A DNA stretch of 64,000 nucleotides, from contig CAXXDQ010000004.1 in NCBI GenBank assembly GCA_963664325.2, positions 480,001 to 544,000 of the forward strand, in the 5' to 3' direction. The first letter of the stretch is position 1. Every line of letters begins with the position of its first letter. Position numbers and translations under genes: made by a program. Below are positions 1 to 64,000 of this stretch, one piece after another. This DNA comes from Desulfomonilia bacterium (GTDB lineage Bacteria; Desulfobacterota; Desulfomonilia; UBA1062). The notes beneath the pieces were generated by a model that saw nothing but the letters and a program-made list of their open reading frames with translations, had not been told where the DNA came from and ran no database searches.

Positions 1-51
1 AAAGGCGGCAAGCATGAAAATTACGCATAAAACCATTTTTCTATTCTTCAT
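1..51 (-). CDS. 5' end of an exported protein running off the window (MKNRKMVLCVIFMLAAF...)
   Basis: ATG at 51-49 preceded by a GGAGG RBS on the minus strand; signal-peptide-like start; partial. Confidence 0.6.
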   Translation of the reverse strand, partial: MKNRKMVLCVIFMLAAF

Positions 52-117
52 AAATTTTTCCTCCAAAGTATTTTTGTTTATTCGAGTAAAACTTTCTAAG
101 ATCTCCTGACCTGCCCA

Positions 118-2469
118 TCAAAAAATAAATGATCTGGTTACCAGGACAGTATCAGTTCTGTTTTTCGGCAGAAATTCGCTAGCGAATGGCATTCGGTCGG
201 CCGGGCGCATGTCATACCTGAATCCTGGAATCTGCGGCAGGCCGTATTCATAATTGCGGACAATAGCTCTTATCTTTCCAGTTGAAGCCGCTTCGATCCT
301 CAAGTCAAAGCCCTGTGATGGTGGCACCCAGTATTGGAAAGTTCTGAAGTATCCATTCGTGCCCGGGTTAGCCAGATCGTTTTCAGGTGAAATTTGCTTT
401 CCGCCCAGGTCTATGCGGGAAATCGGGCCGCTGGATTCTATTTCAACCTCCACCCAGGGCGCTTGCCCGGGCGAGGCAATATGCAATTGGATTATGCGCC
501 TGTCCCCCGCGGTACGATCATCCAGCAGTTTAACTTGAGGCGCATTCAGATTCAGGGCCGGTGCAGGTGCAAAGAGAAGCTCCTTCGAATCCTGCGGGAA
601 CAGTCCGGTCAACTTCCCGCGTTTGAATTGAGCACCCAGAAACTGGGACGTCCACACATCCGGTTGGGAATCCTCGCTGATCCAGAGCGCCTTGCCCGTG
701 TCAGCGTTCAGGGCATAAAAGACCGAATCGGCCTGAGGGTTGGCGGCATCGGGTTTCGCGGTGATACTGCCGGCGATCAATGCCACCGCCGTGACCATTA
801 TGGCAGTTACGGGCAAAGCCCACCGATAGCGACGCGCGAAAAGATCCAGGTGCGGGATAAATAGGCCGAGCATCAGGGCCATCAATATGACCGGGACAAT
901 AATCATCTCTGTCCCCAAAGCAATGTACATTGCGTATATGGACCAGGAAAAGATAAGGAGCACCGGCAATGCGGATACTGCCAGCAGCCCGGCTCGACGC
1001 CATGAGGCGGACTCCGTCTCATAAAAGAGCCAGAGCAGGCCGAACCCTATAAGGCTGAATAGAAGAGGCCACTCAAGCCAGTATGACCCCCCCGGCATCA
1101 GCAGGCATATCATAACTGCCATTATCAACCACCAGAGCAGAGCTCCCAATGTAAGTTCAGCCAAACGGAAGTGTCGGCGAAGAAGGTTGTAAAATGAAGT
1201 TGTGATGGAAATGGTGAGTGTGACAAAGGCGAGCCAGTAGAAAAATCCGTTAGGAATATCAAGAACTGCTCCATACTGGGGGTAAATTCTGAGTAGTCCA
1301 TGCCAGATCAGCCAGACAATACAGGCGCTCATGAGCATATTAAGTAAAAATGCCAGGGTGCCCAAAAGCAGTTTGATCAGGCTAAGCTTTTTTTGCCGCC
1401 GGCCGAATACCGCCAGACCGAGAAAAATCAGAGCCCCCAGAACAGCCAGCGGAATCGCCCAGGATTCAGAATAGTTAATGAGTACCCGATTGAAAATGTC
1501 AAAATAGATGGGGTTGCTGTCCTTGCGCAGATCGGATAAATCCAGGTTTCCAAAGTGCCTGGTCAGGCTTATCGCGTAGGAACCCTGGTGCTGGATGCTT
1601 CCGTGGTCAAGATTGGCTGGATTTTCAGTCATGGTGTGATAGCGGAATTTGCCGCCGAGATGGGCAAAGTTGAATCCCTGAATCCCCGCTCTTTTAAAGG
1701 GTGTAAAATCACTTTCATTAGGCATTGACTTATGCACATCGTACATCATGGAACTGGCAGCAGGGTAAGGTACGGCTTTGGCATATTCAGAAATGAGCCT
1801 GGCGTTGCCGAGGCTCGTCTCGTATGTATAAACAATCCCCTTATCCCCCCCGGTATCAAAATTGAGCGCAAGGCCGACATCTTTCATCCATTGGTGCTGC
1901 TCTACGAAGGCTTGTGCTCCTAACAGCCCGACTTCTTCGCCATCGGTAAAGAGAAAAATCACATCATTTTTGACAGGAGGTCCAGCCTTGAGGGCACGTG
2001 CTGTCTCCAACAGGGTCGCCACCCCGGAGCCATCATCGCTGGCGCCTAATGCGGTGGCAACTGAGTCATAATGGCAGATCAGGAGGATAGCCTGGCTTCC
2101 CACTGTGCCGGCCAGCCGGGCGATAACGTTCTGCACCGTCCCGGCGACGATCATCCCGGGATAGACTGGTGATTGGGGATCAACGAATGTGGTTTCCTGG
2201 ATTTGCGGACTGAGCCCCAAAGCCTTCAACTCACTCATAATATAGTTTCGGGCCTGCAGGTGGGCGGCGGTGCCGACCGGATGCGGCTCAGTGGCAAAGG
2301 CCTCAACGTGCCGAAAGGCCCGCTCTGCCGAGAATTCCTCTGCCGGAATACTGGCTGGTAGGGGGCCAGGCGGCTGCTGCGATAGAAACATTATCAGCGA
2401 AGCAGCAAGAACGAGAAAAAGGAAGAGAAAAACCCCTGGCAATAGATCTCGAATTGATTTCATAATCAT
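118..2469 (-). CDS. M28 family membrane metallopeptidase (ERMP1-like)
   Basis: CHYDS, GASDDGSG, DGEEVGLLGA, SDF and YHT zinc-ligand motifs followed by multiple TM helices. Confidence 0.9.
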   Translation of the reverse strand: MIMKSIRDLLPGVFLFLFLVLAASLIMFLSQQPPGPLPASIPAEEFSAERAFRHVEAFATEPHPVGTAAHLQARNYIMSELKALGLSPQIQETTFVDPQSPVYPGMIVAGTVQNVIARLAGTVGSQAILLICHYDSVATALGASDDGSGVATLLETARALKAGPPVKNDVIFLFTDGEEVGLLGAQAFVEQHQWMKDVGLALNFDTGGDKGIVYTYETSLGNARLISEYAKAVPYPAASSMMYDVHKSMPNESDFTPFKRAGIQGFNFAHLGGKFRYHTMTENPANLDHGSIQHQGSYAISLTRHFGNLDLSDLRKDSNPIYFDIFNRVLINYSESWAIPLAVLGALIFLGLAVFGRRQKKLSLIKLLLGTLAFLLNMLMSACIVWLIWHGLLRIYPQYGAVLDIPNGFFYWLAFVTLTISITTSFYNLLRRHFRLAELTLGALLWWLIMAVMICLLMPGGSYWLEWPLLFSLIGFGLLWLFYETESASWRRAGLLAVSALPVLLIFSWSIYAMYIALGTEMIIVPVILMALMLGLFIPHLDLFARRYRWALPVTAIMVTAVALIAGSITAKPDAANPQADSVFYALNADTGKALWISEDSQPDVWTSQFLGAQFKRGKLTGLFPQDSKELLFAPAPALNLNAPQVKLLDDRTAGDRRIIQLHIASPGQAPWVEVEIESSGPISRIDLGGKQISPENDLANPGTNGYFRTFQYWVPPSQGFDLRIEAASTGKIRAIVRNYEYGLPQIPGFRYDMRPADRMPFASEFLPKNRTDTVLVTRSFIF

Positions 2470-2507
2470 TGTTCTCCTGTTATTGGAATATGACTCTATG
2501 AGATTTC

Positions 2508-3068
2508 CTAAAGATATCGCCTCACATGATTGCAGTATTCAGCATATTGCCCGCCGAATACCTTTTGCAGATGCTGCTCCTCAGCCAGGACGATCCTGTG
2601 GTGCACTCTAACCACATATGCGCCGATGATTAGCAAAAGGGGGTTAAGAGTATATAAAACCGAGGCAAGCAAAGTCGCATACATACCCAGATACATCGGA
2701 TTCCGGCTGAACCTGAAAAGTCCGTCAACCTTCAGGTTCGTGCATTCTTTGGGCGATCCGATCCGGAAAGAGTCTCCGAGCCCGAGTCGCCCGATGAACA
2801 AAAATGCAAACCCGGAAACCCACAAACACAAGGACATCCATTTCAAAAATTCAGGGGTCTTCATAAACGAAAGGCTGATGCCCCAGCCATGAGCAACCAT
2901 GGCGGCCCACAGAAGAAGAATTGAATACTTGCTGCTGGAAAAATGAACTTTGTCGATTGGAGGATAGCCTCCCATATCGATATTTTTTTTCCGCAATACT
3001 TTCTCACCGGCGAAGAGGACAATCATGAATCCTAGCGGCAGCAGTGTTATTATTAATGCTTCAATCAT
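2508..3068 (-). CDS. Isoprenylcysteine carboxyl methyltransferase/PEMT family membrane protein
   Basis: L.vdGLFRFSRNPMYLG ... EE.hL...FG..Y.EY...V.RY motif. Confidence 0.85.
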   Translation of the reverse strand: MIEALIITLLPLGFMIVLFAGEKVLRKKNIDMGGYPPIDKVHFSSSKYSILLLWAAMVAHGWGISLSFMKTPEFLKWMSLCLWVSGFAFLFIGRLGLGDSFRIGSPKECTNLKVDGLFRFSRNPMYLGMYATLLASVLYTLNPLLLIIGAYVVRVHHRIVLAEEQHLQKVFGGQYAEYCNHVRRYL

Positions 3069-3122
3069 CGATCAACCCTCGCTCTCATCAGTTCCTTATT
3101 CACCCTTGCGGCCCTGATGCGG

Positions 3123-3644
3123 CTAAAACCACGTCTTCGCACGGTATGTCAGGTAGGCCTGCCCATAAGCTGACAGAAGATCTTCTTCCTCGATGCGGCG
3201 CAGATAAAGGATGAAGCCTATGCACACCAGTGCTGCGATCAGGCTGGCGGCGGCGCCATAGAATATTATCCAGCCGAGTATCCAGAGTATGAAGCCTGCA
3301 TACATGGGATGGCGTATCCTGGAAAAAATTCCTCCGGTTACCAGATGGTCGATGTTCTCCACGCCCTTCAACTGGATTAAGCCGCCCAGGGCTATTCCCA
3401 GCCCGGTTATCAGCATGCCGAGGCCGGACAATTTTACGATAAGGGGAAGACCTGTGCGCCACGGGTCCAGGGGGCACATGAAGCACCAGCTCGACAGCAT
3501 CATGCACATGGCCAGAAATACAATGGCAACAGCAGCTTTATTATTCTGATTCACTCTGCCGCTTATTTTAAGCAGCTCATAGATTATGCGGACCGCCATG
3601 CCTGTCAGGCACATACCGAGATAAACAGGATAAGCTGTATTCAT
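3123..3644 (-). CDS. Isoprenylcysteine carboxyl methyltransferase/PEMT family membrane protein
   Basis: LVTGGIFSRIRHPMYAG ... EEEDL...YG..Y..Y motif. Confidence 0.85.
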   Translation of the reverse strand: MNTAYPVYLGMCLTGMAVRIIYELLKISGRVNQNNKAAVAIVFLAMCMMLSSWCFMCPLDPWRTGLPLIVKLSGLGMLITGLGIALGGLIQLKGVENIDHLVTGGIFSRIRHPMYAGFILWILGWIIFYGAAASLIAALVCIGFILYLRRIEEEDLLSAYGQAYLTYRAKTWF

Positions 3645-3686
3645 TTTCCGATCCCTTCCTTTAAAATAGCACTGAAACGAAACTTC

Positions 3687-4094
3687 CTAGCGCCACACGG
3701 CCAGAATTGCGCCTGCAATGCTTAGAGCCGCCAAATGATTGCCGATGCGAATCATGAACAGTTTGAAGGGAATCTTTTCCCATATCAGCTCACCTGTTTC
3801 TAGTGTTACTACGAAGCCGATCCAGGTCATGACTCCAACAGCAATCCCTCCGGGAGCAGTTGTAACTTTTGCGAGATTGACTATCACGGCCAGCGTCAGG
3901 GCGATCAACTGATGGCCGATAAGGCCGGCGACAAGAAATTTACGGGCAGGCTTCAATTCCTGCCCTGTGAGTTCCGCCCAGGCCTTGCCAAAGAGCTTTG
4001 GCTGGAACCAGATCAGGCCTGTCACCATGTGGGCTATGCCTGCAGCCAGGACTGCCCAGAGATTGATATCCGACAACGCGGTTTTCAAAAACAT
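3687..4094 (-). CDS. DUF1761-like membrane protein
   Basis: INLWAVLAAG...G.IWF.P.LFGKAW start and four TM segments. Confidence 0.8.
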   Translation of the reverse strand: MFLKTALSDINLWAVLAAGIAHMVTGLIWFQPKLFGKAWAELTGQELKPARKFLVAGLIGHQLIALTLAVIVNLAKVTTAPGGIAVGVMTWIGFVVTLETGELIWEKIPFKLFMIRIGNHLAALSIAGAILAVWR

Positions 4095-4144
4095 TCTCCA
4101 CCCCCTAAGATATAACCTGACATATTATTCCTATAATCATTTTT

Positions 4145-4720
4145 TTATTTGCCGCTCTCAGGAAGCAGCGCCCAGAACCATCTGTGAAGTGACGCTGCTG
4201 CCGGCCGCAGTCCGTAGCTCATGATCACACCCAGAACCAGGCCCAGCACCGAATGCATCAGTAAAGCCCCGCCGTACCACTGAATCGTCTTTGATGCAGT
4301 CATCTTGAGCAGGATGGGTGCAGTCGCAAGAATCGGCTGACTCAGAATCTGCACATACAGGATTGCAAGAAATACGCTCTTCTTCGTTGTTGTCAGCCGC
4401 AGGGCCTTGACCTTTGTCACTGCCGCCCCGAAGAGAACGCCGACCGCAGGGCCGATCAGATAATGCGTAATCACACCCAGAGGAACTCCGCCTGTCATCT
4501 CAATCCCGTTTAAGGAAAATAATCTGGCTACCGTATCTCCGACAATCATGAAGCAGGTCAATGCCGGAAATCCCGCCACAGGCAGAGCTGCCATGAGAAG
4601 TATATCCATTGTCAGCGTACCCGCCAGGCCTGATGCAAAGCCCCACGCCAGACCTTTAGACAGGCTCGCCCGGACGGGATGGCCGGTATACAGCGAATCA
4701 TTCTTCATCGTCAGCTCCAT
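4145..4720 (-). CDS. Hypothetical integral membrane protein
   Basis: Four hydrophobic segments with His in TM positions (HYLIG, HSVLG); in operon. Confidence 0.7.
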   Translation of the reverse strand: MELTMKNDSLYTGHPVRASLSKGLAWGFASGLAGTLTMDILLMAALPVAGFPALTCFMIVGDTVARLFSLNGIEMTGGVPLGVITHYLIGPAVGVLFGAAVTKVKALRLTTTKKSVFLAILYVQILSQPILATAPILLKMTASKTIQWYGGALLMHSVLGLVLGVIMSYGLRPAAASLHRWFWALLPESGK

Positions 4721-4754
4721 GTTCTTCCCTTCCGATATTGTTTAATGAGGGCCC

Positions 4755-4925
4755 TCAGGCCCTCTCGCGGTTTGTGCTCAGCTTTTGTCTGTATATCCTC
4801 CAGCCCGGCCACCATTTTGCATGCCAGCGGTGGATACGGGCATAAACTGAATCGGGTTTTTCCATCGCCTTGCAGCGGATTGTGCATTCGGAACATTTGT
4901 GAAGATTCATCATTGTCTCGATCAT
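4755..4925 (-). CDS. Small 56-aa protein MIETMMNLHKCSECTIRCKAMEKPDSVYARIHRWHAKWWPGWRIYRQKLSTNRERA (below the ORF-track cutoff)
   Basis: Translated by hand; strong GAGGAGGT RBS; fills the operon gap; CxxC and HRWH..WWPGW motifs. Confidence 0.75.
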   Translation of the reverse strand: MIETMMNLHKCSECTIRCKAMEKPDSVYARIHRWHAKWWPGWRIYRQKLSTNRERA

Positions 4926-4940
4926 GGCATACCTCCTCTT

Positions 4941-5177
4941 TTAGCAGTTTACTTTCGTTGTCCCTGAGCAGCCATCCGGTTCCGAAAGGTATTCCCTTGC
5001 CCCAAGTGAGCCCAATATGATCAGTCCGACGCCGATCATGCCGATGCCCCAGCCTACGTCGGCCAGCACGGCAATTCCTGTCCAGACGAAGAAGGCCCCC
5101 CAGCCGATTGCGTCCAGACGCCTGTCGATTTTGTTTCTCCGGACTGCTTTCTGATCTTGATGATTTTTTTCAGTCAT
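4941..5177 (-). CDS. Small two-TM membrane protein
   Basis: 78 aa, RLDAIGWGAFFVWTG motif, overlaps the upstream ORF stop. Confidence 0.7.
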   Translation of the reverse strand: MTEKNHQDQKAVRRNKIDRRLDAIGWGAFFVWTGIAVLADVGWGIGMIGVGLIILGSLGAREYLSEPDGCSGTTKVNC

Positions 5178-5364
5178 GGCTCTTCTCCTCTTTGGTTTCT
5201 TTTGTCTCTTCCCTGTTCCCGAAGCATTTCTCCATCATCGATTTCATGACGCCTTCGCAGTCAGGGCACCCTTTTTTACCCGTCAGCTTCTGCATCATCT
5301 CGGCGCATTGCGGGTCTTCCATGCAGGTGCTGAACATCTTCTGAAAATCCTTTTTGCCTTCCAT
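5170..5364 (-). CDS. Small Met/Cys-rich protein (first gene of the operon)
   Basis: AGGAGG RBS; CPDC motif and many Met. Confidence 0.65.
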   Translation of the reverse strand: MEGKKDFQKMFSTCMEDPQCAEMMQKLTGKKGCPDCEGVMKSMMEKCFGNREETKETKEEKSHD

Positions 5365-5411
5365 TTTTATTTAAACCTCCTTGTTTTTTTGTTGAACCAT
5401 GCCATCAATAG

Positions 5412-5427
5412 AGCACGAGACGTGCCA
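5412..5427 (-). promoter_or_regulatory. Sigma54 (-24/-12) promoter
   Basis: Minus strand TGGCACGTCTCGTGCT = GG-N10-GC, ~50 bp upstream of the 5364 start. Confidence 0.75.
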
Positions 5428-5501
5428 CTCGAAAGACGCCATGAAAAAGCACATGCCGACACAGTTTAACTCACTGAAAATATGAAAATAATTTACTATA
5501 T

Positions 5502-5587
5502 GCCTTGATTGGATGGGTTTAAGAGAGACCTGAAACAGGTTACCGAAAGTAATAAGAAAACCTGCTAGATATTACCATTGGTAACAT
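5502..5587. promoter_or_regulatory. Putative enhancer (UAS) region, copy 1, with GTTACCGAAAGTAAT and TTACCATTGGTAAC dyads
   Basis: Dyads lie ~110-160 bp upstream of the sigma54 site; homologous copy at 10898-11048. Confidence 0.55.
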
Positions 5588-5595
5588 GGAATTTT

Positions 5596-5722
5596 ATTCC
5601 GCTTCGCATTCAAGCGGCATCTTTGTCGGCTGCGTCGGAATGCTCCTCGGAGTACGTAACTGAGTACACCTGCGTCGCTTCCTCCTGGTCTTCTCGATGT
5701 CATCTTGAATGCAAAGCGGAAT
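5596..5722. repeat. ~127 bp MITE/REP-like element, family A, copy 1
   Basis: Terminal inverted repeats ATTCCGCTTCGCATTCAAG / CTTGAATGCAAAGCGGAAT; second copy at 34264-34388. Confidence 0.85.
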
Positions 5723-5828
5723 TACAAAGAACCGTATTCAACTATATTCGCCACGGCATCAAAGTATTGGCGAATCAACTTTCAGTGCATATCTGAAGTG
5801 AGAGCTAAAATTAAGATTTCTTCTGAGA

Positions 5829-5893
5829 AGATGACGACCCGGCTCACGGTAGCAGGTGTTACCTCTGCGTCCGTGTGCATGCGTTCTTTAACG
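5829..5893 (-). mobile_element. Degenerate attC-like site
   Basis: Imperfect hairpin GCATGCACACGGACGCAGAGGT/ACCTGCTACCGTGAGC directly after the stop of 5888-6928; R boxes degenerate. Confidence 0.45.
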
Positions 5894-6928
5894 TCTACCT
5901 GATGTGATTGCTACTATATTAACAACGGTACGAGTTGCTTCTGAGCATAAGGCTGCATCTTTATACGTTGCTGTTCGTTTGTGCTGGAGATTGTTTGCAA
6001 GAATTAATGATGCCTTTGCATGTCTTCGCAATGGTTCATTATCTGTTCCATGAAATTCAAAAGAGAAATAGGCTTCAAGCATCCTGTATGCATCAGTTTC
6101 ACTAGGTTGAATACCATCACTAGGCGTATGTTTTTCTGGATTGTATACAGCTTGTGCAAGCGAAATAAGGCATTCTCTGCAAAAAAGTCCCACAGCTTGA
6201 TATTCCTCTTCGTCCTTTTCATGGATAAGACCGTTGATTATTTTATCCACTGTCCTATCAACTTTTTCCCACCCAGTAGTTTCATGACTTGGATCAAATT
6301 TGTTGGGTGTAGGTGCTCCTGCAAGATGTTCAAGCATGGGTCGATAAATACTCCTTACGTAATCTCTTCGAGATTGGTAGGTTAGCAAGTCACCGCTACT
6401 CCAACGACCATACCAAGCCCAAAGGTCTTTAAAAGGATTAGGATCAGATTTGTTGATAGATTGAAGTTTATCAGAGATTAATTCCTGGCGATTCTTATAC
6501 TCATCATTCTTAACTTGTATTCTTGGTCCACCAGTTGCGACGGCAATCATTAGATCAATTTGGGCTTCTATCAGACGCTCAAGTTCTGTTTTATCAAATT
6601 CATTTCTGTCAACCAGTAATGAACGTGCTGCAAGATCATGGACTTTGAGTTGGGAAGGCAAAACTGCTTCAATAGCATTTTGTATTGCAGCAAATTCTTC
6701 TGTTGGTGTTTTCCAAAAACTAGATTGATCTTCAAATCTTGCTAAATCGGTGGCTCTGCTCCTTAGGGTTAGATTAAGTCCAAGTTCAGTAGAACCTGCA
6801 TATCTTTGTCCCGTTTCTCCCATCTCAAGTTTACAACGAGAAAGTAAATCGGCTTCCACATGTAAACCAAGCTCACGAAGATGGGCTATCGCACTTATTC
6901 TTATTGTTTCAGGATCAGGTACTTTCAT
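5888..6928 (-). CDS. Putative abortive-infection-type protein (AbiJ-related, HEPN-like C-terminus)
   Basis: ATGGPRI..N.EY middle motif; C-terminal GWEKVDR...QAVGLFCRE.LISLAQ...ANNLQH; low GC. Confidence 0.55.
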   Translation of the reverse strand: MKVPDPETIRISAIAHLRELGLHVEADLLSRCKLEMGETGQRYAGSTELGLNLTLRSRATDLARFEDQSSFWKTPTEEFAAIQNAIEAVLPSQLKVHDLAARSLLVDRNEFDKTELERLIEAQIDLMIAVATGGPRIQVKNDEYKNRQELISDKLQSINKSDPNPFKDLWAWYGRWSSGDLLTYQSRRDYVRSIYRPMLEHLAGAPTPNKFDPSHETTGWEKVDRTVDKIINGLIHEKDEEEYQAVGLFCRECLISLAQAVYNPEKHTPSDGIQPSETDAYRMLEAYFSFEFHGTDNEPLRRHAKASLILANNLQHKRTATYKDAALCSEATRTVVNIVAITSGRR

Positions 6929-7011
6929 TATATCCTACACTGAAATCTCTGCGTGTCAGGCATGACACGTTTTGCTCGTTTTAGGTTGATTGATCATATT
7001 TGGTGTTTATT

Positions 7012-7734
7012 TTATTTATGATCCACCTTCAAATAAAACCGAGCTGTTTTTACAAACTGAGTGAACGATTCCCATATTAGAGTTGCAGCCCTGTTCATCA
7101 CCTCGACTGCTTCGTCAAAACGTTTTTCTAGGCGTTCGTTTTTTTCAAGCCATTCTGGCGGAATATGTGCAACATTGCCGTCATGCCAGATGCGATTTAC
7201 CGATTTTTGCCTGTAGTCATGAATTGCTGCTTTGAGGTCTGCCAATGCTGCTGCCATCTGTGCATCAAAAAACTCGGTTTGTGGAAGACTCACCTCATGT
7301 ACAAAATCCCAGAGCCGACCTTCAACATCAGTAGAATAACAGTTACTATAATCATGATCTCGGAAATGAATCATTCGAGAGCTGCCACCAAGCAAATCAT
7401 AGAGTTTGAGATAGAGATTCCTATCAAGCTCTTCATAGCCAGTTGGTGCACCCGGACCTGTCCCGTTTGCATAAGTCGCATACCAATGGTCACGATGGCC
7501 GCGTAATTCTTCCGGTGAAAACTTAGTGCCTCTTGGATGCTCACTACTATAATGACCAACTTCTGCATGACAATCGAAGCAGAGCGGAATGCAGTTTTCA
7601 TATGTATCCTCGCCTCCTTGGGCGTGCGGCGTGATATGATGGCATTCCATGCCGACACCGGTGAACTTATGACACAGGCAACAGCGCCGCCCACAAGCAA
7701 TCATAGCTCTTGTTTTTGTCTCTAACGCGAACAT
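7012..7734 (-). CDS. HNH endonuclease domain protein
   Basis: CCLCH...ECHHI.P...GG.D...NCIPLCFDCH; ATG at 7734 with a GAAGG RBS. Confidence 0.85.
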   Translation of the reverse strand: MFALETKTRAMIACGRRCCLCHKFTGVGMECHHITPHAQGGEDTYENCIPLCFDCHAEVGHYSSEHPRGTKFSPEELRGHRDHWYATYANGTGPGAPTGYEELDRNLYLKLYDLLGGSSRMIHFRDHDYSNCYSTDVEGRLWDFVHEVSLPQTEFFDAQMAAALADLKAAIHDYRQKSVNRIWHDGNVAHIPPEWLEKNERLEKRFDEAVEVMNRAATLIWESFTQFVKTARFYLKVDHK

Positions 7735-7758
7735 GTCTTTCCTTCTCAACGGCCGAGA

Positions 7759-8013
7759 TCACTCGGGACTTCTTTTCTTATACAGCTCTTCAAGTTTGTT
7801 TAATGTATCTACGAAGTCATCAATTTCTTTTTTACTCCAATAATAAGTATGATTTGTCTTTTTATTTATAAAACTGATAATACATTCTGGATCTGTTTTT
7901 AGCTTATTGTTAAAGTTATCAATGATCCACTTTTTTGCATCTTCAAAGCTTTCTTTGTCTATCCCTTCCTGTGTAAGCTTGAACAGTTCGGTTGCATCTA
8001 TTGTTTTAAACAT
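7759..8013 (-). CDS. Small hypothetical protein
   Basis: GGAGGT RBS before ATG 8013; AT-rich. Confidence 0.55.
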   Translation of the reverse strand: MFKTIDATELFKLTQEGIDKESFEDAKKWIIDNFNNKLKTDPECIISFINKKTNHTYYWSKKEIDDFVDTLNKLEELYKKRSPE

Positions 8014-8212
8014 TAGATCACCTCCGAAAAGTATGTTTTTATTCCTAGAGACACCCAACAATTAATACACCCCAACCCTTTTTTCAGATTTTTTAATATT
8101 ACATTATTCAGTGAAGAAAAAAAAAGGGAAATATGGCATAAAATCAAATCTTCACCAGTGGGTATTTCATAAAGACCAAAAGCCCGGTGATCGGCAACTG
8201 ATGATTAAATTA

Positions 8213-8533
8213 TCAGGCGGCCATTTTTTGAACTACCACTTTAATATGCTCAAACTCTTTGCAGGCGTTTACCAGTTCGATAAAGTTCTTCAAGGTCGGA
8301 TTTCCTGATGGACCCACCATCCTTCTGATGCTCTTGTCGGACTTGTTGATGCGACGTGCGATTTGTTGCACTGATTCGGTAACATTGAGGTAGTCCCTTA
8401 AAAGGGTTTTGCCCGTTTCTATATCGCCGTCAAGTATCTCGTTAAGCGCTTCGGTAATCAGGCCGATCCTGAATTCGGGATCATTTTGAGCCCTCTTGAT
8501 AACCGTTTCCCTGAATAGTTTAGCAACCGGCAT
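8213..8533 (-). CDS. Addiction-module antidote protein (HigA/HI1420-like HTH antitoxin)
   Basis: F.ETV..RA..DPEFR..L..EA...GK.LLRDY.N...GNPT..N pattern. Confidence 0.8.
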   Translation of the reverse strand: MPVAKLFRETVIKRAQNDPEFRIGLITEALNEILDGDIETGKTLLRDYLNVTESVQQIARRINKSDKSIRRMVGPSGNPTLKNFIELVNACKEFEHIKVVVQKMAA

Positions 8534-8536
8534 GAT

Positions 8537-8668
8537 TCACCTCTCAATCTTTCTTGTTGTTATTTTGATTGCTGAAGCAGCATCCAGCGCATTGAACCAC
8601 TCCGAGAACGGTGAAGTTCCATCCGTTCTTGTGTATTCAATTGCAGGCGCAGATATTGAAACTTTCAT
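8537..8668 (-). pseudogene. Truncated RelE/HigB-like addiction-module toxin (43 aa)
   Basis: MKVSISAPAIEYTRTDGTSPFSEWFNALDAASAIKITTRKIER* matches the N-terminus of ~100-aa killer proteins; directly upstream of the antitoxin. Confidence 0.7.
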
Positions 8669-8675
8669 ATGGCTT

Positions 8676-8704
8676 ATTGGTAACATATACGTTACCAATG
8701 TCAA
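8676..8704 (-). promoter_or_regulatory. TA promoter/operator
   Basis: TTGACA (-35, 8704-8699) adjoining the palindrome ATTGGTAAC-N6-GTTACCAAT. Confidence 0.65.
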
Positions 8705-8765
8705 GCTTCAAAAGTTGGTCAGGATATCCCCGCTAAAAAAATTGATTCGAAGATCCATGTACCCT

Positions 8766-8829
8766 GAGTCGTCAGCCACGATTCTTGACAAATTAATTCA
8801 AATGTCATGAATAAAAGGCCTGACGCCTT
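8766..8829. repeat. REP-like palindromic element, family B (degenerate left arm)
   Basis: Right arm AAAGGCCTGACGCCTT; internal TCTTGAC as in the 10963-11025 copy. Confidence 0.6.
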
Positions 8830-8853
8830 TGTGCGCCTCTGTGTATTCTTTTC

Positions 8854-10617
8854 CTAATACTGTGACTGGAACACTTTCATGGTGTCCGATCCCTTGCCGT
8901 CAGCGGTTGCGAATCTTATGTATGCGGTGCGGCTTGCATTGGTGTCATTCGGGTCGACCGTGATGTTTATGTGGGGATTATGCTCTGCTCCGCTCGTCTG
9001 CTCCGCCCTGCACCAGGGCTGGTCGCTTGTTGCCGTCCAGCTTCGTGCAACGGACAAGTCTATAGCCCTGGACTGTCCTGCCCTGGTGAACTCCATGTTG
9101 TGGGGTGCCACCAGCAGCGGCGGGAATGGCAGAGGAACCGGTGCTTGCCAGGACCAGGAATATTTTATGTTAATTGGATCAGTAAAAAACCCAAAGATTA
9201 TCAAAGCGCCGACTCTAGTCTGGACCAGACTTGCGTCGAATCGGGAGTTGAACCAGTTTTTGTCAGAATCGCGAATGGCTGGCGAGAACTTCCATATCCA
9301 CTGGTTAACAGGCTGGAAGGTGGTACGTGAGAGTATCGTAGGCTCATTCATTATGGCGCGAATGAAATGGTTATTCTGCGTGGCTTTCTTGAATTCATAT
9401 TTCCAGGTGGCGTCGTTGACTTGAGAACCGGAATTGTTGATGACCTCACAGTCCTTGACTTTGAAGGTTCTCGAGTTGGTAATGGTGACACCGGCGCTCA
9501 GTTCGGCGGATACCCCTTTGCCTTGCGCATATCCCACCTTGCCTCCAATGTTGGTAACTATACCGCTTGTGACAGTCTCCTCATTGTTTGCATTCTCGGG
9601 TTTTGGCTGTTGCAGGGTAACACCGCTTCCTCCAGATGTCAGGCCCTCCATCCAGTTTGACATGATGTAGCTATCCGCATAATATCCAACGTTGTTGTTT
9701 TGCCAGCCGGTTATATTGGGGTCATCATATATTCCCCTATACGCTCCTGATGCGTTAAGCAGCCCTTCCTGACGCACATAGAACCAGTCATAATCAACTG
9801 AATCGGCTGCATTGAATGAATGGCAGGAATAGATGAAGTAGGTGATCTGATAATTATTTCCATGGAAGGTGTAGTTTACTGTGTGACTGTATTCCTTTGA
9901 AATCTTGGTCAGTTCCGAACTATCGTCCTCGATGCCTGCCTTAAGGATTTTTTTCGCCTGTTCACTGTATGCATCCGACTCTGCAGTATCCCTGCTGGTG
10001 TCTTCCTTGAACCAGTCAAGAAAGAGTTCCGACCTGTCGAACTGATCTTCATCACTGTCATCGTAGATTTCCAAAGGCGGCTCACCTGCATCTGTTGACT
10101 GTACTTCTCCATCCATGGGCGGATATGTGGCCCATGTGAAAATGTCGCCATCTGCTTCCTGGTCAACGCAGAACAGCTCGGCATATTGCTTGTCTTCAGG
10201 CAAGCCCTCAGGCAGAAAATAGTTCTGTTCAAGTCCGAGGATGTCTAGCAATGCGTTTATTTCAGTTGCCCCGCCTTGTAAAAGTGTAATTGGCTGATTG
10301 TTGAGGAAAGAGTCCAGTATTCCTTTCTGCTGTTCAGCAGTCAGGAATTGTATGCTGTTTGCATCGATAAAAATCGGCTTGTCCGCGGATGATCCATCAT
10401 AAGGGACGCTATTTATGAAAATAGCCTCGATATCATCAGAAAGAACGCCGCTAAGGTCTCCGATATAGGCTACCTCGCCGTTATATACATTGTGTTCCGT
10501 GTGTTCCGGCCCGGAATTTTCTGAACTGTTGCTGCAGCCCGAAATGGCGAATGCCGCAATCAGTGAGAGTATCGCAGATATCTGCAAAAACAGACTTTTT
10601 GATTTCCCCGATTTCAT
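8854..10617 (-). CDS. Lipoprotein with leukocidin/hemolysin-like beta-pore-forming domain and C-terminal BACON domain
   Basis: Lipobox ISGC; P.N.N.EETVTSG...IGGKVG...SAGVTITNSRTF.VKD..V.N.S and S..TFQP..QWIW; BACON-like W.ATSDQPW...ITVDPN.T..SRTA.I.F...KV.Q. Confidence 0.65.
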   Translation of the reverse strand: MKSGKSKSLFLQISAILSLIAAFAISGCSNSSENSGPEHTEHNVYNGEVAYIGDLSGVLSDDIEAIFINSVPYDGSSADKPIFIDANSIQFLTAEQQKGILDSFLNNQPITLLQGGATEINALLDILGLEQNYFLPEGLPEDKQYAELFCVDQEADGDIFTWATYPPMDGEVQSTDAGEPPLEIYDDSDEDQFDRSELFLDWFKEDTSRDTAESDAYSEQAKKILKAGIEDDSSELTKISKEYSHTVNYTFHGNNYQITYFIYSCHSFNAADSVDYDWFYVRQEGLLNASGAYRGIYDDPNITGWQNNNVGYYADSYIMSNWMEGLTSGGSGVTLQQPKPENANNEETVTSGIVTNIGGKVGYAQGKGVSAELSAGVTITNSRTFKVKDCEVINNSGSQVNDATWKYEFKKATQNNHFIRAIMNEPTILSRTTFQPVNQWIWKFSPAIRDSDKNWFNSRFDASLVQTRVGALIIFGFFTDPINIKYSWSWQAPVPLPFPPLLVAPHNMEFTRAGQSRAIDLSVARSWTATSDQPWCRAEQTSGAEHNPHINITVDPNDTNASRTAYIRFATADGKGSDTMKVFQSQY

Positions 10618-10897
10618 CGTAGCCGCTCCTTTTAAATTTTGAAGTTATTGAATGAATAATTTATCGGCAATTATTTAAAACACATAAGTACTGAAATTTT
10701 AATTATATTAGTAGAATTAGCAGGATCGCCTATTAAAAGACACATGTCGTCCCCCGAAGGGGACATGTTTTTCCGGGTTTTTTCCACGCCTTCCAGGACG
10801 CCCGGTAATACCCTCATCACCGCGCCATCAGCGCGAACACCCCATCCCTGTATTCACGGGTGTAAGTGGCATAGCGAACGGGTTCCGAGGTCAGTTG

Positions 10898-11048
10898 GCC
10901 TTGATCGAATGGTTTTAAGGGAGACCTGGAATTCGTTACCGGAAGTAATTAGCAAACACTCAAAGGTGTCAGGCCTTTAATCTTGACTATACACCAAAAT
11001 ATCAAAGATAAAGGCCTGACACCTTGGTTATTTTACCATTGGTAACAT
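10898..11048. promoter_or_regulatory. Diverged copy 2 of the 5502-5587 regulatory region, interrupted by a family B element
   Basis: Colinear similarity to copy 1 and an exact 16-mer TTACCATTGGTAACAT at 5572 and 11033. Confidence 0.75.
10963..11025. repeat. REP-like palindromic element, family B (63 bp)
   Basis: Perfect 17-bp inverted repeats AAGGTGTCAGGCCTTTA / TAAAGGCCTGACACCTT. Confidence 0.85.
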
Positions 11049-11051
11049 AGA

Positions 11052-11110
11052 GGATAACGCCGCGGATCAGGACAGAGTTTTACGACACGCCGGCATCCGT
11101 TTTGTTATGC
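11052..11110 (-). mobile_element. attC-like site (59 bp)
   Basis: Minus strand GCATAAC...CGGATGC/GATCCG...GTTATCC: R'', L''/L' with an extra base, R'; overlaps the gene 3' end. Confidence 0.6.
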
Positions 11111-11649
11111 TGCTTTCTTAATTGCGCTTTGATTTGCATAAACTGATCAAGCTTGCCTTCACCTTTAGACCATCTTTCAATTTCTTCCATGTCAACTTTG
11201 TTGTTTTGTGCAACAAGGATCGCCTGAGCGAGACATTGCCCGTCATTCCAATGGAAGTATCCTGCAAGGCGGTCTTTGACGCAATCTGTCGGGGAGATTA
11301 TTTTAAGAACGCCTGTGGATTTTTTGAGCTCACGAATATACTTAACGGGTTCTTCTCCCACGGAAGGAGGTCCCTGAGGAAATTCCACAAATAATTTTGT
11401 GCCGGGATGCTTGAAATAGCGTCCATCCTCCAAAAACCCGATTTCTTCCATTGCATCGCGAATTAATTTTCGTCTGGGTTTCATAAGGGAGATGTGAATC
11501 AAGTCAAGATCCAAGGATTCGTATTTGTTCAGGCTGTAAATCGATACGCATGCACCGCCGCTGAGGACCGTATCAATTCCTTTGCTGCGCAGGTGTTCCT
11601 GAACAAAGGCGGCCAGTTCCGCCCTGGACATGTTTGCAATTGATTTCAA
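11080..11649 (-). CDS. Nucleotidyltransferase-fold protein (AbiEii/DUF6036-like, probable TA toxin)
   Basis: VLSGGACVSIY...YESLDLDL motif; coupled to the upstream wHTH gene. Confidence 0.65.
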   Translation of the reverse strand: MKSIANMSRAELAAFVQEHLRSKGIDTVLSGGACVSIYSLNKYESLDLDLIHISLMKPRRKLIRDAMEEIGFLEDGRYFKHPGTKLFVEFPQGPPSVGEEPVKYIRELKKSTGVLKIISPTDCVKDRLAGYFHWNDGQCLAQAILVAQNNKVDMEEIERWSKGEGKLDQFMQIKAQLRKQHNKTDAGVS

Positions 11650-11975
11650 AGGGGCTTATCCCGCTTTCTCGGTCTGCGCCTGTTCATAATGAGTTGCTTC
11701 TTTAAATCATCCGGACAGAAAGTCATGACTTTTTCAAGAAGGGCTTTGAGCTCTTTTATAAAAGGGCAACGCGAGTTGAATGAATACAGCCGTGTTTTGC
11801 CGGCTGCGCGGCTGACAAGTATTCCTCCGGCTTCCAGTTTATCCAGTTGATTTCGGATAGGTCTGTAATCAACACCGTAGAAACGGGAAATTTCCCGCGG
11901 ATAACCCTCATTTCGTGCAAACAGGAACAGCAGGACCTGTTCGCAGCTTGTTGACCCGAGCAGCATCTCTATCAT
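11646..11975 (-). CDS. Winged-helix (ArsR-like) regulator/antitoxin
   Basis: GY.REI.R......IRNQL.KLE.GGILVSR..GKTRLY.FN. Confidence 0.75.
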   Translation of the reverse strand: MIEMLLGSTSCEQVLLFLFARNEGYPREISRFYGVDYRPIRNQLDKLEAGGILVSRAAGKTRLYSFNSRCPFIKELKALLEKVMTFCPDDLKKQLIMNRRRPRKRDKPL

Positions 11976-11995
11976 TTAGAATCTCCGGTTGTTTT

Positions 11996-12037
11996 ATGAT
12001 GCAATAATTGCATCATATGATGTATATAATGCATCAT
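11996..12037. promoter_or_regulatory. Two tandem 21-bp palindromic operators
   Basis: ATGATGCAATAATTGCATCAT and ATGATGTATATAATGCATCAT upstream of the wHTH gene. Confidence 0.75.
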
Positions 12038-12067
12038 TCCAAAGAATGTTGCAAGATTTTTTCTTAA

Positions 12068-12119
12068 GTGTAACACCTGGACTCAGCGGGCGGCAAAGAC
12101 GACCCGGCGGATTGTTCGG

Positions 12120-12125
<6 letters not shown>
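12068..12125 (-). mobile_element. attC-like site (58 bp)
   Basis: GTCTAAC (contains the stop of 12120-13484) ... CGGG/CCCG hairpin ... GTTACAC. Confidence 0.5.
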
Positions 12126-13484
<1,359 letters not shown>

Positions 13485-13947
13485 ATCATTTTCCCGGGGT
13501 TCTGGATGTCCGGCTGATCATTCAAAATAGAGTCCCGCCAGCCGGTGTCCGTTTGTTATTTCAGCCGCCTTGCTGCCAGGAAACATCCTGATAATTCATC
13601 CGGGAATCCGTTGGCCCAGGCAACTTGCAAGACAATTTATTTATATCATAACAGCTGAATAAACAATATGGTTAATTATACCCGCGCCTTTAAACAAACA
13701 CGGGCGCACCCGGTGCGGATGAACGGAAACAGATATGAGGTCCTGGCGGAAATGCCAGATATTGGGATGGAGCCCTCCGGTTCGCGTTCCTTTTATTGTA
13801 CTTATGCATCTTCAGATATTGCCGATAATTTCAGTATAAATACAAAGCCAGCAAGGATGCCGAAGAATGCAAAAACGAGAAGAGCGGCATACTCTTTTTT
13901 CGGTATATATATCTTCTCCTGAACAAAAGGATACGAGGCAACTGTGT

Positions 13948-15195
13948 ATGAAAAACATAATCAGGAATAACATCTGTTTGATACTGCTTTTACTTGTCAT
14001 TACGGCATGTGCGAACAGCAGCAACCCTTCCCCCGATAAATATGAAGGTGGGACGAAGCATGTTTACGACTATGTTCCTGTCGTAGTGCTTGAGGGAAGC
14101 TGGCAGCAGATGGGCCGGCAGTACGGCTACCTGCTGGCGGACGATATCCGTGCCGTGTACAATCTGGTGGCTCCCTACAGGGATAAGTTCAACCTGGGTT
14201 GCGGCAAGGTAAACAGCGATATCATCGAAGATTTCTACCAGTCGTATCCTGAAAAGTTCAAGGATTTTTTCAAGGGCGTGTCTGAGACTTCCGGACTTAC
14301 ACTGGAAGAGCTCAAGGTCGCCAACTCGCTCGAAATAGTCCTGATGTTCGGGTCGCATATCTACAATACGCGCTGTTCTGGCCTGAGCGCTTGGGGAGGC
14401 TACGCCCCAGCCGGCAAGGTTGTTTACGGACGCAACTATGACTACAATACAGAGTTTTTGCCGCTCAACGACCATATAGTCGTAACGGTTTTTCACCCGG
14501 ACAACGGCGATATCCCGTTCGCCATGTATACATGGGCGGGCTGCATCTATGCCTCCTCGGGAATCAACCAAAAGGGAATCTTTGTCGAAGAGAACGACTG
14601 TTCCCCGCACGACAAGCTGGCGGCAGGCTTTTATATTACGGACAACCACTACAACATGAAAAACTGGGTGAAAGACGACGCAAAGCTCATGTCGATGCTT
14701 GCCTCCTGCAGTACCATGGCTGAAGCGGATGCCTGGATGAAAGCGAACCTGCCCGATTATCCCCACAATATCGGGATTGCCGACAAAAACGAGGCGCGCT
14801 CCTACCAGTGGAACATTTCAGAACGGGTCCCCCATGCGCCGTATGTGCGCCAGGAAGACGGGCTCATGGCGCAGACCAACCACTATGATGTTATCCCTGA
14901 AGGCTGGGATCTGGCGCCTTACGTTGAGCAGACCGAATCAGGCTCAACCGTTCCGGGCGGCAGCATACCGCGGCTTGAGCATTTGCTGAACCTGGCGGCG
15001 CAGAACAGGGGAAGCATTGACGTGCAGAAGATGTGCGACATCATGGATGTCCCGTTCGATGACGGAGGCGCTACGGTTGACGGCACCCTTTATCAGATCG
15101 TCTGCGAGCCCGAGACCTTCACCTTTAAAATTAAAACAAAGGGAAAACCGGACCGCTGGGTGGATATTCCCCTGGCAACATTGCTATTCAGATAA
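13948..15195 (+). CDS. Peptidase C45/acyl-CoA:6-APA acyltransferase family lipoprotein (Ntn hydrolase)
   Basis: Lipobox ITAC; G..MG.QYG; RCSG nucleophile, GRNYDY, SGIN.KG, QTNHY. Confidence 0.85.
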   Translation: MKNIIRNNICLILLLLVITACANSSNPSPDKYEGGTKHVYDYVPVVVLEGSWQQMGRQYGYLLADDIRAVYNLVAPYRDKFNLGCGKVNSDIIEDFYQSYPEKFKDFFKGVSETSGLTLEELKVANSLEIVLMFGSHIYNTRCSGLSAWGGYAPAGKVVYGRNYDYNTEFLPLNDHIVVTVFHPDNGDIPFAMYTWAGCIYASSGINQKGIFVEENDCSPHDKLAAGFYITDNHYNMKNWVKDDAKLMSMLASCSTMAEADAWMKANLPDYPHNIGIADKNEARSYQWNISERVPHAPYVRQEDGLMAQTNHYDVIPEGWDLAPYVEQTESGSTVPGGSIPRLEHLLNLAAQNRGSIDVQKMCDIMDVPFDDGGATVDGTLYQIVCEPETFTFKIKTKGKPDRWVDIPLATLLFR

Positions 15196-15481
15196 TTGAT
15201 TTTGAAAAGGCAATCAGAACCCGGCAGACCAGTAAAATTAACAGCGAGTTCCCGGAATACCGTGCGCTAAAAAGATCATACACAAAATATTCACCAGACA
15301 GGCAGCAGTCAATGCGAATAAGGCGACATGGTTGTTAAGGCCTGCATTTTATGTCATGTAAACAGTTGAAGGCGGGGAGGCCGCTGTAAAAAATATATTT
15401 TAAGGCGGTCCAGTTTAATCGGTTAAAGCAGCATGTGATGAAAGCCTTGCTGACACTCATACAAAGTGCGGGAGAAAATCA

Positions 15482-16033
15482 ATGAATGAATTCAATCCGG
15501 ATACCTACTGCGGAATCTACTGCGGTGCGTGCTCGATAGAAATGTACGGAGAAACGGGCCGCGCTGACGGGTTCGCCGCCTGTCTGGGAAGCGTGCCCCG
15601 GGAGGACCTCGCCTGCAGCGGATGCAAATCCGACACCGTCTACGCTGGTTGCAGCACGTGCAGCCTCCGCTATTGCGCCCGTGAAAAGAACGTCGAACAC
15701 TGTATCGAATGCGCCGATTACCCGTGCAAAATGTACAGCAGGTGGCAATCGGCGGCAAAGTTCCTCCCGCACGCCCGCGAGGCTGTATCCAGCCTGGAGG
15801 CGATTAAACATGACGGTGCTGCCTCCTGGCTCGCTGCGCAGAAAAAGCGCTGGTCGTGCCCGGACTGCGGCGCGCCGTTTTCGTGGTATGCGCCCGCATG
15901 CAACAGTTGCGGCCGCAGCCTGGAGTCCCAGGCACACAGGTTGTCCGGCTGGAGGAAACTCCTGTGCCGGCTGATAATTCCAATGGTGTACCGGAAAGGA
16001 AAGGCTAAAAGTCAGGCTGGAGCCCTGCCCTGA
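15482..16033 (+). CDS. DUF3795-like Cys-rich protein
   Basis: YCG.YCG.C...C.GC...C..R.C...K.V.HC.EC..YPC; C-terminal CPDCG/CNSCG. Confidence 0.8.
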   Translation: MNEFNPDTYCGIYCGACSIEMYGETGRADGFAACLGSVPREDLACSGCKSDTVYAGCSTCSLRYCAREKNVEHCIECADYPCKMYSRWQSAAKFLPHAREAVSSLEAIKHDGAASWLAAQKKRWSCPDCGAPFSWYAPACNSCGRSLESQAHRLSGWRKLLCRLIIPMVYRKGKAKSQAGALP

Positions 16034-16132
16034 TCCCGGCACCCGCTGGGACCGGTTGGCTGTTTGAACTGCTTCGGTAAGTCCAACAGGAATCCTGTCA
16101 AAACAGTGCCGGGTTTTGCGCCCGGCGCCGGT

Positions 16133-17470
16133 TTATTCCTTCATCATCAATTCGGCACGCTTTTTCAGGGTCTCATTCAAAGCGGCTTCATCACGGGGGA
16201 ACGTGCGGACCGCGATAAGTATGATAAGCCCGCATATAACCCAGAAGAAGTTTGCGATATTAAACGCCACATTGCGTCCGAGCACGCTTATGAAAAGGCT
16301 TATGACTACGGGCCCGAAGCCTTTCCCCAGCGCATCGACAAGGTTATAAAGAGAAAACAGCGAACCGCGCGTCTCAGGCGTGTTGACGTTCAGCGCCAAT
16401 ACATTTACGTTAACGCCGGTCAGGGAATTGGTGAATCCCGCAAGCGCGGCAAAGATCAGCGGCGGCACCAGAGTCGGGTTTGAAACCCCGGCCTGGCTTG
16501 GGTAGTTCAGAAGGAATGCGGTCGGAATCGTGCCTGCAATTGCGGCAAGCCCTGCAAAAAGAGGCATGTACTTTGAGCTTTTATTGTAAAACCAGTTTCC
16601 GATAATGCCGCCGGCAAATCCGCCTAGTATGCAGCACGCGCCTGCCACCATGACGATCACCGTCGCCGACTCGACGGAAAACCCCTTGTCCTGGGCGAAA
16701 TAATCATTCAGGAATATGAAGAACACACCCCAGGGAATGCAGCCCGGCACGCCCTGTATGAATACGATAATGTTGGTTTTTATCTTGAAGAGTTCCTTGT
16801 AAACAGACCAGTTTATTTTGCCTGTATAGGCATGGCCGCTCTCAATAAGCTCTTTGAGGCTGTCTTCGGTTATGCCCCGCGCAGGCTCCCTCACTGCAAG
16901 CCAGAACAGAAAGATCATAACCAGATTGGGCAGGGCCACGATTATAAACGGCAGCCTCCATCCGTATTCCGGACCGACAAATCCGGCGATCAGCTGCCCT
17001 ATGGCAACCCCCATCCCCTGCGAGAATGCGACTACTGCGCTTGCGATCGCACGGTTCTTGTGCGTGAAGAAGTCTCCGATCAGGGAAAAGGTCAGGGGCA
17101 TGATGCCGCCGATACCTATGCCCGTGAGCGCCCTCATCCAGAAGAGCTCGGTGTAATTCCTTGCGAACCCGGTCATGAAGCAGGGGATGCTGCCCACCAG
17201 CACGGTTGCTATAAACAGCTTCTTCCTTGAAAACCTGTCCGTGAGCCAGCCTATTCCCAGCGTGATGACGGCCCCCAGCACCCAGAAGACAAAAGATATG
17301 TTGCCCCCCAGTTTCACGTCGCGCTCTATATCGTTAAATCCGAATTCATGGGCGATTTGAGTAAGGTTCGGGGCCATCAGATTCTGGTCTGCAAAAAGGA
17401 AAAGGTTGATTACTGCAAGCAGAATAACCGCGAAAAGCTCTTTTTTGCCTAAAGATATCTTTTTATCCAT
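16133..17470 (-). CDS. MFS transporter
   Basis: GWLTDRFSRK motif A, R.L.G.G.GG, ~12 TM. Confidence 0.92.
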   Translation of the reverse strand: MDKKISLGKKELFAVILLAVINLFLFADQNLMAPNLTQIAHEFGFNDIERDVKLGGNISFVFWVLGAVITLGIGWLTDRFSRKKLFIATVLVGSIPCFMTGFARNYTELFWMRALTGIGIGGIMPLTFSLIGDFFTHKNRAIASAVVAFSQGMGVAIGQLIAGFVGPEYGWRLPFIIVALPNLVMIFLFWLAVREPARGITEDSLKELIESGHAYTGKINWSVYKELFKIKTNIIVFIQGVPGCIPWGVFFIFLNDYFAQDKGFSVESATVIVMVAGACCILGGFAGGIIGNWFYNKSSKYMPLFAGLAAIAGTIPTAFLLNYPSQAGVSNPTLVPPLIFAALAGFTNSLTGVNVNVLALNVNTPETRGSLFSLYNLVDALGKGFGPVVISLFISVLGRNVAFNIANFFWVICGLIILIAVRTFPRDEAALNETLKKRAELMMKE

Positions 17471-17836
17471 TTATGAAATCTCCTTGTGAGTTTCACAACT
17501 GCTTCCTTTCATTATAACGGAAAATGCTTAAAGAGGAAGATGTTCATTTGAGATATGCATATTCAGGCAGCCTGGGAAAAACGCGTCTTTCGCGGCAAAT
17601 AATTATTTGAATGACCGGGTTATGCGGTAGAAATGCCATATGCAGGTAGAGAAACAAGCAATACAGATATACGACCTTTTTCCAGATGCGGACTGGGAGG
17701 TCCTTGAACCGGCTTCCTGTGATCACGATATTTCTGTAATCAGGGATTACAGCCTTTTTTCCGACGCGCGATATCGAATATGCGGTGCATGCCGAGATAT
17801 ACAAAAATTCCCGGTTTAGTACTGCCGGAATTACGC

Positions 17837-19585
17837 TTAGTTTAACTTCAATAAATGTATCTTAGACTCGTTTTGCATGTCCCATGGGTTATCCGTAACG
17901 CAAATAAGTCCCGTGCTGCCATCAGGCATGATGAAGATACTTTTCGGGCTATATTTTTTTAATTCATCATTTACATATGACTGGTAAAGAATATCGCCGG
18001 TTTTGTCTGTTTTAAAAACATGTGCGCTTTTCAGAAAGTACGGACTTGATGCGAAAACGAGATCTTCATTGGCTGTTTGAGTTATGTATGATTTTCCATG
18101 CAAATTATTTCCGATAATCTTATATGAAGCAACTTGTCCATTATTCGAAACCCATGTTATTTTACCGGTTTCCTCATTAAAATTTGATAAGCTGACATTC
18201 TCAACCCTTTGCCAGCCTGCAAGAATCATATTCCCGTCAGCGCTTTCAAATATCGAGGTAATGTTTTCATCCTTATTGAGAATCCAATTGTTTTCCAGCA
18301 CCAAGGTTCCTTGCAAATCCAGTTTGAAATAGTAATCATTAAAGAAGCTGTCCCAACCGCCGTTATCCAGGCCTTTTCTGGCGCCGCCTGCTGAAACAAG
18401 ACAGCCATCGCCTGACTGTATGATTGAAAAAGGCTCTTCTATATACAGCCTTTCGCTTTCCCATTCCCATTTCTTGTCCCCATTTCTATCAACCTTTATT
18501 ACCGTCAGACTGTAATCATCAGATATACCTAGAATAAAATCGTGATCCCCTGTTTCAATGACTTCCACGTTATTTTCCGCACCATTTTCTACTAAGCCGA
18601 CAGCTCTTTCCCAAACGACACTTCCCTGTTCATCCGTCTTCACAATATATGCCTGTTTACCGCCTTCAGATCCCGGAATCCCTGAGGAATCGGATATCCC
18701 GGCCGCAATGAATCCTCCGTCCGAGGTTTGTTTGATTGAATAGAAATAATCCATTCCCGTTCCGCCGAAAGGCTTCTCCCATAAAAGGCTGCCGTTTGAA
18801 TCAATTCTTGCCGCATAAGCATCATAGCAAAATCCGGAGGGATTATGATTTGCATGCCTGTTGAAATAATAGCAGGGGAGATTTCCTGCTATGACGAATC
18901 CGCCGTCCTTAGCCGGAGCGCATGCGCTGACTTCAACATAACTGCTTGTCCTGAAGGAAACCGCCGGGACGTGAACCAGCCTTGAATATGAATAGTTAAC
19001 CTGTACGCCAGGTTTGTCTGCGTGGCTGCCTTTGGCCCTGACCTCTATTTCATTCATGCCCGTATCATCGATACCGGGAGTGAAGTCATAGGTCTTTCCT
19101 GTGCCGACCAGTGTTCCGTTAATGTACCACTCATAATTGAAATTCCCTGTTGGATAAACCTGTGCCTCTATCCTGCTTGTCTGTCCGGCCTCGAATACAG
19201 ACCTGCTGTCGGTCATGGTTACGCCCCTGACGATTACTTCCCATTTGGCGTAACCAAGAGCATACAAGCCATCTCCCGGTACATAACCCATTGCCCTGCA
19301 TGAAATATTATTGATCCCGACATACTCCTTTGTCGGGATGAAATATGCCGTTGATCTTTTTAGCGGGCTTGAATATCTTTCAAACATACTGTTGATTTTG
19401 TCTGGAATATCCCATTCAATGTCGCAGAACATCCATGGTTCTGTTGCAACGGTCGTCGCTGAAAAGGCAAGCGGTTCCCCGACATTTATAATGATGGTTT
19501 TATCTGAAGACGGGCTGCTTTTAAAGCATCCGCAGAGTACAGTACAAATCAGAAATAGTGCAATAATCACGCTGATCCGCTTCAT
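17837..19585 (-). CDS. Lipoprotein with Ig-like and beta-propeller repeat domains
   Basis: Lipobox LCGC; YEWYING Ig-like segment; DGGF..AG / D.NG..LWEK repeats. Confidence 0.75.
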   Translation of the reverse strand: MKRISVIIALFLICTVLCGCFKSSPSSDKTIIINVGEPLAFSATTVATEPWMFCDIEWDIPDKINSMFERYSSPLKRSTAYFIPTKEYVGINNISCRAMGYVPGDGLYALGYAKWEVIVRGVTMTDSRSVFEAGQTSRIEAQVYPTGNFNYEWYINGTLVGTGKTYDFTPGIDDTGMNEIEVRAKGSHADKPGVQVNYSYSRLVHVPAVSFRTSSYVEVSACAPAKDGGFVIAGNLPCYYFNRHANHNPSGFCYDAYAARIDSNGSLLWEKPFGGTGMDYFYSIKQTSDGGFIAAGISDSSGIPGSEGGKQAYIVKTDEQGSVVWERAVGLVENGAENNVEVIETGDHDFILGISDDYSLTVIKVDRNGDKKWEWESERLYIEEPFSIIQSGDGCLVSAGGARKGLDNGGWDSFFNDYYFKLDLQGTLVLENNWILNKDENITSIFESADGNMILAGWQRVENVSLSNFNEETGKITWVSNNGQVASYKIIGNNLHGKSYITQTANEDLVFASSPYFLKSAHVFKTDKTGDILYQSYVNDELKKYSPKSIFIMPDGSTGLICVTDNPWDMQNESKIHLLKLN

Positions 19586-19959
19586 GACATTATCCTCCCA
19601 TGAAATCATTATATTTTATTAGCCAGGGAAATTCGTCCGGCTGATTAAATATCCCTCCATCCTGCTAATAATCAAACATGCAACAAGCAAAAAAAGAAAC
19701 ATTAATAATAAAGAAGCCGATATAACATAATACATAATGTTTGAGCTTATTGCTTATGTCAACACAGGTGTTATTAAAAAATTACTTTCCGGTCCTTTCA
19801 GTGTTTCAGCCGTTCGCAATCAGCGAATATGTATCTCTATAATATATGCTGGCGAGGCTGGAATAAATAACCAGCCGATGCGCATGGATTTTTGATATCG
19901 TGTTCTTTTGTAAAGGAAGTTTTTCCAGGTAAGAAATAACGGACCAGACCCTAATCAAC

Positions 19960-20040
19960 TGCGGGTCCGAGACATTCACGATAAAAATCAAGACAAAGGG
20001 CAAACCCTTCCGCGGGTGGATATTCCCCTGTCGAACTTAA
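19960..20040 (+). pseudogene. Fragment of the 3' end of a C45-family gene
   Basis: Similar to 15103-15174 (CCGAGAC.TTCAC...AAAGGG.AAACC...GGGTGGATATTCCCCTG). Confidence 0.7.
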
Positions 20041-20087
20041 CCTTATTTCTGCTTCTTTGCGGAAGCTTCATCTGATATGTAAATCTT

Positions 20088-20447
20088 GTGAGCAGGGATG
20101 ATAGGTCTGTTACGGTTTATTCAAGCGGGAGAGGCCGGATCTGCCCGGGCTGCGGTCAGCCTGTCGGCAGTTGCAATTGCAAGAAGCAGGTGGTTTTACC
20201 GAAGAGTGACGGCACGGTGCGGGTATGCCGCTCAACAAAAGGCCGCGGCGGCAAATGCGTGAGCCTTGTCACCGGCTTGCAGATGGAAACGGATGAACTG
20301 AACAAACTTGCCAGGCACCTCAAGCAAAAATGCGGTTCCGGCGGCACTGTAAAAGATTTCGCTATCGAGATTCAGGGCGATCATCGCGAACTTATCGTAA
20401 AAGAGCTTGCCGCACTCGGCCATAAGGCCAGGCTTGCAGGCGGCTGA
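20088..20447 (+). CDS. yciH: Translation initiation factor SUI1 family
   Basis: KGRGGK.V.LV.GL...LK.KCG.GGTVK...IEIQGDHR. Confidence 0.95.
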   Translation: MSRDDRSVTVYSSGRGRICPGCGQPVGSCNCKKQVVLPKSDGTVRVCRSTKGRGGKCVSLVTGLQMETDELNKLARHLKQKCGSGGTVKDFAIEIQGDHRELIVKELAALGHKARLAGG

Positions 20448-20564
20448 GTGCGGATATCGATAACTGCCGAGTCCTTGCCGGAAAAAAGTTTTGTGTGGAT
20501 TCGGGCAGGGCTAGAAGGTTTTATGATTTACATGAAAGCCGTCCTGTCATAACTTGTCCCAACC

Positions 20565-21029
20565 ATGACGAATAACGATATCCTGCGGCGCATCCGGTAT
20601 GCATTTGACTTTAACGATCAGGTAATGTCTGCGATCTTCGGCCTGGCCGGTTATCAGGCAGGCCGGGAGCAGGTCGTGGGCTGGCTCAAGACAACAGATG
20701 ATAGCGCATATCAGGACCTCACCGACAAAGAGCTCGCGATTTTCCTGAATGGTTTCATCAATTACAGGCGCGGTAAAAAAGAAGGCCCGCAGCCCGAACC
20801 CGAAGAGCGGCTTAACAACAACATCATTTTTAGAAAACTGAAGATCGCCTTGAACCTGCAGGCGGAAGAGATAATCGAGATCATGAACCTTACCGGTATA
20901 TCCATGAGCAAGCATGAACTGAGCGCGTTTTTCCGCAAACCCGACCATAAGCATTACCGGGAGTGTAAAGACCAGATTCTGCGCAACTTCTTGAAAGGCA
21001 TCCAGCTTAAATATCGTGCAGGCAATTGA
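20565..21029 (+). CDS. DUF1456/YehS family protein
   Basis: MTNNDILRR.RY...LNNN.I.RKLKIAL...S.HELSAFFRK..HKHYR.C.DQ.LRNFL.G. Confidence 0.9.
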   Translation: MTNNDILRRIRYAFDFNDQVMSAIFGLAGYQAGREQVVGWLKTTDDSAYQDLTDKELAIFLNGFINYRRGKKEGPQPEPEERLNNNIIFRKLKIALNLQAEEIIEIMNLTGISMSKHELSAFFRKPDHKHYRECKDQILRNFLKGIQLKYRAGN

Positions 21030-21110
21030 TTAGTGTCTTTAAGTAACCGGCAAGCTGTTAAACCTGATAAGCCTGATAACGCTGATAAATAAAATTTCAA
21101 AATAAGTTGT

Positions 21111-24008
21111 TCAAGAGTGAACGTCCCAAGAGTCCCCGCCTTTTTGTGTTCCCTTATATAAAAAATTAGGAAATGGTGAATAAAAACCTTCTCCCACTAC
21201 ATCGATGTTTGTAACAGGCATATTGTGTTCTATCCCCCATCCAAGAATTGTAAGAATTCCGTTAGTCGCACGAGCAGCTTCAACTGCTCTCGATTCTTGG
21301 TTCAACATAATTATAAGTTTCAGTGGTATCCCGTAGATTTTATGGAGACGTATAATAGTTTCCCAGAATCGGCAAAGCTCACGGAAACTTGTCTGATCAA
21401 GCTCAAGAGCAGGATCGTCCATGATGATGCATGGATGATGAAAACGGCCATATGTCAGATACCGGGTGAAAAACCATGCGAGACCTAGCAAATGCATTTC
21501 GGAATGATTAAGAATGTAGCGCGCCAGCCTTCCGTTAACTTGTATGGAAGACGATTTTTCTCCCTTTTTTATCTCAGCTTTGATGCCTGGTTTGTCTGGA
21601 TAAATCCATGGGGCGGACGTCATATAAAAAGCAATTTCATACCAGAGTTTTTCAAGAGTATTGGGTAAATGATCCTGAACGATTGATCCAAGAGTCTTTT
21701 TCAATCTGTCCTTCACTGGCTTCCAATTGTCCGGGGATTCGAAGGTCCTTTCCGCTTCAGTGAATGTATCTATGATTTTCTGAGTAACGAGATCTGCTTC
21801 AGATTCTGCCTGTGCTTTATTGGGAATTGAAGGAATCCGGCATACTCTTTTTATATCATCTAATAATATTTCTCGTTGTTCTTTTATTCCGATCCAGTCT
21901 GCAATCGAGGTATTTGATGGAACAAACCATTGAAATGCTACAGTCAGGCGTGTCTGATCTTCATTATTCAAAGGGCATTGCAATTGTCCCGATAAACTCA
22001 TTTCTTTTTGGATACTTTCAATATCGGATTTGAGTTGAGAATATTCGCCTAATTTTTTATCGCGCTCTGCTTCTGTTTTTGCTTTGAGGGATTGCACGAC
22101 TTTTAATATCCCCCCATGTTCCTCATGTCTTGCCCCACAAGTTGGACAATCGTCAGGATGGCTTTTTGACCAGGTTTCCCGGATAAAGGCATCGACTTGA
22201 GTCAGGTGATCATAGTGCGTGCGTATGTTACGGCCTTCTTCTAAAATCCTTGCTTGTTCCTTTTGTAATGAACTCAATCGTTCGGAAAATGTTTTATTTT
22301 CAGCCTGGGCGGAATTTGCTGGGGCCTGTTTTCTTTTTTCAAGCCATTCACCCCATATTGTTAACTGGGAAATCGAGTTATCGATTTCTTTGCGTACAGG
22401 TTCGATGATTATTTCAGCATTCTTAACGAGTTCTTTTGATCTTAATACCAAGTCATTATAAAGATTTAGATAACTGGTAATGTTATTTATCATGCGATCT
22501 TTATCAGGATACGCATATGCGATTGACTTTGCAATATCGCCCCGGTTTTCATTGTCTCCCCATGTATGCCAAGATGCTGATAAATTGCTTTGTCTGATTT
22601 CGCCTATCGATTTTTCAGCCGTTTCCAGCCATGAAACAAACACATCCGGAAAAACAGGCAGGGATTTGTCGATCTCTTTTTTTACTATCCTTTCATATGC
22701 GGTGTCGATTTTTGTAATTGCAGAACTCAGGTCGTTTTCTTTCAGAAAATCCTGTCGTTTCTTGTTTGCCTGTATCATGCGGCTATCCGTGAATTCTTCA
22801 ACATGCTCAGCCAGGCCTGAATATCCAAGCAGAATACGCGCACCAAGTTCGGATGAAGACATGTTGGTAAATTCAAGGCTTGCAACCTGGGTGAGAATTG
22901 TACCGGACATCTCCAAGTTGGCTTTTGCAGCCGTTTCTGCTTTATCGACCGGACGGATTGCTTCAAGAGGCTGTCCATTCAAAGAAACTTCCGGCGTTGA
23001 ACCGACTTTTAACGGAGACAAGTATTTGATGTATTCCTTGTCTCGATTTACTGCGGAGATATCTTTTTCAAACGTTTTATCCGAGAACATCCTGTAACGA
23101 TATGACGATCCGAACAATGCAAAAGACATGGCTTCGCATATGCTGCTTTTGCCGGTCCCGTTCGGGCCGTGAATGATGCTGACTGCAACCGGTTTGGAAT
23201 TAAAATTGAGATGAATATCACTAATATTCCGGAAACTTTTAATACGTATATCATTGATCCCGTATGTTTTGTTTGGTCTGTTTTCTTCCTTATTCATGAA
23301 TTCTTTTGAAGGGTTGTATTTATGCATGGACTGAATCACTTCTCTGGCGTAATCCTGCTGCTCTGGCTTGGAAAATCCCTTTTCGAAGTTTGTCATGGCT
23401 GTCTTAACCTTGTCATCCGCGCTCATCCATGTCTCAATCTCTTCTATTTTCTTTTTTTTGAGTATGCTGCGTACAGTCAATAAAAGATGCGGAAAATCCA
23501 TTTCCGAAAATCTGGGGGCACTTGAATCGTCAATGAAGGTCACATCAAACGAAAGCTCTTCGGAAAAACCGGTTTCGCTCCGTATTGATACAATTCCATC
23601 AATCCAAGTTTTTTGATCCGGTTCATTGACAAGCCAGTGAAGAATGATTCTCCATGAACCATTTTTGTCGCAATCTCCGGTTGGAGAACCGATATAATTT
23701 CTTTCCGCTGTTAACTGTGATCTGATTCCCAGAGCGCGTTTTATTTGTTTACGGGTTTTAGTTTTTTTATCAAACGAAAGCAGATAATAGAGGATTCCGA
23801 TTTCCGGATCAATTATCAATACTGCCGGATTGACATCCGATCCTTCAGGAACGCTGGTGAGATCTTCTTCGGAGACATCCATCCATTGAGGTGCATTCAT
23901 GCCGGAAGAGTCTGTGCGAATTGCAGCCAATTCAATTTCCAGGTTTTTACGATAGAGTTCGGTTATGGCTTCCTTGCAGGTACGGAGTATATCTTTGTTC
24001 TGAATCAT
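21111..24008 (-). CDS. Rad50/SbcC-like ABC ATPase with ~245-aa N-terminal extension (LmuB-like)
   Basis: Walker A GPNGTGKS, coiled coils, CPTCG zinc hook, degenerate signature LNHSE, Walker B/D-loop IIMDDP. Confidence 0.85.
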   Translation of the reverse strand: MIQNKDILRTCKEAITELYRKNLEIELAAIRTDSSGMNAPQWMDVSEEDLTSVPEGSDVNPAVLIIDPEIGILYYLLSFDKKTKTRKQIKRALGIRSQLTAERNYIGSPTGDCDKNGSWRIILHWLVNEPDQKTWIDGIVSIRSETGFSEELSFDVTFIDDSSAPRFSEMDFPHLLLTVRSILKKKKIEEIETWMSADDKVKTAMTNFEKGFSKPEQQDYAREVIQSMHKYNPSKEFMNKEENRPNKTYGINDIRIKSFRNISDIHLNFNSKPVAVSIIHGPNGTGKSSICEAMSFALFGSSYRYRMFSDKTFEKDISAVNRDKEYIKYLSPLKVGSTPEVSLNGQPLEAIRPVDKAETAAKANLEMSGTILTQVASLEFTNMSSSELGARILLGYSGLAEHVEEFTDSRMIQANKKRQDFLKENDLSSAITKIDTAYERIVKKEIDKSLPVFPDVFVSWLETAEKSIGEIRQSNLSASWHTWGDNENRGDIAKSIAYAYPDKDRMINNITSYLNLYNDLVLRSKELVKNAEIIIEPVRKEIDNSISQLTIWGEWLEKRKQAPANSAQAENKTFSERLSSLQKEQARILEEGRNIRTHYDHLTQVDAFIRETWSKSHPDDCPTCGARHEEHGGILKVVQSLKAKTEAERDKKLGEYSQLKSDIESIQKEMSLSGQLQCPLNNEDQTRLTVAFQWFVPSNTSIADWIGIKEQREILLDDIKRVCRIPSIPNKAQAESEADLVTQKIIDTFTEAERTFESPDNWKPVKDRLKKTLGSIVQDHLPNTLEKLWYEIAFYMTSAPWIYPDKPGIKAEIKKGEKSSSIQVNGRLARYILNHSEMHLLGLAWFFTRYLTYGRFHHPCIIMDDPALELDQTSFRELCRFWETIIRLHKIYGIPLKLIIMLNQESRAVEAARATNGILTILGWGIEHNMPVTNIDVVGEGFYSPFPNFLYKGTQKGGDSWDVHS

Positions 24009-25645
24009 AAATCCCCCAACGTTATTTCATTTATATCACTTCCTTTAGCGAAACGCGGTAAAGAAATCTCTCGTGCAACGATTTCCTTGAGTTCATTTTT
24101 TGTGTTATTGTCTATATTACCGGATGAATCCGGAGTAAGGAATAAAACTGATAATTTATCAAATTTCCCTGCACCGGATGTTTTGATGGAGTCAATCAGC
24201 GGCCTCAATCCCTGAAGGTCGTTTGGTTTATCACCCCATGCTGGAACAGGAATGACAAGGTGAGTATTCTGATACAAACCTCCGGGAAATGTTTTATAGT
24301 CCCATTTATCTCCATGGCTTGAATTAATAAGACCAGCTAGAAGTCGCGCTGCTGCTTTCAGCTCAGGACGACTGATGCTGCGAATTGTCCATGGAATATG
24401 TTCATCTCTACTTTCAAGATGAATATCATCAATTGATATGGTTTCACAGCTATCGCCTCTAATGCATTCGACTAGGCCACATCTCCAGCACAAACGAACC
24501 CATACCGGAAGTAAATTGTCTGCCCATTGGATAACGAAAGGCTGATCATCAGGTGGATTTTCAATTCGAGAGCGAATGTCTTGTATTGCCGGTTTGTCAC
24601 TATCATTCGCCCATAAATCTAGGCAATCAACAGCATAAAGAGACTGAAGCCAAAGGAATAAAACGTCTGTATCCAAGTTTGCCTGATTTACATCAATATG
24701 AACGTTGTTTTTTCCCTTGCCATAAAAACCGGCAAGACGTGTATGACCTTCACTGTTGAAAGTTACATCTATTATGCTTAATTCATCATCAGGCAAGGAG
24801 TGTCGATCTGTTAAATTTGGGCAAATATTTGTTTGCATATAATCAAGAAGATATTGTTCCGATACTTTCCATCCGGCAATCACAAACGGATGGCTGCTCA
24901 GTTTTTCACAAAGCGAAGCAAAAATGAATTGTTGAGTTCCTGTATTAAATGTTGTCGTGTCTAAACTATTTAATTCTGTTTCGGTAATGAGAAACCTTTT
25001 TGAAGATGTCAGGGCTTCAGCATAATGCCCGCTTTTTTCATATTCTTCAGCTTTTTCCAAAGCATTTACGCAACCGTGTGGTTTTATTACTTTCACACTA
25101 GCGGTTTCTCCCATGCCGGCACAGTCTTGGGCTGTAATAAATGTGCGAAAGACGGTAGGCCATGGGAGCATTTCATCAGTCCCGTCATGTTTGATCCCTA
25201 CGTTTTCCAAAGCACTTTCCTGGATACAGTCCCAGTTCAAAGACCATATCTGCTCCCACAGGCTTTCACGCGCAAATCTCGCAATAACCCGGTGTCTTGG
25301 CGTATTCCTCGCAGGAGAAACACAGCCATGCCAACAAGTATCGGTAGTGATATTCAACGACTTCGCCAATTCCAATTTAGGATTGCGGCTACCGTTTGTT
25401 GAAAGATGATTATAAACCTCGTCAGCCCACTTATATAGATAATCCCATGGCAATGGCGGTGTGCTTGACAAAGATGCATTAAATCTGAGTACAATTTCCG
25501 CATTCGTGCGTTTTTGCTCTAGAAGGCTTGGTGGGCTCGGAATAAGGCCATATGACATACCCGCACCAATTAATAAAACTGATTTTCGATGTTCGCGATT
25601 TCCAATACCACGTAGCATTGGAAAGTTATGTGGGATAACTGGCAT
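24005..25645 (-). CDS. SIR2-like domain protein (putative NADase defence effector)
   Basis: LLIGAGMS, WSLNWD..ESAL, VIKPHG, VIAGW motifs; 4-bp ATGA overlap with the ATPase. Confidence 0.8.
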   Translation of the reverse strand: MPVIPHNFPMLRGIGNREHRKSVLLIGAGMSYGLIPSPPSLLEQKRTNAEIVLRFNASLSSTPPLPWDYLYKWADEVYNHLSTNGSRNPKLELAKSLNITTDTCWHGCVSPARNTPRHRVIARFARESLWEQIWSLNWDCIQESALENVGIKHDGTDEMLPWPTVFRTFITAQDCAGMGETASVKVIKPHGCVNALEKAEEYEKSGHYAEALTSSKRFLITETELNSLDTTTFNTGTQQFIFASLCEKLSSHPFVIAGWKVSEQYLLDYMQTNICPNLTDRHSLPDDELSIIDVTFNSEGHTRLAGFYGKGKNNVHIDVNQANLDTDVLFLWLQSLYAVDCLDLWANDSDKPAIQDIRSRIENPPDDQPFVIQWADNLLPVWVRLCWRCGLVECIRGDSCETISIDDIHLESRDEHIPWTIRSISRPELKAAARLLAGLINSSHGDKWDYKTFPGGLYQNTHLVIPVPAWGDKPNDLQGLRPLIDSIKTSGAGKFDKLSVLFLTPDSSGNIDNNTKNELKEIVAREISLPRFAKGSDINEITLGDL

Positions 25646-25831
25646 GATAATTAAACCCCAAAAATATAATATATCAATTTATATATTAAAATGCATAATT
25701 ATAGCAGAATGTCAAAAATTAAATACTTACGATCCTTTGTATGACAGATGATTTAGAAAGATTCATTCTTGAAAAATATTAACCTTGATGTTGATTCGCC
25801 ATATAAACTCAAAATTAAAATAATCATATGA

Positions 25832-25886
25832 ACATAACGATCTGAGTCATGGCAGGCGGAATCATCCACCTGCCGTGCTGTTCTCC
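25832..25886 (-). mobile_element. attC-like hairpin upstream of the SIR2 module
   Basis: CACGGCAGGTGGA/TCCGCCTGCCATG stem then GACTCAGATC-GTTATGT (R'-like); R'' poor. Confidence 0.4.
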
Positions 25887-25888
25887 GA

Positions 25889-26190
25889 TCATTCCATATA
25901 CGGATCGACGAAGGAGATATCGGCCGACTGGTCGGAGAGGTTCTCTTTGGTAAACGGCTTCATAATGTATTTATCGGCGAATGCTGCTAGGAACCGGTTC
26001 ATGCCGAACCACGTGTCAGCGAGCTGCTCCTTTTTCATATCCAGTATGCTGCGATAATAGTCGAGGGCTTTTTCGCGCTCTCCCATCAGGTCGCATGCCA
26101 TGCCCGCAATGAGGCGGCTGTGGCCGAGTTCGCAGAACGACTGCTTTTTCTTAAGAAACTTTTCGATTTCCGTGTGAGCCAGGGATGCTG
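25889..26190 (-). pseudogene. C-terminal fragment of a TPR protein
   Basis: G.A.DLMG.REKA..YY TPR-like motif; frame open upstream of the listed Met with no RBS; abuts the GH gene. Confidence 0.5.
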
Positions 26191-26208
26191 ATTCTATAAA
26201 AACTTATT

Positions 26209-27759
26209 TCAGTCTGTTCCGGTCACTCCGCCGGTCGGGGCTGGCAGGGATACGATGACCGCCGCGTGCGCAGGCACGTTTACGGTCACGCCGCCGGCGT
26301 CGGTTGTTGCCGTGCCATCGGACCAGTTTGGCGCGCCAATGCCGAATGTGTAGGCTTTAAGGGGATCAAGTGCATTGAGGGTCCGCACGGCTGCCTTGGC
26401 GCCGGCATTCGCCCCTGCGCTGCATGTAAGGCGCACCCGCAGGCTGCGGCCGGGCGAGCGGTTGATAAGTATCGTGCGCACTACGCTGTCACTGCCGCAG
26501 GCGAAAGCGCCTAAGAGCGGCATCGCGGTCTGCGCCGGCTTGGCTCCGAAGGCCGGGACGTTGACTGTCGGAGAGGAGACCTGCATTGCCAGGCGGCGGC
26601 CGGTCATGGCTTGGCCGAGGCCGGTAAGCGCATTGCCGCTTGGGCGCATCGTGCCGTCGCTGTACATCGCGCCGAACAGCCAGTTGCCGATCAGCGACCA
26701 GTGCTCGGCGCTGTCCACGTCGTCGCGCGCGGCCAGGGTGCAGATAAGGTCGGTGGTGTAGACCGCAGCGGCCAGTGAGCAGGTAACTCCATCGCTGCGC
26801 GGTATCGGGTTCCATGTGCCGTAAACGGTCATCAGTGCGTTATGCTCGGTCATGGCAAAGGGCGCGTTGATGTCAGCTGCGGTGAGCTGGGCGCGAATCG
26901 CGTCGAGGTCGGCAGCCACGGCCGGTGCTCCGGCGAGGGTGGCGCGCAGCATGTCGGCGTCGGTGGCCTTGACGAAGGTATAGTTGAACGGCAGGTAGGC
27001 GTCGTGCACAGCGACAAAGTCGACCCGCTGGTTGAGACCCGCCAGCACGTCTGCGTTCCAGGTCTGCCGGCCGGCGGGAAGGAGTGCTGCGTCAAGCGGG
27101 CCGAGCAGGGGAAGGCCTACCCGGACACGCGGATCTGCCGCAATCAAGGCCGCGGCGTGGGCGTTATAGGCGGCAGCATACTCTTCAGCTGTCATGTCCC
27201 ATTCAGGATGAAGGCTGTTCTGGTAATAGGGCTCGTTGCCGACCTCCCAGTCGCGGGCAATAAGGCTCCCGCCGGGCGGATTGTTCACGTATGACACCCA
27301 GGCGGCCGAATCTTCCGGCGTGCCGTTCACCACGTTGAGGGTGAACATCGGCGCGGCGCCGGTTTGGGCGCACAGGTCGAGGAACTCGTTGGTGCCGAAA
27401 TAGACCGTCTGCATCGCGCCGGTGAATACATGCATGCATTCGCCGCGGACATCTCCCACGCCCTGGCGCCAGTCATAGGCGTCGGCCTGCCCGCCGCCGG
27501 GATAGCGCAGCACCGTAGGGGCGAGTGTTACAGCTTGAGCCAGGGGAACGGCGGCGAAGCCGGTCGAACCGGGCTGGAGGATGCCGTCACCGGAGTCGGT
27601 CCACTGCATGTTGCTGCCAAGGACTCGGCGGTTCACTTCAGGGGCCGCCTGAACGCCGACTGCGGAATTGTCTATGGTAACTGTAGCATCGGGCGCACAC
27701 CCTGCAATGAACAGGAGTATGAGCATGACGAGGCCAAGTTTAAAATGAGTATACATCAT
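26209..27759 (-). CDS. Glycoside hydrolase lipoprotein, GH51/GH79-like (clan GH-A)
   Basis: LRYPGG..AD.YDW, FGT.EF, WEVGNEP acid/base, AMTEHN nucleophile; lipobox IAGC. Confidence 0.8.
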   Translation of the reverse strand: MMYTHFKLGLVMLILLFIAGCAPDATVTIDNSAVGVQAAPEVNRRVLGSNMQWTDSGDGILQPGSTGFAAVPLAQAVTLAPTVLRYPGGGQADAYDWRQGVGDVRGECMHVFTGAMQTVYFGTNEFLDLCAQTGAAPMFTLNVVNGTPEDSAAWVSYVNNPPGGSLIARDWEVGNEPYYQNSLHPEWDMTAEEYAAAYNAHAAALIAADPRVRVGLPLLGPLDAALLPAGRQTWNADVLAGLNQRVDFVAVHDAYLPFNYTFVKATDADMLRATLAGAPAVAADLDAIRAQLTAADINAPFAMTEHNALMTVYGTWNPIPRSDGVTCSLAAAVYTTDLICTLAARDDVDSAEHWSLIGNWLFGAMYSDGTMRPSGNALTGLGQAMTGRRLAMQVSSPTVNVPAFGAKPAQTAMPLLGAFACGSDSVVRTILINRSPGRSLRVRLTCSAGANAGAKAAVRTLNALDPLKAYTFGIGAPNWSDGTATTDAGGVTVNVPAHAAVIVSLPAPTGGVTGTD

Positions 27760-27807
27760 AAAAACATTATAACGAAATAAACGGCAAGGGCAACAGCCGG
27801 GAAGCCC

Positions 27808-27870
27808 AAGGCGTCAGGCCTTTTTTCTGACAATAAAGGCCAATTGTCCCGAATCAAGGCCTGGCGCGGT
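27808..27870. repeat. REP-like palindromic element, family B
   Basis: AAGGCGTCAGGCCTTTT...AAGGCCTGGCGC. Confidence 0.7.
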
Positions 27871-27874
27871 ATTT

Positions 27875-28717
27875 TTAAAAAGAGAAGTTGACGCCGACGA
27901 CAGGTCCCTGTTCGACCAGGTTAAGTTTGAAATCCTGCCTGTTGTGGTAGACGTTCACCACCCTGTATCCCGCCGCAGCTGAAAACATCTTGTTGAATTT
28001 GTAATACAGCAGGGGCACGATTTCCCAGTCAAAATCCCTGTCGCCGAAGCCGATATCGGCCGTTATGCCCAGCTCGAGGCTCTTTGTGAGGGGGGCTTTG
28101 ATTTCACCGCCTATCGTTCCCAGGACCCATTTGTCTCTTTCGGTATCGGAATAATGGTACGGGATGTTGTATGGGGGAGGAAGATTGATTGCCTGGGCAT
28201 CCGCTTCCATATCAAGCTTGGTGTTGAAGTATCTGACGCCCGCGAAGACCGCCCACGGGAAATTTTCATTGAATCTTTTACCGATCACGAACGTGTCCAT
28301 GCTCGTTTTTATATCGGCGGTGCCGGAGATTGTCACATCGACAGGCACCGGAAGAGGGGGCGAACTGACCGCAACGGTATCGGTGGCGTCGGGTTTTACA
28401 TTAAGATAAACGATATCGGCAAGGAAATACCAGTCGTTATAGCTGACCGAAATGTTTCCCGTGGCGCACATTTTAATGTCCTTCAGTATATCGCTTAAGG
28501 AATAATCGACATCGACATCGGCATAAGGAGTTTCCAGGGAACTGGCGAGACTGGCTCCCCAGAAATAAAGGCTTACATCAACGCCGAAAGGCGCTTTCTT
28601 CTGATCCTGGTTTTGGCTCTTGTCACCGGTTTCGTTCGCGGCAATGACAGCCGCCGGTGATAAAAGAGACATTATCAACAATAACATGATCAGTCTGACA
28701 CCATGCCCTGTTTTCAT
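27875..28717 (-). CDS. Outer-membrane beta-barrel protein
   Basis: Signal peptide, amphipathic strands, AGYR, GP.VG..F.F C-terminal Phe. Confidence 0.8.
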   Translation of the reverse strand: MKTGHGVRLIMLLLIMSLLSPAAVIAANETGDKSQNQDQKKAPFGVDVSLYFWGASLASSLETPYADVDVDYSLSDILKDIKMCATGNISVSYNDWYFLADIVYLNVKPDATDTVAVSSPPLPVPVDVTISGTADIKTSMDTFVIGKRFNENFPWAVFAGVRYFNTKLDMEADAQAINLPPPYNIPYHYSDTERDKWVLGTIGGEIKAPLTKSLELGITADIGFGDRDFDWEIVPLLYYKFNKMFSAAAGYRVVNVYHNRQDFKLNLVEQGPVVGVNFSF

Positions 28718-28952
28718 CTTAAGTCTCCTTAAAAAAATTTATTGCAAAGCACTGCTGGCATGGGATGCATCCGGCCGCATCCTGGCTATAATAACAGATG
28801 TGTGGCCGATTATGTCCGTATCCCGATTCATCGACACCTTGCATTTCACCAGCCGGAAATCTTATGGACGGGCATTTGCAACAAAAAAAATATCACTCGA
28901 AAAACATTTGTTTGTCCAGACAAAACTGAAAACGAAGAAGGAAAGGCTCCAT

Positions 28953-28992
28953 GAAGCCCAAGGCGTCAGTCCTTAAAGTATCCCCTGACGTC
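28953..28992. repeat. Shortened family B element
   Basis: GAAGCCCAAGGCGTCAG identical to 27801-27817; CTGACG arm. Confidence 0.6.
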
Positions 28993-29030
28993 CGGCTTCA
29001 GAAGTCTTTCCCTCAATCTTAAAACTTATT

Positions 29031-30443
29031 CTACCCGTGCGTAAAGAACCTGTAGCCGGTCTCTTTCTTAAGCCTCTCCATCCTTGCCTGGAGGCCAGGC
29101 AGCACGGCCTTTCCGGCGGAAGTGTTTATTATGTTCCTGAATTCCTTCGGGTCTTTTTTGAGATCGAAGAGCTGATCGTCCCATGTGCCCTTCTGGTAGG
29201 TGATGTACTTGTGGTCTTTCGTCCTGACCGCAGCGATACCCGGGATCGGGATCGGGAAGACAGGGAAGTGCTCGTAAAGGAATGCGTCTCTTCCCTGGAG
29301 AATGGGCGATTTGAGATAGGGGACTATGCTTTTTCCCTGCATGTTCGAGGGGATCGGCTCGCCGATGATTTCGAGCAGCGTGGGTGCGAGGTCGATATTG
29401 AGGATCATCTGGTCTCTTCTGCCCGTCTCTTTGATAAGCTTCGGGTAGCGGATGAAGAATGGTATCCTGATCGACTCCTCGTAAGCGTTTCTCTTGTCAT
29501 ACAGCCCGTGCTCGCCGAAGAGGTGACCGTTGTCGCCGGCATAGACTATTACCGTATTATCGAGTTCGCCCGTCTGTTCGAGCATCGTCAGTACGCGGCC
29601 GACCTGCTCGTCGACAGACGCCACCGTCCGCAGGTAGTTGCGGTAGAGCCCGTTCATGGGCATGGGCGCGCCGACGAAGACCTGGTCGTTGGTGAATGTC
29701 ACCCAGGTGTCGGACTCGGGCGGCATGTGAAGGTCTACGCCCTTGTAAAGGTCTTTCATGTGCTCAGGCGGCCGGTACCCGAAGTGCACCGCCTTGTGGG
29801 AGAGGTACAGGCAGAACGGATTTGTCCTCTTCCGGCCGATGAAGTCGAGCGCAAAATCGGTGAGGTCGTTGGTGATGTATTTGCCGGGCCGCGGCGTATC
29901 GACTCCGTTAATGACGAGCGGGCAGTCATAGTAAACGCCCTGGCCGCCTTCCTTCGTGAACGTGATGAACTCATCAAGGCCCCTCAGTTTGGGAAGCCTG
30001 TCGCCGGGCATGTGCCATTTGCCGATGAAGGCCGTATCGTAGCCCGCCTTCTTGATCAGTTCCATGAAGGTGACGTTTTCGTCCTTCCACATCGTATGGT
30101 TAGTTACCACACCGTGCGTGTGCGCATACTGACCTGTCAAAAAGCTTGCTCGTGACGGGCTGCAGAGCGACGTTGTGACGAACGAGTTCGCGAAGTTCGC
30201 GCCCTCGTTTGCTATTCGGTCGAGGTTCGGTGTCTTCACCACGGGGTGGCCCATGCAGCTGAACGCGTCATAGCGGTGGTCGTCGGTCAATATGAAAAGT
30301 ATGTTGGGCTTCTTCTCGCCCGCAAAAAGTGGCGTTGAAGCGAACGGTCCCATCATGCCCATGAGTGCGGCCGCGCCCGCCATCTTGAGCGCCTTTCTCC
30401 TGGTCACGCCTTCTTCGGAAATTTTTTTTATGTTATCGCTCAT
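29031..30443 (-). CDS. Tat-exported Cys-type sulfatase
   Basis: TRRKALK twin-arginine signal; PNILFI.TDDHR, CSPSRASFLTG, GKWH, DNG. Confidence 0.93.
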   Translation of the reverse strand: MSDNIKKISEEGVTRRKALKMAGAAALMGMMGPFASTPLFAGEKKPNILFILTDDHRYDAFSCMGHPVVKTPNLDRIANEGANFANSFVTTSLCSPSRASFLTGQYAHTHGVVTNHTMWKDENVTFMELIKKAGYDTAFIGKWHMPGDRLPKLRGLDEFITFTKEGGQGVYYDCPLVINGVDTPRPGKYITNDLTDFALDFIGRKRTNPFCLYLSHKAVHFGYRPPEHMKDLYKGVDLHMPPESDTWVTFTNDQVFVGAPMPMNGLYRNYLRTVASVDEQVGRVLTMLEQTGELDNTVIVYAGDNGHLFGEHGLYDKRNAYEESIRIPFFIRYPKLIKETGRRDQMILNIDLAPTLLEIIGEPIPSNMQGKSIVPYLKSPILQGRDAFLYEHFPVFPIPIPGIAAVRTKDHKYITYQKGTWDDQLFDLKKDPKEFRNIINTSAGKAVLPGLQARMERLKKETGYRFFTHG

Positions 30444-30458
30444 GATATCCTCCGGCAG

Positions 30459-31019
30459 TTAAAGAAAGAGCTTCGTGTATGCTTCCATGTAGAGGTAATA
30501 GAAGGTGTGGCCGCCGTTAAAGAGCAGGATGAACGACATGATGAAGCCTGTGACGAGCACCAGGACCGACTTGAACTCGAATATCTTCATGCCAGTATCA
30601 CCTGTCTTTTTCCTGTAGATCATCCTGCACCATATCTCGGAAATCCCCATGCAGAGGAGAGAGACGAATACCGCGCCTATGATGACCCCATGTAAGCATG
30701 CGAAAAGGACCTCGGCCGGGGAGTATATGCCTATGAAATCGCTTATCACATTCGCGTCCCAGACGACGGGCGTGACGAGGCAGACCAGAAGCCTTTCCCT
30801 GAAAGAGGCCCCGTAGAAGAAGGCCATGGTGTTGGCTATCATGGCGCCCAGCCATATGCTTATGAACATGAGCGCCGCCGAGAAGTTGGCGAAGAACATG
30901 TGAAGGGATTGAGGCCTCCACCAGCGGCTCACGTTGTAGAGGTTGATCGAGACGATCATGAGGATAAGGACCGTCCCGGCTGGCAGGATGATCCTTTTCA
31001 TTACCGGCTGCTTTTCCAT
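30459..31019 (-). CDS. Hypothetical membrane protein
   Basis: GGAGGT RBS before MEKQ; ~5 TM. Confidence 0.7.
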   Translation of the reverse strand: MEKQPVMKRIILPAGTVLILMIVSINLYNVSRWWRPQSLHMFFANFSAALMFISIWLGAMIANTMAFFYGASFRERLLVCLVTPVVWDANVISDFIGIYSPAEVLFACLHGVIIGAVFVSLLCMGISEIWCRMIYRKKTGDTGMKIFEFKSVLVLVTGFIMSFILLFNGGHTFYYLYMEAYTKLFL

Positions 31020-31073
31020 ATATTCACCTCCGGTTAACCCGTTTTTATATCGGCGCATAAAAGCATATGCCTT

Positions 31074-32570
31074 CTATTCATACTTTTCAATGAGCTCGGC
31101 TGCGATAACGCCCGAGGCCACGCAGCTGGGCACCCCGCCCCCGGGATGGGTGGACGAGCCTGTCAGGTAGAGCCCCTTTATGCACTTTGATTTTGAAGAG
31201 GCCCTGAACACGGCCGAATTGGGCAGGTCGTGGTGCAGCGCGAAGAGCGTGCCTTCCGGAGCCAGGAAGCGCCTCTCGTATTCGAGCGGCGTGGCGTAGA
31301 ATGCGACATCGATGTTATCCTTGAGGCCCGGGACATAGTTGTCCGAGAGGTAGTTTATGTAACTCTCCGTAAGCCATGGCGCAACGGCGTCCCATGTCGT
31401 GCCATCGAGCCTGTAAGGGCCTTCGATCGTGAGCTGCAGGATGTTTTTCCCGGCCGGTGCCAGCGACGGGTCGGTCCGTGTCGTCCAGCTGATCATGCCG
31501 AAGGGCTTTTCCGGATAGCGGCCCTGCTTCTGGTAGTCCCAATAGTAGCGGTTGTACTCCTCCATCGCGATCGGAAAAAACGTGTGGTGCGAAAGGAGCG
31601 GCGGGGTGTAGCCGACGCCAAGGTAAATGACCGCAGCAGGCGGGGTATAGCTGTAGCTGTTGAGTCCGAATCTTACGAGCCAGGGCAGGTGTTCAACGCC
31701 CACAAGCTTCTGGTAGAGCGTTTTTACATTGACGTTGGAGACCACGAGGCGCGAGGTTATTTCGGTGCCGTCCTTCAGCTTCACTCCATATGTCCGGCCG
31801 TTTCTCACCAGCACCTTTTTAACAAGGGTATTGAGCCTCAGTTCCATGCCTCTGGCCTGGCCGAGGCGGCAAATTGCCCTGGGGATGGCGGCCATGCCGC
31901 CCTTGCTGTATGAAAGCCCCATCCTCTCTCCCCATATCAGCATGGCATATATGGCCGGGCAGAGCTCCGGCGGCAGGGCCATGAAAAAGGCCTGCGGAGA
32001 GAGCATATCGCGCACGCGGCTGCTCTTGAAATATTCGCAGAGGAGCTCCTGATAGCTCTTTACAAACAGAGGCATATACTTGAGGATTGCCGGAGTTCCG
32101 GCAAAGAGTTTTGCCATGTCCGAGAACGTGTTCGCTGGCTCCAGGAAAAAGCTGCCGAGCGCCGCACCGACAAAACCTTCCATAAGCCTGCTGAATTCTC
32201 GCCAGCCCGCGACGTCGCCGGGAGCCAGCTTTGCTATCTCTTCTGCCATGGCGTCCGGCGAGGCCGGGTGTTTTATGACCGAGCCGTCCGGCTGGGGTAC
32301 GGTGTATACGGGGTCGAGCGCGACGAGTTCGACCTCTTTGTAAAGCGATGTGCCGAGGCGCTTGAAGCACTCGTCGATCACGCCCGGGAATTCGATAAGG
32401 GAGGCCCCGGTGTCAAACTGGTAGCCGTCCTTTTCAAAAGTGGAGCAGTATCCGCCCACCCATGCGCCCTGATCCAGGACCAGGGTCCTGCGCCCCTTGC
32501 TTGCCAGAAGGGCGCCCGCGCTTATGCCGCCCAGTCCGGCGCCGATAACGATAACATCATAGTCCGGCAT
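31074..32570 (-). CDS. Phytoene desaturase (CrtI)-family FAD oxidoreductase
   Basis: YDVIVIGAGLGG, GGYCSTF, KGG, GLYLTG.STHPGGGVP. Confidence 0.9.
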   Translation of the reverse strand: MPDYDVIVIGAGLGGISAGALLASKGRRTLVLDQGAWVGGYCSTFEKDGYQFDTGASLIEFPGVIDECFKRLGTSLYKEVELVALDPVYTVPQPDGSVIKHPASPDAMAEEIAKLAPGDVAGWREFSRLMEGFVGAALGSFFLEPANTFSDMAKLFAGTPAILKYMPLFVKSYQELLCEYFKSSRVRDMLSPQAFFMALPPELCPAIYAMLIWGERMGLSYSKGGMAAIPRAICRLGQARGMELRLNTLVKKVLVRNGRTYGVKLKDGTEITSRLVVSNVNVKTLYQKLVGVEHLPWLVRFGLNSYSYTPPAAVIYLGVGYTPPLLSHHTFFPIAMEEYNRYYWDYQKQGRYPEKPFGMISWTTRTDPSLAPAGKNILQLTIEGPYRLDGTTWDAVAPWLTESYINYLSDNYVPGLKDNIDVAFYATPLEYERRFLAPEGTLFALHHDLPNSAVFRASSKSKCIKGLYLTGSSTHPGGGVPSCVASGVIAAELIEKYE

Positions 32571-32579
32571 TTTTTATCC

Positions 32580-32714
32580 TCAGACCATGTAGCGGCCGGG
32601 CAGATGGGGGACCTGCTTTAATATGAACCTGAGCTGGAGCTTTCTGTGTTCAGGCAGCCTGGACCATATGATTGCACCTGCCGCAATAAGTATCATGAAT
32701 TCTATGAATTTCAT
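32580..32714 (-). CDS. Small 44-aa membrane-anchored protein
   Basis: AAGGAG RBS; MKFIEFMILIAAGAIIWSRLPEHRKLQLRFILKQVPHLPGRYMV. Confidence 0.65.
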   Translation of the reverse strand: MKFIEFMILIAAGAIIWSRLPEHRKLQLRFILKQVPHLPGRYMV

Positions 32715-32734
32715 ATTTTTCTCCTTTTCAAGAT

Positions 32735-34243
32735 TTAAAACCGTTCGCTTTTGATGAGTTTGTTGTAGGCGATATAGCCCGAGCCCACGGTCATGGGAAC
32801 TCCGCCGCCCGGATGCGTCCCGGAACCGCAAAGGTAGAGCCCGTCTAAGCACTTCGATTTCGCCGACGGCCTGAATACGGCCTGGTGAGTGGCGTCCTGG
32901 TCAAAGCAGTAAAGAGCGCCTTCGGGAAGCCTCAGGTTTCGCTCGTAGTCCATGGGAGAAGAGGCAATGGCGTGGACGATATGGTCCTTGAGGCCGGGCA
33001 GCAGTCTGTCGGATATGTACTCGATGTATTCCTCGACAAAGGTCTGTTTGAAATTGTCCCAGTTGGTGTCCTTGAGCCGGTAGAACGATTCGGGAATGAC
33101 GTTGATGACGTGATGGCCTTTTGGCGCAAGAGAGTCGTCCGAATGCGACGGCCAGCAGAAGAGGCCGTAGTTCTTGTTAGCGGGCAGCATCACGCCTGTC
33201 TCGACGTGCTTGGTCCAGAAGTCGTTGACCTCCTGCATGCTGACTGCGGTGAAGCTGTGGTGAGCGGTCAGAGGCGGCTTGCAGTCGAGCCCCACGTATA
33301 TCATGCACAGGCTCTTGCCCAGGTTGAGGCTCTTGACCCCGTTCTTTGTAAGCCAGGGCAGGTTCTCTTCGCCTATGAGGTCAAGGTAGAGCTTCTTCGG
33401 GTTTATGTTTGAAACGACTGCTTTCGAAGTGATCTCGGAACCGTCTTCGAGAATGACGCCGCAGGCCCTTTTGTTCCGGACAACAACTTTTTTGACCGGG
33501 GATTTCATCCTGATTTCGAGCCCGTCCTTCTGTCCGCATCTGAGAAGGGCCTCCGGTATGCGTATCATGCCGCCCTTCGGGTACCAGATGCCCCGGTGTT
33601 CGCTGTACGGAATCATGGCGAATGGCGCGGGAACCAGCGCAGGCGCCATGCCTAGGTAAAGCGACTGGTAGGCCATAGTCTTCAGCACCTTTTCGTTCCT
33701 GAAATATTTCTGGATCAGGTCCTGGTAGGTCGCCATGAACGGGAGAAGGTATTTGAGAAGTTTAGGATTCTTCTTTACAAGCCTGCCCATGTCAGCGAAG
33801 GTGTCGGCCGGTTCGGTGAACATGACATCCAGGAAGACGTCCATCATGTCGCTGCAGTAGCTGCAGAAATCGAACCAGCGCCTGCCGTCCTCGGCCGACA
33901 TGGACGATATTACCCTGCCCGTTGCTTCGATTGACTGCTCTATGGTTATGCGCTCGCCGTCCCGGTAGAGTATCGAGAACATCGGGTCGCACGGCACGAG
34001 GTCGACCTCTTTGTTGAAGGCGGTTCCCAGCGTCTTGAAGACGAGCTCAATGGGCTGCGTGATCTCGACGATGGAAGCGCCCACGTCATGCCTGTAACCG
34101 TTTCTCTCGAATGTGGAGCAGCAGCCGCCTATGTTACCGCTCTGCTCCAGAACGAGGACCTTGAGCCCGTGATGGGAAAGAAGCGCGCTCGACGAAAGAC
34201 CTCCGAGTCCGGCGCCTATTACGATGACATCATAATCAGACAT
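32735..34243 (-). CDS. Phytoene desaturase (CrtI)-family FAD oxidoreductase
   Basis: YDVIVIGAGLGG, WYPKGG, GLYLCG.GTHPGGGVP. Confidence 0.9.
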   Translation of the reverse strand: MSDYDVIVIGAGLGGLSSSALLSHHGLKVLVLEQSGNIGGCCSTFERNGYRHDVGASIVEITQPIELVFKTLGTAFNKEVDLVPCDPMFSILYRDGERITIEQSIEATGRVISSMSAEDGRRWFDFCSYCSDMMDVFLDVMFTEPADTFADMGRLVKKNPKLLKYLLPFMATYQDLIQKYFRNEKVLKTMAYQSLYLGMAPALVPAPFAMIPYSEHRGIWYPKGGMIRIPEALLRCGQKDGLEIRMKSPVKKVVVRNKRACGVILEDGSEITSKAVVSNINPKKLYLDLIGEENLPWLTKNGVKSLNLGKSLCMIYVGLDCKPPLTAHHSFTAVSMQEVNDFWTKHVETGVMLPANKNYGLFCWPSHSDDSLAPKGHHVINVIPESFYRLKDTNWDNFKQTFVEEYIEYISDRLLPGLKDHIVHAIASSPMDYERNLRLPEGALYCFDQDATHQAVFRPSAKSKCLDGLYLCGSGTHPGGGVPMTVGSGYIAYNKLIKSERF

Positions 34244-34263
34244 ATCTTCACCTCCAAGTTTTT

Positions 34264-34388
34264 ATTCCACTTTGCATTCAAGCGGCGCCTTTGTCGGCTG
34301 CGTCGGAATGCTCCTCGACATACGTCAATGTATGCCTGCGTCGCTTCCTCCTTGCCTCCTTGGTGTCATCTTGAATGCAAAGCGGAAT
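34264..34388. repeat. MITE/REP-like element, family A, copy 2
   Basis: ATTCCACTTTGCATTCAAG...CTTGAATGCAAAGCGGAAT; shared core TTTGTCGGCTGCGTCGGAATGCTCCTCG. Confidence 0.85.
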
Positions 34389-34397
34389 TTAAATCTG

Positions 34398-34422
34398 GGT
34401 CCCGGCGGCTAAACGCCGGGAC
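34398..34422. other. GC-rich hairpin in the intergenic region (terminator or stability element)
   Basis: GTCCCGGCG-GCTAAA-CGCCGGGAC. Confidence 0.45.
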
Positions 34423-34435
34423 GCCGAGCTTATGT

Positions 34436-35641
34436 TCAGACGCCGTGCGGCGCCTCGATCTCGATATCGCTTACCGGATACGACGAGCACGGGTGGAAAT
34501 ACCCGTATACTGCGTCGGCGGCGCGTCGGCCGTCGTTTTCCGGGTTCACGAAGACTTCTCCCTTAATCAGTCTGGTGCGGCACCAGCCGCATTCTCCGGA
34601 CCTGCACTGCGACGGCGGGGCGAACTTTGCGCGTTCCAGCGCCACGAGCACGGTCTCGGTTGCAAGGGCCGGAATATCCTTCTTGGCTCCTTTGGTGCGC
34701 ACCGTGATCGTAAAGGTCTTTGCGGCGAGATCTTTCGGGTAGCCGGGTATGCCCGTCACATCGGCAACCTCTCCCATGACCTCGCGGCGTATGCGTTTCG
34801 CCGGCAGGCCGAATGCCTTGAGTTCGGTTTCGAGCATCCCGTACATGAGCTGGGGGCCGCATATGAAGACGGTCTTGCCGCTCAGGTCGCCGGCGATGTT
34901 CTTTATGCACTCCGCGGTGAGAAATCCAGTCGGACCGTCCCAGCAGGAGTCGGGTTCGCTGCAGACGACATGCAAGCTGATTTTCTCCGGGGCCTTTTTC
35001 GCAAGCTCGCCTAGCTCTGTCACAAAAATGATGTCGTCAGGCGACCTTGTTCCGTAGAGCAGTGTGAACTTGAGGTTTCTGTTGTTCTCGACGATGTCCT
35101 TCATCATCGAGCGGAATGGCGTTATGCCGCTTCCTCCCGCAAGTGCCAGAATGTCGGCGGAATCGCGAAGCCTTTCATGGTAGAAGAACCCGCATGGGGA
35201 AGATGCCGTGAGGCGGGTGCCCTCTTTCCAGTTTGAGAAGGCGAATCCGGTAAGGAACCCGCCGTCCTTTTTCCTGAGCGTTATCTCATAAAAGCCTGCG
35301 AGCGCATCGTTGGGCGAGGACGATATGGTATAGGGTCTGGTTATGGCGATGCCGTCAACCGATGTCTTTATGCTGAGATACTGCCCCGCCCTGAAGAAAG
35401 GCAGCGCCTTTTTCGACACGTCGGCCGATACTAGTCTGAATGTCTTGGTTGAAGGGGTCTCATCAGTCACCTTTGCAACGGCAAGGTCGAGCGTAAGAGG
35501 GTGGAGGGCCTGCGCCAGCGCGTTAACCGGGTCGGCGGTGATGGGCGTCGGTGCGCCTTCCAATATATGTCTCTTGCGTTCCTTGGCCAGGTTCTTGAAT
35601 TTTATCATGTCCAGGAGTCCGAATCTTACGCTGAACTTCAT
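34436..35641 (-). CDS. FAD/NAD(P)-binding reductase with C-terminal 2Fe-2S ferredoxin (FNR-like)
   Basis: FRAGQY, RPYTISS, AGGSGITP, ICGP, CRSGECGWC...C. Confidence 0.92.
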   Translation of the reverse strand: MKFSVRFGLLDMIKFKNLAKERKRHILEGAPTPITADPVNALAQALHPLTLDLAVAKVTDETPSTKTFRLVSADVSKKALPFFRAGQYLSIKTSVDGIAITRPYTISSSPNDALAGFYEITLRKKDGGFLTGFAFSNWKEGTRLTASSPCGFFYHERLRDSADILALAGGSGITPFRSMMKDIVENNRNLKFTLLYGTRSPDDIIFVTELGELAKKAPEKISLHVVCSEPDSCWDGPTGFLTAECIKNIAGDLSGKTVFICGPQLMYGMLETELKAFGLPAKRIRREVMGEVADVTGIPGYPKDLAAKTFTITVRTKGAKKDIPALATETVLVALERAKFAPPSQCRSGECGWCRTRLIKGEVFVNPENDGRRAADAVYGYFHPCSSYPVSDIEIEAPHGV

Positions 35642-37174
35642 ACCTCAACCCCCATTTCCTTAAGCGTCAGAAGAGCGGTGGTCTGGCCGGACAGCAGCGA
35701 ACTGCTGTAGCCCAGAGCCCTGAACGAAAAGCCGCCCGCGAAATAAAGCCCGTCTATGTACTTTTCATCCTGGATGGAGAGCATGCGCGGGATCACCGAG
35801 TCCCAGGGCTCCATCTCGTAGCCGTATATGATCCCGTTGTATGTGCCGGTATAGCGCGCGTATGTCTCGGGCGTGGATATCTCGATCTCTTCGATATGTT
35901 TGCGGATCGAGAGTTTCGTACCCCTCTCGAACTGCTTGATGAGTCCGTCGGCCATCCTGGTCTTGGTCTCGAAATAGTCTTCGGGTCTTACGTTCGCCCA
36001 GGCCTCGGGCCGCATGAGGCATGTCATGGACAGAATGGTCGTGCCCGGCGGCGAACAGTCGGGCAGCGCCAGATTGAGGCAGGTGGTCGCCTGTATGACC
36101 GGAGTCTCCGGCTTGTAGAAGGATTCGTAGAGCTTTTCGGTATCCGCATGAGGGCCTACGACGTAGCCGTATGTGGTAAGCCCTATCTCTTCGGGCGGGG
36201 CGTCGAGGCCCATATAAACGACGAAGATGCCCACGCCGTGCTTGCGGGCGTTGACATATTTGTAGGCTATCTCAGGCACCTCGTTCTTCGGCCAGACAAG
36301 CCTGTTGTAGGCAAGAGTCGGCGAGGCGTTGCAGATTACGTGATGCGCGGTTATGGTCTCGCCGCCTGCGGTTTCCACGCCCGTGACCTTGCCGTTCTTT
36401 ACCAGAATCTTTTCGACCCTGGTGTTGAACCTGAACTCGGCGCCAAGCTCTTCGGCGCGCGCCTGAAGTGCTGCCATGAGTTCGTGCGAGCGGTTCTTCG
36501 GCAGATAGCCGCCCATTGTCATGTACTTGTATAGAAACGCCGCCCATATTGTGAAGTTGAGCCTGCTCATGGGCGGCCCGAAATTGAGCCAGTAAGGGTA
36601 GAGCAGGTTCTTGGCGCGCCTTGAGAAATTGAACTTTTTTGTGACCTCTTCAGCCGAATAGGGCCCCGGTCTTGAGGAAGTTGGCGTATTTTGTCCTCAG
36701 CACCTTCTTGTCCGGATTGCCTTTGGATTCGGCGAGGTAGTTGAGTGCATCAAGGACCTCTTTGCAGAGCGTAAAGTAGCGGGTCATCTCCTTCCTGCTG
36801 CCCGGAGCCTCGCGCTCGACGGCTTCTATGTATTCATACACTCCGGGCGGCAGGATGACGTCTATATCCTCCTCTTCGAGAACGAAGCGGTATGCGTCTG
36901 GCACCGGATAAAGTTCCAGCTTGAGCCCGATGTCGTCGAGAAATTTGCTGACGTTTCCACTGTTGTCTCTGGAGCCGTAATCGCACAGAATGTGCAGCGA
37001 GGTCTCGAATTCGAACCTGCCTCGAACGAAGCTGCTCCCGAATCCGCCCGGCAGGTTATGCTGCTCCAGGCAGAGTACCCTGGCGCCATGCTTGGCCAGT
37101 TTGGCTGATGCGCCAAGACCGCCGTTGCCTGCGCCGATAACGATGACATCATAATCAGGCATTATATCCTCCAT
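35638..37174 (-). CDS. CrtI-family FAD oxidoreductase, split by a frameshift near 36660
   Basis: N-terminal GAGNGG ORF and C-terminal ORF join through a GGGGCCC run (...YSAEEVTKKFNFS...PPMSR). Confidence 0.8.
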
Positions 37175-37190
37175 CGGTCCGCGGGCAATT

Positions 37191-38060
37191 TTAACGGCAG
37201 TTCTTGTCGGCGGAAGAATCAGTATGCGCGAAACCCGTCCTGCCCTTAAAATTCTTGACGCCTTCTCCGAAGCCCAGGGCCATGAGCATCCTGTCCCATA
37301 TAAAATTGGGGATTACGCCCCGCATCATCCATGAGGCGTATGCGATCTTGGGTATGCACACGACCGTGATCTCCCTTAAGAGCGCATCGTTAACGATGGC
37401 CTTGGCGATCTCGTCATGGTCTTTTATGGGCGGGAACAGGAGCTTTCCAAGCGCGTTTGTGGAATACCCTTCGAACATGCCCTTGGCTATGTTTATGGGG
37501 TGCACCGATGAAAACTTAACTCCCGTTTTGCCCGCGGCGATCGCCTCGACCCGAAGGCATTCCGTGAGCATGTGGACGGCGGCCTTGGACGCGCAGTAGG
37601 CGGTCAGGCCGGGCGAGTTTACGAAACCCGCGCTCGAAGAGATGTTCACTATATGGCCTGAGTTCCGCTCTATCATTTCCGGCAGGATGGCATGTATGGT
37701 GTAGAAGATGGCGTTAACGTTCACGTCGAACTGCCTCACGGCTTCCTCGACCGGGCGCTCCCAGAAGTTGCCCCAGCGGACATAGCCTGCATTGTTGATG
37801 AGTATGTCTATACGGCCCATATCTTTTTTGGCCTGAAGTGCGAGTTCTTCGACCCGTTTCTTGTCCGAGACGTCGCACTTGTATGTGAATACCGTTCCGC
37901 CCATGGCCTCGAGTTCCCGTTTGGCCTCATTCATGCACTCTTCGCTCAGGTCCCAGATGGTTACCGCCACTCCTTGACGGACCAGCCTTTTGCATGTGCT
38001 CAAACCGATTCCAAGCGCCCCGCCCGTTACAATCGCTTTCTTCCCTCGAAGTTCTTTCAT
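37191..38060 (-). CDS. Short-chain dehydrogenase/reductase
   Basis: TGGALGIG, NNAG, NISS, YCASK. Confidence 0.93.
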   Translation of the reverse strand: MKELRGKKAIVTGGALGIGLSTCKRLVRQGVAVTIWDLSEECMNEAKRELEAMGGTVFTYKCDVSDKKRVEELALQAKKDMGRIDILINNAGYVRWGNFWERPVEEAVRQFDVNVNAIFYTIHAILPEMIERNSGHIVNISSSAGFVNSPGLTAYCASKAAVHMLTECLRVEAIAAGKTGVKFSSVHPINIAKGMFEGYSTNALGKLLFPPIKDHDEIAKAIVNDALLREITVVCIPKIAYASWMMRGVIPNFIWDRMLMALGFGEGVKNFKGRTGFAHTDSSADKNCR

Positions 38061-38287
38061 ATAAATCTCCTTGATTGAAATATTTTAATCTGGTTCCCGT
38101 ACGCATGCCCTGGAAGGAAAACATTTCCAAGGGCAACGCCTTAATATCGAACAGTCTTAAAGCTTAATAATTGAAAAACAATCTTCCATGTTTCAGCAGC
38201 TACGGGATAAGGGTACCTGAAAAAAAAAACATAAGCACCATTAAAAGGTTTCATCTGGATACAGATAGAATAAAAACTAGGGGATTT

Positions 38288-39385
38288 TCAGTTGTCGGAA
38301 AAGATTATTTCGTCCTTGCCGGACAGCTCATTTTTTCTATAGCTGCCCGGGGATTCGCCTGTTGCCTTGTGAAATGTGTTGTAAAAAGATGAAATGGAAT
38401 TGAATCCCGACTTCAATGCGATGTAGGAGATCTTATCTTCAGGCTGCTCGATCAGAAGGCGTCTGGCCTCGTTTATGCGGAACTCGTTTACATACTCGTA
38501 AAAGCTTTTGTTCATTTTTGTGTTAAGGATTTCTGAAAGCTGCTGGGGTGAAATCGAAAGCTTTTCCGAAAGACCGGGAAGAGTTAGTCCTTTATCGGTG
38601 AACATGCGCTCTTTTTCCATCATGCGTTTCAAGTCCTTGAAAATGCGATCGAGGTTCAATCCCTGGATTCGTGACTGGGCATATCTGGTCATTTCCGTTT
38701 CGATTTTTATCAGCCGTATGTATTCAGGGTATCTCATCATGCTTAGAAGAAAGATTATCGGGACTAGCGATGCCATCCACATGCTTGCAGGCTGCATTCT
38801 TCCATAGAAGAACTGTTCGGCCGATGCCGTGCCTATGGCGACTGTCGAATAGGCGACCTGGAAGAAAACGATCTTTGTAGAGAAATTTGTTACGCTGCCG
38901 AAAAAAAGCAGCCTGTAACGGAATATTATGTAACCGAGGTATACAAGCGGAAGGCACAGCGATATGAAAAGAAGGATGGAGAATAGACAGGCCTTTGGAT
39001 TTCCCGCTGAACCTGTAAGGACATCCAGTACGGGCACGTTCAGATTTACACCCGTAAAGGAGATATTCAGCAGAGCGAAAAATATTATAATTCCCGGGAG
39101 AAGGTGCAGAAGGATTTTTTTGTCAAACTTGAATTCCGGGTCGATGATTATGCAGAAATAAAAATAAAACAGCGGCGCCCTGATGAAAGTGAGGCTCAGA
39201 TGCAGATCCTGGAGGTAAGAAAACTCCCAAATCGTTCCTGCAATGACAATCCACAGTCCCAGGCTGAAATAAAATACGGCGGAAAAATACTGGTCGGCGG
39301 TCTTGTTGCGAATCAGCAGTTGCCCCACTGCCAGAATCAGGAATAACCAAGCGCTGAAAAGATATACTGTCGACTGGTTAAACAA
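38288..39385 (-). CDS. AraC family regulator with membrane sensor domain
   Basis: Several N-terminal TMs; LS..LN...F..YVN.FRI.EA...GFNS.SSF...F.K.TG.SP..YR. Confidence 0.9.
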   Translation of the reverse strand: MFNQSTVYLFSAWLFLILAVGQLLIRNKTADQYFSAVFYFSLGLWIVIAGTIWEFSYLQDLHLSLTFIRAPLFYFYFCIIIDPEFKFDKKILLHLLPGIIIFFALLNISFTGVNLNVPVLDVLTGSAGNPKACLFSILLFISLCLPLVYLGYIIFRYRLLFFGSVTNFSTKIVFFQVAYSTVAIGTASAEQFFYGRMQPASMWMASLVPIIFLLSMMRYPEYIRLIKIETEMTRYAQSRIQGLNLDRIFKDLKRMMEKERMFTDKGLTLPGLSEKLSISPQQLSEILNTKMNKSFYEYVNEFRINEARRLLIEQPEDKISYIALKSGFNSISSFYNTFHKATGESPGSYRKNELSGKDEIIFSDN

Positions 39386-39412
39386 TCAGACCCTTTCCTT
39401 TTCATCCCCGCA

Positions 39413-39874
39413 TTATTTACGCGGTCTCTTTATCAACCCCTGTATTTCGCTCATGAATTCGTTTACGTCCTTAAATTCACGGTATACCGATGCGAAGCGG
39501 ACATAGGCGACAGGGTCAAGGCTGTGAAGCTTGTCCATTATAAGCTCGCCGATGAAAGAACTGGGCACTTCCCTTTCACCCCTCGTTTGAATCTCCTGGA
39601 TCACCGAATCCTTTATCGCATCGATTTCTTCAGTCGGGACCGGTCTTTTCTCGCAGGCCTTTCTAAGGCCTGCGAGGATCTTTTCCGGATTCAGGGGTAC
39701 CCTTGCGCCGTCTTTCTTGACAACGACGGGAATGAATTCCTCGATCTGTTCGTATGTGGTAAACCTAAGGCCGCAATGGGCGCATTCACGGCGCCTGCGT
39801 ATGGCCGAACCGTCCCTGTTCGGTCTTGATTCGATAACCTTGTCTTCCACCCCGGAACAACTGGGGCAGCGCAT
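39413..39874 (-). CDS. nrdR: Transcriptional repressor NrdR
   Basis: MRCP.C...D.VIESR...IRRRREC..C..RFTTYE; D.VAYVRFASVY. Confidence 0.97.
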   Translation of the reverse strand: MRCPSCSGVEDKVIESRPNRDGSAIRRRRECAHCGLRFTTYEQIEEFIPVVVKKDGARVPLNPEKILAGLRKACEKRPVPTEEIDAIKDSVIQEIQTRGEREVPSSFIGELIMDKLHSLDPVAYVRFASVYREFKDVNEFMSEIQGLIKRPRK

Positions 39875-41116
39875 TTAATGCTCCTGATAGATCGGGAATT
39901 TCGAGGTCAGCTCTCCTACCTCTTTTCTCACCTCTTCGATTACCTCGGGGTTGCCCTTGGAATTCAGGATGCGCGCGATCATATCCGCTATGTTCCTGAC
40001 TTCGGTTTCCTTCATGCCCCTCGTCGTTACAGCAGGCGTTCCAATGCGGATTCCTGATGTGACGAACGGGCTTCTGGTCTCGTTAGGGACCGTGTTTTTA
40101 TTGACGGTTATCCATGCATCATCAAGCCATACCTGCCCGTCCTTACCTGTGATGTCGGTCTCCGAAAGGTCCATCAGCATCAGGTGGTTGTCTGTCCCGC
40201 CCGAGACCAGTTTGAACCCGAGTTTTATGAACTCGTCAGCCATGGCGGCGGCGTTCTTGACCACCTGTCCCTGATAGGTCTTGAATTCGGGCTGCATCGC
40301 TTCCTTGAGGGCCACGGCCTTTGCAGCTATGACATGCATCAGGGGCCCACCCTGCATGCCCGGAAAAACGCTTGAATTAAGCTTCTTGCCCATTTCCTCC
40401 CTGCACAGTATCATGCCGCCCCTCGGCCCGCGGAGGGTCTTGTGCGTAGTCGTCGTTACGAAATCGGCATAGGGCACGGGGCTCGGATGGAACCCGGTTG
40501 CCACAAGGCCCGCTATATGGGCCATGTCGACCATGAAATAAGAGCCGACTTCATCGGCAATCTCGCGGAAGAGCTTATAATCGATTATTCTCGGATAAGC
40601 GCTCGCCCCTGCAATTATCAGCTTGGGGCTGTGCTTTTTTGCAAGATCTCTGACTTCGTCATAATCAATCCTGTGATTGTCCTTTCTGACGCCATAAGGG
40701 ACCACTTTATAAAGTTTTCCCGAGAAATTGACAGGAGAGCCCATTGAAAGATGACCGCCCTCGGACAGGTTCATGCCCAGGTAGGTGTCTCCGTGTTCAA
40801 GGATGGTGAAATATACGGCCATATTGGCCTGGCTGCCGGAATGAGGCTGGACATTTGCAAACTCTGCCCCGAAGAGCTTCTTGGCCCTGTCTATGGCGAG
40901 GTCTTCGGCGACATCAACGTATTCGCATCCCCCATAGTAACGCTTTGCCGGATACCCTTCGGCATATTTATTTGTCATTACACAGCCCTGCGCCTCAAGT
41001 ACCGCATCGCTGACTATATTTTCCGAAGCTATCAGTTCGAGTTTGTTCCGCTGTCTTGTGAGCTCTTCTTCAATAGCATAAAAGACTTCCGGGTCCGTCT
41101 GCATAAGATTTCTCAT
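39875..41116 (-). CDS. glyA: Serine hydroxymethyltransferase
   Basis: [28 protein letters not shown]. Confidence 0.98.
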
Positions 41117-41127
41117 TGTCTGGCTCC

Positions 41128-41580
41128 CTAATATTTATTTATTTCAGCCGCCCTGAACTCGATTTTTTCAAGCCTGCCATGGTGGCGACCCCCGGCAAAA
41201 GGGGTTTCCAGCCATATTTTTATCATATCTTCCGCAACCCCGGGCCCGATCACCCTGGCGCCCATGACAAGGCAGTTTGAATCGTTGTGTTCGCGTGCCA
41301 GGCGGGCGGTGTAGGCGTCATGGCAAAGTGTGGCGCGTATACCGGACACCCTGTTTGCAGCTATGGACATGCCGATTCCGGTTCCGCACACAAGTATGAT
41401 CCGCTCGCATAATCCGTCTTTATATGCCTTAAGAGCCTTTGCCGCATAATCGGGATAGTCAACCGATTCTGTAGAGTCTGTTCCCAGGTCTGTTATCTCG
41501 CACTTGGCCTCTCTCAGGGCTTTTTTTACTGTATCCTTGAGCGCTATGCCGCCATGGTCGCATGCTATGGCAACTCTCAT
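41128..41580 (-). CDS. rpiB: Ribose-5-phosphate isomerase B
   Basis: DHGG, DYPD, CGTGIG, AREHN, F.GGRH. Confidence 0.96.
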
Positions 41581-41589
41581 AAGATCCTC

Positions 41590-42819
41590 CTATTCGCCTT
41601 TGCCTATGACAAGGCATGCATTCTGTCCGCCGAAGCCAAATGAGTTGTTGATACAGTATTTCGTCTCCATGGGGACGGCAACGTTGGGAATATAATCAAG
41701 ATCGCACTCGGGGTCGGGATTATTAAGGTTGATCGTTGGAGGCAGAAGGGAATTGTTCAGCGCCAGAATGCTTATGGCCGTCTCCAGGGCGGCCGCCCCT
41801 CCTATAAGATGGCCGGTCATGGATTTTGTCGAACTGATTTTCAAATTATACGCATGCGGACCGAAAACCTTTTTTATGGCGACGGTCTCCGCCTTGTCGT
41901 TCAATGAAGTCGAAGTGCCGTGAGCATTGATATAGCCTATCTGTTCGGGTTTCAGCCCCGAATCCTTTATGGCCTGCTGCATGGCATAAACGACGGCAGG
42001 GCCATCCGGATCGGGTGCAACAATATGATAGGCATCCTGGCTCATCCCGATGCCGAGAAGCCTTGCCAGAACGGTTGCTCCCCTTTCCCTGGCGGCACTC
42101 TCTTTTTCCAGGACAAACATTGCGCCGCCCTCGCTCATAACAAAGCCGTCCCTTTCTTTGTCAAAAGGACGTGACGCGCCTGACGGATCACTGTTCCTGG
42201 TGGACAGGGCCCTCATTGCTGCAAAACCCGAAATTACAAATCTTGTCAAACAGGCCTCTACCCCGCCTGCGATCATGCAGTCGGCATCTCCTGCCTGGAT
42301 CAGCCTTGCCGCAAGGCCAAGCGCATGTCCGCCTGTCGCGCAGGCCGAGGCAACAGCCATACCCGGACCCTTTGAGCCGGTGAGTATGGATAGATAACCG
42401 GTTGCCATGTTCGAGATGTACATGGGAACAGAAAGGGGAGACATCCTTTTTGGACCGCGTTCCCTGAACACGGCATTTTGTTCTTCATATGTTACGACGC
42501 CGCCGGATCCGGTACCGACAATTACACCCATTCTGAAATCAGGGTACGTCTCTTTTGTAATACCCGCCTGGTTTACCGCATCAAGACCGGCCGTGACTCC
42601 CATCTGGGCATAACGGTCAAGCCGGCCGGAATCTTTATTCCCAAGGTATTTTGACGGATTAAAGCTTAAGGCCAAACCTCCGAAGGTTACCGGGAGGCCT
42701 TCCAGGAAGTCAATTTTTGCTATGCCTGACCTGCCTGATGAAACGCCATTCCAGAGTTCCTCGATGGTACTTCCCAGGGGTGAAACAACCCCCATCCCTG
42801 TAATGGCAATGTGTTCCAT
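41590..42819 (-). CDS. fabF: 3-oxoacyl-ACP synthase II
   Basis: SACATG, SRPFD..RDGFV, NAHGTST, STKSMTGH, NSFGFGG. Confidence 0.95.
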   Translation of the reverse strand: MEHIAITGMGVVSPLGSTIEELWNGVSSGRSGIAKIDFLEGLPVTFGGLALSFNPSKYLGNKDSGRLDRYAQMGVTAGLDAVNQAGITKETYPDFRMGVIVGTGSGGVVTYEEQNAVFRERGPKRMSPLSVPMYISNMATGYLSILTGSKGPGMAVASACATGGHALGLAARLIQAGDADCMIAGGVEACLTRFVISGFAAMRALSTRNSDPSGASRPFDKERDGFVMSEGGAMFVLEKESAARERGATVLARLLGIGMSQDAYHIVAPDPDGPAVVYAMQQAIKDSGLKPEQIGYINAHGTSTSLNDKAETVAIKKVFGPHAYNLKISSTKSMTGHLIGGAAALETAISILALNNSLLPPTINLNNPDPECDLDYIPNVAVPMETKYCINNSFGFGGQNACLVIGKGE

Positions 42820-42832
42820 TTAGAGAGTATGA

Positions 42833-43075
42833 TTATTTTATTGCCAGTTTGTCCTGGACGTATTTTATGGCATCCTTGACAAATTTAATATTTTCCGCTG
42901 CGTCATCAGGAATTTCAATTCCAAATTCGTCCTCTACGGCCATTATTAGCTCGACAAGGTCTAACGAATCCGCGCCCAGGTCGTCTGCGAAAGACATTTC
43001 AGGCGTAATCTCCGAAGGATTCCTGTCAAGCTGCTCTGCTATCAGTTCTATGACACGTTTCTGAACATCAACCAT
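42833..43075 (-). CDS. acpP: Acyl carrier protein
   Basis: [17 protein letters not shown]. Confidence 0.97.
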
Positions 43076-43190
43076 GTATTACCTCCCCTGAGGATTTTTG
43101 AGGTTATTCATCTAAAGCCGCAAGCAGTTAAATTGTGCAAACTACTTGTAACATATATCAGGATTTGTGAGAAGTGCTTAGAGTATGTTC

Positions 43191-44027
43191 TTACTTAACA
43201 GTCAATATTTTACAATCAAAACCAGGAGCAATTTTTCTTATCAATGCGGCGAGTACGGATTTGGGACCGATCTCAATAAATGTGTCTATCCCTTTAGACA
43301 GGGCGTATTCAACGGATTGAGCCCATCTTACCGGGCTTGTAAGCTGCCTTCTCAACAGGTCTTTTATCTTATCGGGTTCGGTTTCGGTACCTGCCGTAAC
43401 ATTAAAAACGATATCGCAGACAGGTTTTTTGATTTCAATTTGTTCAAGATATTCCGAGAGTTTTTCACTGGCTCCATTCATAAGAGGACAGTGCGATGCC
43501 ACGCTGACGCTTAAAGGAACAACTCTGGCTTTTTTTTCCTTCAATAGCGGGACAGCCCTTTCCAATGCGTCTTTTGTACCGGATATAACTATCTGGCCTG
43601 CGCCGTTGATGTTGGCCATATAGACATCCCCGAGGCGGGGCTATGGCTTCGGCTCAGAGCTGCTTCGTTAAGACCCATTACAGCGGCCATTGAACCGGCA
43701 GGGGAATCCTGCATGAATTCCCCCCCGTTTTTTCACCAGTTGGACCGCATCTGAAAGTTTCAGGGAACCTGAGGCAACGAGCGCTGAATATTCGCCCAGG
43801 CTGTGCCCCATAACCATTGCAGGTGAATCGAATCCGGATTCTTTCCACAGGGCAATGCTGACCGAAAGTACCGCGGGCTGTGCATTCACAGTAAGGTTGA
43901 GCTCCTCTTCAGGCCCCTCAGCCATCAGTTTTCCGAGCTCTTGAGGTACGTCAGGAAGACTGAGACCCCCGGTCATACCTATAAACCCTGCGTTCCCTGG
44001 ACCGGGAAAGACTATGCAGTACTGCAT
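43191..44027 (-). CDS. fabD: Malonyl-CoA:ACP transacylase (frameshifted in this sequence)
   Basis: VFPG, AQPA, GHSLGEY, ANIN..Q.V.SG, VASHC, PVRW, EIGP spread over several frames. Confidence 0.9.
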
Positions 44028-44228
44028 TACTTCTTGTCTTTTTCTTTTTCTTCTTTGGGCTTTACGACTTCCTTGCCTTTATAATATCCGCAGCTGGGGC
44101 AGACTCTGTGGGGCGGTTTGGGCTCATTGCAATTCCGGCAGAATGAAACAGCCGGCAGAGCTGCATGGTCGTGTGCCCTCTTTTTGTCTCTTCTCGTTGT
44201 CGAATGTCTCCTCTTTGGGTACAGGCAT
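44027..44228 (-). CDS. rpmF: 50S ribosomal protein L32 (+1 indel near 44215)
   Basis: MPVPK/RRHSTTRRDKKRAH...CRNCNEPKPPHRVCPSCGYYKG; span 202 bp = 3n+1; TAATG overlap with fabD. Confidence 0.92.
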
Positions 44229-44229
44229 T

Positions 44230-44786
44230 TTACTCCCTCCTGAGTTTTGACTTTATAGTCGCTAATTTTTCAAGTCTTGGATCCATGTTCTTTTTACAGG
44301 CACATAAACCTTCATTAAGGTTAGCGCCGCATTCAGGGCACAATCCCTTGCACCCGTTCCTGCACTCGTACCTTATAGGCATGGATAGCACCATCTCTGA
44401 AAGTATGAAAGAGCCGAGGCAGATATCTTTTCTGTAATAACCCACTTCCTGGCTCTGCCTTAAGGCCTCAAGGTCACCGTGCATATCATCAAGGGCCGGA
44501 AAATAATCTGTGGCAAGGGTTAAATCTATCTTGTATTTCATTACTTCCAAGACAGATCGAGCACGGAGTTTCGACCTCTGATTTTATGTTAACTTCGGCA
44601 TGGATTACATCGCCTTCTTTTGTCAGGGCATAATTAATTTTCAGCGGCTTTACAGGTTGTTATGTCGCCATTCATCAGTATTTCCGAAAGGATTTCAGGT
44701 TTGAATGACAAAGAGTTTTCAACCCCGAGATCCCCGATCGTATCAGCCGGTATTTTAATATCTTCTATTTTATTTATGCTTGCCAT
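44230..44786 (-). CDS. yceD: YceD/DUF177 family protein (frameshifted)
   Basis: PCSICL, C...CKGLCPECG.NLN...C.C...DPR; canonical position before rpmF. Confidence 0.85.
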
Positions 44787-44969
44787 AAGTGTAGCACATG
44801 CTACTATTTCATTGATTTTTCTTTGTCAAGAAAATCCCCTTGCAGCTTTAACCGCAATTGCCGGTACGAGTCGGCACATGAAAAAAAATTAATAATATTC
44901 TTAAATAATATTAAAAGTTCTCCGATAAGGACTCTAATAGAAAATATAAAACATAATAACGGGGTAGCA

Positions 44970-46718
44970 ATGGCTGAAAGGAACAGAAAGAACAGGAATC
45001 CTTTGCAGCCGGGGGTCGCTGACAGAAAAGTTGCGGGTAAAAAAGTACAAGTCCCCCCTGAAAGGATTCTGACTCATCTTAGAGATGTCGTTCTTGTAAT
45101 CAAAAAGGATTTGAGGATCGCATGGGCAAGCCCATTCAGTTTCTGGTGAATGGGGCTATGATGACGCTAAACTGGCCGGAAAGGATGTAAACATGATCCT
45201 GAATCCCTTCTGCTGCCAGGATATTCATGAATGCATTTGACGAAGCACTGTCGGAGAACACTTCCCCTGCCCTCAATCGAAATGCCATTTGAACTGTCCG
45301 TGACTGCCGGGGACGGCTCGAACCTTTGGGTTGAAGCAAGCTGCAGCTTTGTCAGGGATTTTGATGGCGGCGGGAGTGCCATAGTCCTGCTGCTGCCGGG
45401 ATACTTCACTGAGAAAACTTATCGACGACACAATGCAGGAAAATATCAGCCTGCTCCAGATACTCATCGATTCCATTCCGGATGCTATTTTCATCATGGA
45501 TAAGAACGGACGCATTGAAGGCGTAAACAGGTCATTTGAAGATGCAATAGGCCAGCCCGGGGCAACTCTTAACGGAAAGACGCTAAAGGATCTGAACCCG
45601 GCATCCTCCGGCGAACTGATCAACTGGCTTAATACAATAATATCCAGCCTTGAAGGCAGCGCAAAGATACCGCTCGATCAGATAAAATATGCGGACGGGG
45701 GTGTCAGGGATATAGTATTCAACATGATCCCGTATCTGAGCTCTTCCGGTGAGTGTCTGGGAACAATAGGCCGTGGTATACGATGTGACGGAAAGAAAAC
45801 GCCTTGAGAATTCCCTGAGGAAAGAGACAGAAGAACTCAAGGAAGCCCGTGAGGAGCTCTCAAAGAAGAACTCCGAACTTGAAGCCGCGTATACGGAGTT
45901 AAAAGAGACACAGGCTCAAATTCTGCAGCAGGAGAAGATGGCATCAATCGGGCAGCTTGCAGCGGGAGTTGCACACGAGATTAATAATCCGATAGGTTTC
46001 ATATCCAGCAATCTGAGTTCCCTGTCGAAGTATGTTGACAAGATTTCGGAATTTATGACCGCTCAGTCCTCAGTTGCCGGAATTTGCCCGGATAATGAGA
46101 AGAAGATGGCTCTCGAAGAAAAAAAGAAGATATTGAAGATAGACTACATCCAGGACGATATTAAAGACCCTTATCTCGGAATCTCTCGACGGCGCCGAGA
46201 GGGGTCAAGAAAATAGTTCAGGACCTGAAATCGTTCTCAAGGAACGACCAGCTTGAATACCGGGAAGCTGATATAAACGAATGCATGGAAAGCACATTCA
46301 ACATTGTCTGGAATGAGCTCAGATATAAGGCAACCGTAATAAAGGAATATGGCGATATACCTCTTGCGAGATGTTTTCCCCAGCAGATAAACCAGGTGTT
46401 TATGAACCTGCTGGTCAATGCCGTTCATTGCCATTGAAACATCCGGCGAGATCCGTGTGAAAACCTGGGATAAAAATGGATGGATATACGCTTCGATATC
46501 CGATACCGGCCAAGGGATTCCTCCCGAACTGTTAAACAAGATATTCGAACCTTTCTTTACTACGAAAGAAGCCGGTGAAAGGCACAGGTCTCGGTCTGAG
46601 CATTACATACGACATAGTAAGGAAACATGGTGGAGATATATCTGTCGAGAGTGAATCAGGCAGAGGCACCACTTTTACGGTTAGCCTGCCGATAGCAGGG
46701 GTTATTTTCGATGAATAG
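44970..46718 (+). CDS. PAS-PAS sensor histidine kinase (multiple frameshifts)
   Basis: PAS segments, [51 protein letters not shown]. Confidence 0.85.
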
Positions 46719-47529
46719 AAAGATTCGAATCCTTTTCGTAGACGATGAGCAGTCGATACTCAATTCGATGAAACGCCTGTTCATGAACTGCGATTACGAT
46801 ATCCTGACAGCCATATCGGGAGAACAGGGTCTGGAGAAAATCAAGAACAGCCAGCCGGTGCATATCGTCGTTTCCGATTACAGAATGCCGGGTATGAACG
46901 GGGTGGAGTTTTTAAAGGCAGTCAGTAAATACTGGCCTGATTCAGTCAGGATTATCCTTTCAGGTTATGTAGATACCGCAAACGTCATAGCCGCAATCAA
47001 TAGCGGCCAGGTATTCAAAGTCATTACCAAACCATGGAACGACGATGATTTCAGAAATATCATCATAGATTCTGCAGAAAAATATTACACCCAGGAACAC
47101 AACATGGAAACAAGCAGCGTATGGAAACTTGTTGAATCCCTTCCGCTCATAATGCTCAAATTTAATAACGGGGGAGAAATTGTCTGGATGAACCCGAAGG
47201 CCGTCGAAGTGTTCGGGGAAAAGATGCTTCAAAAAAATACAACAGAAGTCTTGCCGGAAATTAAAGAAGTCGTATCTGATGCAAAGGATGCGGGGGAAGC
47301 ATCAGATGTGGTCCTTATAGGAGGCAAATACTATAAGGCCTATGCAGCTAAACTTCAGAAAAACGGAAGCAGTGAAGGCTGTATCCTTGTGCTGGATCTG
47401 AAAGTGAGAATGTCTGAAAATATCCTTATCAGGGAACTTGGCGGAGATATTGCTTTCGAGAGTGAATCGGGCAGGGGCACCGCCTTCACGGTAAGCCGGC
47501 CGGCAGCGGGGGTGAAGTTCGATGAGTAG
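46711..47529 (+). CDS. REC-PAS protein with a kinase-derived tail (copy 1)
   Basis: LFVDDE, SDYRMP, KPW; PAS-like N..A..FG. Confidence 0.88.
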
Positions 47530-48340
47530 AAAGATCAGAATCCTTTTTGTCGATGACGAGCAGCCGATACTCAATACCATGAGGCGCCTGTTCATGAACA
47601 GCGGATATGATATCCTGACAGCGGAATCGGGTGAAGAAGGATTGCAGAAAATCAAGGATAACACGCCCGTGCATATAGTCGTATCAGATTACAGGATGCC
47701 CGGTATGAACGGGGTTGAGTTTTTGAAGACAGTCAATACACGCTGGCCTGATACCGTAAGGATTGTGCTTTCAGGTCATGCGGATACCGCAAATGTCATA
47801 GCGGCAATCAATGAAGGTCAGATATTCAAGATCATTACCAAGCCCTGGAACGATGATGATTTTAAAAATATTATCATAGACGCTGCAGAAAAATATCACA
47901 TCCAGGAACACAACATGGAAGCCCGCAACGCATGGAAACTTATAGAAGCCCTGCCGCTCATAATGCTCAGATTTGATACTGATGGGAAAATTGTGTGGAT
48001 GAACCCTAATGCCGCCGAGGTATTTGGGGAAAAGGCGCTTCAAAAAAATATAGCGGAGGCCTTACCTGAAATTAATGAACTCGCATTTAATGCAAAGGAT
48101 GCAGGAGAAGCGTCGGATATGGTGCTGATCAAGGGCAGGTGCTATAGGGCCGATGCCGCGATGATTGTAAAAAACGGCAACAATGAAGGCTGTATCATGA
48201 TGTTGGATGTGACAGTGAAAATGTCTGAAAACATTCTTATAAAGAAACATGGCGGAGAAACATCTGTCGAGAGTGATTCGGACAATGGGACTATACTCTC
48301 GGCACGCATGCCGTTAGCGGGGGTAAAGTTCAATGAGTAG
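47522..48340 (+). CDS. REC-PAS protein with a kinase-derived tail (copy 2)
   Basis: Same motifs as copy 1. Confidence 0.88.
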   Translation: MSRKIRILFVDDEQPILNTMRRLFMNSGYDILTAESGEEGLQKIKDNTPVHIVVSDYRMPGMNGVEFLKTVNTRWPDTVRIVLSGHADTANVIAAINEGQIFKIITKPWNDDDFKNIIIDAAEKYHIQEHNMEARNAWKLIEALPLIMLRFDTDGKIVWMNPNAAEVFGEKALQKNIAEALPEINELAFNAKDAGEASDMVLIKGRCYRADAAMIVKNGNNEGCIMMLDVTVKMSENILIKKHGGETSVESDSDNGTILSARMPLAGVKFNE

Positions 48341-49979
48341 AAAGATCAGAATCCTTTTTGTCGATGACGAGCAGCCGATGCTCAATACCATGAGACGCCT
48401 GTTCATAAACAGCGGATATGATATCCTGACAGCGGAATCAGGTGAAGCCGGGCTGGAAATGATCAAGAATTTCCCGCCTGTACATATAGTCGTATCAGAT
48501 TACAGGATGCCCGGTATGAACGGTGTGGAGTTTTTAAAGACAGTCAACGCACGCTGGCCTGACACCGTAAGAATTGTTCTTTCTGGTTATGCGGATACTG
48601 CAAACGTCATAGCAGCAATCAACGACGGCCAGATATTCAAGGTCATAACCAAGCCCTGGAACGATGATGATCTTAAAAATATAATCATAGACGCTGCAGA
48701 AAAATATCATACACAGAAAAACAAGATAGAAAGACGCAGTGCCTGGAAACTTATAGAAGCTTTGCCGCTCATAATGCTCAGATTTGACAACGAGGGGAAA
48801 ATCGTCTGGATGAACCCGAAGGCCGCCGAGGTGTTCGGGGAAAAGATGCTTCATAAAAATGTAGCGGAGGCCTTACCTGAAATTGAGGATGTCGTATCTT
48901 ATGCAAAAGACGCCGGAGAGGCGTCGGATCTGGTACTGATAGGCGGCAGGTGCTATAAGGCCGATGCCGCGATGCTTCAGAAAAACGGCAGCAGTGAAGG
49001 CTGCATCCTGGTGCTGGACCAGAAAGTGAAAATGTCTGAAAAGATCCTTATCATAGATGATGAAATAGGAGTTCTTCAGGCTATAAAAAGGATTTTCTGC
49101 GATCTTGGTTTTGAAGTATTGGTGTCTTCAAACCCGATTGAAGCCCTGTCATTCATCAATGATCAGGATATTGCCGTCGTGGTGGCGGATCAAAAAATGC
49201 CCGAAATGTCCGGCCTTGAACTGTTATCCAGGCTGAAAACCATGGCCCCTGATATCAAGCGCATCATGCTTACCGGCTATGGAGATTTGAATATAGCAAT
49301 GTCGGCGATTAATGAATGCGATGTCTTCAGGTTCATATCAAAACCATGGAACGACAAGCAGCTGATCGAAGCGGTTACCGATGCCATAAACGAATACAGG
49401 ATTGTCAAATCGATGCGGCATTCGGATGAAAGCATGCTTTTATCACTCGCTCAGACGGTTGAGCTGAAGGACCCGTATACCAGGGGCCACTGCGACAGGG
49501 TTGCCGACGTCGCACTGTCGATCGCGGAACACCTTGGGCTGCCTCCTGAAACAAAGAAATCGATCATGCATGGAAGCTGGCTGCACGACTGCGGCAAAAT
49601 CGGGATACCCGAGGCGATACTGAATAAGGATGGCCCTCTTTCTCCGGAGGAAATGGATATCATTAAAAAACACCCTGTGTGGGGGGCACATGTTGCAGAG
49701 CTTGCTATGTGTTCGGAAACAGTAATCAATATAATAAACTATCATCATGAGCGTTACGACGGGCTGGGTTATCCGGAAGGAAAACGTGGAAAGGACATCC
49801 CTCTTGAAGCGCGGATTGTAGCCACTGCTGATATTTTCGATGCCCTGGTATCGGACAGGCCATACAGGAAGGCTTTCAGTGTCGATAAGACGCTTGCCAT
49901 TCTCGAAGGCATGAGAAACAAGGAACTTGATCCGGAGCTTCTGGACATTTTTCTCTCGACAATAAATCAAAAGGAGTGA
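48333..49979 (+). CDS. REC-PAS-REC-HD-GYP c-di-GMP phosphodiesterase
   Basis: KDPYT.GH, LHDCGKIG, HHERYDG.GYP, RPYR. Confidence 0.93.
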   Translation: MSRKIRILFVDDEQPMLNTMRRLFINSGYDILTAESGEAGLEMIKNFPPVHIVVSDYRMPGMNGVEFLKTVNARWPDTVRIVLSGYADTANVIAAINDGQIFKVITKPWNDDDLKNIIIDAAEKYHTQKNKIERRSAWKLIEALPLIMLRFDNEGKIVWMNPKAAEVFGEKMLHKNVAEALPEIEDVVSYAKDAGEASDLVLIGGRCYKADAAMLQKNGSSEGCILVLDQKVKMSEKILIIDDEIGVLQAIKRIFCDLGFEVLVSSNPIEALSFINDQDIAVVVADQKMPEMSGLELLSRLKTMAPDIKRIMLTGYGDLNIAMSAINECDVFRFISKPWNDKQLIEAVTDAINEYRIVKSMRHSDESMLLSLAQTVELKDPYTRGHCDRVADVALSIAEHLGLPPETKKSIMHGSWLHDCGKIGIPEAILNKDGPLSPEEMDIIKKHPVWGAHVAELAMCSETVINIINYHHERYDGLGYPEGKRGKDIPLEARIVATADIFDALVSDRPYRKAFSVDKTLAILEGMRNKELDPELLDIFLSTINQKE

Positions 49980-49982
49980 GAG

Positions 49983-51299
49983 ATGGACGGAGGCGAAGAA
50001 AGAATACCATCCAGGGTCCTGATCGTAGATGACGAAGAAAATATAATTCGGTCCCTGACCAGGCTGTTCATGAGTAATGACATCGATGTCCTGTCCGCAT
50101 CCTCGGCTGACGATGCGCTCAAGATTCTTGAAGAAAACGAAGACGTTTCTCTTATTATCTCAGACCAGAGGATGCCCCACAAGACGGGTACAGATTTTCT
50201 CGAGGAGGCGCGCAGGATCAGACCCCTTGCGACAAGGATACTGCTGACCGGGTATTCCGATATAAAGGCTGCAGTCGATGCTATCAATAAAGGCGGGGCC
50301 TACCGTTATCTGACCAAGCCCTGGCAGGATGAAGAACTTCTTCAGGCAGTGCGGGAAGCGGCATACAGGTATGAACTGATTCAGAAAAACAAAAAACTTT
50401 CACTGATCGTTCAGAGGAAGAACGAAGAGCTGAGCGAATGGAATACAAGACTTGAAGCAAGGGTTAAAGAACAGACAGCCGAGCTTCACAGACAGAATGA
50501 ATCCCTTAACGATCTTAACCTGAAACTTTCAGGGAATCTCAGAAGTACTATCGCTGCGCTTTCGGGTCTTATCGAGCTAAGGGACAAGAATGTAAAAAAC
50601 CATTCCGGAAATGTATCGGAACTTGCGGAGAAGGTGGCTGTCTCAATGGGGCTTTCTGCGGAAGAAACCGAAAAGATAGCCGTTGCGGCACTTCTCCATG
50701 ACATAGGCAAAATCGGCATGCAGGACTACCTCCTCAGCAAAAGCATCGCAGAGCTCTCTGAAGATGAATTTAATGAATACAGCCTGCATCCGGTCAGAGG
50801 ACAGGCTGCAATAGACTCAATAGAGGACATGAGGGATATAGGGATTCTGATAAGACATCATCACGAGAATTTTGACGGGAGCGGGTTTCCGGACCGCATC
50901 AAGGGAAACGATATACCTGCAGGTGCAAGGATAATAGCGATTGCAGATTTCATAGACAGGAACCTTGAAAAATATATGAGCGATGTAGCCCTGGATCTGA
51001 CCTTGCGCGACCTGAGCGAACAGCTTGGGAGGCGCTTCGATCCGAGGCTGTATTCACATTTTTCACGTCTTGCCCGTCAAATCTGTTCCCTCACGTCAGG
51101 AGATGTCGAGGCTTCGGAGAGAGAACTGCCGCCTAATGAGCTTAAAGAGGACATGGTAGTCTCCCGTGACGTAAAAAGCGGAACCGGCATACTGCTGCTG
51201 AGTAAAAACATTGCGCTGAATGCAATGAATATAAAGGCGATCAAACGATACTACACGATAGACCCTCCAAAACGCGGTGTGTTTATATGGGCAAGGTAG
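49983..51299 (+). CDS. REC + HD-GYP-like protein
   Basis: SDQRMP; LHDIGKIG; HHENFDGSGFP; lacks RPYR. Confidence 0.88.
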   Translation: MDGGEERIPSRVLIVDDEENIIRSLTRLFMSNDIDVLSASSADDALKILEENEDVSLIISDQRMPHKTGTDFLEEARRIRPLATRILLTGYSDIKAAVDAINKGGAYRYLTKPWQDEELLQAVREAAYRYELIQKNKKLSLIVQRKNEELSEWNTRLEARVKEQTAELHRQNESLNDLNLKLSGNLRSTIAALSGLIELRDKNVKNHSGNVSELAEKVAVSMGLSAEETEKIAVAALLHDIGKIGMQDYLLSKSIAELSEDEFNEYSLHPVRGQAAIDSIEDMRDIGILIRHHHENFDGSGFPDRIKGNDIPAGARIIAIADFIDRNLEKYMSDVALDLTLRDLSEQLGRRFDPRLYSHFSRLARQICSLTSGDVEASERELPPNELKEDMVVSRDVKSGTGILLLSKNIALNAMNIKAIKRYYTIDPPKRGVFIWAR

Positions 51300-51305
51300 A
51301 AAAGC

Positions 51306-51962
51306 ATGATAGAATACGATGAACTTGACAGGAGAATGGTACTAAAGCTGGTGTATTACGGCCCGGCCCTGTCTGGAAAAACCACAAACCTGCTGAAACT
51401 TCACGACCTTCTTTCTTCCGAGGGGCGCGGGGATCTCATGGTGCTGGATACAAAAGATGACCGCACCATCTTTTTTGACCTTCTGCCATTTTTCCTTGTC
51501 GCCCCAAGCGGCCTGAAGATAAAGCTGAAGGTCTACACCGTACCCGGACAGGTCAAGCATGACGCAACAAGGAAAGCGGTTCTGCAAAGGTGTGACGGGG
51601 TCGCTTTTATTGCTGACTCGCAGACAGCCGAAGAGACCAACAATTCATCAAGTTTTGAAAACCTTGAGAAAAACCTGTCCCTGGTGGGGCTGGATATAGA
51701 TAGTATTCCGCTCATAGTGCAGTTCAATAAAAGGGACCTTCCGGGCATAATCCCGGAATCGGACATAAGGCGCATATGGGGGCCGACAGGCATCCCCGTA
51801 TACATGGCATCCGCATTGAACGGCCCAGGGGTTGTCGAGACGTACAAGGCCCTCCTTGAAAAAACATATGATAATGTTGATTCGAAGTATTCTTTAGGCA
51901 GAGAGCACGGCCTAGGCAAAGAAGAGTTCGTAACAAAACTTACAAGAGTGGAGGCGTGCTGA
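51306..51962 (+). CDS. MglA-like small GTPase
   Basis: K.VYYGP.LSGKTTNL, RT.FFD.LP, YTVPGQV, Q.NKRDL, ASA. Confidence 0.9.
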   Translation: MIEYDELDRRMVLKLVYYGPALSGKTTNLLKLHDLLSSEGRGDLMVLDTKDDRTIFFDLLPFFLVAPSGLKIKLKVYTVPGQVKHDATRKAVLQRCDGVAFIADSQTAEETNNSSSFENLEKNLSLVGLDIDSIPLIVQFNKRDLPGIIPESDIRRIWGPTGIPVYMASALNGPGVVETYKALLEKTYDNVDSKYSLGREHGLGKEEFVTKLTRVEAC

Positions 51963-51963
51963 G

Positions 51964-53232
51964 GTGGTGGTAAATGACAACAAGGAACACCTTGCCTTTA
52001 TTGTGGGCGAGGAAAGACGCTTCAAGGATATTATCCATGAAGCGGAAGTGCTGCCCATGCTTGAAGGTGCAGTTAAGGCTGGTGCCAGCCTGGCCCTTAT
52101 AAGGGATGATTCAGGGGAAGTCCTCTGGTCAGTCGGTGATTCGGCAGGAGTGCTCAAAGAAAGCCATAATATAGTTCTCGAAGGTGAACCAGTTGCGAAG
52201 CTAGAGATTCACGGCACTGACGGTACGGATATAAAGGGTATTACAAAGCTCCTGCGCCATTCCATCAATACGCTTATAAAAACAAACCTTAAGCGGATGC
52301 TTACTTCCGAGATACATACAACAATCATCAACCACTCCTATGACGAGCTTTTGAATATTAACAGGGAGCTATCTGCTTCAGAACAAAAATACAGGGAGCT
52401 GGCCGAAAGTCTCGAAGAAAAAGTAAAGGAACGTACCGAGGAACTCAGGCAGGCGCACTCCATTATGCTTCAACATGAAAAAATGGCATCCATAGGTTCG
52501 CTTGCAGCAGGGATTGCACATGAGATAAACAATCCGATGGGATTTATTTCAAGCAATCTGAGGACACTGTTCGCCTACTTCTCAAAGGCAAAAGATATGC
52601 TCGGATACTACAGAAGCGTTGTCTCTTCAGTACCCGACCTCATGAAAACAACGCAGGAAAAGTGGCGGCAGCTGAAACTTGATTTTGTGCTTGAGGATTC
52701 CGACAACCTTATCAACGAAAGTCTTAGCGGTGCCGAAAGAATAACCGTTATTGTAAAAAATCTGAGGGCTGTTTCGCATATCGATGATACTGAGACAGGG
52801 ATAATGGATATCAATTCGGAAATCGACAATATCATCATCCTTCTTACCCATGAGACACCTCCCGGAACTAAATTTATAAAAAATTATTCAATGATACCAG
52901 GGCTTCAATGCAAACTGGCCCTTCTGTCCCAGGCATTTTTAAATATACTGCTCAATGCCCTGCAATGCAGGCTGAATGATCTCGAAGTCACAATAACCAC
53001 ATCCTCGGACGGGGAATCTATATTTGTAACGATTGCCGATAATGGTCCCGGGATTCCTGAAGATATCAAAACCCGCGTATTCGAACCGTTCTTTACTACA
53101 AAAGAGGTCGGCAAAGGAAAGGGGCTTGGATTGACCACAGCATATGATGCCATCACCTCTCATAACGGCTCTATAGAGGTTGAAAATAAAAATGGTGCTA
53201 ATTTTTTAATAAAACTGCCGATAAGGGAATAA
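51964..53232 (+). CDS. Sensor histidine kinase
   Basis: [28 protein letters not shown]. Confidence 0.92.
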   Translation: MVVNDNKEHLAFIVGEERRFKDIIHEAEVLPMLEGAVKAGASLALIRDDSGEVLWSVGDSAGVLKESHNIVLEGEPVAKLEIHGTDGTDIKGITKLLRHSINTLIKTNLKRMLTSEIHTTIINHSYDELLNINRELSASEQKYRELAESLEEKVKERTEELRQAHSIMLQHEKMASIGSLAAGIAHEINNPMGFISSNLRTLFAYFSKAKDMLGYYRSVVSSVPDLMKTTQEKWRQLKLDFVLEDSDNLINESLSGAERITVIVKNLRAVSHIDDTETGIMDINSEIDNIIILLTHETPPGTKFIKNYSMIPGLQCKLALLSQAFLNILLNALQCRLNDLEVTITTSSDGESIFVTIADNGPGIPEDIKTRVFEPFFTTKEVGKGKGLGLTTAYDAITSHNGSIEVENKNGANFLIKLPIRE

Positions 53233-53233
53233 T

Positions 53234-55645
53234 ATGGCGAAGTATTCAAGACTTTTTAAACAGGGACTACCTGAGCAGGTAGAAAATCAGGAAGAACTTC
53301 AGCCGGAGGCTGAAGCAAACGAAAGGTTTACCCTGCTCTTTGTAGACGACGAGGAGAATGTCCTCAAGGCATTGAAACGGGTTTTCCTGGAGGAAAACTA
53401 CAACCTCTTTTTTGCAGACAACGCAGACCAGGCCCTTGAGCTGATCGACAGGGAGGGTATCCAGCTTGTCATTTCGGACTTCAAAATGCCGGGCATGAAC
53501 GGGGTAGATCTTCTCAGGGAAATAAAAAAGAGAAGACCCGAAATAATCAGGATAATGCTGACAGGCCATGCGGATGTGCAGGCGGTAATGGGGGCCGTTA
53601 ATGAAGGAGCGGTGTATAAGTTCATTACCAAACCCTGGAGCGACGAGGATCTGAGGCTGTCGGTAAGCCTTGCGCTGCAGCAGTATGTCCTAGTGAAAGA
53701 GAACAAGATTTTAAAGGAAATCACAAAAAAACAGCAGATCAAGATAAAGAACTTCTCGGCACTGTATGACAAGGACAGAAAATCGCTTGGAAACATTTTA
53801 ATCAAGCAGGGCGTATTAAAGGCTGAAGACCTGGTAACGGCGCAAAAGGAAAAAAAGGACGATGAATTTATAATCGAAACAATCATCAGGCTGGGCATAG
53901 CGACTGATGCGAAGATAATCAAAGCCCTGCAAAGCCATCTGGGTATTGAGTTTATAGATATCAAGGAAACGCACATTAATCCCGGGATAGTCCGCTCGCT
54001 TCCAAAGGATTTCTGTGAACGCAGCAGGTTTATACCTGTAAGGCTTGAAGGAAACAACCTGACCGTTGCCATGGCTGACCCGTCAGATATTTTCTTAAGG
54101 GATAATATTGAATTCCTTACCGGATTAAAGGTATCCCCGCTGATAGCAGGGAGCGCCGACATCCTGAAGGCAATCAGGCAGTCCTATGGAGAAACGGAAA
54201 ACGGTCAGGATGATGATATTGATGTCATGACCGGAATCGAGCCGATGGACGAGATTGATATTGTCATAGATAATGACGATGAAAATATCAATGTTCAGGA
54301 ATTGCTTAACTCTTCGGAAGTTCCGCCGATTATCCGGGTTGTCAACGCAATCATATCGGAAGCGATCAGGTACAAGGCAAGCGATATTCACATAGAACCC
54401 AAAACAAAGTTTACACTTATCCGTTACAGGATAGACGGCATCCTGCACGCCAAGATCAAGCTGCCCATAGACTACCATGCATCGACGATCTCGAGAATCA
54501 AGATACTGTCGAAAATGGATATTTCGGAACGCCGCAAACCCCAGGACGGCAGATTTACGGTTAAATCGGGAACAAGGCTGGTTGATTTAAGGGTTTCAAC
54601 GCTGCCTACTATAAACGGTGAAAAAGCAACATTAAGAATCCTGGATAAAAGCGCTTCCATCAGACAGCTTCAAGACCTTGGCATAATACAGGATGATCTT
54701 GACAGAATCCATAACCTCATGCAAAGGCCCCAGGGAATAATCATTGCAACCGGGCCGACCGGAAGCGGCAAGACCACCCTTCTCTACTCAATACTCAACA
54801 CCATGATGATGCCCACCAAGAATTTTGAAACAATCGAAGACCCTGTGGAATACTTTCTTGAAGATGCAAACCAGGTCTATATCAAAGACAAGTTGGGCCT
54901 TTCTTTTGCCAATGTCCTTCGTTCAACGATGAGGCAGGACCCCGATGTGATACTGGTTGGCGAGATACGTGACCTTGAAACCGCCGATGTCGTTTTCAAA
55001 GCAGGTATGACCGGCCATATGGTCCTGACGACATTGCATACAAACAGCTCTGTCGCTTCCATTACAAGGCTTATTGACCTGGGTGTAAAACCTTACCTGA
55101 TATCGTCTACACTTGAAGGTATAGTTGCACAGAGGCTTGTAAGAAAGATATGCCGGTATTGTAAAGAAGAGGTTGAACCCGATACCGAGATGCTAAGGCT
55201 TTTAAACCTTACAAAAAAACAGGTAGGGGAAAAAGTATTCAGAGGCAGGGGATGCCAGCAGTGTAGCAACTCGGGCTATGGCGGCCGGGTAGGACTTTTT
55301 GAGATATTCACCATGAATGACGATTTCAGACACATCATAAGCAGCAACTACAAAGAGTCGGAAGTCTTGAGCCTTGCAACATCAACAGGCATGTACACAC
55401 TGATGGACGCTGGAATAGCAAAAGTAAAATCCGGTGACACGACCCTTGAAGAACTGATCCGCGTGCTTGGACCGCAGACCAGAAACGAATACAAATGCCC
55501 GTCCTGCAATGCCATGATAGATATGAAGTACCTTTTCTGCCCCTATTGCGGCAACTTCAAACACAATGTCTGCAAGGTATGTAAACTTCCATTGGAAGAG
55601 GAATGGGTTAAATGCCCGTTTTGCGGAGGACACAAGGACAAGTAA
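53234..55645 (+). CDS. REC-fused GspE/PilB family ATPase with an MshEN-like region and C-terminal double zinc ribbon
   Basis: REC; RKSLGNILIKQG; ASDIHIEP; GPTGSGKTT; RQDPDVILVGEIRD; tetracysteine; CPSC/CPYCG/CKVC/CPFCG. Confidence 0.92.
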   Translation: MAKYSRLFKQGLPEQVENQEELQPEAEANERFTLLFVDDEENVLKALKRVFLEENYNLFFADNADQALELIDREGIQLVISDFKMPGMNGVDLLREIKKRRPEIIRIMLTGHADVQAVMGAVNEGAVYKFITKPWSDEDLRLSVSLALQQYVLVKENKILKEITKKQQIKIKNFSALYDKDRKSLGNILIKQGVLKAEDLVTAQKEKKDDEFIIETIIRLGIATDAKIIKALQSHLGIEFIDIKETHINPGIVRSLPKDFCERSRFIPVRLEGNNLTVAMADPSDIFLRDNIEFLTGLKVSPLIAGSADILKAIRQSYGETENGQDDDIDVMTGIEPMDEIDIVIDNDDENINVQELLNSSEVPPIIRVVNAIISEAIRYKASDIHIEPKTKFTLIRYRIDGILHAKIKLPIDYHASTISRIKILSKMDISERRKPQDGRFTVKSGTRLVDLRVSTLPTINGEKATLRILDKSASIRQLQDLGIIQDDLDRIHNLMQRPQGIIIATGPTGSGKTTLLYSILNTMMMPTKNFETIEDPVEYFLEDANQVYIKDKLGLSFANVLRSTMRQDPDVILVGEIRDLETADVVFKAGMTGHMVLTTLHTNSSVASITRLIDLGVKPYLISSTLEGIVAQRLVRKICRYCKEEVEPDTEMLRLLNLTKKQVGEKVFRGRGCQQCSNSGYGGRVGLFEIFTMNDDFRHIISSNYKESEVLSLATSTGMYTLMDAGIAKVKSGDTTLEELIRVLGPQTRNEYKCPSCNAMIDMKYLFCPYCGNFKHNVCKVCKLPLEEEWVKCPFCGGHKDK

Positions 55646-55782
55646 TATTTTTGGGGATTGTCATTGTTGTCGGGATTCATTAGAAGGATATCAGAATGAG
55701 CGTGGGTTTTGCAGCGCATAGAGCTTGCAGAACCGTTTTTACACCTGATTGTTAATTTTAAATCCAGATAAGGGATTTCCGG

Positions 55783-56640
55783 ATGTCCGAAGATAAAAAA
55801 GATTCTACCGGCAAGAAAAACAGAAAAGGGGCAGACCTTCGTTCGATAAAAACACCCAAACCGTTTTTACAGGTGATTGAAGGAATGAGGGATGCATCGC
55901 TTCCGAGGAATGCTGCTGAAAAGGCCCAGGAACTGATTTACGAGGCATGGGATGCAGACACATATGCCAAGAGGGTAGCGCTTGCTGAAAAAGCCATTGA
56001 AATATATCCTGACTGTGCCGATGCCTATGTCATGCTGGCCGAAGAGACGGCAGACCATCTCTTTGAGGCCATCGAGCTTTACCGGAAAGGGGTGGAAGCC
56101 GGTTCCCGAACAATAGGAAAAAAGCACTTTGATGAGATAGCTGGCCACTTCTGGGCCTATATCGAAACCAGGCCTTATATGAGGGCGAAGGCCGGACTGG
56201 CAGGATGCCTTTGGGAAGGCGGCCATTTTGACGAGGCCTTAAAGCATTACAGGGAGATGCTCCAGTTAAACCCCTCAGACAATCAGGGCATACGTTACAT
56301 AATTGCGGGTTGTCTCTTGTATCTCGGATTAGATGAAGAGCTTGAAGCTCTGCTGGGTAAATATGATGAGGTTTCATGTGAATGGCTTTATACAAAGTCC
56401 CTTTCGGCCTTCAAGAAGCGGGGGGATTCCATAGATTCACTCGGATTGCTCAGAAATGCTATCAAGGCAAATATGTTTGTTCCAATTTATCTGCTCGGCA
56501 GAAAGGAAATGCCTGAAATTCTTCCGGACATGTACAGTTTCGGGAGCGAGGATGAGGCCGTAGTTTATGTGGAAAGAAACGGCAGTATATGGAGAAAGAT
56601 CAAAGGTTCGCTGAACTGGCTGGCTAACCATTCAAAATAG
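55783..56640 (+). CDS. TPR-containing hypothetical protein
   Basis: AQ.LIY.AW...A.EI.PDCADAY; FW...ETRPYMRA; LNP.DNQG.RY. Confidence 0.8.
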   Translation: MSEDKKDSTGKKNRKGADLRSIKTPKPFLQVIEGMRDASLPRNAAEKAQELIYEAWDADTYAKRVALAEKAIEIYPDCADAYVMLAEETADHLFEAIELYRKGVEAGSRTIGKKHFDEIAGHFWAYIETRPYMRAKAGLAGCLWEGGHFDEALKHYREMLQLNPSDNQGIRYIIAGCLLYLGLDEELEALLGKYDEVSCEWLYTKSLSAFKKRGDSIDSLGLLRNAIKANMFVPIYLLGRKEMPEILPDMYSFGSEDEAVVYVERNGSIWRKIKGSLNWLANHSK

Positions 56641-56663
56641 TCGAACAATAGAGACATATAACG

Positions 56664-57497
56664 ATGTCAACTTACATAATGCGGATTGACTGTCGGGATC
56701 GGAAGGGAATAATCCATGCCGTTACCGGTGTACTTCTCAAACACGGTTTTAACATCACCCAGAACGGGGAATTCGTCGACAGGGAACGCAAGCACTTTTT
56801 CATGCGTACGGAATTTACCGGCGTCAATCCCGCTACATTATCAACGGACATGCCGGACGCACTGCCCCGTGATGCCAATATTGAAATTACCGAGGCCAGA
56901 AGAAAAGATATAGTGGTGCTTGCCACAAAAGAACCGCATTGCCTCGGGGACCTTCTCATCAGACATGCCTTTGGAGAGATGAATGCAAGGATCAAGGCGG
57001 TTCTAAGCAATCAGGAAAGGCTTAGGCAGCTGGTGGAGAGTTTCGATATACCATATTTTTTTGTTCCGCATGAAGGTGTTTCCAGGGACGAACATGAAGG
57101 GCAGGTAGCCGCTTTAATCGACAAATTTGCACCAGACCATATAGTCCTGGCAAAGTACATGAGGGTTTTTACACCCGCGTTCGTTACGAGATATAAAAAC
57201 AGGATAGTCAATATACACCATTCTTTCCTGCCGGCATTCACCGGATCAAATCCGTATACCCAGGCTTATGAAAGAGGAGTGAAGATAATCGGCGCGACAG
57301 CACACTTCATTACAAATGACCTTGATGAGGGTCCAATTATTACGCAGGACGTCATACATGTAGACCACTCATACGGACCCGAAGAAATGCGACAGGCGGG
57401 AAGGGATGTCGAAAAGGTCGTCCTGGCAAGGGCCTTAAAGCTTGTATTTGAGAACAGGGTTTTTATAAACGGCAATAAGACGGTTATATTTGAGTAA
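56664..57497 (+). CDS. purU: Formyltetrahydrofolate deformylase
   Basis: ACT domain, KE.HCL.DLL, LAKYM, NIHHSFLPAF.G..PY, LDEGPII. Confidence 0.96.
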   Translation: MSTYIMRIDCRDRKGIIHAVTGVLLKHGFNITQNGEFVDRERKHFFMRTEFTGVNPATLSTDMPDALPRDANIEITEARRKDIVVLATKEPHCLGDLLIRHAFGEMNARIKAVLSNQERLRQLVESFDIPYFFVPHEGVSRDEHEGQVAALIDKFAPDHIVLAKYMRVFTPAFVTRYKNRIVNIHHSFLPAFTGSNPYTQAYERGVKIIGATAHFITNDLDEGPIITQDVIHVDHSYGPEEMRQAGRDVEKVVLARALKLVFENRVFINGNKTVIFE

Positions 57498-58128
57498 AGA
57501 GCCAGGGCCAGAGATACGGGTAAAGCCATATGCCGATATTGGCTGCCACGTGAAAGATATAACATGCCCAGATGCTGCCTCTCCATTCATATATGAATCC
57601 GAACATTAACCCGCCTGCAAGCTGGACAAACGACAGGCTGCCGTGCACCGATGCGAAAAAAACGGATGATAGGGCAATGGCCGCAAATGCCGGAACATAC
57701 TGTCTGGCCAGTGACTGAACCAGGCCGCGGAAAAAAAGCTCTTCAACGAACGGACCGATGAGGCAGCCCACAAAGAAGAACAGAAATGGATTACTCACAT
57801 GCTGTTTTTTCAGGAGAATACGCAGAATCCCTCCATGCATGATAAGCCTTGAGACAAGATCAGCTGAGAGCACAAATATGCCGAATATGGCTATGCAGCC
57901 AATCCCGACAAGAATCTCTTTTTTTGCAGATCTCGTTTTTATGCCTGACCCGTCAAAGGCTATAGCAATGATTATCGCAGTTTGAGCTAACCGGGCTATC
58001 AGGGTATAGAGAAAGGGGTTAATGCCGATATGCCCGTATAGAAGTCTCATGGCTACTTCGATTATTGAGACTCCCATGATAGCAGTTATTCTCCCGTTCA
58101 TTTGTTGCTTATATATCAATAAAGGCAT
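57484..58128 (-). CDS. CPBP (CAAX/Abi) family intramembrane metalloprotease
   Basis: EE.FFRG, FA..H, H...N motifs. Confidence 0.88.
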   Translation of the reverse strand: MPLLIYKQQMNGRITAIMGVSIIEVAMRLLYGHIGINPFLYTLIARLAQTAIIIAIAFDGSGIKTRSAKKEILVGIGCIAIFGIFVLSADLVSRLIMHGGILRILLKKQHVSNPFLFFFVGCLIGPFVEELFFRGLVQSLARQYVPAFAAIALSSVFFASVHGSLSFVQLAGGLMFGFIYEWRGSIWACYIFHVAANIGIWLYPYLWPWLFTQI

Positions 58129-58366
58129 TCATTGCCAGCCTGAGATAAGATGAACTCTGAGAGCTTTAAGGCAGAAGGCCGGGTCTTTATATATTGATGT
58201 CATGCATAAGCCCTCAATGGTGTCAAGTTGCCGGTCAAATGGACCTGACACCCCGCAGTACGCCAGAGAGCAATTAAATACCCATTAAACACTTTAATAT
58301 TAAATATTTATGCTAATGCTTTTCCCGATCCTTCCGATACAGATTATAGGATCGAGGGAGGATAAA

Positions 58367-58684
58367 ATGATCAGAATGCTAAAAATATCAGTGGGAATGG
58401 TTATTGTAATATTGTTTGCAGCCCCCTCTTTTGCTGACGAGAATTCCCCGCTTCAAATACAGATGGTCAGTTATCCTTATGAAAGTGATGCCGGCAGCGG
58501 CTCTCAGGTTGCACCGGGAAAAAGTTTCGAGCTGAATCTTAATGGTCCGATTATTAAAAACAGGGAAGCCGAACGTATAAATATGATGTCGGAACGCAAA
58601 CAGAAAAACAGAGAGTTATACAGGTATACGGAAATACCAAGTGACCATATGCATGCCGTGCAGCAGGGCTATGTCCCCTGGTGA
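58367..58684 (+). CDS. Exported hypothetical protein
   Basis: GGAGG RBS; signal peptide ending SFA. Confidence 0.65.
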   Translation: MIRMLKISVGMVIVILFAAPSFADENSPLQIQMVSYPYESDAGSGSQVAPGKSFELNLNGPIIKNREAERINMMSERKQKNRELYRYTEIPSDHMHAVQQGYVPW

Positions 58685-58773
58685 GCTGTTTGTGCGCCCG
58701 GATGACCGGGTGCCATTACATGAATTGCCATAAAATGCTTCAGTTCTTGAGCCCGGTATTGAATATTAAGTTT

Positions 58774-59187
58774 CTACTCTGATCTCGGAAATTCCGAAGC
58801 ATACTTTTCTATCCATTCTTCCGCAGCCTTTTCTGCACTGATTATACGGCCTTCCCTGTGCTGAACATCCCTCCTGTAATGTTCAATCTGGCATATCTGT
58901 TCAACCATGCGGGCGCGGTATTCCGTATCGCTGTCAAAAAAATTCACGCCCACATCGTATCCGTCATCTGTTTTGTTGCACCATGCCACTCTGCCTTTTG
59001 CCCTGAATGCAGGCTTTATTATGGGAATGCTGAGCATAAGCTCCATTCCTTCTTTCAGAGAGACAGATGATCTGAAACAGAGGCCCCCCACGGAAACATT
59101 TGTCAGGTTGTTAATACCTATCGTTTTTGAGTCCCTGATGCGGTATTTTATCGGGATATCCGTCGGATGGCGTATAAATTCTCTCAT
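58774..59187 (-). CDS. PilZ domain protein
   Basis: R.FIRHP, NVSVGGL, GRV.W...Y.VGV.F. Confidence 0.88.
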   Translation of the reverse strand: MREFIRHPTDIPIKYRIRDSKTIGINNLTNVSVGGLCFRSSVSLKEGMELMLSIPIIKPAFRAKGRVAWCNKTDDGYDVGVNFFDSDTEYRARMVEQICQIEHYRRDVQHREGRIISAEKAAEEWIEKYASEFPRSE

Positions 59188-59354
59188 TTATACCTCCGCT
59201 GTATTCTGGATTGTATATTGAAATAATAACACCCTGTGACGAATATTCAAGAAAGCGTCTGATTCTGGAAAAAATATTTTATGCTGGCTTTTGGAAATCT
59301 GCTGCTTATATTTATTTTTTATAGAAATGTTTGCTTATATGAGGAGGATATTCG

Positions 59355-60779
59355 ATGCCTATTGTCGCTATGGTAGTCTTGCTTGGTTTGTTCACATTAT
59401 TGACAGGCTGCCCCAAGGATGACGGTTATATCGCTACCTGGCCGCAGGACCCTGTCGAATCCAGGGATTATGATGAAACAGGACCGGCCGGTTCTTTGCG
59501 GCTGAAGGCCCAGGAATACGATGCATGGCATCTCAAATGGCATCAGCCCTATTACGGGGGGTCTGTTCACATACGTTTCAAGGACGATGCGAGGACAGAA
59601 GTTGAGGCTGTTGACGGTTACGGCGACAGCACGATCTGGACAGGGACATATCTCGGAAGCCAGGCCTTCAGATATTATGTGACAGCAGACCCGCAGGCCA
59701 GGTCTAACGTGATACGCATTGTCAACACCCTGTCAGGCCATCTGCGGGTAACCGGAGCCGCCGGGTATATTTCAAGGTACTGGGCACCTCAGGATTCCCT
59801 CGGGTATTACGGTGATGAATGGTGCAGCCAATCGGACAGATGCCACAAGGTTGATACAGGACCCTTTGCGGGTGACTTCTGGTGGGGGCAGACCAGCAGG
59901 GATCAATACACGGGCTGGTTCTTCGGCATGGCGCTTGCCTATGACCTCCTCGATGATGAAGCCATGCGCTCAATCATCCGTGAGGATGTCGGGACTGTTG
60001 TGAAGACTCTTATGAAGAATGGGTGGATAATCATTGCCGAAGATGGAAAGCCAAGCCCGGTTGCGCCGGTTATACTGCCAAGCATGAAGCTCAATTTCTG
60101 CACTATCGGGTATCATATAACGGGCGATGAGACCATGAAGGAAGAGCTAAGCAGGATGCTTCTCAATGCCAACAGGGTAAATATCAGGGTGTCAGATATA
60201 AATTTTATGAACCGCTACACCCAGTACTACGGCAACAATCTTGCCCACACAAACTGGTACAATCTTTTGAGGTTGGGCAGGGTTTATTTCAGTGAAGACG
60301 ATTACAAATGGCTTTTAAGCGAGTTCAACAACTCCGTGCACACCTATACAAGGCTTACCCACAACCCCTGGTTCAACGGGATCTACATGGGACAGGGAGG
60401 GTGGAAGGATAAACCCGATGTCAGGTACTTCAATCAGCTTGTGCACGACCTCCTTGATTTTCGCAGTGTGCCGAATTGTGATTACTACCTGCCTGCCAGG
60501 GACCCATCGACCTATACTCTTGACCCTGTCTCCGTTATGCTTGCAAAGCTTTATGACAAGCAGCCCTGGCTTGAAGAGATAATGGGAGGTGTGGAGGCGC
60601 AGGCAGAAGATGCCTTTCCTGTCAGACAACAGTGCTCGGCGGGGTTCATGTTTCAGAAGAATCCTTTCGAGATCCAGGAGTGCGGTACGGACAACCCCAG
60701 GATGGTGCATTCGGGTGTGGATTATCTTGCGGCATACTGGCTTGCCAGCTATCACAAACTTGTTTCAATAGACATGTAG
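59355..60779 (+). CDS. Hypothetical lipoprotein (possible alpha/alpha-toroid enzyme)
   Basis: Lipobox LTGC; D..IWTG.Y, TSRDQY.G..FG, G.DYL.AYW; function unknown. Confidence 0.7.
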   Translation: MPIVAMVVLLGLFTLLTGCPKDDGYIATWPQDPVESRDYDETGPAGSLRLKAQEYDAWHLKWHQPYYGGSVHIRFKDDARTEVEAVDGYGDSTIWTGTYLGSQAFRYYVTADPQARSNVIRIVNTLSGHLRVTGAAGYISRYWAPQDSLGYYGDEWCSQSDRCHKVDTGPFAGDFWWGQTSRDQYTGWFFGMALAYDLLDDEAMRSIIREDVGTVVKTLMKNGWIIIAEDGKPSPVAPVILPSMKLNFCTIGYHITGDETMKEELSRMLLNANRVNIRVSDINFMNRYTQYYGNNLAHTNWYNLLRLGRVYFSEDDYKWLLSEFNNSVHTYTRLTHNPWFNGIYMGQGGWKDKPDVRYFNQLVHDLLDFRSVPNCDYYLPARDPSTYTLDPVSVMLAKLYDKQPWLEEIMGGVEAQAEDAFPVRQQCSAGFMFQKNPFEIQECGTDNPRMVHSGVDYLAAYWLASYHKLVSIDM

Positions 60780-61011
60780 TAGGTTGGAGTAGGCCTATAG
60801 GTCTGCTTTTTGTGGTTGCTCATATTTTTTATGATTCGGATGCCCAAAGATGGCGGGTATGTAGCACCATGGCTGCAAAATCCGGCTGAGGTCAGAGACT
60901 GTGATAAAAGGATTGCCGGCGGGCGGATGAGTCATAAGGCCGTTGAATATGACGAAAGGCATGCCAAGTGGCATCAGTCATACTAACGTATATGTCTGCA
61001 AATTTATTGGT

Positions 61012-63582
61012 TCATTTTGGCATCAGTATCAGCATATCGGTGTATTGTTTTTTTACATTTTCTTCATTGAACGGCAGCGGGTGGGTCTTGCCCGTTATGA
61101 AATATTCCTTTGTCATGTCCTTGTAATGAGGACTGGAAGGATTACCTGACTGGCCCGGGACGGTAACGATATAAGCCGGGTCGGGTTCCCCGAAATTGAC
61201 AATCATGCGCATAGCCGGGATCTCGACTACCTCGAATGAGTTGTCGGCCCATGAAAAGCCAGCAATATTTATGGTGGCCCAGTCGCCGCCTGCAGGATAG
61301 ACTCCGGGATTGAAATAGTCATCAAAAGTCCCAAACGGGAGCGAATCGCTTATTTCATGTTTGAATTTATAATGTATCAGTTTTCCCCATTGCCAGTCTC
61401 TTGGGTCGGCGCCCATTTCCCCTTCGCAAAGAATTACTGCATCAGCAAGCGATTCAGCAATTATATCCGCCTTGGTTTCCTTTTTTTCGGTCCTGACATC
61501 ATCCCAGAAAGGGGACTCTTTCCTTGAGAGTATATGGTCTTCCGGTGCGGAATAGCCCTGGTTGTTCAATGATTCGAAAGACTCCCAGGCCGTATTGCCG
61601 TATGGTGCGTACTCGTCAAGGAATGTCTTTGCGTCTGTAAACCGTCCTGTAAGTTTTCCGAAAGACTTCCATTGGGGATTTTCAGAAGGCCCGAATTCAT
61701 CCATAAAGGTATTTATGGTTGCAGTATGGTAAAAGGCCCCCATGACCGCAGCATAGACAGAAGTCGATTTCATTATACAGTCAAAAACCTTGGGGTCCAG
61801 CAGATCCATGGCTTTTGCTGCTTTTTCCTTATCTCTCGGTGAAAGACGATCTATCGCCTTATGGATATCAAGTGCAAAATCCCCTTCAAAGAGCATTTTC
61901 TGCACCTTGTAGGCCATGAGCGAATACCGGTCCACCTGCATGCTTATCATGTCCCCCGTTGTAACATTTTTCATCGGGGCAAGAAGCGAATCTATCCTTT
62001 CAAACCGCTCGGGCTTTTCCCATGAGTTCGATATCATCACGGGATAATCTGCCGGAACCGTCATGTTATTGGCGGTCGCAAGGTAACCCTTCTGAGGGTT
62101 CATATCATGGGGCATTTTTTCAACAGGCACATATCCGGTCCAGTCATACTCACCTCCCCATCCCGGTGAAGGAAGCATTCCCCGCCCTTTCTTTCTGATC
62201 GGGCATATGCCGGAAACCTGCCAGGCTATATTGTCACTGTCGCCGTATATAAAATTCAGATACATGCAACCGATTTTCAAAATGGCCTTCCTTGTGTCAT
62301 CAGTGGTTTTTGCTTCGGAAAGATCGTAAAATCCCTCATATGTTTCGGACATTGCCTGAAACACCCATGAAAGAGACAGGCCATATTTGCTTGCGTCGGG
62401 CATGACGGCAGGAGAAAAGGGAAGCCTGCTTACATTTGTATTCAAAAGCGGACCGTGACATGTCATGGAAACAACCTTTTCAACAGGTTTATTAGATTTA
62501 ATGTTGAACACTTCTTTTCTTTGGTTCACGGGCAGCCATTCTCCTTTATAAAGGTACAGGAGTTTATTATTGTCGGTTTTGAGTTTTTCAACAAACAGGT
62601 CCTGGGTGTCAGCACAGACCATGGTTACACCCCATGCGACATGCCCGTTATAACCGAGGGCGACAATGGGAAGACCCGGAATGAGGACGCCGCCTGCTTC
62701 GTAGCCCGGGCATTTGAGATGCATAATCATCCAGTTTGAAGGGGTTGTAGGCATCAAGTGGGTGTCATTGCATATTATGGACTTTCCACCGAGGGTCTTT
62801 GCGCCCGTAAGCGCCCAGTTGTTCGATGCGGGCAAGGGTTTCGGAATTATGCCGTCAAGATTGTAAGCCGACCCGCTCTTATCTTTTTGAGGTCCCGTCA
62901 AGTCGGATAAAGGAATGTCTTCAAGCTTTTTTATCTCATCTGAGGGAAAGGGTTCTCCTGGATATACAGGGAAAAGCCATGCGGTTTTTTCAGATCCGAG
63001 CCGTGATGCAATTGTGAGGTATTCAAGCTCTTCATAAAGATTATAAGACAGGCCATAACTTATGGCGCTGAAACAGAAAAGGCTGTCGGCCGGTGTCCAT
63101 GGTTGTGGCGTGAATCCCGAAAGAACAAACTCGGCGGTAAGGTATTTTTGCGTTTTAATATATGCGTTGACACCCTTTGAAAAACTTTCGAGAGACAGCA
63201 AATATTTTTTATCAAGGCCAGCAAGGGTATCTTCCACATTTTTTCTTATTCCGAGCGTCCTGAAATATATGTCCGTTTGAAGCATATCCTTTCCGGTTAT
63301 CTCGGAAAGCCTGCCCTGCATGGCCATGCTCCTAAGGTACATCTGCCAGAGCCTGTCCGTAGCCATTGCATAACCGACACCAAAAAACAGGTCTTCTTCA
63401 CCTGCTGCTTCTATATAAGGAATGCCAAGGCTGTCCCTGCTTACAGTAACTTTATTCCTGATCCCATCAATTATTACGGTTCCTGCGGGTTTGTTGACCG
63501 AGGCATCAAATCTCTTTCTGAGCATCGCGCAAGCACTAAGGAAAATACAGGCGATGCAGAGTAGAATTATCGTTTTTTTCAT
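61012..63582 (-). CDS. Penicillin acylase/AHL acylase family (S45 Ntn hydrolase) lipoprotein
   Basis: RD..GIP.I, DRLWQM, ASNNWA, NDTHL, ATANN, GQSG.P.SPHY.D. Confidence 0.93.
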   Translation of the reverse strand: MKKTIILLCIACIFLSACAMLRKRFDASVNKPAGTVIIDGIRNKVTVSRDSLGIPYIEAAGEEDLFFGVGYAMATDRLWQMYLRSMAMQGRLSEITGKDMLQTDIYFRTLGIRKNVEDTLAGLDKKYLLSLESFSKGVNAYIKTQKYLTAEFVLSGFTPQPWTPADSLFCFSAISYGLSYNLYEELEYLTIASRLGSEKTAWLFPVYPGEPFPSDEIKKLEDIPLSDLTGPQKDKSGSAYNLDGIIPKPLPASNNWALTGAKTLGGKSIICNDTHLMPTTPSNWMIMHLKCPGYEAGGVLIPGLPIVALGYNGHVAWGVTMVCADTQDLFVEKLKTDNNKLLYLYKGEWLPVNQRKEVFNIKSNKPVEKVVSMTCHGPLLNTNVSRLPFSPAVMPDASKYGLSLSWVFQAMSETYEGFYDLSEAKTTDDTRKAILKIGCMYLNFIYGDSDNIAWQVSGICPIRKKGRGMLPSPGWGGEYDWTGYVPVEKMPHDMNPQKGYLATANNMTVPADYPVMISNSWEKPERFERIDSLLAPMKNVTTGDMISMQVDRYSLMAYKVQKMLFEGDFALDIHKAIDRLSPRDKEKAAKAMDLLDPKVFDCIMKSTSVYAAVMGAFYHTATINTFMDEFGPSENPQWKSFGKLTGRFTDAKTFLDEYAPYGNTAWESFESLNNQGYSAPEDHILSRKESPFWDDVRTEKKETKADIIAESLADAVILCEGEMGADPRDWQWGKLIHYKFKHEISDSLPFGTFDDYFNPGVYPAGGDWATINIAGFSWADNSFEVVEIPAMRMIVNFGEPDPAYIVTVPGQSGNPSSPHYKDMTKEYFITGKTHPLPFNEENVKKQYTDMLILMPK

Positions 63583-63643
63583 GTAATTCTCCTGCGCGTA
63601 CTTTAGAGAACCTTTAATTCATGCAGGTCCTGTCAGTAAAAAA

Positions 63644-64000
63644 CTATTTAAACGGGATTTCTCTTAACATAGTCCCGACAAAACCGTCTCTAAAAAATGT
63701 CTTGTAGTCTCTACCCGTCTCGGGAAGATTCAACCTTGTCGCATTGGACCAGATAACCGTTTTGCTCTTTAAATCGATTAATACGGCCAGGCCTTCAATT
63801 TCATCCTTTCTAAGATCGATAATCTGAATCGAATCCGGTGAGGCCTTGTGAAAGGTAGTCCCTGAGCCATTATCGATAATCCTGTTATTCTTATCTCTTA
63901 TGTACACCAGCGCCTGGCCTATAACAACAAGAATGGCGTCAGAGCCTGTTTTATCGGTTATAACCGAAAGACATTCTGATAAATTCATGTCAGGTTTGAA
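63644..64000 (-). CDS. 3' part of a hypothetical protein entering from the window edge
   Basis: Open frame to the edge; LID.K...VIW motif typical of lipoprotein C-termini. Confidence 0.55.
   Translation of the reverse strand, partial: FKPDMNLSECLSVITDKTGSDAILVVIGQALVYIRDKNNRIIDNGSGTTFHKASPDSIQIIDLRKDEIEGLAVLIDLKSKTVIWSNATRLNLPETGRDYKTFFRDGFVGTMLREIPFK

Follow-up and report, generated by a model that had tools for sequence, protein, structure and literature searches.

The pair of genes at 21111..25645 of the window (the whole 64,000-nucleotide stretch of DNA that was analysed, from contig CAXXDQ010000004.1 of a Desulfomonilia bacterium, assembly GCA_963664325.2) probably constitutes a self-contained, horizontally moving abortive-infection system of the Lamassu/ABC-3C kind, within the large, Rad50/SbcC-like branch. 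In it, a gene for a SIR2-like effector overlaps one for a zinc-hook SMC/Rad50/LmuB-like ABC ATPase, and the two genes travel together. All features described below are on the minus strand.

Organization and composition of the pair

The SIR2-like effector gene (gene 1; 24005..25645, stop codon at 24005-24007) encodes 546 residues and the ATPase gene (gene 2; 21111..24008) encodes 965. Reading of the minus strand places the end of gene 1 (...GAT TTA TGA) over the start of gene 2 (ATG ATT CAG), giving an ATGA stop/start overlap at 24005..24008; across the 14 related loci measured, the corresponding gap ranges from -49 to +12 nt. The GC content of the module is 0.415, compared with 0.490 for the remaining window, and a 500-nt profile gives 0.38-0.45 within the module and 0.59-0.66 just upstream. 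The GC content of the window is heterogeneous, and the 17.5-20 kb interval is likewise GC-low. The flanking genes (MFS, SUI1, DUF1456 and sulfatase) are ordinary, and no defence genes were found among the window's own neighbours of the pair. The sequence-only reading that first drew attention to this locus, as an AT-rich, ATGA-coupled pair amid ordinary genes with no separate small gene, was therefore accurate on these points: neither the window nor any related locus has a small gene between or beside the two.

Upstream of the pair lies an AT-rich intergenic region (25646..25888) that, from its sequence, is likely to contain a separate promoter for the pair; in it, a GC-rich hairpin follows the stop codon of the upstream ORF. 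One weak sigma-70-like match is present at 25850-25823; as such matches are fewer than in shuffled sequences, no promoter is demonstrated there.

A conserved unit of two genes

Co-occurrence supports the conclusion that the two genes are conserved and move as one unit. In 18 of the 21 genome loci, a SIR2 homologue is followed directly downstream by an ATPase homologue; of the three loci without a complete pair, two are truncated by contig ends and the third is a remnant. The SIR2 gene is also found upstream in all four independent metagenome loci that were reached through the ATPase and have upstream DNA. No third gene family is common to the loci, and nothing beyond the pair is conserved in this neighbourhood survey, which the earlier reading had proposed as a check on whether homologues co-occur. 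Pairwise identities of the SIR2 proteins and the ATPases track one another (r = 0.97 over 105 pairs from 15 loci, a value inflated by kinship).

Hosts belong to at least five phyla and include Verrucomicrobiota, Acidobacteriota, Bacteroidota, Campylobacterota, and Gamma- and Betaproteobacteria. None of 40 relatives, three of the same genus included, yielded the SIR2 gene, and some genomes carry decayed copies (L002, L010 and L020). The pair is horizontally acquired, although the plasmid, phage and IMG/VR collections yielded no homologue. As raw counts that cover 116 of 133 flanking ORFs (the 17 others being distal) and include two loci related to each other (L014 and L016), components of established systems (RM, Wadjet, DRT, TIR, HEC-01) occur within 6.5 kb of the pair in 7 of 21 loci, and any PADLOC match near it in 15 of 21.

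The SIR2 protein

The SIR2 (Rossmann) domain of the gene 1 product (residues ~1-320; 24686..25645) is delimited by motif conservation in 30/30 homologues and by a fold match over ~330-350 columns. Invariant in all 30 are G27, G29 and S31, within GAGMS (27-31; 25553-25567); N137 (25235-25237), W138 and D139 of LNWD; and K188, P189, H190 (25076-25078) and G191 of KPHG. The AF2 model (pLDDT 89.7, pTM 0.92) confirms the SIR2 fold suggested earlier: its best Foldseek matches are KomC, ThsA, SIR2-HerA and DSR2, at probability 1.00, and all top matches, with E values from 1.7e-7 downward, are anti-phage SIR2 NADases. We take N137 and H190 to be the equivalents of N112 and H152 of ThsA. Together, the model and the motifs support a defence-type SIR2 NADase fold with its catalytic motifs intact, and NADase activity is predicted for the protein.

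The family has about 150 matches, ~540 aa long when full-length. Pfam (E<=1), PADLOC and NCBIfam returned zero matches for the window SIR2 protein, and the LmuA models were matched by none of 30 family members. Precomputed Pfam annotation of the homologues is PF13289 or nothing; because that family is assigned to 27 of 120 listed homologues (<=41% identical) and not to the window protein, the latter's membership of PF13289 is transitive.

What had been described as a C-terminal tail of ~200 aa proves, from alignment and the AF2 model, to be a conserved, folded domain of ~220 aa (residues ~321-546; 24008..24685, bounded by conserved columns and DSSP of the model). Its structure combines helices and a small beta-sheet with an acidic loop that is conserved (RDEHIPW, ~413-419); conserved columns are W382, C386, D414, H416, P418, R426, P454, G455, P466 and P468. 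The domain is restricted to this SIR2 family in 68/68 matches, and at the sequence level it matches no Pfam, PADLOC or known ABC-3C CTD family. Since it occurs without any other effector domain, the effector swapping typical of Lamassu is not seen.

The zinc-hook ATPase

Pfam matches of the ATPase are SMC_N (residues 251-317) and AAA_23, and PADLOC matches it to LmuB PDLC03859 (E 8.4e-17, residues 250-883). Its family comprises 233 representatives among 1.84 billion proteins at E<=1e-3. In the N-terminal half of the ATPase head (22809..23267), N283, G284, G286 and K287 of the Walker A motif GPNGTGKS (281-288; 23145-23168) and the Q-loop residue Q374 are kept in 32/32 family members by column counts. 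The arm region that follows (residues ~400-800; 21612..22808) is poorly conserved in the alignment and is presumably coiled coil; in its middle is the zinc hook, CPTC at 621-624 (22137-22148). This hook, which had been read as CPTCG, is present at 621-625 as exactly one CxxC, with both C621 and C624 in 32/32.

Column counts likewise place the remaining motifs in the C-terminal half of the head (21114..21611), which also contains the D-loop residue D871. The unusual signature LNHSE noticed at the outset is at 833-837 (21498-21512), and its N and E occur in 32/32 ATPases, the family consensus being LNxAE without GG. Walker B (IIMDD, 860-865; 21414-21431) is of the form hhhhDD, with D864 in 32/32 and D865 in 31/32, and the Walker B/D-loop stretch reads DDPAQEMD. 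The H-loop position 903 (21300-21302) is N in the window ATPase and seven others (8/32) and H in 22/32. The proposed replacement of the H-loop histidine therefore applies to the window ATPase but not to the family; its loss is specific to a lineage, or subclade.

The domain of ~245 aa that was reported ahead of the ATPase head is real and conserved across the family. Conserved columns assign it to residues 1-~225 (23334..24008), and in the alignment a variable linker (226-247; 23268-23333) comes after it. Its conserved residues are Y19, W42, D67, G71, D114, W119, W125, W135, R143, E150, E151, D155, R180 and W194. Neither Pfam (including MComp1) nor PADLOC (including LmuC) matched this domain at E<=10 in any of 18 members, it has no match among PDB sequences, and no free-standing homologue of it was found. 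The hhalign probability was 0.2% against the MC1-like extension of the LmuB of G346, a two-gene Lamassu discussed below, and 0.6% against SbcD. LmuC types are described as too diverse for sequence methods in the part of PMC12663957 that treats them. Because an MC1-like region N-terminal to LmuB has a precedent in G346, it is plausible, by analogy, that a middle component has been fused to the ATPase as its N-terminal domain.

Relationship to Lamassu and to other known systems

PADLOC models do not by themselves separate the window ATPase from SbcC. All 32 family members match PDLC03859 (best E 2.7e-20), and five SbcC controls match it equally or better; housekeeping SbcC proteins whose genes adjoin those for SbcD reach 57-126 bits on PADLOC LmuB models versus 59.6 bits for the window ATPase. 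The PADLOC run suggested earlier thus yielded an LmuB match that SbcC shares, and nothing for the SIR2 protein. Solved LmuB chains are absent from the PDB sequence matches of the ATPase. In G000, nothing matched PDLC03865 at SbcC grade (E<=1e-20).

A PADLOC-called large LmuB reads IFIDDPVQQMD and FSDAQ, resembling the DDPAQEMD and GG-less signature of the window ATPase, whereas the five SbcC controls read DEGFGSLD and LSGGE, unlike its family. These comparisons indicate that the derived motifs of the ATPase are common to it and large (Rad50-like) Lamassu LmuB but missing from SbcC. SbcCD/Rad50-Mre11 resembles the pair in its zinc-hook ABC ATPase, its coiled-coil arms and its equal scores on the PADLOC LmuB models. 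Membership of SbcCD was nonetheless rejected: the partner is a SIR2 protein and no Mre11/SbcD-type nuclease, the signature is LNxAE rather than LSGGE, Walker B ends in DD rather than DE, and the pair is accessory rather than core (SIR2 gene in 0/40 relatives).

The closest described relative is long Lamassu with a Sir2 effector, as presented in sections 5 and 11 of Haudiquet et al. 2025 (PMC12663957; see also the corresponding parts of 10.1101/2025.03.14.643221). Both have an SMC-like ATPase with the marks given for long LmuB in section 5 (a single CxxC hook and Walker B hhhhDD), an effector composed of an N-terminal enzymatic domain (Sir2 being a listed type) and a C-terminal domain, an effector gene upstream of the ATPase gene, and a patchy, defence-associated setting. 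The C-terminal domain of the SIR2 protein also fits the helices, acidic loop and beta-sheet that section 11 describes for long LmuA. The pair differs, by the text description in these two sections, in having no separate lmuC, an N-terminal domain without detectable MC1/LmuC/SbcD similarity, an effector C-terminal domain that matches no CTD family or LmuA model, no effector swapping, and an ATPase core of 720 aa against about 800.

Two-gene relatives exist. Type I Lamassu of Bacillus (LmuA-LmuB; clade S of short Lamassu) also lacks LmuC, and its effector C-terminal domain docks on the LmuB dimer, according to the relevant parts of 10.1101/2025.06.23.660979 and PMC12663957; unlike the pair, it is there a member of the short branch (about 600 aa), its effector is a Cap4 nuclease, its Walker B differs and it has no N-terminal extension. 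The G346 two-gene Lamassu (locus L034; LmuA PDLC03850 and a 1237-aa LmuB PDLC03861 by PADLOC) is similar in that its effector gene overlaps a large LmuB gene whose product has an extra N-terminal region of ~200 aa, a single CxxC, a DDPxQxMD motif and a GG-less signature. It differs in an effector that is not SIR2 and in a weak MComp1 (MC1) match in the N-terminal region, the only MComp1 match in 401 genomes and below the Pfam cut-off; in profile-to-sequence comparison with the window ATPase, only the Walker A region aligns. Thoeris ThsA, Kongming KomC, SIR2-HerA, DSR2 and SPARSA share the effector fold and catalytic motifs, and NAD+ depletion is expected of the pair as of them, but sensing in these systems falls to a SLOG domain, KomB, HerA, a tail-tube-binding solenoid or a pAgo, and no SMC-like zinc-hook ATPase is among them.

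The Lamassu/ABC-3C-like defence role put forward by the sequence-only reading is thus partly supported, by the conserved pair, the SIR2 fold, the LmuB-like motifs and the defence genes near 7 of 21 loci, but not by the LmuA models. It is conceivable, though we consider it unlikely, that the pair arose as a defence system independently of Lamassu, with an SbcC/Rad50-like ATPase recruited separately to control a SIR2 NADase and an N-terminal domain that is a new sensor or regulatory module rather than an equivalent of LmuC. The two adaptor-like domains, at the C-terminus of the SIR2 protein and the N-terminus of the ATPase, are orphans, the LmuA models are unmatched, the LmuB models fail to set the ATPase apart from SbcC, and its family is compact and isolated. 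Section 5 of PMC12663957 adds that Sir2 effectors were acquired independently in long and short Lamassu. Against a separate origin, DDPxQxMD and the GG-less signature are common to PADLOC-called large LmuB and not to SbcC, and the single hook and the order of effector, with its C-terminal domain, before ATPase fit long Lamassu.

SIR2 folds support several chemistries, and the protein could be something other than a bulk NADase, modifying a protein or a nucleic acid by ADP-ribosylation or in another way, or the system could restrict mainly plasmids, as the Vibrio Lamassu DdmABC restricts both plasmids and phages in the passages that describe it (PMC10586767; 10.1101/2025.03.14.643221). Either is improbable: the best structural matches are all NAD+-depleting defence enzymes, and the N and H residues that those enzymes use are invariant in the SIR2 family. 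Finally, a housekeeping or DNA-repair module, that is, an SbcCD-like machine with SIR2 replacing or regulating the nuclease, would accommodate an ATPase of the zinc-hook SbcC/Rad50/LmuB group and the result for PDLC03865 in G000, but is very hard to reconcile with no copy having been found in any of 40 relatives, patchy occurrence across phyla with decaying copies, a composition foreign to the host, nearby defence genes, and a deviant signature and Walker B without a Mre11/SbcD partner.

Proposed mechanism

For the Lamassu-type system that we favour, we use solved Lamassu complexes as a guide to infer binding, sensing and what the N-terminal domain does. The zinc hook would join two ATPase protomers, which would dock the C-terminal domain of one SIR2 protein and so hold it inactive. 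The N-terminal domain, on its variable linker, is encoded at the operon position usual for lmuC, and its most likely role would be to replace the missing middle component, bridging the effector C-terminal domain to the ATPase. The ATPase may sense DNA ends or replication intermediates of phages or plasmids; as its Walker B reads DD, ATP turnover may be slow and so tune this sensing. On sensing, the SIR2 protein would be released, oligomerise and deplete NAD+, such that the infected cell would stop before phage release. Most likely, the pair represents an undescribed, two-gene form of Lamassu-type anti-phage suicide system.

Results

The gene pair and its surroundings

Two overlapping minus-strand genes, one for a SIR2-like protein (24005..25645, an ORF of 546 aa) and the next for an ABC ATPase (21111..24008, 965 aa), share an ATGA at their stop and start, with the minus-strand junction reading ...GAT TTA TGA / ATG ATT CAG. 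The pair has a GC content of 41.5%, against 49.0% for the remaining window; in a 500-nt profile it lies at 0.38-0.45, and the DNA directly upstream at 0.59-0.66. Ordinary genes surround it (an MFS transporter, SUI1/YciH, DUF1456, a sulfatase and some unassigned ORFs), confirming the sequence-only reading of an AT-rich, ATGA-coupled pair among such genes. Within the window, we found no direct repeats or att-like sites flanking the pair and no defence genes among its own neighbours, and a promoter scan of the pair gave fewer matches than in shuffled sequence, none of them convincing.

A GC-rich hairpin on the minus strand (GCAGGTGG...CCGCCTGC, window 25850-25885) follows the stop of a short upstream ORF (25889-26101) and marks the border at which the upstream GC-rich DNA gives way to the AT-rich SIR2 leader. 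A few kb off the pair, a second GC-poor stretch (0.38-0.47) contains a minus-strand ORF of 590 aa (17837-19609) whose start resembles a signal peptide and which has no Pfam match.

Conservation of the pair

Scanning one genome per species with the SIR2 alignment yielded 21 loci, from Verrucomicrobiota, Acidobacteriota, Bacteroidota, Campylobacterota, and Gamma- and Betaproteobacteria. An ATPase homologue, full or cut by a contig end, directly follows the SIR2 gene in 18 of the 21; two of the others stop at a contig edge (L006, L013), and the third (L010) holds a 167-aa SIR2 remnant without the ATPase. In a metagenome scan queried with the ATPase alignment, generic Walker A matches diluted the result; a SIR2 gene lay upstream in all four independent full-length ATPase loci that had upstream DNA (4/4). 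The gap between the genes ranges from -49 to +12 nt (14/14 loci measured), and pairwise identities of the SIR2 proteins correlate with those of the ATPases (r = 0.97; 105 pairs from 15 loci, in which kin are not independent). When every ORF of the 21 loci was compared all against all, two gene families were common, the other clusters being antisense shadows inside them. As the sequence-only reading had noted, there is no separate small gene: no lmuC, the gene for the Lamassu middle component, occurs in the window, and only these two families are common to the loci. The SIR2 gene was not found in the 40 relatives searched, three same-genus genomes included, and no homologues of the pair were found in plasmid, phage or IMG/VR collections.

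Several copies are damaged: the ATPase of L002 is split into two ORFs (9635-12504), L010 retains only its remnant (8001-8504), and both genes of L020 are fragmented (8106-11985), which may reflect either decay or indel errors in long-read assembly. Three metagenome loci (L036, L037, L038) proved to be one contig of 28,226 bases, a perfect tandem of three copies with a 9,379-base period and a positional identity of 1.0, in which each copy carries the pair together with EamA, LysR and cupin genes and a piece of an aconitase gene. We dropped a small-plasmid reading of this contig since its other genes are of chromosomal types; probably it arose by misassembly or by a recent tandem duplication.

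Defence genes near the pair

The neighbour scan (PADLOC, E<=1e-10) covered 116 of the 133 flanking ORFs of the 21 loci (>=150 aa, <=6.5 kb), leaving out 17 distal ORFs. Components of established systems lie near the pair in 7 of the 21 loci (raw count). These are a DRT reverse transcriptase (L005), type II RM (L007), a TIR-domain protein (L021), JetC and JetD (L035), a DrmD-like helicase with type III RM (L039) and, in the related loci L014 and L016, a Snf2/HKD helicase, type IIG RM and PsyrA, with HEC-01 in L014 only. Eight further loci gave candidate-family or weak matches only, and six gave none.

In one locus (L011, 3380-7855), an SbcD-like gene (376 aa), a gene for a 785-aa ATPase and a PDC-S23 candidate gene stand directly upstream of the pair. 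The 'LmuB' match of that ATPase was rejected as defence and counted as SbcCD, as the protein is zinc-hook SbcC/Rad50-like with LSGGE-like and DE motifs and has the SbcD-like neighbour.

The SIR2 protein

The window protein matched nothing in Pfam, PADLOC or NCBIfam at E<=1. Its family comprises 150 matches, with full-length homologues of ~540 aa; PF13289 (SIR2_2) was recognized on 27 among the 120 homologues listed, all 27 of them <=41% identical to the window protein. A 30-member alignment shows G27, G29 and S31 (GAGxS), N137-W-D139 and K188-P-H190-G to be invariant, along with many positions in the final ~220 aa. An AlphaFold2 model built from this alignment was confident (mean pLDDT 89.7, pTM 0.92), and when Foldseek compared it with the PDB, the best matches were KomC (Kongming), ThsA (Thoeris), SIR2-HerA, DSR2 and SPARSA, all anti-phage SIR2 NADases (E from 1.7e-7, probability 1.00). 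Model, matches and conserved tail together bear out the SIR2 fold with a C-terminal extension first read from the sequence.

In the predicted model, the C-terminal part (~321-546) consists of three helices and a long ordered loop, which holds a conserved acidic stretch (RDEHIPW) and leads on to a further helix and a small sheet. Used as sole query, this domain returned only members of the same SIR2 family (68/68 matches), and thus no exchange of effector domains was seen on it. The PADLOC candidate family PDC-S65 weakly matched 10 of the 30 aligned members (best E 1.6e-4), the window protein not among them.

The ATPase

From residue ~248 onwards the second protein is an SMC/Rad50-type ABC ATPase (Pfam SMC_N, AAA_23). 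Its relatives are few: an exhaustive phmmer search of 1.84 billion representatives yielded just 233 at E<=1e-3. Of these, about a hundred are full-length (~945 aa) and alignable from the first residues. Across 32 aligned members, Walker A (N283, G284, G286, K287) and Q374 are invariant, as are D864 and D871, with D865 in 31/32. The single CPTCG zinc hook of the sequence-only reading holds for the family (C621 and C624 of CPTC invariant), and its LNHSE signature takes the family form LNxAE (N834 and E837 invariant). Replacement of the H-loop His is real in the window protein but lineage-specific: position 903 is His in 22 members, Asn in 8, the window protein among them, and Glu and Arg in 1 each.

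Ahead of the head lies a conserved domain (residues 1-~225), joined to it by a variable linker; the extra domain noticed in the window protein is real and conserved. Its conserved residues include Y19, W42, D67, G71, D114, W119 and W125, followed by W135, R143, E150, E151, D155, R180 and W194. A reading of the acidic residues as a PD-(D/E)xK or other nuclease, an idea formed by eye, was dropped for want of a fitting motif. Searching 18 members of the domain against PADLOC and Pfam at E<=10 gave scattered single matches only, and the best E in a PDB profile search was 0.24. Looking for the domain in free-standing proteins of 134-429 aa gave 3 matches, all pieces of the same ATPase.

Discussion

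Relation to Lamassu and SbcC

The best PADLOC models for the ATPase were those of LmuB, the SMC-like ATPase of Lamassu (PDLC03859, E 8.4e-17 over residues 250-883), and 32/32 family members matched PDLC03859. This match is unspecific: on the same models (PDLC03865, PDLC03859), five SbcC proteins encoded beside SbcD genes scored 57-126 bits against 59.6 bits for the window ATPase, and a lone LmuB match of that size is therefore no evidence for Lamassu. Such cross-matching agrees with the statement in section 11 of PMC12663957 that long LmuB proteins are close relatives of SbcC. Motifs discriminate better between LmuB and SbcC than profile scores do. The SbcC controls have LSGGE, hhhDEGFGSLD and a Ser-His H-loop, whereas the window family has LNxAE and hhhhDDPAQEMD; the LmuB of a PADLOC-called two-gene Lamassu in genome G346 has FSDAQ and IFIDDPVQQMD. 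The marks of long Lamassu given in section 5 of PMC12663957 (Haudiquet et al.) are hhhhDD and a single CxxC, with Sir2 listed among the effectors. Kinship with the large Lamassu branch is supported by shared derived motifs, not by specific profile matches. The predicted C-terminal part of the SIR2 protein also bears a qualitative likeness, compared by description only, to the C-terminal domains of long LmuA effectors, which section 11 of PMC12663957 describes as helices, an acidic conserved loop and a beta-sheet. The family may already be counted among long Lamassu-Sir2; no description of this pair was found in the literature searched, the supplements of the Lamassu papers lying outside its scope. 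Taken together, the comparative evidence gives good support to a defence role for the pair.

A missing middle component

[quoted passage not shown] The G346 system (L034, 3631-9220), which adjoins RadC and a partial type I restriction R subunit, consists of LmuA (PDLC03850) followed by a 1237-aa LmuB (PDLC03861, E 7e-94). Of 401 genomes of the phylum searched with MComp1 (PF20289), this one alone gave a match, in the extra ~200-aa N-terminal region of its LmuB (E 7.4e-4 and 9.7e-5, below the curated cut-off), which suggests a fused middle component. Neither 'fused' nor 'fusion' occurs in the main text of PMC12663957. When the SIR2 and ATPase family profiles were aligned with G346 LmuA and LmuB by hhalign, the Walker A region alone aligned, and the N-terminal domain of the window family gave probabilities of 0.2% against the MC1-like end of G346 LmuB and 0.6% against six SbcD proteins. 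These sequence negatives are weak evidence, because LmuC is described as too diverse for sequence methods, its link to SbcD being visible in structures only (PMC12663957 section 11). A middle component fused to the ATPase of this family is a plausible idea, with a candidate precedent in G346 LmuB and no detected similarity.

Alternatively, the family could be a separate, third lineage of SMC immunity, either an SbcC/Rad50 branch near the root of Lamassu or an independent one, in which the new N-terminal domain, as link or as sensor, would take over the gating of a SIR2 NADase from the Mre11-derived middle component. We consider this rather unlikely; if true, one polypeptide would show that the SbcD-derived Lamassu adaptor is exchangeable for an unrelated module.

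Proposed mechanism

In the solved complexes of short Lamassu, as outlined in PMC12663957, 10.1101/2025.06.23.660979 and 10.1101/2025.03.14.643221, a single LmuA monomer is bound through its C-terminal domain to an LmuB dimer, in some cases together with LmuC, and DNA ends release LmuA to form an active tetramer. Defence SIR2 enzymes, according to published titles and abstracts, are switched on by oligomerisation. From the solved complexes and this mode of activation, we propose a sequestration-release mechanism for the pair. A zinc-hook ATPase dimer would sequester the SIR2 protein via its C-terminal domain, and the tethered N-terminal domain of the ATPase may help to hold it. Release would be triggered when the ATPase, acting as a slow DD-type enzyme, reads ends of phage or plasmid DNA, or replication intermediates; the freed SIR2 protein could then assemble and deplete NAD+, aborting the infection.

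Significance

Lamassu ranks with the most common of the SMC-based immune systems. To our knowledge, all solved Lamassu complexes belong to the short branch with nuclease effectors, and the coupling of the sensor to effectors of very different kinds is under active study. With neither an effector model in PADLOC-DB 2.0.0 nor a Pfam model for two of its four domains, the family is probably missed by annotation pipelines. With its SIR2 effector and the additional domain that is built in, it would be a pared-down version of the large, Rad50-like branch made of two proteins. The pair may thereby offer a tractable case of a zinc-hook ATPase gating a NADase, of the fusion or replacement of a middle component, and of the path from SbcCD-like machines to immune sensors.
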